DNA of 64,000 nt from Hemiscyllium ocellatum (GCF_020745735.1 NC_083433.1:19045363-19109362), one strand, 5' to 3'; positions 1-64,000 are shown, counted from the first letter of the stretch. Notes: generated from the sequence alone by a model not told the origin. Numbers and translations are program-made.

Positions 1-1969
1 TGGAAACCTATAGTGCAGAACAAGGCCTTTCTGTCCATTAGGTCTGCACTGTCCCATCCTCTCCCTGTAACCCCACATTTACTCTGGCTAATCCTAACCT
101 ACATATCCCTGGCAATTTAGCATAGCTAAGCCACCTATCCTGCATATATTTGGCAGGAAACAAGAGCACCTACGCAGGCAAAGGGAGAATGTGGAAACTC
201 CACATAGTCATTAGAAGATGGAATCAAACTTGGGTCTCTGGCACTGTGAAGTAGCAGTGCTAACCATAGAGCCACCATGAATTAGGCAATGGCGCAGTGT
301 AGGAGTGAAGCAGTTAGTGACACTGTTAGTGCCCAGCCTCCTCTTTTTCGGGATATGTTTACCATCAGTGTGACTCCATTAAAAAGAATCTGGTAACTGC
401 AAAATAACTGAGGGTGGGGCCGGGGGTGGGGGTGGGGAGGGGGGAGGGGGAAGATGGGGAGAAGCAGCATACCAATTTATACACCACTAGTGTCCAAAGA
501 AACTGACAGGAGCATAGTCAAACAAAGTCTGACACCAAGTCACACAAGGAGCTTTTGAGACAGATGACCAGAGATAGGTTTTAAGGAACATTTTAAAGGA
601 GGGGGAGATCCTGTGAGGTGGAGTTCGAGAGTTTAGGGTCCTAGCAAGTGAAAACTCAGCCAAGAATGGTCAAACACTGGAAATCAGGGATGTGCAAGAG
701 GCCAGAGTTGTAGGACTCCCAATTTTTCAGAGGTTTGATGGGCTGATTCCAGGGATAGGGAGGGACAAGACCTGGAGGGGATCTAAAAATGATAATGAGA
801 GTTTTAAGATTGAGCCATCGCCAGACCAGGAACTAGTGTCTGTCAAAAACATGAGGTAAGCTTGCATGTTTAATTTTGAGACTCATTCACTGGGTATTCA
901 GATTGCTGATCTCTGTCAGCTTGTAGATACCCATGGCTTCAGGAATCAGCAGATATTTTGACAGTGTAACATTCAAAGAGGTGGTTCTGTACTTGTCATT
1001 TCCATAATCCGATGCAAATAACTCATTGGGAGGTGAAATTTCAGTTGCTATTCCTTTTTGGTTGCACAGTCTCAAATTCAAATCTTTCCTCTTGATGAAT
1101 GTGAAATTTCAGAGCTGTTGTCACTTTCAAGGATTGAAAAAAAAATTAAATGCAAAATAAGAGTCTATTTCCGTACTGTATGACTATAAGTGCAATCAGT
1201 GTCATGGACTATTTCTGATTGGGACCCAGTGCCATCTACAGGTGATATTCGATTTCACATCCTGTAATCTGTACTGATTGACATTGCTCATGTCATGAAC
1301 ATGGTTCGCTCTGACTTAAAGATGACTAACTTGCTGGATAAATGGAAATCCGGGATGTGCAAGAGGCCGGAGTTGTAGGACTCCAATGTTTCAGAGGTTT
1401 GAAGGAAAAAAAACTCTCATTACAGGTTATACAGCAACATATTTACTGTTAAACTTTAAATGTCTGTATAACATTTCTAATAACTACATGAGGTATTTTG
1501 CAATTTTTGTCATTTCATAGCTGGACATCACAACTAGTTATTTAATCATTATTCCCTCAGCTACTTTCTTGCCATGTAATTCCCCTCAGCTAAAAAGATC
1601 ATATGTCTTAAACTGATCTGGAGGATGATAGTAGCAAAGTGGTCTAGAGGTATGGGTTCAAATTCAAATAATTAATAAACCTAGAACTGATAACTAATCT
1701 CTCTAATGCTGACCAGAGAACGGTCATTTATTACTGTTAGAAACCCACCTGATCCCGTTCAGGGAAAGGAAATTTGCTTACTTGGCTGCATGTTAACTAT
1801 CCTCTGAAATGGCTTGGTAAGCCACTCAATTCAGGCCTAATAAGGGGGGGGGGGGGGGGCAATTAGAATTAGGTTTATTGTCACATGTACAAAAATGAGT
1901 GCAGAGAAAAGTTCACAAGTCATCACTTATGGTGCCATCAAAGGTACAACGACACCTAGGTACAGATTC

Positions 1970-2530
1970 TTAAAATAACGGTAGGACCCTGGGAGTGCTG
2001 TTGAACAGAACAGCCTAGGGGTGCAGGTACAAAGTTTCTTGAAATTGACATCACAGATAGACAGGGTGGTAAAGAAGGCATATGGCATGCTTACCTTCAT
2101 TGGTCAGAGCACTGAGTATAGGAGTTGGAACATAATGTTACAGAGATATTGGTAAGGCTACTTTTGGAGTACTGCATATAAATCTAGTCACCCTAGTGTA
2201 AGGAAGGATGCTGTTAAACTGGAAAGGGTGCAAAAAAGATCTGAGGAGAAAGTGAGGTCTGCAGATGCTGGAGATCAGAGCTGAAAATGTGTTGCTGGAA
2301 AAACGCAGCAGGTCAGGCAGCATCCAAAGAGCAGGAGAATCGACGTTTCGGGCATGAGCCCTTCTGCGCTTTCCCAGCAACACATTTTCAGCTGCAAAAA
2401 AGATTTACAAGTATGTTACCTGAACTGGCAGGTTTGAGTTGTAAGGAGAGGCTGAATAGGCTGGGCCTTTTTTTTCCATTTGAGTGTAGGAGGCTGAAAG
2501 GTGTCCTCAGAGTTTTGAGGGGCATAGATA
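1970..2530 (+). mobile_element. CR1 3' fragment (interrupted by a PLE repeat)
   Basis: CR1 ORF2 C-terminal sequence (RLNRLGLF..ECRRLKG). Confidence 0.75.
2243..2392. mobile_element. PLE family-1 terminal-repeat insertion (partial palindrome) in a CR1 fragment
   Basis: pLTR + inverted partial copy; TSD tgcaaaaaagat(c/t)t at 2229-2242 and 2393-2406. Confidence 0.8.
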
Positions 2531-2662
2531 GGGTGAAAAACCTTATTAATGCTGGCCATGCCAGTAACACCCACATCCCATGAAATAAATAAAAGCTATT
2601 TGGTTTATTGTTCGTGCGTCATATTTCCTATGTCATTTCCACTGCTCTTTGTTTGTGTTCAG

Positions 2663-2748
2663 GTACAGTCGTGGTGACTGGTTATTGTGGGCAGTGGAGC
2701 TGATTGCAACAGGCCTCAGCACTATTCAGCTTAATGAAGGAAATGTTG
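2663..2748 (+). CDS. Candidate internal exon of an unidentified plus-strand gene
   Basis: Acceptor ctctttgtttgtgttcag|, donor TTG|gttagt. Only the phase-2 frame is open: YSRGDWLLWAVELIATGLSTIQLNEGNV. Confidence 0.35.
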
Positions 2749-4000
2749 GTTAGTTCATGTTTTCTCTTCAGCAAAACTATTAAGAAGTGCACAGCTGGGA
2801 CATTAACAACAGCACATGGTTCTAAACTGTAAAGGAAATGTAACTAACAATCTCCACTATCAAAGGTCACAAGATGCTATGGTAGACTGAATGCTTATAA
2901 AAATGTTTCTTTTCAGAATCAGGGGTTACAGTTTAAAGATAAAAGTGCCTTAATCATATGGGAACCGTGGAGCCGCTCTTTCATTAATGAGTCAGGACTG
3001 GTCACCTTGCCTCAGGTAAGGTTAAGCAGGAGAGTTCTTCATGGTAACCTTAGCCAATACAAGAATTGAACTCATGCTGTTGGCACTACTTGGCTTTGCA
3101 GCGAAGCCTTTGAGACAACTGAGCTAACTGACCCCTAGGTTAAAGGTTACATTTGGTCTGAAATGAAGAGAAATTCCTTCAGCCAAAAAGTGATGAGCCT
3201 ATGAGAAAGCAGTTGAGGCCAAAACATTGAATGCTTTTGAGGAGACAGATATAGTTTTTCAGGCTAAAGACATCAAAGGGTCTAGGGATAAAGTAGCAAA
3301 AAGACAATAGACAATAGGTGCAGGAGTAGGCCATTCAGCCCTTCGAGCCTGCACCAAACAATTCCACATCGACCCTCCAAAGAGTAACCCACCCAGACCC
3401 ATTCCCCTACCTAATATTTACTCCTAACTAATAACCTACACTATAGGCAACTTAGCATGGCCAACTCACCTGACCAGCACATCTTTGGACTGTGGGAGGA
3501 AACCTGCACTGACACAGGGAAAATGTGCAAACTCCACACAGTCACCTGAGAAGTCACCTGAAAAGCTATCAAGTTGGATGATCAACCATGAACATATTAA
3601 TGGTGGAGCAGGTCCAAACAGCCTACTTCTACTCCTATTTTCTGTTTCTATGAAACTGTCAGCCTTCAAAGGAATTTGACGGATAAAACAGTATGTTTTT
3701 TACACAATAACAACAATTTTGCTCGGCAGCTCTTTGATGGAAGGCACTGTTTCAAGTTGGCTAGCTGAAGGCCTAAGTTGACTGACCACAGCAAACCAAG
3801 GAAGAGAATTTCCACTATGGGTGCAATCAGCAAATTGCACCCAATGTTGTCTTAAGAGTTGATCCCAACGTTGTCTTAGAGTTGATAAACCTTTTACTTT
3901 GAGTTCTCACTTAAATTCAATTCCAGGATTATGTTCCTTCAGTGTCATTGGATCAAAGTCCCTGAATTCCCTCTTTAACAGGAGTGTGGATCAGCATACA

Positions 4001-4323
4001 GTACACGGTCTGCAGCGATGCACATGGACTGCAGCAATGCACGTGGTCTGCAGCTATGCACGTGGACTGCAGCGATGCACGTGGCATGCAGTGATGCACA
4101 TGATCTGCAGCGATGCACGTGGCATGCAGCGATGCACATGATCTGCAGTGATGCACGTGGACTGCAGCGATGCACGTAGTCTGCAGCGATGCACGTGGAC
4201 TGCAGCGATGCACGTGGACTGCAGCGAAGCACGTGGTCTGTAGCGATGCACGTGGTCTGTAGCGATGCACATGGTCTGTAGCGATGCACGTGGACTGCAG
4301 CGATGCACATGGTCTGCAGCGAT
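4001..4323 (+). repeat. Minisatellite, 19-bp unit x17 (GCACGTGGACTGCAGCGAT)
   Basis: Counted directly; embedded in a LINE 3' UTR. Confidence 0.95.
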
Positions 4324-5021
4324 TCAAGAAGGCAGCTCACCACTACCTTCTCCAGGGATACTAGGGACGGGCAAAAAATACTGGTCCAACCAGCAACACC
4401 CATCTTTATCTTTACTCAGCGGGTTGTGAGTTCATGGAATGCCCTGCCAGTAGCAGTGGTGGACTCTCCCTCTTTATGGTCATTTAAGTGGGCATTGGAT
4501 AAGCATATGGAGGTTATTGGGCTAGTGTAGGTTAGGTAGGCTTTGGTCGGCGCAACATCGAGGGCCGAAGGGCCTGTACTGCGCTGTATTTTTCTATGTT
4601 CTATGCCCCACAAGTGAAATTTTTAAAAAGACAAACACAAATCTATCCCAAACCATCACAATCTGGTGTTTCAATCATAACCCTTCAAAAAAACCTGTGT
4701 TTTAAAAAATATTCTTTGATATATTGAAGAATGGTAAATTGCAGTTTAGTACAACTGAACTGAGGTTTCTACTAAAAGTAAACATTCCTAAGCACATTGT
4801 AAATCGATGACTGAAAATGACTTTAAAAATATACAGATCCATTTGCAAATTTCATTTGGATAGTTCCCTAGTAAATTTTAAAATATTATACTGAAAAGTT
4901 TTAACATGTGTCTTGAGTGTCCTCACACCCCAAAAGCATACTAAATTTCAGAGTTTCTTTAAAAGCCTATAACCAAATACAATAAGCGGGATCTCTCATT
5001 GGTGTATGAATTGTCCTGCAG

Positions 5022-5077
5022 ATATAGCTGGTTTTATGGGCGGTCGTCATTCCAAGCAAGATGCTGACAAGCAGTGA
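5022..5077 (+). CDS. Candidate last coding exon of the same unidentified gene
   Basis: Acceptor ttgtcctgcag|, phase 1 matching the exon at 2663-2748: (D)IAGFMGGRHSKQDADKQ*. ATTAAA near 5215. Confidence 0.28.
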
Positions 5078-5429
5078 CATGAGATTTCAGAAACTTGCAT
5101 GAAATATAACAAAATGCTTGAAAATCTACGATATTTCATGCTCATTTGATCAATTTCAGTCTAATTGTGCCAAAACTGTCAGCACAGCTGTGGAAAACCT
5201 CAGATCTGATGCATATTAAATTGGTCAGTAGAAGGTACTTAGTCACTGCTGACTTTTTACCTGTGTTGGCCTAATAGCTGAAGGCATAAATTTTCAGTGC
5301 CCACCTTGATTCAGTCAGATGTGAGAGAGGCTGGAAGTAAATTACTCCCTCAGAAATTGAGCATTTTGTGGAGGGGTAACTCCCCTCCTCATTCCACAAA
5401 GCCTGCCCACCACCTACAAGACCAGTCTG

Positions 5430-6250
5430 CCTCTCTCACTTCATACGATAGTCCCACCATCCTGGGAACAAGTCTGGCCTATGGCAATAATATGTTTCCT
5501 GAGGCAAGAACACAACTGCACACAGTACTCTTGGTGTGGTCTAACAATACTATAAAACGGAAGCAAAATTTCACTACTCCTGTCCTCAAATCCTCTTGCA
5601 ATAATAGATAACATTTCCAATAGTTTGTTCCAGCTCAATGCCCAATTGACAAGGACATACGGGTCCCTTGTACATTGACACTTCCCAGCATCTTCTCTTC
5701 TTTGCACATCTGCATATTTGGAAATATTGCATTTGAGCCCAAGTACTGACCCTTCTAGTATTTCACAAGTTACAAGCTGCCAATGTGAAAACTATCCATT
5801 CATTCCTACGCTGTTTTCTGTCATTGAATCGCATCAAATGTTTTGAAGAGGTGACTAAGATAGTGGACAGGGCAACATCTTTGAATGCTGTTTACACAGA
5901 CTTCCAGAAGACAGTCCCACATGAGATATTGTTTAACAAGATAAAAGCCCACAGAATTGAGGGTAAATTACTGACATGGCTTTGAAGTTGGTTGAGTGGC
6001 AGAAAATAGAGATAATGGGTAGAATGTGAACAGTGGTGTTCTACAAGGGTCTGTGTTAGGGCCTCAAATATTCACTTATTTAATAACGGCTTGGATAATG
6101 TCATAAAAATTCAAATTTGTTAGGCAAAGTGAGGCAGCATTGTAGACAGTGTAGATGACAGCATAAAATTACAAAGAGACATTGATAGAATAGTTCACAG
6201 GTCAGTGCAACATTGAGGGCCGAAAGGCCTGTTCTGCACTGTACTGTTCT
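5430..6250. mobile_element. CR1 fragments in both orientations
   Basis: VRPHQEYCVQ on minus; CFEEVTK..DFQK.VPH on plus. Confidence 0.65.
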
Positions 6251-6908
6251 ATGTTTTATCAAAGGCTGGGAGATGTTTGGAACTATCTTCCGCAAATAGC
6301 AGTGGATGTTGGATCAGTTGTTAATTTTAAATCTGAGACAGATAAACTTTTGTTAATCAAAGTTATTAAGGGATATGGGCTAAAGACAAGTATGTGAAGT
6401 TAGGCCACAGATCAGCCATGATCTCACTGAATGGAGCACAGCCTGTTACTACGTAAGTTTGCCAATCATTAGTCTGTGCTAGTATATTACCTCCCATTCC
6501 ATGTGCCTTAATATTTTTAAATCAGCTTCCTGTGAGGGACTTTACCAAAAGATTTCTGATAATCTGCACATACTATGCCAATTGGCTCTCTTTAATCAAT
6601 TTTGTAACATCTTCAAAAAGCTCCCAATGACTTTGTCTAACCCTAAGTGATATTCAAGTATTTATCATATCCTTTGTTCATTTCTTTTATAGTTTCATGG
6701 ATTGTGGGCATTGCTAGTCAGGCTATTAAAAAGTCAATCACATTGGAACAGATTCTGGCATTTTTCCTGTCATTGTAATTCTCCATTTTCCTTCTTGATC
6801 CCTTAAATAGTGGGGTAAAAAATGAGGTCTGCAGATGCTGGAGATCACAGCTGCAAATGTGTTGCTGGTCAAAGCACAGCAGGTTAGGCAGCATCTCAGG
6901 AATAGAGA

Positions 6909-6944
6909 ATTCGACGTTTCGAGCATAAGCCCTTCATCAGGAAT
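6909..6944 (-). ncRNA. Minimal type I hammerhead ribozyme (PLE family 1)
   Basis: AUUC-CUGAUGA-A-GGGC UUAU GCUC-GAAAC-GUC^GAAU: conserved core, stem I AUUC:GAAU, stem II, palindromic ACGU stem III. Predicted cleavage after 6913. Confidence 0.8.
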
Positions 6945-8371
6945 AAGAGAGAGAGAGCCAAGCCGGCTGAGATAAAAGGTAGGGAGGAGGGACTAGGGGG
7001 AGGGGCGATGGAGGTGGGATAGGTGGAAGGAGGTCAAGGTGAGGGTGATAGGCCGGAGTGGGGTGGGGGCGGAGAGGTCAGGAAGAGGATTGCAGGTTAG
7101 GAGGGCGGTGCTGAGTTGAGGGAACCGACTGAGACAAGGTGGGGGGAGGGGAAATGAGGAAGCTGGAGAAATCTGAATTCATACCTTGTGGTTGGAGGGT
7201 TCCCAGGCGGAAGATGAGGCGCTCCTCCTCCAGCCGTCGTGTAGTTGTGTTCTGCCGGTGGAGGAGTCCAAGGACCTGCATGTCCTCGGTGGAGTGGGAG
7301 GGGGAGTTAAAGTGTTGAGCCACGGGGTGATTGGGTTGGTTGGTTCGGGCGGCCCAGAGGTGTTCTCTGAAGCGTTCCGCAAGTAAGCGGCCTGTCTCAC
7401 CAATATAGAGGAGGCCACATCGGGTGCAGCGGATGCAATAGATGATGTGTGTGGAGGTACAGGTGAACTTGTGGCGGATATGGAAGGATCCCTTGGGGCC
7501 TTGGAGGGAAGTGAGTGTGGAGGTGTGGGCGCAAGTTTTACATTTCCTGCGGTTGCAGGGGAAGGTGCCGGGGGTGGAGGTTGGGTTGGTGGGGGGTGTG
7601 GATCTGACAAGGGAGTCACGAAGGGAGTGGTCCTTGCGGAACGCTGATAGGGGAGGGGAGGGAAATATATCCTTGGTGGTGGGGTCCGTTTGGAGGTGGC
7701 GGAAATGGCGGCGGATAATACGTTGTATGCGCAGGTTGGTGGGGTGGTAGGTGAGAACCAGTGGGGTTCTGTCTTGGTGGCGGTTGGAGGAGCGGGGCTC
7801 AAGGGCGGAGGAGCGGGAAGTGGAGGAGATGCGGTGGAGGGCATCGTCGATCACGTCTGGGGGGAATCTGCGGTCCTTGAAGAAGGAGGCCATCTGGGTT
7901 GTGCGGTGTTGGAATTGGTCCTCCTGGGAGCAGATGCGGCGGAGACGAAGGAATTGGGAATATGGGATGGCGTTTTTACAGGGGGCAGGGTGGGAGGAGG
8001 TGTAGTCCAGGTAGCTGTGGGAGTCAGTCGGTTTATAATAGATGTCTGTGTTGAGTCGGTCGCCCGAGATAGAAATGGAAAGGTCTAGGAAGGGGAGGGA
8101 GGAGTCTGAGACAGTCCAGGTGAATTTCAGGTCGGGATGGAAGGTGTTAGTAAAGTTGATGAACTGTTCAACCTCCTCGTGGGAGCACGAGGCAGCGCCG
8201 ATACAGTCATCGATGTAGCGGAGGAAAAGGTGGGGGGTGGTGCCAGTGTAGTTGCGGAAGATGGACTGTTCCACATATCCTACGAAGAGGCAGGCATAGT
8301 TGGGGCCCATGCGGGTGCCCATGGCAACTCCTTTAGTTTGGAGGAAGTGGGAGGATTGAAAAGAGAAGTTA

Positions 8372-8598
8372 TTCAGGGTGAGGACCAGTTCAGTCAGTCG
8401 AAGGAGGGTGTCAGTGGAAGGGTTCAGGGTGAGGACCAGTTCAGTCAGTCGAAGGAGGGTGTCAGTGGAAGGGTTTCAGGGTGAGGACCAGTTCAGTCAG
8501 TCGAAGGAGGGTGTCAGTGGAAGGGTTTCAGGGTGAGGACCAGTTCAGTCAGTCGAAGGAGGGTGTCAGTGGAAGGGTTTTTCAGGGTGAGGACCAGT
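8372..8598 (+). repeat. Tandem repeat, 51-bp unit x ~4.4, at the 5' truncation point of the PLE
   Basis: Unit TTCAGGGTGAGGACCAGTTCAGTCAGTCGAAGGAGGGTGTCAGTGGAAGGG with 0, 1, 1 and 3 extra T at the junctions. On the minus strand the unit encodes PLE RT sequence (PSTDTLLRLTELVLTLN). Confidence 0.95.
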
Positions 8599-9073
8599 GA
8601 GTGATATCAAGGGAAAAGGGGATGATTCAGGAAAACGGTGTCAAGCAGATCAGCCATGATCTCACTGAATGACAGGGTGAACTCGAGGAGCTGAATGGGC
8701 AATATTGCTTGTGTTCTTAGGCATCAAAGTGTGGCCCAGCCATTGACACTCACATCCCACGACAGAATTAAACTGACCATTGATTTCGATCTCCATAAAG
8801 GAGAACAGATACTTAAGTATCAATGTGATTCTCTTTATTTCACAATAAGAACACAGTCTATTCTACAGTTCTAATGACATTTCATGGCTTTACCTCCTTT
8901 AATATTAACCTAACCAGTATGTAACCAAAATATGTTTCTGAACATCTTTTAAAAAAAGATATAGATTAAAAATTCCTGGTTTAAGTGCTGTTAACTTTAC
9001 AAACTTCCTCAGATGACCCCCTTGTAAATGATATTGAAACAGCATGTTCACTGTTCCCATATGCTCACATTTC

Positions 9074-9079
9074 TTTATT
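9074..9079 (-). promoter_or_regulatory. Candidate polyadenylation signal (AATAAA) of gene A
   Basis: AATAAA on the minus strand ~520 nt downstream of the stop at 9594; another lies at ~8834-8839. Confidence 0.35.
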
Positions 9080-9593
9080 TTCAGACCAATTGTTTGTTTT
9101 TCTGCATTCTTTCATTTTCTCCACAACTGAAGGTGTTGATCATTCCTTGCGTAGAGTGATTGCACTAGATTTCCAGTTTACTGCTCCCAAAATTGTGGGT
9201 GACATTGCAGATGAGCCACCTGCCAAGGAAGGCACCCAAAATGGCAAGTAAAACATCTAACCCACCCACCTCCACCAGATAATGGGCACCAGATGATGCT
9301 AGGATGGGCCTCAGCCAAACAGCTGTGTTGTGGCACGCAGCAGATCCTCAAAAATTAATCTAATCCAAGGTTGGAGTCAAGTTTTGTTCTGACTGATACT
9401 GGTAATGTTGGAGTGACAATTAGCCGATTTCTTTCTCCCTCCCAAGTCCAGGAATACTGGGACCAGCCCTAATGTTTGTCCAAGCCTCACAAAGCACAGG
9501 CCAATGTCTGAAACACAAAGCTTTCCTTGACCTGAATGAGCATTGCACCACCAACATCAACACTTCCTCAACAAAAATCTGCTCAGCGTCATT

Positions 9594-9839
9594 CTAACCT
9601 CTTGCCAAGATAATGTTAAAACCTTTGAACAAAAAAAATGCAGTAAAACTGGTGAAATGCTTGCACTGCGTTCTGTTTTCAGTCACTTTGATGAACAGCT
9701 GGTTGGCAATGAGTTTTTTTTTAAACAGGGCTTCCTGCCGGACCTCTGCATACACCATCTGACATGCTGCACTACGCGTTCGATTTGTTGGAGATAGGTT
9801 CAGTGTAGTATAATGGATCTCTTCCTCCTCCAGATGATT
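9594..9839 (-). CDS. Gene A exon 5: terminal cytoplasmic exon with ITIM + ITIM-like motif
   Basis: Acceptor ttttatttttctacag|, phase 0: NHLEEEEIHYTTLNLSPTNRTRSAACQMVYAEVRQEALFKKKL...ILARG*. IxYxxL preceded by an acidic run, plus a second YxxV motif. The C-terminal part depends on an A9 homopolymer length. Confidence 0.8.
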   Translation of the reverse strand, partial: NHLEEEEIHYTTLNLSPTNRTRSAACQMVYAEVRQEALFKKKLIANQLFIKVTENRTQCKHFTSFTAFFLFKGFNIILARG

Positions 9840-10204
9840 CTGTAGAAAAATAAAATCTTATCATTCATCTTAACAGAGAAGGAAGAGGGAGCTGGGGCAA
9901 GTGGACACTGGCAGGAAGTTCCCCTTCTTTCCTTGCTGGTTTCTGACTTTCCGCTCACCCCACCACTTAAGAAGAAAGGCTCAGGCCTTTGAGGTGATTC
10001 CGCAGGGCACCAATGATTTCCCAAAATAAAGCATGTAAGTCCTGCCACTCTCCCTTCCTGGAACTATCAGGGTTGATATTCCTATTTATAATCAAATTTT
10101 TATGGTTATAGGTTAGGAGCATATTTATAAAAAAACTGAAATAGTTTTATTATTCTAAAGTCAAAGTACAAAAGCTAGACAATTCAACAATTCACTTCCT
10201 TCAA

Positions 10205-10930
10205 GCAAGTTGTCTATCTAGATATTTATTAATGACTTGGATGAGGAGGTTGAAGGATGGGTTAGCAAGTTTGCAGACGACACAAAAGTTGGAGGTGTCA
10301 TTGACAGTATAGAGGGCTGTTGTAGGCTGCAGCGGGACATTGACAGGATGCAGAGATGGGCTGAGAGGTGGCAGATGGAGTTCAACCTGGATAAATGCGA
10401 GGTGATGCATTTTGGAAGGTCGAATTTGAAAGCTGAGTACAGGATTAAGGATAGGATTCTTGGCAGTGTGGAGGAACAGAGGGATCTTGGTGTGTAGGTA
10501 CATAGATCTCTTAAAATGGCCACCCAAGTGGACAGGGTTGTTAAGAAAGCAAATGGTGTTTTGGCTTTCATTAACAGGGGGATTGAGTTTAAGAGTCGTG
10601 AGATCTTGTTGCAGCTCTATAAAAAAAACTTTGGTTAGACTGCACTTGGAATACTGATTCCAGTTCTGGTCGCCCTATTATAGGAAAGATGTGGATGCTG
10701 TTGGAGAGGGTTCAGAGGAGGTAATGAATCTGTGGAATTGACTGCCACAGAGGCCTAAGGAGGACAAGTCAATGATTGTCTTTAAGACAGGGATAGACAG
10801 ATTCTTGCTTAGTAAGGAGTTCAAGGGTTATGCTGAGAAGGCAGGAGATTTGGGTTGAGAAACATATCATGATCAATGGCAGAGCAGATTTGATGGGCCA
10901 AATAGCCTAATTCTGCTCTTATATCTTATG
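10205..10930 (+). mobile_element. CR1 3' fragment
   Basis: SKFADDTKVGG...WQMEFNLDKCEVMHFG. Confidence 0.85.
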
Positions 10931-11680
10931 GTCTTGTGGATTTACCAGGAATGTTAATCTCCATTCAGATAACTTTTCCTGTCATCTCTGTCAAGAAATT
11001 TTGATAAAATTCTGCCTGCAGAACTCATTTCAATAAAGCTAACCATGGCTTTAATTTAGTTTCTTGCCTGAGCTGGCTGTTTGACATGTCAATTTTATTG
11101 ATGACAGAAGACACTAAACATTTATAATGATAAATTGCTAACTAGCTGTTGTTCCAAGAGGAATGTAAAAAACATAATTATTAAGGCAGATATTATTGAC
11201 TAATTTGTTTCCATGAACTTGTCATGTACATATTAGAGGCTACATTGTTGTTAGATAGGCCAATGGACTAGATGTAAAGTGTAATCCATTAGGTATAAAG
11301 CAAGGTCATGTGGTGTGGTGTTCCCGTCTCTTAACCAGAATATCTGGGTTTGAGTCCCACTCCAAGATCTGAGGCCAAGTAACATTAGTTCATAATATGG
11401 CCAAAATGTTTGTCTATCATGCTGCCAATCCTTCCAACACACACCAATGGCAGGCAGAGTGGGAGAGATTCCTGGTCAGTTAAGAAATAAGAACATTATT
11501 GGAGTTTCTACCCACACTAACCATAGCTCCAAGCTATAAGATGTGTGTAAAAGTGTGCGTTACTGCATTATGGATGGACAATAACACACCACCTCCCAAC
11601 ATGAAAGTACCTTGCGACCCCCTGAGGATGTGGCAAGTGCTTTATAAACAGACTGATGCTGCAAGTCATCACTTCCTTAC

Positions 11681-11742
11681 CTCACTAGTAACTGCACTCC
11701 TATATGATGTCACCTGGTTCCTGGTCAATGCGAGAGCCCAAC
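11681..11742 (-). CDS. Gene A exon 4: short cytoplasmic exon
   Basis: Acceptor tattttaatctatcag|, donor GAG|gtaagg. 62 nt, converting phase 1 to 0 exactly as needed between the TM and ITIM exons. GWALALTRNQVTSYRSAVTSE. Confidence 0.65.
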
Positions 11743-23924: not shown

Positions 23925-24083
23925 CTTTCTTGAGCTGCAAGATGTACAGCACGGCCGCCAGTAGAAATAGGATGGAAATGACAGCCAACGCCAGGAAATA
24001 AACAGACCGAGGACCGAGGGATCCGCAGCTCTCGCACCTAAAGCCCTCAGTTGGAGGTGGGGAATTGCTGGCATCGTCCGGCC
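23925..24083 (-). CDS. Gene A exon 3: stalk + transmembrane segment
   Basis: Acceptor tttgaatttcag|, 159 nt, phase 1-1, donor AAG|gtgcat. Translation GPDDASNSPPPTEGFRCESCGSLGPRSVYFLALAVISILFLLAAVLYILQLKK: an uncharged hydrophobic helix followed by a basic stop-transfer. Confidence 0.8.
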
Positions 24084-24379
24084 CTGAAATTCAAACATAG
24101 TCATCAGAGATAGCCAAGGAGAGAACAATAGATCCGCTTCAGGATCCCCCTTCCCCCCCCCCCCCTCGCCCCCTTCGTCCCCCCCTCCCCCTTCGTCCCC
24201 CCTTCACCCCCCCCCTTCCCCCCGCCACCCCCTTTCGCAAAACTAAAACTAACAAATTTTCGCATCTGTTTATCTCTACCTTTTATGGACACGGAACAAA
24301 TGTTTTAAAATGCATTCAAACGGATTACATTTAGGGAAACGTGTTCCCGCCTGTCCTTCTGTCATTCTTCCTTTTGCAC

Positions 24380-24563
24380 AAAGTTAAAAATCACACAACA
24401 CCAGGTTATAGTCCAACAGGTTTAATTGGAAGCACACTAGCTTTCGGAGCGACGCTCCTTCCAAAAGCTTGTGCTTCCAATTAAACCTGTTGGACTATAA
24501 CCTGGTGTTGTGTGATTTTTAACTTTGTCCACCCCAGCCCAACATCGGCATCTCCAAATCATT
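24380..24563. mobile_element. PLE family-2 palindromic insertion, ~300 bp upstream of the TM exon
   Basis: Inverted pLTR pair; flanks share cttttgcac. Confidence 0.8.
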
Positions 24564-24594
24564 CTTTTGCACGAGGTAACTTAAATGAAACAAA

Positions 24595-25350
24595 GTCATA
24601 GAGACATACAGAATGGAAACAGACCCTTGATTCAACTTGTCCATGCCCACCAGATATCCTAAACAATCCTATTTGGTCCATGTCCCTCCAAGCCCTTCCT
24701 GTTCATATATCAATCCAGATGCCTTTTACGTGTTACAATTTTACCAGCCTCCATCACTTCCTCTGGTAGCTAATTCCATACATGCACCAAACTCTGCATG
24801 AAAATATTGCCCTTCTTGTCTTGGCTATTTACCCTATCTACACCCTTATGATTTTATAAACCTCTGTAAGGTCCCTCCTCAACTTTCAACATTCTGGGGA
24901 AAACAGCGTATTCAACCTCTTCCTATAGCTCAAACCCTCCAATTCTGGCAACATTCTTGTAAATCTTTTCTGAACCCTTTCAAGTTTCACAATATCCTTC
25001 CTATAGCAGAGAGACCAGAATAGAACGCAGTATTCCAAAAGTGACCAAACCAATGTACAGCCAAAACATGACCTCCCAATGCCTATACTTGATGCACTGA
25101 TCTATAAAGGTAAGCATACCAAATGACTTCTTCACCATCCTATTTACCTGTGACTCCACTTTCAAGGAGTTATGGACATTCATTCCAAGGTCTGTTTGTT
25201 CAGCAACACTCCCCAGTACCTTACCATTCAGTGTATAAGTCCTGCCCTGATATGCCTTTCCAAAATGCAGCATCTCACATTTATCTAAATTAAACTCCAT
25301 CTGCCATTCCTTGGCCCATCTGATCAAGGTCCTGTTGTACTCTGAGGTAA
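24595..25350 (-). mobile_element. CR1 3' fragment
   Basis: WQMEFNLDKCEMLHFG...KVESQV. Confidence 0.8.
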
Positions 25351-28300
25351 CCTCAGATGATGGTAAATATATAGTGAATCCAGTACATGAACAGTGAGAA
25401 TACATGTGATAACTTCTGTTAGAAAGTCCACAGAGCCTAACCCTAAAACTGAAGGGACTACCTAAGATTGTTAGCCTCTTTCTGCTACACTTGGCTCAGG
25501 TCCTGCTTTTGACATCTGCACAGCAGTCTGGACAATGTGAGATTGTGGAAATAATTCACACTTAAGGCAACAAGAAGCGTTTGTGTTGATGACATTCACA
25601 AACTTACCTTAAACGTCCTTAACATGACCATAACCATTACTTACTCTAACCTCATGTTATGTTTAACATAAGCTTACCGTGCACTTTAACCTTAGATTTA
25701 CTATAACCATATACTCCCTATAACCTTAACTATGCACTTATTTTAAACTTATCTTAAATTTACTGTAACCTTATCTTGAACTTGTTAAACCTTATATTTA
25801 CTACTATCCTGCCTTGCATTTAACAATAACTTTATCTTACATTTACTATAACCTTACACTTACTATAAGTTCACACCGTTCTTAAATAAATAACTTGTAG
25901 TTATTTTGCTCCTTTCCCACCATGAGTATATCAGAAGTCTTCACAGCACTTTGAATATGTTTTGGACTGTAGTCACTGTGGTACTGCAGGGAAAGAGATT
26001 GCTAAATTCTGAATGAAGACTGACAAATAGAAATTGGCTAAGAGATTGCATTGTGTGTTTTGGGTCATTTGGTTGGCGTAATACTGCCCAGAGGGGACTT
26101 TGCAAAGTTATTTCAGTTTCCGATTTCCAGCAGGAAATTGCAAGTCTAGAATTACAAAACTAGAATTACAAAGGTTGATTTGTTCTATATTCTCAGCTTT
26201 TGACTGATATGATCTCCACATTGGAAAAAAGTTAGTTTCTTTCTGCTGGTACATGTACAGGTTGTCCGTCTGATCTTGTAATCTGCTGGTGCGGTTTGAG
26301 GTATAGTATGTATGGGGAAAACAGACATATGAACAAAAGAGATAGCAACAAAAGGTCATTCAGCCCTTAAAGTTGCTGAGCTGTTCTCTTCCACTCTCTT
26401 CTATCAGACAGAAGATACAAAAGTTTAAAATTAAAAACAACAAATTTAAGAACAGCTTCTTCCCCACTGTTATCAGACTCATATATTAGAGTTGCTCTTT
26501 CTCTGCACCTTCTCTGTGACACTATTCTGCATTCTGTTCTGTTAGCCTGATGTACTTATGCAACGATGATTTGTCTGGTTAGCATGCAAAATAATACTTT
26601 TCATACATGTGGCAATAATGAATTAGATCAAATCAAAGGTCATGGCTGAGCATCTATCTCAATTCTATACTCCTACACTATTGCTATACTCCCTTAGTAC
26701 ATAAAACAAGTACCTCAATAACTGAGCATCTTAACCCTCTGTGGTAGAGAATGCCTTCAGGTGAAGAAATTTCTCCTTATTTCACATATTCACATATTCG
26801 TAGCTCTATACTTGCTAGGCAATGGAGGCATTCTCCCAGTAGCTACGCTCAAGCCCCTTAAAAATTTTGTTTCAATTAGAACACCTCTCATTGTTTGAAA
26901 GACGAGGGAATATCAGCTTAGTATTTTTGATCTTTCTTCCCAAAAATCAGAACAAGGAACATACATTGTGTTCCCTCAGAGACAAATTCTTAATTAAGGA
27001 GACCAAACTGTACATAGCATTCCAGATACAATAATACTAATATGTCATTATTCTCATGCTCCCATTTCAATGCAATAAATGCTAATACATCTAATTGTTC
27101 CAGCAAGTTAACTTTACAGGTCCTTTTGAATACCTGTATTTCCTAGTCTACTAACATTTGAGAAATATTATGCATCTCTAACCTTTCTACCAAAATAGAT
27201 AACATCACATTAAACATTATATTCCACATAGTTGCTCATCCATTTAACCTGTCTCAACATTTTGCTTTTTTTTTGCAGTTCCTCGTGGTTTACATTTCCA
27301 CCTAACTCTTTATTATTGATAGGCTTGAATGCATTATACTCGGTCCCCTCATATTATTCATTGACTTTGATTATCAATGGCTGAGACCCAGGTGCTGATC
27401 TTTGTCATTTTGTGCTACCCCGAAAATATCTTGTTTATTCCTACTGTCTGTTTTCTGACCATTAAAGCAATATTTAATCCATGCCTATATACAACTGCTA
27501 ATCCCGTGAGCCCAACGTTTATGAAGTAATTGTGTTTGTACATTTTTTGAATCTCCAAATATATTACACCCACTGTTTTCCTCTGATCTACTCTTACAAC
27601 CTGAAAAAGTGCTAACAGATGAATCAAACATGATTTGATCCCTATTATCATTTTTTCCTGTATCTCTCATGCTTACTGCTACTCTTTGTTTTTACTCAGC
27701 AATAGACCTTTACAAATCTGCTTTATGTTTCTTGATAGTTTCCTCCCAGATTCTCTCATCTCATAGAGTCCCTTCAGTGTGAAAGCAGACCATTCACTCC
27801 TTCAAGTCTACACTGACCCCGCTGGAGAGCATCCTTTCTAGCCTCCATGTCCCAACCTTATCCCTATAACTCTGTATTTCTTTTGGCTAGTCCATCTAAC
27901 TGACACATCCCCGGACACTATGGGCAATTTAGCATGGCCAATCCATCTAACCTGCGCATCTTTGGACTATGGAAGGAAACTGGAATACCTGGAGGAAACC
28001 CAAGCAGATATGGGGAGAATGTACAAGTTCCACACAGGCAGTCGCCCGAGGGTGGAATTGAACCCGAGTCTCTGATGCTGTGAGGTATCATGCTGATTAC
28101 TGAGCCAATTGCTACCCAGTTGAACTCAGTCATTTGTTGCTCACCTTTTACTGAATTCCAAAATTCTCCAAGTGCTCAGGTTTGCTTCTCTTTTCTTTTT
28201 CCACATCACAATAAGCTCCATTTTTTAATGTAATGCTACCGTAAAATTGCTTTGTTAACCATAGCTGGGTGACCATGTCTGTTGGGGTGTTTAATCCTTG

Positions 28301-28989
28301 AGAGTATACTTGTTGAAATTTATAAAATTATTTTGCCAACATCCACTGCATATTTACACTTAGTATCACATTAATTTATTTAATTCAGATTTCCAATGAA
28401 CTTAGCCAACTTTTCCCTTATAGTGGCATAGTTTGCTTGGTTCAGATTTTAATATCAGTTGGAATGAAACCATTCTCAAAATATATATTCTTAAGCTATG
28501 TATTCTTAAACTATGAGGAGCGTGTGGTATAGTGATAATGTCACTGGGCCACTAATGTAGAAATCCCGCTGTTCGAATGCTGCCTGACCTGCTGTGCTTT
28601 TCCAGCAACACACTTTTGACTCTGATCTGCAGCGTCTGCAGACCTGACTTTATCTTAATGTTTAGGGGAATTGAGTTTGAATTCTGCCATGGTAGATGGT
28701 TAAAATTTGACTCCATTGAAAAAGCTGGTTTAATGCCAACTGTGTAACCACTGTCAGTTGTCGTAAGAACCCATTCAGTTCACTAATGCCCTTTAGGAAG
28801 GAAACTTTCCATCCTAATCTGGTTTGGCCTTCATGTGCCTCCAGACCCACAGCACTGGAGATGATTTTTAATTGCCTTCTAGGCAATTACATTAGATTAG
28901 ATTAGATTCCCTATGGGCAGTAAATGCTAACTTAGCCAACAATGTCCATGTCCCGTGAACAAATAATATTTGGGGGAGCATGGTGGTAG

Positions 28990-29297
28990 TGGGCGGTGTG
29001 GTGGCACAGTGGTTAGCACTGCTGCCTCACAGCGCCAGAGACCCAGGTTCAATTCCCGCCTCAGGTGACTCTCTGTGTGGAGTTTGCACATTCTCGCCGT
29101 GTCTGCGTGGGTTTCCGCTGGGTGCTCCGGTTCCTCCCACAATCCAAACATGTGAATTGGCCATGCTAAATTGCCCGTAGTGTTTGGTGAAGAGGTAAAT
29201 GTAGGAGTATGGGTCTGGGTGGTATACGCTTCGGCGGGTCGGTGTGGACTTGTTGAGCCGAAGGGCCTGTTTCCACACTGTAAGTAATCTAATCTAA
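28990..29297 (+). mobile_element. tRNA-derived shark SINE (HE1-like)
   Basis: gtggcacagtggttagcact (A box), ggttcaattcccgcc (B box), CR1-like tail ending gtaatctaatctaa. Confidence 0.85.
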
Positions 29298-30709
29298 AAA
29301 TTATCATTTTATTATCATTCTTCCACAAACGTTATTCATATTAATTCAGTTTTTAAATTGTATATAAAATAAAAAAAAACCTGTTCCCAAGGTGATTCCT
29401 CAATATCTAGAAGATTTAGATAATTTAGAAAACTGCAAAAATGAATCACCTTTACAATATTACTGCAATTTGGTTTGCACAGCTAAATGAAGATTTAAAT
29501 CCCCAATAACTACCATATTGAACTTGTTACATAGTTTCCTGATTTATAGTCTGCCTAACACGACTGCAAATCTTAGTGCTTTTTTAAGATGCACTAAGCA
29601 ACAAGCTGAAATAAAATATGTATTGAGAAAAAACAACATTGTGAACCTGCAGCAACTTACGCTATTCATGGGCAAAATGATAGAGCGCAGAGGTATTTGC
29701 GCCCTACCTAGTACAAAGAATATTTACAGCAAATATTTATGAAGTCTATATTCCTCTACTATCAATGTTTTCTGTACATTTTTGTAGCTCCATCCAAATT
29801 AATTAATAAAGTTTTTCAATTTTAAGAGCTAATGTTCTTTCTCTCTATGGTTTTTATCCCATTCCTTTATTATCATGGTTACACTTCTCCTTTTTGCTTT
29901 ACCAATCTCTTCTAGAAGTCAAGTGTTTTTATCCCATCCCTTTATAATCAAGATTTCTCTTTCCTTTTTGGTTAACTAATCTCTTCTCGAAGTCAAGAGT
30001 ATTGTAACATTTATTTCCCAACATTGGTCACTGTGCGACTCCCATCTTTTATTAAATCAAGCTCATTAAATTCTAGCTGTGCTGCTCATGTTATCTGTTT
30101 CACCATGAATATGTTGTGCCTTCAGATATAGAGCTGCTTGCTTTAACCTTTTTTGGGTTTTTTTTCTGATTTCACATTCATCAGTAAAATCTTATACTCT
30201 TTAATTGGTTTGGCAAAAGCAACAGATGAATGAATGGATCAACGCAAGCGTTCATCTAACAGGACATTAAAAAAGATCACTAAGTTCATCAGATATTGTC
30301 CTGGTAGTCTCATAGTACACTGATACAGAATGTTGAATTGCCATCTTTCAACCAAATCTCAGTCATATATATATAGTATGCCTAAATGCCAATCTGTATT
30401 CAGCTTGTTTATCTTATTCCTCGTGCTCCTTATATTAAAATATATTCCATTCAGAGTCATAAACTCTCTACAGTGAAGAAAGAGGCCATTCGGCGCATTG
30501 AGTCTATACCAACCCTTCAAAGAGTATCCCACACAGACCCAACCCTGCACTACCATGGTTAATCCACCTAAACCTGCACAACTTTGGACTGTGGCAGAAA
30601 ATTGGAGCACCCAGAGGAAACCCACGCAGAGATAGCGAGAATGTGAAAACTCCACGCAAGCAGTCAGCCAAGGCTGCAATCACACCTGGTCCCCGTACCA
30701 CCAAATCTA

Positions 30710-31829
30710 TGATTTGGAGATGCCAGTTTATAGTCCAACAGGTTTAATTGGAAGCACTAGCTTTCGGAGCGCTGCTCCTTTATCAGGTCATTGTGAAGTA
30801 CACAATTGTAAGACACAATTTATAGCAAACGTTTACAGTGTGATGTAACTGAAATTATACATTGAAAATTACCTTGATGGTTTGGTAAGTTTCTCATCTG
30901 TTAGAATTATCATGTTAGTTTTACTTCTTTCATATGTAAAGCACAAAACATTTTTAAAAAGTTACATTCTCAGGTTAACTTTAACAATTGGTATCAGCCC
31001 AGATAATCTGTTGAAGGTGTTAGCCCCCGGTGTGCTGTTGTCTGTGCCATAATGTTTAGACTGATTCTAATCTAAAAAATGAGCTCACACACACACATAC
31101 ACAGACACACACTCCCACACTCATACATGCACCCTCTCACAGACTTAGACCACTTTACACTCACACATACACTTATACACTCTCTCTCACAGAAACTCAC
31201 ACACACACTCCGACAGACGCACACACTCCGACACTCACACAAGCACCCTCTCACAGACTTAGACCCCTTTACACTCACACACGCGCGCACACACACACGT
31301 ATACACGCTCTTCTCACAGACACACACAATCCCCCCCACCACCACCACAGACAGACACACGTACACATATACGTTTGTGGGGTGGCTTTGTACTTGCGGA
31401 GTTACATTGTACTTTGTTCAAAAACTGTATGAATCCATGTAAGACTCTGTTAACTCATTTTTTAGATTAGAATCAGTCTAAACATTATGGCACAGACAAC
31501 AGCATACCGGGAGCTAACATCTTCAACAGATTATCTGGGCTGATACCAGTTGTTGAAAGTTAACTTGAAAATTTTAATTTTACAAAAAGGTTTTGTGATT
31601 TACATATAAAAGAAGAGAAACTAACATGGTCATTCTAACAGATGAGGGACTTACCAAACAATCAAGGTATTTTTCAATGTATAATTTCAGTTACATCACA
31701 CTGTAAACTTCTGCTATAAATTGTGTACTCCACCACCACCTGATGAAGGAGCAGCGCTCCGAAAGCTAGTGCTTCCAATTAAACCTGTTGGACTATAACC
31801 TGGTGTTGTATGATTTTTAACTTTGTCCC
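30710..31829. mobile_element. PLE family-2 3' end with inverted copy and CA-rich internal region
   Basis: Arms ~30710-31080 and ~31430-31829 are inverted; TSD ccaaatcta (30701-30709 / 31830-31838). Confidence 0.85.
31737..31771 (+). ncRNA. Minimal hammerhead ribozyme (PLE family 2)
   Basis: CAC-CUGAUGA-A-GGAGC AGC GCUCC-GAAAGC-UA^GUG: stem I CAC:GUG, palindromic AGCU stem III. Confidence 0.75.
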
Positions 31830-32266
31830 CCAAATCTAGCCTTGGTAAACTCACTTCTTTCTTACCAAGCCTGTGTTTTCTTTGTCTTCCAGACTCACTC
31901 ACTTGCATTTTAACTTCTAATTCCATCTCAGCTGCTCTCCCCTCTGAAATACTTGCCAAGATTCCATCAGCCTGTCAATCCAGTTCAAATTCATCCAACA
32001 GCATTTGTAAACCTCCCCATGAGATGATTACTCCTGTTCCTGGTCAGCTGTAACCTGTCCAGTTCAAACTGGACCCCCAACCCCTAGAAATAGTCCCAAT
32101 ATTTTTTTAATTTCAAAAATAAACTTTATTAATTAAAAAAATCTTTATATCCATACATAGTCACTAGACCAGTTTGGTTTTGTACAGTCTTTGCATATGG
32201 AGAGCAAGCAAACATTGGAGTTTGACATTCCCGACAGTTTCAACAAACCTAAGGCATTTCTTACTT

Positions 32267-32481
32267 AGGAGAAAGTGAGGACTGCAGATGCTGGAGATCA
32301 GAGCTGAAAATGTGTTGCTGGAAAAGCGCAGCAGGTCAGGCAGCATCCAAGGAACAGGAGATTCGACGTTTCGGGCATAAGCCCTTCTTCAGGAAGAAGA
32401 AGGGCTTATGCCCGAAACGTTGAATCTTCTGTTCCTTGGATGCTGCCTGACCTGCTGCGCTTTTCCAGCAACACATTTTCA
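32267..32481. mobile_element. PLE family-1 palindromic insertion
   Basis: 13-bp TSD gcatttcttactt (32254-32266 / 32482-32494). Confidence 0.88.
32361..32396 (-). ncRNA. Minimal hammerhead ribozyme (PLE family 1)
   Basis: UUC-CUGAAGA-A-GGGC UUAU GCCC-GAAAC-GUC^GAA: intact core and stems. Confidence 0.75.
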
Positions 32482-32687
32482 GCATTTCTTACTTATGCAA
32501 GATTCTTTTTGCATATATTTCAGGGTCCAATAACTGAACGGACCCCTATTGTACTTTGGCTGAAAGAGCTTAGATGGTGGTCTTTCCATACCTAAGGCCC
32601 CCTGTCACCCACTCCTTTCAATGATGCTGACTGCCTGTCACGGAGTCTTCACCTTCCCTGGTCCTCTCAATTGTTGACTAATCGTGA

Positions 32688-33015
32688 CACAATGGCTCAG
32701 TGGTTAGCACTGCTGCCTCACAGCGCCAGGGACCCAGGTTCGATTCCAGCCTCGGGTGACTGTCGATGTGGAGTTTGCACATTCTCCCTGTGTCTGTGTG
32801 GGTTTCCTCTTGGTGCTCCAGTTTCCTACCACAGTCCAAAGATGTGCAAGTTCGGTGGATTGGATATGCAAAATTGCGCATAGTTTCCAAGGATGTGCAG
32901 TCTAGATGGACTAGCCATGGGAAGTATAGGGCGGTGGGTCTGAGTGGGCTGGTTTTTGGAGGGTCAGTGTGGACGTAATAGGCAAAATGGCCTGCTTCTC
33001 TACTGTAGAGATTCT
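32688..33015 (+). mobile_element. tRNA-derived SINE
   Basis: Same head, variant tail. Confidence 0.8.
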
Positions 33016-34852
33016 ATGCAAGGTAAATATGTGTGGTCGAGAGATTTGGGAAAGTTAAACGCTTTTCTTTCTCCTCTCATTGTCATGTTCCAATTTACTT
33101 GGTTCCTAAAATGCTATTTTCTGAAAGACGGCTGTGACATTCCTATTGAAGTGAATCAATACAAACTCTCAATTATTTCCTAAGGGAATCAGTTCCTTGG
33201 ATTGGCCACTGAAAGAGTAATGGTCCTGATATTTATGGGTAGTTCTCAAGAGATGCTGGAAATAGTCAAGGAATATAGTCATTGACCCACAGACTTTGCC
33301 TAATTTAACAGCAGGAGCTCATTCTAATTTCTTTTTCCTGTTTGCCACTTGGCAGCGGGCAAATGATCTGGCCGCCAGGCAGGAGGTTGTGATCCTTGAC
33401 TATTTTAATGAGGGGGTTTAGTGGCTTTAAGCTTGAGGCTTAAAGAACAAGGAGAGAGAAAATTGTGAGAGAGCAAGAGGAGAGAAGATCAGTGCTTGAG
33501 ATGGAGGGCGGTTGGGGGGGGGGGGGGGGGGAGGCGGTGGTGAGTGGGTGCACAGAGAGACAAATACAAATGTGGGAAAGGAGGAAAAGGCCAGCGATCG
33601 GTGTTTGGGTGAGGCAAGGTTGGTTTTGCCTGTGATATGGAAAAAACGTTGACATTTGTTGAGTTGGGGGTGATTCTACATTGTAAGAGAAGCTACGAAT
33701 GGCTACTGGAGGAGGAACGAAGGAGTCAGTAGAATCACTTGTATTTCTCCATCAGAAAAGGAGCTCTGAAAAAAATATCACATTGCTCCTTGAGTCGACA
33801 ACTGCTCATTACCTTTTGCTGCCAGCTTTCTCAAGATCTGAGGAGACTATACAGGGTTGAATTTAAACTTGGTTTCTAATTGAATAATGAGAACCCATGT
33901 TAATGAAATATTTTATCTATCCATGTTGGAACACTTTTGGGAGATAGAATCTATTACCATGAAAATAGTGGCAGTGCACATGTGGTGGTTGTGATCATAT
34001 TCCCAATTTTGTTATTTCCTTAATGCCTTAATCTTTTCTTCCCCACTGTGAGAAGGCAGCAGACGGATTAATATCGAGGTCAATATTGATTAATTTCAAA
34101 TTAATCTCCCTTCCTGTCCTCTCCCTCTCCCAGTCCTCCTTCCTTTTCATTCCTGATAAAAGGTTTCTGCCTGAAACATCGATTCTCCTGCTCTTCTGGT
34201 GCTGCCTGACCTGCTGTGCTTTTCCAGTGCCACAATTTTCGACTGTGATCTCCAGCATCTGCAGTCCTCAGTTTCTCATTAATCCAGAGACCCAGGTAAT
34301 GTTCTGGTGTTCCGAGTTCAAATCCTACCAGGCAGATGGTGGAATTAAGAGTCTAATGATGTCGATTGCCAGGGAAAACCCCATCTGGTTCACTAATGAG
34401 CTTTAGGGAAGAAAACTTGTCTGGTCTGGGCCTACATGAGACTCCAGATCCACGTGGTTGACTGTTAACAGCCCTCTGGGATGAGCTGTAAATACTAACC
34501 TAGCTCGTGATATCCTCACCCTGTGAATGAATGAAAAAAAACCCTGTCTTTCTTAAATGGCAGTGACACCAGAGCAATAGAGTCAAAACGTGTGGTGCTA
34601 GAAAAGCACAGAAAGCATAAGCTCTTCAACGTCGACTTTCCTACTCCTCAGATGCTGCCTGACCTGCTGTGATTTTCCTGCACCACACCATTTGACCCTG
34701 ACTCTCCAACGTCTGTAGTCCTGACTTTCTCATACAGGTTGTGATTAGCCAAAGGTACGTACAAGTGGGTAAAAACAGATACATGGAATTATGTCGCAGA
34801 CCAAACATGCATCAGTTAAATGGTGGGGCAATCTCAAAGGGTTTTTTGTTTT

Positions 34853-35158
34853 TAGATTACTTACAGTGTGGAAACAGGCCCTTCGGCCCAACAAGTCCAC
34901 ACCGACCCGTCGAAGCACAACCCACCCATACCCCTACATTTACCCCTTACCTAACACTACGGGCAATTTAGCATGGCCAATTCACCTGACCTGCACATCT
35001 TTGGACTGTGGGAGGAAACCGGAGCACCCGGAGGAAACCCGCGCAAACACGGGCAGAAGGTACAAACTCCACACAGTCTGTCGCCTGAGTCGGGAATTGA
35101 ACCCGGGTCTCAGGTGCTGTGAGACAGCAGTGCTAACCACTGTGCCACCGTGCCGCCC
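34853..35158 (-). mobile_element. tRNA-derived SINE
   Basis: Near-consensus copy on the minus strand. Confidence 0.85.
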
Positions 35159-36451
35159 ACAATTTGATTGCCAAGTTAAATAGTGAATTCCTGCTGGTGT
35201 ATTATTAATAGCTTAATCTACTTAGAGTCATACAGCACAGAAACAGACCATTCGGTCCAACTCATCTAGATATTCTAAATTAACAGACCCTTCGGTCCAA
35301 CTCATCTAGATATTCTAAATTAATCAGACCAGATATTCTAAATTAATCTAGTCCCATTTGCCAGCCCTTGGCCCATACCCTTCTAAACCCTTCCTATTCA
35401 GATACCCATCCAGATGCCTTTTAAATGTTGTAATTGTACCAGCCTCCACTATCACCTTTGATAAGTCATTCCATACATGCACCACCCTTTGCATAAAAAA
35501 GTCACCCCTTAGGTCCCTTGTAAATCTTTCCCCTCTCACCCTAAACTCCAGTTCTGGACTCTCCCACCCCAGGGAGAAGACCTTGTTTACTTAACCTATC
35601 CATGCTCCACATGATTTGAAGGGTACATTTATGGAATTTTGTACCTGTCTACTCAAGACAAGTTTGCTTTTCTGCTTCTTGTAAAATTGCCTCCTTTTTT
35701 TCCATTTTTTCTGATTCCTATTATCCTTTCCCATAAAGACAAGCATTATTAATCAAAATTAAATTAGTGGAGGGGCTGTTCGATGAACAAAGAATCAAAC
35801 TTGAATTAGAAGTAAAAAAAATGTGGAACTTTCTCAAATTATTTCGTCGTTAGCCAAGTCAAACTTGCCCTCCAGTCTGATGGTTGTGGAAAGTTTAAAG
35901 TTTGCCAACGGACATCACGTTCTCCTTCTCTAGGGACGCCAGAGTTAGATATAGCTGCTAAGGAATGGAGGGTAGTTGGAACTGTTAGTCCTTTTGATTG
36001 TATGCTGCCTGGACCAAGCTATCAAGCTGAGGTGTAGACCCTTGTGGAAGTCCTCTGACTTAGCCTCTCTCTTCCTCTGTACCAGATGCAGAAACTAGGA
36101 GCATGGGGCTGTAACCCAGCTAGTAAAGCAGTGAAAAACCCTTCTTATTCTGATTGTTGAAACGCATTACTACACAGACGTTTGTATCAAACAGTATTTT
36201 CCACCAATCTGCCAGCTACAGTTCTGCATTTTCACAATCTTCTTCATAGCATATATTAATTCTAAATTGATATCGGCAGCAAATTCAGATAATATCCATT
36301 CAACTTGCAAGTCTAGATGTATGAAATAAGAGCACCAGGGAATTGGGAGCATCATGTATCTTTAACAGTCTTAAACATTTCTGTTTATCCTTGTCTTTGT
36401 TTTTTGCTCTCCAACCACTTCTCTATTTATGTCGGCCCTAGTTTCTATGTG

Positions 36452-36665
36452 TTGCTGGAAAAGCTCAGCAGGTCAGGCAGCTTCCAAGGAGCAGGAGAGT
36501 CAACGTTTGGGGCATGAGCCCTTCTTCAGGAATCCCTTTCTGAAGAAGGGCTCATGCCCGAAACGTCGACGCTCCTGCTCCTTGGATGCTGCCTGACCTG
36601 CTGCGTTTTTCTAGCGACACATTTTCGGCTCTGATCTCCAGCATCTGCAGTCCTCACTTTCTCCC
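36452..36665. mobile_element. PLE family-1 palindromic insertion, ~130 bp downstream of the gene A V exon
   Basis: 12-bp TSD agtttctatgtg (36440-36451 / 36666-36677). Confidence 0.85.
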
Positions 36666-36794
36666 AGTTTCTATGTGCCGTTATCTTGTCCCTGAGTGAC
36701 CTGTCCAGTATCCTATGAAATATTGCATTTTCACATTTGGAATGCCCGTATTTATTTTATCATGGTTTTGCTTTCCTTGAAATAAATTACTTAC

Positions 36795-37150
36795 CCGTCA
36801 GGATCAACTTGGTCCCGTTTCTTAAGGCTAAGACCCCAAATTGCCAGTCCATGCAGAAATAAAGGCCGGCATCAGATGCATTGACACTTTCTATTGTTAA
36901 GTTGAAGAATCCAGAGAGACACGAATGGATGCTGTGGTCGGCAAATATTTGGGACGGAAGACATGCTTTGAGTTGAAAAAGGAATAGACCAGAATCACTG
37001 GAGTTTGTCCTTCCTGCTGCTTCAGCCAGTATGAGTAGGTTTGGTCAATGAAGGACTGGGTCTTTATGAAACACATGAGGGTCACATTATCTCCCAGCCT
37101 AACAGAGCGGGATTCAGCTGTCTGCAAGACCAGGTGACGACCTTGAACAT
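36795..37150 (-). CDS. Gene A exon 2: germline-joined V-J Ig domain (NITR/TCR-like), 1-nt frameshift near 36905 (pseudogene allele or assembly error)
   Basis: Acceptor ttcattccctccag|, donor g|gtaagt. DNVTLMC...YSYWLKQQEGQTP...RVSLDS, then in the shifted frame FNLTIESVNASDAGLYFCMDWQFGVLALRNGTKLILT. Canonical V-set Cys, Trp and D-x-G-x-Y-x-C are present. The exon is 356 nt, one short of the 357 needed for phase 1-1. Confidence 0.9.
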
Positions 37151-38601
37151 CTGGAGGGAATGAAAGCAGAAACATGACAGTAACAGGGGGTAACGTAAAA
37201 TTTCCTCCATTTGCAACAGCACGTTTAGACCTTAAAGAGCAGAAGTATGCCCTTCAGCCCATTGAATCTGATTCAATGAGAACATGGTTGATCTGATAAA
37301 CCTCAACTTCATTTTCCTGTCTTCATCCTTACTCCCTTACTGATTAAACATCTAGCTCAGCCTTGAATAGACTAAACAACGCAGGGTCAACAGCCCTCTG
37401 TGGCAAAGAATTCTATAGATTCAATACCTTCAGACCAGAAACTCTAAACATCTGTCTCTTAAATGTGTGACTCCTTATTTTGAGAGGTTTTTAATAAATT
37501 TCCTTGATTCTGAAACACTGTGGAATGTCCTAAAGTCCTGAAAAGGGCATATATTATCCAATTTCCTTCCCAAGAATTTGACCACGATTATAGAACTCAT
37601 AATCCTAATTAGGATTAAAAGCAAATGCTGGAGATCCTAGTTGTGAAAAAAAGGTTGAGACTGTTCTGAACAAGAGTCATTACTGGACTCAAAATTATAA
37701 CTCTTGTTTTTCTCTCTCCACAGATGTTGCCAGATTTGCTGAATTTCTCCAGTACTGACTGTCTTTATATAAGTTACAATTACTTTTGTTCAACAATTGG
37801 AAAGGATTACACATACTTAAACCCATTTGGAAACATTATCATCACAGCTTCTGTTGATGTACACTCGCAGCTTGAGACCTGGTGATGCAGTGGCAGTATC
37901 CCTACTCTGGTCTAGGAGATCTGGGTTCAAGACCCACCTGCTTTAGAGATAGAATCATAAAGTTGTACAGCACAGAAACAGAAGCTTCAGTCCAAGTCAT
38001 CCTTACTGATCAGATATCCTGAATTGATCTAGTCAAATTTGCTAATATTTAGTCCATATCCCTCTATTCATGTACCCATCCAAATGCTTTTAAAGTTGTA
38101 CTTTTACCAGCCTCCACTACTTCTTCTGGCAGCTCATTCCACACACACACCACCCTCTGTGTGAAAAAACTGCCCCTTTTAAATCTTTTCCCTTTCACCG
38201 TAAATCTCTAGTTTTGGACTTCCCTACCCTGGGGAAAAGATCCTTGCTATTCACCCTATCTATGCCCCTCATGACATTATGAGCCCCATTAGGGTCCCCT
38301 CTGTCAGCGTCTGAAAGCTCCAGGGGAAATAGTATCAGCCTATTCAGCTTCTCCCTGTAGCTCAAACTGTTCAAATCCAGACATCGCTGAACACATTGAT
38401 TAGAAAATACCTGAATGCAGGAACCAAATGTAATGGCAATCATAATCAGATCTCCACTCCTACATTTAGAAGGGCGCATGTGGCACTGTGGTAGTGTCTG
38501 TGCCTTTGAGCCAGGAGACGCAGCATTAAAGTCCCACCTGTCCCAGTGATGTGTCATAAAGAACCTGAAGAAAGTTGATTAAAAAATATCTAAAAACTTA
38601 C

Positions 38602-38638
38602 AGCTGTGTAGGAGAATAGGGATTAGCAAACGCCACAT
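38602..38638 (-). CDS. Gene A exon 1: signal-peptide (leader) exon of a V-type Ig-superfamily receptor
   Basis: ATG TGG CGT TTG CTA ATC CCT ATT CTC CTA CAC AGC T|gtaagt = MWRLLIPILLHS + 1 nt (37 nt, phase 1, perfect donor). Joins in frame to the V exon (T+AT = Tyr: ...LLHSYVQGRHLV). Confidence 0.8.
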
Positions 38639-39384
38639 GTTTGGCAGAGAATAACTCCTCCCCAGGAGCAAGTGCCTGAGTAGTTGTGCAGACTGTCGCA
38701 CCCCAGACTGGGGTGGTAGCCAGGAAAATAGGTCACTCAGAGATTCCCCTCCCTTCCACCCACCCCCACCCCTTTCCTGTTGACACCACAGTTTCGAAAC
38801 TTGCAACCTTGATGTGTTGAGACCAAACGGTTGATTAATCTTGCTCGAGATATGAGTACCCTTTACATTTTATTCAAGGCAGCACCAATGATGTTAGAAG
38901 CAAGAACGGAATGTGTTCAGAAAAGAAGATTTGAAACGAATGTTCAAAATGGTACACCTTCATCTGAGGAGATACCTCAGGGTTTATGAGAGTCAGGTTA
39001 ACAGTGCGAGCTGAGAATCTATCTCACCCCTGTCCAAAAGTAGATGGTGGTGATGGAACCGAGAGGATCTAATCGGTTTGGCAGCTGGGAGTCTGACAGA
39101 AGGCTGATGGGTGACTTCACAGTTTAGAAATTAAGAAGAGATTCCATATTGTCAGAAGCTGTTTCCACTCATGGGGGAAGGCAAACACTGGGCGCTATAA
39201 AGATGTAATGATGTGTAACCAACTTAATAGGGAATTTGGAAAAAATGCATTTTAACTTGTGCATAACCTTGGTTTTTCTGGAGGTGGATGTTAGAGATAA
39301 ATTACCTGTAACACTACAGAGGAATGAAATATTGGAGGGGAGTCGGATGAAAATGAGTGGGCGGAGCTTGGTCTGGAGAAGAGA

Positions 39385-39975
39385 CACCCAAACTTTCATT
39401 GGTCAGAGGATTGAGTACAGGAGTTGGGATGTCTTATTGCAGCTGTACAAGATGTCAATAAAGCCACATTTGCAGTACTGCGAGCAGTTCTGGTCGCTGT
39501 GAGATAGAAAGACTATTAACTAGAAAGAGTGAAGGAAAGATTTACTGGGATGCTGCCTGGACTGGAAAGTTTGAGTTATAAGAAGAGGCTGGGGCGTTTT
39601 TTTCTGGAGGTTAGGAAACCGATAGGTGACCTTACAGAGGTTTACAAAATCCTGAGTGGCATAGATAAATAAGATAGCATCAGCTTTTCCCCATGGTAGT
39701 GATATCTAAAACTGGGGGTCATAGGTTTAAGGTGAGAGGGGAGAGATATGAAAGCGTCTAGAGGGGCAATGTTTTCACACAAGGTGATGAGTATCTGGAA
39801 TGGGATGTCAGAGGTAGTTGTGGAGGCAAATGCAATTTTGTCATTTTAGAAACATTTAAAACTGGTACATGGATGGGATAAGTATGGAGAGATATGGATC
39901 AAATGCAGGCAAACAGGACCAGCTTAAGTTGTGAAAACTGGGCATTCTGGACAAGTTGAGCTAAGGGCTTGTTGC
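39385..39975 (+). mobile_element. CR1 3' fragment
   Basis: IEYRSWDVLLQLYK..PHLQYC. Confidence 0.7.
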
Positions 39976-41041
39976 CATGCTGTAGACCTCCATGACTCAA
40001 AATGGTTGAATCCATGTTCCGTGCTGTAAATTACAACATGATAGCCTCAGACTATGTGCTGAGAAATACACTAACACCAGAGGCAGCTGCCTCTCAAGCA
40101 CAGCAGAGCAAGGTCACTGTCTAATGCCCTTCAGTATAGCAAAGTGAGAAGCTGGGAACTGTGTAGAACTATTCAGAGAGTAAAGCTAACAAAGAATAGA
40201 CACTGTGATCATCGAGATTATCAGTTGTAATGAGGCAGAGAGGGATATGGTATAATGGGATTGGTTCAATTTGATTGCAGTTTCTGTAATTTTCAATATA
40301 TAATGCTTAGTTATGTACTTTTATAAACCTTTAATCAGGCTTAGGAAATTTGAAAATAGGAAATAGGAAAAATGTCCATAAGGTCTCTCACCAACGTTTA
40401 CAGATGCACCACAGAAGGTATTCTATCCAAATGCATGATGGCTTGGTATGGTAACTGCTCTGCCCAGAACTGTAAAATATTGTGAACATCACGCAAACCA
40501 ACCTTCCATTCATTGACTCCATCTATCCTTCTCATTGCCTCAGAAACACAGCCAACATCATCAAAGACCCCTCGCATTCCAATTATAATCTCTTCCACTC
40601 TCTTCCATCAGGCAGAAAATACAAAAGCCTGAACATATGTACCAACAGGTTGAAAAACAGTTTCTTACCCCTGCTGGTATTAGACTTCTGAATGGATCTC
40701 TCAAACTTCAAATCTAATGTTGATCTCGCTCTTTGTTTACCTTTTTGCAGCAGTAACATTGTATTCCTTGCCCTGTTCTATCCCCTTGTGAGCTTTGTAT
40801 GGTGTGATCTGTCTGTACTGCATGGAAAACAAAACTTTTCACTGTACCTAGGTTTTTGTGACAATAAATCAAATCAAATCAAAATATTAGCAATTGAAAT
40901 GAACATTGAATCCCCAGACCTGAGCTGGGGAAGGTTTCTTAGATTGTTAACTAGAATGAGCCAGTTGTCTCATGAGGAATACTTGGACAGACTGTGCTTG
41001 TTTGCACTAGTGTTTAAAAGAGTGAGGGATGATTAGATTGC

Positions 41042-41255
41042 TGGAAAAGCGCAGCAGGTCAGGCAGCATCCAAGGAGTAGGAGAATCGCCATTTCGGGCA
41101 TGAGCCCTTCTTTGGGAATCTTTCAAGAAGGTTTCAGGGCTCATGCCCGTAACGTCGATCCTCCTGCTCCTTGGATGCTGCCTGACCTGCTGCACTTTTC
41201 CAGCAACACATTTTCAGCTCTGATCTCCAGCACCTGCAGTCCTCACTTTCTCCTA
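41042..41255. mobile_element. PLE family-1 palindromic insertion
   Basis: 14-bp TSD gatgattagattgc (41028-41041 / 41256-41269). Confidence 0.85.
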
Positions 41256-41889
41256 GATGATTAGATTGCACTGTATACAATCTTGAGAATGGTCTTGTCA
41301 AGATAGATGTGGAAAAGATGTTTTCTTTTGTCGGTCAACCGAGAACAAGGAGGGTGGGGCCACTGTTTTATTAATTGGGGGAGGTAAATATCGATTGAAA
41401 GGATATAGATATTGATTGGGAGGAGGTGGATATTGAACGGGAGAGGGTGGATATGGACTGGGAAGTGGTAAGTATTAATTGAAAGGGGAATTCCAGTGGC
41501 GCAGTGGTAGTGTCCCTATCTCTGCACAAAATTGGACTGATGGCAATGGTGTCTGTTTAGTTCCTTTAACCCTAACAATCTCTGAGACAGACCTGACCAC
41601 AGAATAAATTTTACACACACACAATGAATTTTCATATTCTTCTCAAAAAGAAAACCCAAATACTGAGGAAGCTGGGAATCTGAAATTAAAAAAAAGGAAA
41701 TACTGGAGAAACTCAGCAGGTCTGGCAGTACCTGTGGAGGGAGAAACAGGGTTAGAGTTTTGAGTCCATTCTGAAGAAACCATTATGGACTCAAAATGTT
41801 AACTCCATCACTCTATTTCACAGACACTGCTGAGTTTTTCCAGCTCTTTCTCTTGTTATTCCAGCATTTTCTGTTATTACAGGTCCTTC

Positions 41890-43620
41890 GGGCCTTGACC
41901 TGTGAAACCAATCTGAAGCCCATCTAACCTACACTATTCCATTATCATCCATATATTTATCCAATGACCATTTAAATAGCCTTAAAGTTGCGGAGCCTAC
42001 TACTGTTGCAGGCAGGACATTCCACACCCTTACTACTCTCTGAGTAAAGAAACTACTTCTAGCATCTGCCCTATATCTATCACCCCTCAATTTAAAGCTA
42101 TGGCCCTTGTGCTAGCCATCACCATCCAAGGAGAAAGGCTCTCACTGTCCACCCTATCTAATCCTCTGATAATTTGTATGTCTCTATTAAGTCACCTCGT
42201 AACCTTCTCTCGAATGAAAACAGCCTCAAGTCCCTCAGCCTTTCCTCTTAAGACCTTCCCTCCATACCAGGCAACTTTCTAGTCAATCTCCTCTGCACCC
42301 TTTCCAATGCTTCCACATCCTTCCTATGATGCAGTGACCAGAACAGTACAGAATACTTCAAATGCAGCTGCACCAGAGTTTTGTACAGCTGCAGCATAAC
42401 CTCATGGTTTCAAAACTCAATCCCTCTACCAATATCTTTTGCCTTCTTAACAACCCTATCAAACCTGGTGGCAACTTTCAGGGATCTAAGCAAGAGGTCT
42501 CCAAGATCGCTCTGCTCATCCATATGACCAAGAATCTTACCATTAGCCCAGTACTCTGTATTCCTGTTCCTCCTTCAAAACTGAATCACTTCACGCTTTT
42601 TTTGCATTTAATTCCATTTGTCAGCTTTCAGCCCAGCTCTGCGGCTTATGTATGTCCCTCTGTAACCTGCAACATCCTTCTGGACTGTCCATAACTCCAC
42701 TGACTCTAGAGTCATCCGCATATTTACTAACCCATCCTTCTAACCCCTCATTTATAAAAATGACAAACAGCAATGGCCCCAAAACAGATCCTTGCAGTAC
42801 ACCACTGGTAACTGTGCTCCAGATGAACATTTCCCATCAACCACCACTCTCTGTCATCTTTCAGTTAGCCAATTTCTGATCCAAACTATAAAATCCCCCT
42901 CAATCCCATGCTTCCCCATTTTCGACAATAACCTACTGTGGAGAACCCTATCAAATACCTTACTGAAATCCATCTACACCACATCAACCACTTTACTCCT
43001 CATCCACCTATTTGGTCACCTTCTCCCTACCTTTTATCTTAGCTTGCTGGACACACTTTCCTTATTCCTGAAGAAGGGCTTATGCCCAAAACGTCGAATC
43101 TCCTGTTCCTTGGATGCTGCCTGACCTGCTGCGCTTTTCCAGCAACACATTTTCAGCTCTGATCTCCAGCATCTGCAGACCTCACTTTCTCCACCTTCTC
43201 AAAGAACTCAGTAAAGTTTGTGAGGCATGACCTACCCTTCAAAAAATCATGTTGACTATCCCTAATCAAATTATTCCTTTCTAGATGATTATAAATCCTA
43301 TCTCTTACGATCCTTTCCAACACATTACCCACAACCGAAGTAAGGCTTACTGGTCTATAATTACCAGGGTTGTCTCTACTCCCCTTCTTAAACGAGGGTG
43401 CAACATTTGCTATCCTCCAGTCTTCTGGCATTATTCCTGTAGACAATGATGACGTAAAGATAAAAGCCAAAAGCTCTGCAATCTCCTCCCTGGCTTCCCA
43501 GAGAATCCTAGGATAAGTCCCATCTGGCTCAGGGGATTTATCTATTATCCCACTTTGCAGAATTACTAACACTTCCTTATGAACCTCAATCCCATCTAGT
43601 CTAATAGACTTTATTTCAGT
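41890..43620 (-). mobile_element. CR1 LINE RT region + 3' end, degraded
   Basis: PEDWRIANV..FKKG.RDNPGNYRPVSLTSV, QGSVLGPLLF, ADD motifs. Confidence 0.88.
43026..43191 (+). mobile_element. PLE family-1 solo terminal repeat inside a CR1
   Basis: TSD caccttctc (43017-43025 / 43192-43200); hammerhead with a G12-to-A change. Confidence 0.8.
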
Positions 43621-44439
43621 ATTCTCCGCGGCAACATTTAATTGACATATTTTTGACAATTCTAGGATTCGATTTAAGGTTAGTATTAGACACTGGGAAA
43701 GAGTATTAAAGGTTTAAGATCAGTTTTTTTTATTTCAGAGGCACACTATATTCATAAGACTATCTTGATATACATACATAGTCATTAAAGCAGTTCGGTT
43801 CTGTACAGTAGCAAATGAAGAAACAAACACTGGAGTTTAACACTATTCAACAAACAAACCCAAGGCATTTGTCACTTGTACAACACTAACATTTATGTAT
43901 ACTTGAGGCACTGGGAGGATCCGATAACTGAACAGACGCCCCCCCCCCCAATTTAACTTCGTCAGAAAGACCTCAGATGGTGGTCTTACCCATTGCGCTT
44001 TGGCAGCTGCTGCCCTCAGCATGTTGTCCTGGATCTTTGAATGTGCCAGTCCACAGCAATTGATCTGGAAGACCCAGATCAAAGAGCATCTTTCACTGGA
44101 TTAAATTTAAGATTAGTGTTGCACATTGGGAAATAGTGTTTGGGTTGAGGTGAGTCAAGGGGAAACAACTGTCTGAAATTCTTTTATGGTAACTTATTAA
44201 TTCTGAAACTAATTAGTAATTAATTAATACTTTGAAAACAAACTTAAGAGGTTAAAAATATCCTCCTTGTTAGAAAAGGTACTAGCTCCTGTTAACATAT
44301 GTAGATCAACAAATGTAGGAATTGCCAATTCAAATCTCGTTGATTGGTGGCATAGAATCAACAAATTATTTTCATTTGCTCTCATCTCTGAGGCAATGTT
44401 ATAAATCTTGAAGTTTGGTGGCATTTAGTACACTTACCT

Positions 44440-46250
44440 TTATTTGTCAGTGCATTGAGTATAGGAGTTGGAAAGTCATGTTGCACCTGAACAGAACATT
44501 GGTTAGGCCACTCTGGGAATACTGCATTCAGTTGTAGTCTCTCTCCTATAGGAAAGATGTTGCTAAACTTGAAAAGGTTCAGAAAATAATTACAAGGATA
44601 TTGCCGGGGTTGGATGGCTTGTAGGGAGAGGCTGAACAGGCTGGGCCTATTTTCCCTGGAGCGTCAGAGGCTGAGGGGTAACCTTAATGAAGTTTATGAA
44701 ATAATGAAGGGCATGGATAAGGTGAATAGCCAAGCCTTTTCCCCAGGGTAGGTGGGTCCAAACCCAGAGGGCATTGGTTTAAGGTGAGAGGGGAGAGATT
44801 TAAAATGGACCTAAAGGGCAACTTTTTCAGATAGAGGGTGATGCCTGTATGGAATAAGTCAGAGGATGTGGTGGAGGCTGATACAATTACAACATTTACA
44901 AGGCATCTGGATGGGTATATGAATAGGAAGGGTTTAGAGGGATATGGGCCAAATGCTGGCAAAATGGGACTAGATCAATTTAGGATATGTGGTTGGCATG
45001 GATGAGTTGGACCGAAGGGCCTGTTTCCTTGCTGTACACCTCTATGACTACAAATAAATGGGCTAAACATCTGGGCAGAACCTGCTGGAATCAAAAGAAA
45101 AAGTTTTCATCATCCTCGATCAGCCACACGGTAAATATTCAGACGGCACAAACCAATTTCAACCAACAGCATCAACTCTGGGCAGTAACAATGAATAGAA
45201 AACTGAATCTTTAGAAGTGGCTAAAACTAATCAACAATTTTAAAAAATGCAGGAAACAACAAAAAGAAAGTTCAGTTTGTGCATACATTATTGCAAAATA
45301 GGTTTTATTTCTTAAGTTATTTTGTTCAAACCTTAAGTCTGGACATTCTAAAATTCAGTTAGAGACAAATAAACACAGTAAGAAAAATTCTTAAGTATTT
45401 TTGTAGAGTTGAAGGAGAAAAGGCTGCCATCTTGTGACAATGATCTGTAATTACATAGGTGCAACATTGGATTTTCATAGAATTCGTATATTGTGGAAGC
45501 AGGCCGTTCAGCCCATTGAGTCCACATGGACCCTCTGAAGAACATCCCACCCAGACCCAACCCCTTGCCCTATCCCTGTAACCCTGCATTTTCCATGGCT
45601 AAACCACCTCTCCTGCATATCCCTAGACACTACGGGCAATTTAGCATGGCCAATCCACCTAAGCTGCAGATCTTTGGACTGTGGGAGGAATCCGGAGCAC
45701 CCAGAGGAAACCCTCGCAGACACAGGGAGAGTGTGCAAGCTCCACACAGACAGTCACCCGAAGGTGGAATCAAATCCGGGTTGCTGGTACTGTGAAGCAG
45801 TGGTGTTAATCACTGAGCCACCGTGCCATTTTCCATTATAACATTGAACCCAGGGAATTTGATTAAGCTATTTTCAAACTTACATCAAACTATCTTCATT
45901 TGCTCTCATCTCTTAAACGATGTTATAAATCTCGAAGTTTAGTGGTGAAGAAGGCATTTGGTATGCTTGTCTTTATTGGTCAGTGCATTTAATATAAGAA
46001 TTGGGATGTCATGTTGCAGCTGAACAGGACATTGGTTAGGCCACTTTTGGAATATTGTGGTCTCCTTGCTATAGGAAAGATGTTGTTAAATTTGAAAGGG
46101 TTCAGCAAAGATTTACAAGGATATTGCCAGGGTTAGAGAATTTGAGCTATTGGGAGAGATGGAATAGTCTGGGGCTATTTTCCCTTGAGCGTCAGAGGCT
46201 GAGGGGTGACCTTATAGAAATTTATAAAATCATGAAGGGCATAGATAAAT
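44440..46250 (+). mobile_element. Two CR1 3' fragments (~44440-45050, ~45945-46250) with a SINE between
   Basis: WSPCYRKDVVKFERVQ etc. Confidence 0.7.
45488..45828 (-). mobile_element. tRNA-derived SINE
   Basis: Same family; further decayed copies at ~1-280, 3350-3550, 27770-28110 and 30465-30690. Confidence 0.8.
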
Positions 46251-47254
46251 ATTAATAAATGTAAATGTAAAAATGGGTATCATATACTGTAAGAATATGC
46301 CATCATGAACATTCCAATCGGGAGTATTTTGGTTCATTGATATGGATGAGGTGCTTATTTTATGGAAACATTGGGAAAAATGCTCATCACTGAGGAGAGC
46401 TCTAAATCACTCCAGCTAAGGTAGGCCCCTCCCACCTGGGCACACTAAAATTAGATTATTTATGATATCTACAACACATGCTCCACTGAGGTAATATATA
46501 CTTCTTTATTAACGTGTTTCAATGGATTTCAAGTCACAGTGAGGAGGAAAGAGTTAAGTTCTAAGAGGATATAAAAGGATTGCTCAGATGGGCAGATCAG
46601 TTGCAGACGGAATTTATCTGTGATAAATGTGAGGTGATGCACCTCGGAAGAAAAACTATACAAGAGAGTACTCAACGAATGGCAGGTCACTGGGAAGCTC
46701 AGAGAAGCAGAGGGATCTTGGGACGTTTGTCCAGTTTCATATGCAAGTTATCACAAGCCACTTTTAATTCGGCTACTTATTCAGAAATCTCACAGACAAT
46801 CAAGTGCTGAAACTAATATTTAAACTTTATTCGATGAGACCTCTCAAGCAAGCAAGGTCAGCCTCACAACCCAACTTTGCTATTACCCAATTAATGGTGG
46901 AACTCAGCTACAATTTAAACAAGCAGTGTCTGTGTCTGGATGTGTCCAGGTTTCGATTCTCATTGAGCATTGTTCTCCTGAGTTCTGCTCCAGGAATTCT
47001 GGAGTTGAATTCTAATCTGATATTCCATCCTTCAAGTTTGTGATATGATGGTATTAATAATTTTTTAGATTCTTTCATCCACAATATTGATTACTCCTCT
47101 GTCACCATCAAGTCTGCAGCTTGCTTTCTTATCAGAAGCAGCTTCTCTGTTCCTTGTTATATTGTCTGTTGAAGACACAGCTTTCCTGGTGATTAATTCT
47201 TTCAATTCTTCTATAGAACAATCTGTTGTTCTTGCAGCATAAAACAGCCAGTTA

Positions 47255-50200
47255 TAGAGTCATAGAGATGTACTGCACAGAAACAGATCCTTCGGTCCAA
47301 CTCGTCCATGCTGACCAGATATCTCAACCCAATCTAGTCTTACCTGCCAGCACCTAGCCCATATCCCTCCAAACCCTTCCTAATCATATACCCATCTAAA
47401 TGCCTCTTAAATGTTGCAACTGTAGCAGCCTCCACCACTTCCTCTGGCAGCTCATTCCATACATGTACCACCCTCTGTGTGAAAAGGTTCCCCCTTAGGT
47501 TTCTTTTATATCTTTCCCTTCTCACCCTAAACCTATGCCCTCAAGTTCTGGACTCCCCGACCCCAGGGAATAGACTTTGTCTATTTATCTTATCCATGCC
47601 TCTCATGATTTTATAAACCTCTATAAGAACATCCCTCAGCCTCCGACGCTCCAGGGAAAACAGCCCCAGCATGTTCAACCTCTCTCTATAGCTCAAATCC
47701 TTCAACCCTGGCAACATCCTTGTAAATCTTTTCTGAACCCTTTCAAGTTTCGCAACATCTTTCCGATAGGAAGGAGACCAGAATTGCACACAATATTCCA
47801 ACAATGGCCTAACCAATGTCCTGTACAGCCGCAACATGACCTCCCAACTCCTGTACTCAATACTCTGACCAATAAAGGAAAGCATACTAAACACCTTCTT
47901 CACTATCCTATCTACCTGCGACTCCACTTTCAAGGAACTATGAACCTGCACTCCAAGGTCTCTGTTCAGCAACACTCCTAGGACCTTTACCATTAAGTGT
48001 TTAAGTCCTGCTAAGATTTGCTTTCCCAAAATGCAGCACCTCGCATTTATTTAAATTAAACTCCATCTGTCACTCCTCAGCTCATTGGCCCATCTGATCA
48101 AGGTCCCGTTGTAATCTGAGGTAACCTCCTTCGCTCTCCACTACACCTGCAATTTTGGTGTCATCTGCAAACTTACTAACTCTACCTCTTATGCTCACAT
48201 CAAAATCATTAATATAAATGATGAAAAGTAGTGGACCCAGCACTGATCCCTGTGGCACTCCACTGGTCACAGGCCTCCAATCTGAAAAACAACCCTCCAC
48301 CACCACCTTCTGTCTTCTACCTTTGAGCCAGTTCTGTATCCAAATGGTGAGTCCTCCCTGTGTTGCATGAGATCTAACCTTACTTACCAGTCTCCCATGG
48401 GGAACCTTGTCGAACGCCTTACTGAAGTCCATATAGATCACGTCTACCGCTCTGCCCTCATCAATCCTCTTTGTTACTTCAAAAAATTCAATCAAGTTTG
48501 TGAGACATGGCTTCCCACGCACAAAGCCACGTTGACTATCCCTAATCAGTCCTTAACAATCCACATGTAAATCCAATCCCTCAGGATTCCCTCCAACAAC
48601 TTGTCCACCACCCACGTCAGGCTCACTGGTCTATAGTTCCCTGGCTTGTCCTTACCACCTTTCTTTAATAGTGGCATCACGTTAGCCGACCTGTAGTCTT
48701 CCGGCACCTCACCTGTGACTATCGATGATACAACTATCTCGCAAGGGGCCCAGCAATCACATCCTTAGCTTCCCACAGAGTTCTAGGGTACACCTGGTCG
48801 GGTCCTGGGGATTTATCCATTTCTATACATTTCAAAGTTAAAAATCACACAACACCAGGTTATAGTCCAACAGGTTTAATTGGAAGCACACTAGCTTTCA
48901 GAGCACCGCTTCTTCATCAGGTGGTAGTGGAGGGCTCAATCCTAACACAGAATTTATAGCAAAAATTTACAGTGTGATGTAACTGAAATTATATATTGAA
49001 AAATTGATTGTCTGTTAAGTCTTTCATGCTTGAATACCATGACAGTTTCACTTCTTTTGTGTGTAAATCACAAAACCTTTTTTTAAAAAAAGTTGCATTC
49101 TCGGGTTAGCTGTTAACAATGGTGGTAGCTAGACAATATGTTGAAGGTGTTGGCCCCCTGTGTTCTCTGTCTATGCCATGATGTTTAGATTGATTCTAAT
49201 CTAAAATGTGAGATAACAGAGTTTTACATAAATTCATGAAGTTTTTGAGCAAAGTACAATGTAACCCTGCAAGTACAAATTCACCCCACAAAATATATGT
49301 GCATGTGGGTCTTTGTCTGTGTGTGTGTGTCTGTCTGTCTGTCTGTCTGGGTTGGGGGTTGTGAGTGTGAGAAAGTGTATGTGTGTGTGTGTAGTGAGTG
49401 CAGAGTGTCTTAAGTCTGTGAGGGGGTGCATGTGTGAGTGTGGGAGTGTGTGCGTCTGTAAGGGTGTGTGTGGGTGTCTGTATGCATGTCTGTGTGTATG
49501 TGTGTATAGGAGTGCCTGTGTGTGTGAGAGTGTGTGTGTGTGTATAATGCAATGGTGGTTACCTGTAATATGACATGAACCCAAGGTCCTGGTTGAGGCC
49601 CTCCCAATGGGTACCAAACTTAGCTATCAGCCTCTGCTTGGCCACTTTTAACCATAGGGAGGGCCTCAACCGGAACCTTGCGTTCACGACTCATTACAGG
49701 TAACCACCATTGCATTATGCACACACACACTCTCACACACACACAGGCACTCCTATACATACATACACACGGACACACATACACACAGACACGCGCACAG
49801 ACACCCACACACACCCTTACAGACACACACACTCCCAGCCTCACAAATGCACCCCCTCACAGACTTAAGACACTCTGCACTCACTACACACACACATACA
49901 TTTTCTCACACCCACAAACCCCACCCCAGACAGACACACACACACAGACGGACAAAGACCCACATGCACACATATATTTTGTGGGGTGAATTTGTACTTG
50001 CAGGGTTACATTGTACTTTGCTCAAAAACTGCATGCATTCATGTAGAACCCTGAGCTCAAAAAATTAATGAATTCATGTAAAACTCCGTTATCTTACTTT
50101 TTAGATCAGAATCAATCTAAACATCATGGCATAGACAGAGAACACAGGGGGCTAACACTTTCAACATATTGTCTAGCTATCACCATTGTTAACAGCTAAC

Positions 50201-61796: not shown

Positions 61797-64000
61797 GGAG
61801 AATGGGAAAAATTTCTGGCTGTAAGAGCTGCTCCTTTTTTTGAGGTATTTTAGGTGTTGGAGGTGATTTCCTTGAATTCCAGGAGCAGCAATTCCTGTTT
61901 TATTTGCTGCTGCATTGTTTGGGAACGTTGGAAAAAAAAAGTCAAAACAACAGCAGTTTTAAAAGGGAGAAGGGCAGACAAAGGAAGCACTTGGTGAGGA
62001 CAGTGCAGGGGAGAGAGAGAGAGAACGAACGAACGAACCTGCATAGTTACTGCCTTTGCTGTTTGAATTTGTGTATTGCTGGACATCGGAGTGCATCTGG
62101 GAAAATTAACAAACAGTGAAATTCACAACTAATCTTGGAGGAACTGTTGGGCGAAGTTCACATCACATAATCAGATAAGTTAATTGTTGTTTTAAGTCTG
62201 TCCAAGAGAAAGGCTGCAGTAGTGAGTATAGTGGATTCTTTCTTGATTATATGTTTTTGGAGATAAGTCTCTTGATTAAACTTAAAATATAAGCCATAGC
62301 TATTAATTTAACTTGGGGCAGTGTTTGTAGAGGAATAAGATGGTGTTATTTTCTGGGTCTGTAGATTGTGAAGGAGCAAAAATGGCCTTTGCAGTGATAT
62401 GTACTTCTTGTCAGATGTGGGAGTTTAAAGAGAGTTTAAGGGTCACTGCGGATTATATCTGCCATAAATGCTGTTGGATGCAAATCTTATCAGATCGAGT
62501 GGATCGACTGGAGAGACAGATAGAAGCGATGAGGAATTTGCAACAGCAACAGTATGTGATGGATGGCAGTTATAGGAAGGGGGGAAAGTCTCAGATACAG
62601 TCACATAGATGGGTTAACTCCAGGAAGGGTAAGAGAGGTGGGCAGCTAGAGCAGGAGTCTTGTGTGGATATACCCATTTCAAACAGGTATGCTGTTTTGG
62701 AAAATGTAGGGGGTGATGGATTCTCAGGGGAACGTAGCACAAACAGTCAAGTTTCTGGTATTGAGACTGGCTCTAATGCAACGAGGGGTACGTCGGCTTC
62801 CAAGAGATCAATTGTGTTCGGGGATTCTGTAGTCAGAGGTACAGACAGACGTTTCTGTGGCCAGCAGAGAAAAAGCAGAATGGTGTGTTGTTTCCCTGGT
62901 GCCAGGATCAAGGATGTCTCAGAGAGGGTGCAGAATGTTCTCACAGGGAGAGGGGCCAGCAAGAGGTCATTGTGCACATTGGAACCAACGATATAGGAAG
63001 GGAAAAGGTTGAGACTCTGAAGGGAGATTACAGAGAGTTAGGTAGAATTTTAAAAAGGAGGTCCTCAAGGGTAGTAATATCTGGATTACTCCCAGTGCTA
63101 CGAGCTAGTGAGGGCAGGAATAAGACGATAGAGCAGATGAATGAATGGCTGAGGAGCTGGCGTATGGGAGAAGGATTCACATTTTTGGATCATTGGAATC
63201 TCTTTTGGGGTAGAAGTGACCTGTACAAGAAGGACGGATTGCACCTAAATTGGAAGGAGACTAATATACTGGCAGGGGAATTTGCTAGAACTGCTTGGGA
63301 GGATTTAAACTAGTAAGGTGGGGGAGTGGGACCCAGGGAGATAGTGAGGAAAGAGATCGATCTGAGACAGGTACAGCTGAGAGCAGAAGTGAGTCAAATA
63401 GTCAGGGTAGGCAGGGACAAGGTAGGACTAATAAATTAAACTGCATTTATTTCAATGCAAGGGGCCTAATAGGGAAGGCAGATGAACTCAGGGCATGGTT
63501 AGGAACATGGGACTGGGATATCATAGCAATTACGGAAACATGGCTCAGGGATGGGCAGGACTGGCAGCTGAATGTTCCAAGATACAAATGCTACAGGAAG
63601 GATAGAAAGGGAGGCAAAAGAGGAGGAGGAGTGGCATTTTTGATAAGGGATAGCATTACAGCTGTGCTGAGGGAGGATATTCCCGGAAATACATCCAGGG
63701 AAGTTATTTAGGTGGACCTGAGAAATAAGAAAGGGATGATCACCTTATTGAGATTGTAGTATAGACCCCCCAATAGTCAGAGGGAAATTGAGAAACAAAC
63801 TTGTAAGGAGATCTCAGCTATCTGTAAGAATAATAAGGTGGTTATGGTAGGAGATTTTAACTTTCCAAACATCATCTGGGACTGCCATAGTGTTAAAGGT
63901 TTAGATGGAGAGGGATTTCTTAAATGTGTACAAGACAATTTTCTGATTCAGTACCTACTAGAGAAGATGCAAAACTTGACCTACTCTTGGGAAATGAGGC
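61797..64000 (+). mobile_element. CR1 LINE 5' portion: 5' UTR, ORF1 (zinc-finger/coiled coil + SGNH esterase) and start of ORF2 (AP endonuclease); disrupted
   Basis: ORF1 CxxC...CxxC, IVFGDSVVRG, VIVHIGTNDIG, DGLHLN with a frameshift near 62965. ORF2 LNCIYFNARGL, IAITETWL, GGGVA with a stop at 63711. Confidence 0.9.

Follow-up and report, generated by a model that had tools for sequence, protein, structure and literature searches.

Gene structure at the locus

The window analysed here, a 64,000-nucleotide stretch of DNA from Hemiscyllium ocellatum, carries on its minus strand five exons of a gene for a receptor with a single antibody-like V domain. Checked base by base, the exons are present with the lengths, splice sites and phases (1, 1, 1 and 0) that a preliminary description of the locus had given them. 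The exons, the features within them and one further V-J exon on the opposite strand are as follows (a slash marks an exon boundary).

38602-38638, minus strand: exon 1, 37 nt (ATG...T/gtaagt), start codon and signal-peptide leader (MWRLLIPILLHS plus 1 nt)
36795-37150, minus strand: exon 2, 356 nt (cag/...G/gtaagt), V-set domain and J-like G strand in one exon
36897-36911, minus strand: break site, a 7-nt deletion directly after GAT (36911-36909), with a frameshift leading to an in-frame TAA at 36899-36897
36796-36822, minus strand: degenerate J-like strand RNGTKLILT, in which the FG of the orthologues' FGNGTKLxLTG has become LR
23925-24083, minus strand: exon 3, 159 nt (cag/.../gtgcat), Pro/Ser-rich stalk and uncharged transmembrane (TM) helix
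24036-24025, minus strand: stalk C-x-x-C, within exon 3
24003-23938, minus strand: uncharged TM helix VYFLALAVISILFLLAAVLYIL, within exon 3
11681-11742, minus strand: exon 4, 62 nt (cag/.../gtaagg), cytoplasmic (GWALALTRNQVTSYRSAVTSE)
9594-9839, minus strand: exon 5, 246 nt (acag/...TAG), cytoplasmic tail
9818-9801, minus strand: ITIM IHYTTL, in exon 5
9758-9741, minus strand: ITIM-like motif MVYAEV, in exon 5
9725-9723, minus strand: codon TTT, occupying the orthologues' stop position
Ending at TAG 9596-9594, minus strand: 43-aa read-through after the lost stop, in exon 5
59950-60288, plus strand: second V-J exon, intact

When the break in exon 2 is bridged, the spliced product is 286 aa long and contains the features attributed to it earlier, namely a V-set domain (Pfam matches of 4.4e-7 and 1.5e-3 for the two V pieces), an uncharged TM, and the IHYTTL and MVYAEV motifs at a spacing of 20 residues. 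The introns reach 12-13 kb, are rich in repeats, and one of them contains another gene. The preliminary description had also proposed that the V domain is the only Ig domain, and this stands: a comparison of 115 proteins, including the I domains of novel immune-type receptors (NITRs), with all stop-free segments of at least 25 aa revealed no second Ig exon between V and TM, scans by regex and by profile recovered neither C-type nor I-type Ig exons in any part of the window, and the orthologues described below also lack a second Ig domain.

The second V-J exon shares about 31-36% identity with the first and groups with a TCR alpha V domain in the V-domain tree; a word-seeded search of proteins of 88-280 aa returned no matches to it. 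As C-type and I-type Ig exons are absent from the window, a germline-joined Ig light-chain cluster within it is argued against for either V exon.

Orthologues in sharks and rays

The whole layout of the gene product, in the order leader, V domain with in-exon J strand (FGNGTKL), cysteine stalk, uncharged TM, ITIM and ITIM-like motif, is common to predicted proteins of Heptranchias, Mobula and Hemitrygon, and a Mustelus model matches it up to the TM only. These orthologues are computational gene models, which NCBI names "T-cell surface glycoprotein CD8 beta chain-like" or "uncharacterized protein", and the three full-length ones align with the window product from the leader through MVYAEVRQ. 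In an exhaustive HMMER search of 1.84 billion proteins, the best matches to the V piece were those of Mustelus (54% identity) and Mobula (44%), to which a word-seeded search added the Hemitrygon and Heptranchias proteins. One gene per species was recovered in these four species, and a profile search with the four orthologues yielded only two salmonid NITR-like proteins and no further member from elasmobranchs. The V-domain tree puts the window sequence inside a clade with the four elasmobranch proteins, supported at 99/99. The J strand of the orthologues reads FGNGT[KTR]LxL[TA]G with the splice donor directly after it and no recombination signal (NGTKLILTG/gtaagt in the window), their CDR3 region is CAGWRxGxLxFGNGT, and an orthologue's AlphaFold model shows a TM helix and a V domain at pLDDT >90.

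The relationship extends to the DNA. The locus of Heptranchias perlo is collinear with the window at 70-82% identity, every exon forming a conserved block, and this bears out the earlier claim of a cartilaginous-fish gene. The Heptranchias exons measure 37/363/168/62/117 nt, against 37/356/159/62/246 nt in the window; exon 1 has the same length and an aligned sequence, and exon 4 is identical in length with aligned flanks and an initial GW/GR common to the orthologues. Matches of the exon pieces to the Heptranchias orthologue have E values of 1e-24 and 4e-13 for the V pieces, 1.4e-11 for the TM exon and 2e-7 for the last exon. A Myb/SANT gene is nested in the TM-to-tail intron at both loci, and this shared gene together with the matching exon structure identifies the two loci as orthologous. 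A tblastx comparison of the 9.6 kb downstream with the Heptranchias flank found no neighbouring coding exon there, only conserved non-coding blocks and repeats.

The five exons are thus a real shark gene for an antibody-like, single-domain inhibitory receptor common to sharks and rays, and the comparison supports what had been proposed of it earlier: a type I receptor whose one V-J domain does not rearrange, whose TM is uncharged and whose tail bears an ITIM and an ITIM-like motif. Public databases already list intact orthologues as predicted proteins; in the literature searched for shark receptors of the NITR-like or V-J ITIM type, no description of the family was found.

Lesions and status of the window copy

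The gene had been regarded as complete once one base is restored, but relative to the Heptranchias orthologue the defect is a 7-nt deletion. The V exon reads CTGGAT followed by a seven-position gap and TCTTCAACTTAACA in the window, against CTGGATGACCAGAGTTTAAATTTAACG in Heptranchias, and the gap is one contiguous 7 nt in non-repetitive sequence outside any homopolymer. Exon 2, at 356 nt, is 7 nt shorter than its 363-nt orthologous exon, and the protein alignment has LDxQSLNLTIE at the break site in 4/4 orthologues. The stop codon has also been lost (CTG TTT AAA in the window vs CTG TGA in Heptranchias), and the last 43 residues of the roughly 286-aa protein proposed earlier are read-through into what is 3'UTR in Heptranchias. 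The J-like G-T-K-L strand reported previously does lie within the V exon, but it is degenerate, reading LRNGTKLILTG where all four orthologues have FGNGT.

At 72 sites invariant in the other four sequences the window copy has 19 unique changes, compared with 0-7 in the others, and its V terminal branch in the V-domain tree is 0.55 long vs 0.13 and 0.26. Pairwise dN/dS is 0.39 overall and 0.31 for the V-J part, in a codon-level comparison made with Heptranchias only. The other four exons contain no second disabling lesion, and none of the protein searches returned an intact protein from this genome. The window copy is probably a pseudogene, and its loss of function is considered recent because the other exons and the splice sites have stayed intact and pairwise dN/dS remains low.

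It is unlikely, though worth some weight, that the gene is instead functional here, the frameshift being a private allele or arising from misassembly and the extra 43 C-terminal residues being a lineage-specific feature that is tolerated. None of the ten splice signals is damaged, and neither are the start codon, TM, ITIM or ITIM-like motif; the dN/dS against Heptranchias points the same way, and with a single frame-breaking lesion a functional allele may exist. A 7-nt gap in non-repetitive sequence is, however, unlike a typical consensus error, and it coincides with loss of the conserved stop and of the J-motif FG; the changes that only this copy has at sites invariant in the rest, its terminal branch, which is 2-4 times as long as in the relatives, and the missing intact protein among the search matches from this genome likewise argue for inactivation.

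Relationship to NITRs

Outside the elasmobranchs, the best sequence matches of the family are ray-finned-fish NITRs, for the V domain and the tail alike, and the next-best are proteins combining a V domain with an I domain of six cysteines, among them entries named NITR 12 or NITR 3a. Against a profile of the family, NITR V and I domains reach 50-65 bits. With a profile of the cytoplasmic part, 12 NITR tails score at least 8 bits, compared with 0/2500 shuffled tails, a match that is not specific since many unrelated inhibitory receptors also have tails with an ITIM and an ITIM-like motif. In the V-domain tree the family falls on the NITR side of the split with a support of 51/78, and a clade of the family with Ig/TCR V domains is not rejected by the AU test (p 0.30), so that the tree cannot separate NITR from Ig/TCR kinship and "NITR-like" denotes resemblance only.

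The organization of the family likewise has features in common with NITRs and features that set it apart. Both are type I membrane proteins with a germline-joined V-J (FGxGTxL) in one exon and an ITIM followed some 20-26 residues on by an ITIM-like VY[AS]xV near the C-terminus; activating NITR forms are marked by a charged TM residue, and the TM of the family is uncharged. The six-cysteine I domain, regarded as the feature distinguishing NITRs from Ig and TCR (10.1101/2021.06.11.448072), is absent from the elasmobranch family, in which V-J leads straight to the stalk and TM, and one copy was found per species, in contrast to the large, fast-diversifying cluster of NITRs. Some teleosts are reported to carry V-only NITR genes, and for this reason the missing I domain is not an absolute exclusion from the NITRs. 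Evidence for NITR homologues in cartilaginous fish was reported to be lacking in a 2021 holostean study (10.1101/2021.06.11.448072). The earlier designation of the gene as an NITR-like receptor is therefore retained as to its closest matches beyond the elasmobranchs and qualified by the absent I domain, the single copy per species, the tree support and the AU result.

Judged by sequence comparison, the family appears closest to ray-finned-fish NITRs and its layout resembles that of a V-only inhibitory NITR. A stronger reading, put forward tentatively as a possibility that falls short of being the probable one, is that the elasmobranch family is the cartilaginous-fish counterpart of the NITRs, a single-copy, V-only inhibitory receptor with germline-joined V-J that was already present in the jawed-vertebrate ancestor.

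Comparison with other single-V receptors

The family might alternatively comprise CD8 beta paralogues that acquired an inhibitory tail and are not related to NITRs, a proposal we consider rather improbable. Signal peptide, single V domain with J-like G strand, cysteine stalk and TM give it the same layout as CD8 beta, and CD8 beta provides the best whole-chain Foldseek matches of the orthologue model among reviewed proteins (E 1e-12, residues 1-192, 23-26% identity). Among named clusters of the ESM Atlas, the closest is "CD8 beta chain-like", which may be the protein's own cluster. The family tail of about 58 aa, with ITIM and ITIM-like motif in all full-length orthologues, is unlike the short tail of CD8 beta, and CD8 beta is less similar than Ig kappa, TCR and NITR V domains (27-37% identity). 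Among those named or inspected of the 94 proteins with E<1e-3 in the exhaustive V-domain search there was no CD8-named protein from outside the family, full-length searches returned none either, and no CD8A-like exon was found in the window or the Heptranchias locus. The CD8-beta name given to the family by NCBI appears to reflect overall shape only and is probably misleading.

It is very improbable that the gene belongs with the single-V co-receptors of the CD28/PD-1 group, such as checkpoint genes of the PD-1-like or CD28H-like type. Like PD-1, the family has a single V, a stalk cysteine, a TM and an inhibitory tail in which an ITIM precedes a second tyrosine motif, a PDCD1 cluster ranks with the nearer ones in the ESM Atlas (0.94), and many CD28-family genes occur in chondrichthyans (PMC11599192). 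Recognition of CD28/PD-1 genes relies on a CDR3 with MYPPPY, EIP or PPP, or on a PD-1 ITIM with a TxYxxV/I ITSM and pdcd1 synteny markers; chondrichthyan PD-1 candidates lack ITIM-related motifs, and CD28HL3, with its ITIM/ITSM, was not found in Chondrichthyes (PMC11599192). The CDR3 loop of the elasmobranch family is without the proline motifs of CD28, CTLA4, CD28H and CD28X, its second motif MVYAEV is not an ITSM of the form TxYxxV/I, it differs from PD-1 and the CD28 family in having a complete J-like strand, and the top matches of the sequence and Foldseek searches include no protein that its name or sequence would mark as PD-1 or CD28.

NKp30 (NCR3) is likewise a non-rearranging VJ-type receptor with a single V, known from sharks to mammals, and an NCR3-like cluster is among the nearer ESM Atlas clusters. 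Its TM contains a charged residue and its signalling runs through ITAM adaptors, in contrast to the uncharged TM and ITIM tail of the elasmobranch family, and NKp30 is absent from the Foldseek top lists. PDB sequence and fold searches returned generic Ig/TCR V domains, with catfish NITR10/11, NKp30 and PD-1 not among the top matches, and Foldseek against AlphaFold clusters gave only unnamed Ig-like proteins.

The suggestion that the exons stem from different transcripts or are chance open frames among repeats, prompted by the long, repeat-rich introns and the gene inside one of them, has practically no likelihood. Gene models of three species independently connect these five exons, whose lengths and phases are conserved, and every exon is a collinear block with Heptranchias; the comparison of orthologues effectively refutes the suggestion, including the case raised earlier in which the TM and ITIM exons belong to a different transcript.

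Proposed receptor and implications

Taken together, the data make it likely that the window holds the shark orthologue of a single-copy inhibitory V-J receptor gene that is conserved in sharks and rays and closest to NITRs in sequence, and that this copy was recently inactivated. The intact receptor would be a type I membrane protein of about 246 aa that begins with a signal peptide, followed by one Ig V domain that shares its exon with the J-like G strand FGNGTKLxLTG, such that no rearrangement would be needed. A short stalk with conserved cysteines, probably linking a disulfide-bonded dimer, would lead to an uncharged TM helix and a tail with an ITIM (EIHYAS/TxL) and, 20 residues later, MVYAEVRQ near the C-terminus. 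If the analogy with NITRs and other inhibitory IgSF receptors holds, a ligand bound by the V domain may cause phosphorylation of the two tyrosine motifs, recruitment of SHP-1/SHP-2-type phosphatases and thereby damped activation of the receptor-bearing lymphocyte or NK-like cell. That the expressing cell is of NK type, as the preliminary description had it, is pure conjecture.

The value of the locus lies in the family, the window copy being a recently broken member. Germline-joined V-J receptors bear on the origin of the rearranging antigen receptors, and NITRs are their textbook example; a conserved gene of sharks and rays, with NITRs as the best match for its V-J domain and for its ITIM tail, makes the question of cartilaginous-fish NITRs directly testable. 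If the family is indeed the NITR counterpart, the intact second V-J exon, at a distance of 21 kb, would be a hint of a small cluster at this locus, and NITR-type receptors would be older than the divergence of cartilaginous from bony fish and not an innovation within the ray-finned fish.

A conserved germline V-J gene for a predicted inhibitory receptor

The five minus-strand exons of the receptor all lie exactly where the preliminary description placed them, and their phases (1, 1, 1, 0) agree.

38638-38602, minus strand: exon 1, 37 nt, ATG ... T/gtaagt
37150-36795, minus strand: exon 2, 356 nt, ccag/AT ... ACGG/gtaagt
24083-23925, minus strand: exon 3, 159 nt, tcag/ ... AAAG/gtgcat
11742-11681, minus strand: exon 4, 62 nt, tcag/ ... 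GAG/gtaagg
9839-9594, minus strand: exon 5, 246 nt, acag/ ... TAG

Once the break in exon 2 is bridged, the spliced product is 286 aa long. Both halves of exon 2 match the Pfam V-set domain, and the closest solved structures to the window V domain are Ig light-chain and TCR V domains. The TM segment VYFLALAVISILFLLAAVLYIL is uncharged, and the tyrosines of the tail motifs IHYTTL and MVYAEV are 20 residues apart. As first reported, there is no second Ig exon between V and TM, and the I domain is absent from the window and from all orthologues.

The first 83 residues of the V exon, run exhaustively by HMMER against 1.84 billion representative proteins, returned as closest matches the single-V proteins XP_078094559.1 of Mustelus asterias (54% identity to the query) and XP_062919395.1 of Mobula hypostoma (44%), and a second protein search added those of Hemitrygon akajei and Heptranchias perlo. 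Three full-length orthologues (246-256 aa) can be aligned to the window product from the leader through the C-terminal motif. The family alignment contains VQC at the leader end, RLGDTVTL-C, YW-(K/R)QQ, SLNLTI, SDAG-Y-CAGW and FGNGTKL-LTG, followed by a Pro/Ser stalk with cysteines and the TM; G(W/R) opens the 62-nt exon, and the tail carries EIHYAS--(L/F)SP, then C-MVYAEVRQD-L, then the stop. The Heptranchias protein mapped onto its locus (L001) gives exons of 37, 363, 168, 62 and 117 nt, so that the leader and 62-nt exons are equal in length in the two species. Collinear blastn blocks connect the window and L001 at the V exon, the 62-nt exon, the last exon with its 3'UTR, and the exons of a same-strand gene nested in the TM-to-tail intron.

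Window about 18431-22867, minus strand: Myb/SANT-like DNA-binding gene in the TM-to-tail intron (Pfam Myb_DNA-bind_5, 1.3e-10)
L001 18652-22183: its Heptranchias counterpart

The nested gene includes the GC-rich stretch at 18-20 kb of the window. As it is also nested in Heptranchias, and in Mustelus begins right after the end of the receptor model, the nesting is older than the divergence of these sharks; it is not among the called genes at the Mobula and Hemitrygon loci. XP_078094559.1 resembles the family in its leader, V-J, stalk and start of the TM, and then continues into a Gly-rich repetitive tail. Since this model ends before the Myb gene, the true Mustelus ITIM exons probably lie beyond that gene and were missed by annotation. 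The window and Heptranchias receptor loci are orthologous, and the window DNA is that of a shark. An origin of the exons from different transcripts is very improbable given the orthologue alignment, exon lengths and collinear blocks, and the receptor is a real, conserved gene.

Probable inactivation of the Hemiscyllium copy

Compared with Heptranchias, the window V exon is short by exactly 7 nt, and DNA alignment of the two places a single 7-nt gap directly after GAT (36911-36909), in non-homopolymer sequence. The deletion cuts into the conserved LD-QSLNLTIE, and the shifted frame then meets a TAA at 36899-36897; restoring one base, as initially proposed, understates the lesion. The orthologue stop, three residues past EVRQ, is also lost, with CTG TGA in Heptranchias reading CTG TTT AAA in the window, and translation would continue through 43 codons of sequence that in Heptranchias belongs to the conserved 3'UTR. 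The native length would thus be about 245 aa rather than the ~286 aa originally predicted, the rest being stop-loss read-through.

When each family sequence is compared with the residues on which the other four agree (for the window, four spanning the shark-ray split), the window copy deviates at 19 of 72 invariant positions, against 0-7 for the others. Its changes at conserved sites include C16G, A115M and G116D. The J-like strand described in the V exon is intact in the orthologues, but the window motif is altered (F124L/G125R). In the V-domain tree the window terminal branch is 0.55, compared with 0.13 and 0.26 in the other sharks. The splice sites, all intact, the other four exons, likewise intact, and a pairwise dN/dS of 0.39 against Heptranchias point the other way. 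Taken together, the window copy is probably a recent pseudogene, and it is unlikely that the frameshift is an allele or an assembly error. In the genome as assembled, the receptor protein cannot be made.

Likeness to NITRs and other receptor families

Outside the elasmobranchs, both protein searches match best to proteins of eels, gars, bowfin, salmonids and carp, two of them named NITR 12 and NITR 3a (novel immune-type receptors of ray-finned fish). In these proteins the V domain is followed by a second domain whose cysteines show the pattern of NITR I domains, and the TM leads on to an ITIM and an ITIM-like motif. NITR V and I domains score 50-65 bits against the family V-J profile. When only the 58-aa cytoplasmic part is profiled, twelve NITR tails reach at least 8 bits, with 0 of 2500 shuffled tails above 7.6 bits, and gar and teleost NITR tails, (M/L)(N/H)YAAL..(F/L)S...VY(A/S).(V)R, are collinear with the family EIHYAS..LSP...MVYAEVRQ. 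Because the cassette of ITIM plus ITIM-like motif is widespread among inhibitory IgSF receptors, the tail match is given limited weight.

A maximum-likelihood tree built from 74 V-type domains unites the window V domain and its four orthologues in a 99/99 clade. The split that puts this clade with the NITRs, apart from the V domains of Ig light chains, heavy chains and TCR alpha, has weak support (51/78), and a grouping of the family with Ig/TCR is not rejected by an AU test (p 0.30). The family has no I domain, which a study of holostean NITRs takes as the feature setting NITRs apart from Ig and TCR; that study also records V-only forms in teleosts and reports a lack of evidence for cartilaginous-fish homologues (10.1101/2021.06.11.448072). 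No more than one family gene per species was recovered in the protein searches. The NITR-like reading of the preliminary description is therefore kept for function, where working like a V-only inhibitory NITR is a well-supported analogy, and is withheld for membership, given the missing I domain, the single gene per species and the equivocal tree. That the family is the cartilaginous-fish NITR counterpart is possible but doubtful.

Three of the four elasmobranch orthologues carry the NCBI name "T-cell surface glycoprotein CD8 beta chain-like". In an AlphaFold model of the Heptranchias protein, pLDDT exceeds 90 in the V domain, the TM is helical and the tail is disordered. Among reviewed proteins, Foldseek ranks CD8 beta chains best for the whole chain (23-26% identity), with Ig kappa and TCR V regions closer for the V domain alone (27-36%); in the PDB fold ranking, mouse CD8 alpha/beta come 22nd and 49th, after antibodies and TCRs. 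No CD8-named protein besides family members occurs among the matches named or inspected, and the CD8 beta tail is unlike the family tail. The name mirrors overall shape only. Placement of the receptor among the CD28/PD-1 proteins is unlikely because its CDR3 lacks a proline motif, its second tyrosine motif does not qualify as an ITSM, published chondrichthyan PD-1 candidates are without ITIM-related motifs, and CD28HL3 was not found in Chondrichthyes (PMC11599192).

Neighbouring sequence

59950-60288, plus strand: second intact germline-joined V-J exon, acag/AT ... ACAG/gtaaga (Pfam V-set 4.6e-16)
58792-58831, plus strand: its candidate leader, 40 nt, MNSLQWVTLMWLN, T/gtaagt, 1.1 kb upstream
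8815-9138, 1205-1497 and 508-885: collinear non-coding blocks downstream of the receptor, 68-82% identical to the Heptranchias flank
31070-31430 and 49200-50070, both strands: long imperfect CA/TG-rich low-complexity tracts with spurious Cys/Val-rich or His/Thr-rich ORFs

The second V-J exon lies 21 kb upstream of the receptor start on the opposite strand, with C23, W41, YYC and a perfect J motif, FGTGTMLTVTG. Its identity to the receptor V domain is about 31-36%, and its partner in the tree is the V domain of a frog TCR alpha chain (90/84); a word-seeded protein search found no relatives, and the exons that follow it must be situated past the end of the window. The next downstream gene in Mobula and Hemitrygon is convergent and encodes a protein of at least about 310 aa with V-set plus C2-set_2/C2-set_3 domains; no such gene was detected in the 9.6 kb downstream of the receptor in the window or in the 10-kb Heptranchias flank. 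The downstream collinear blocks hold no conserved open frame; conserved regulatory or 3'UTR elements are one possible source, and old repeats common to both loci another. Much of the intron and intergenic DNA of the window is made up of LINE reverse-transcriptase fragments and tRNA-derived SINE-like pieces.

Implications for the receptor family

Intact orthologues are already public as unstudied predictions under a misleading name, and literature searches turned up no account of the family, which belongs to a known class, the inhibitory germline V-J IgSF receptors. Its members have type I topology, an uncharged TM, conserved stalk cysteines and two conserved tyrosine motifs at a spacing typical of tandem-SH2 phosphatase docking sites, and the orthologue V domain retains an intact G-strand J motif. 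Such a receptor would form a disulfide-linked dimer and bind ligand through the CDR-like loops of its V domain. Src-family kinases would then phosphorylate the tail tyrosines, whose motifs would recruit SHP-1/SHP-2 and thereby inhibit an activating pathway in a lymphoid or NK-like cell.
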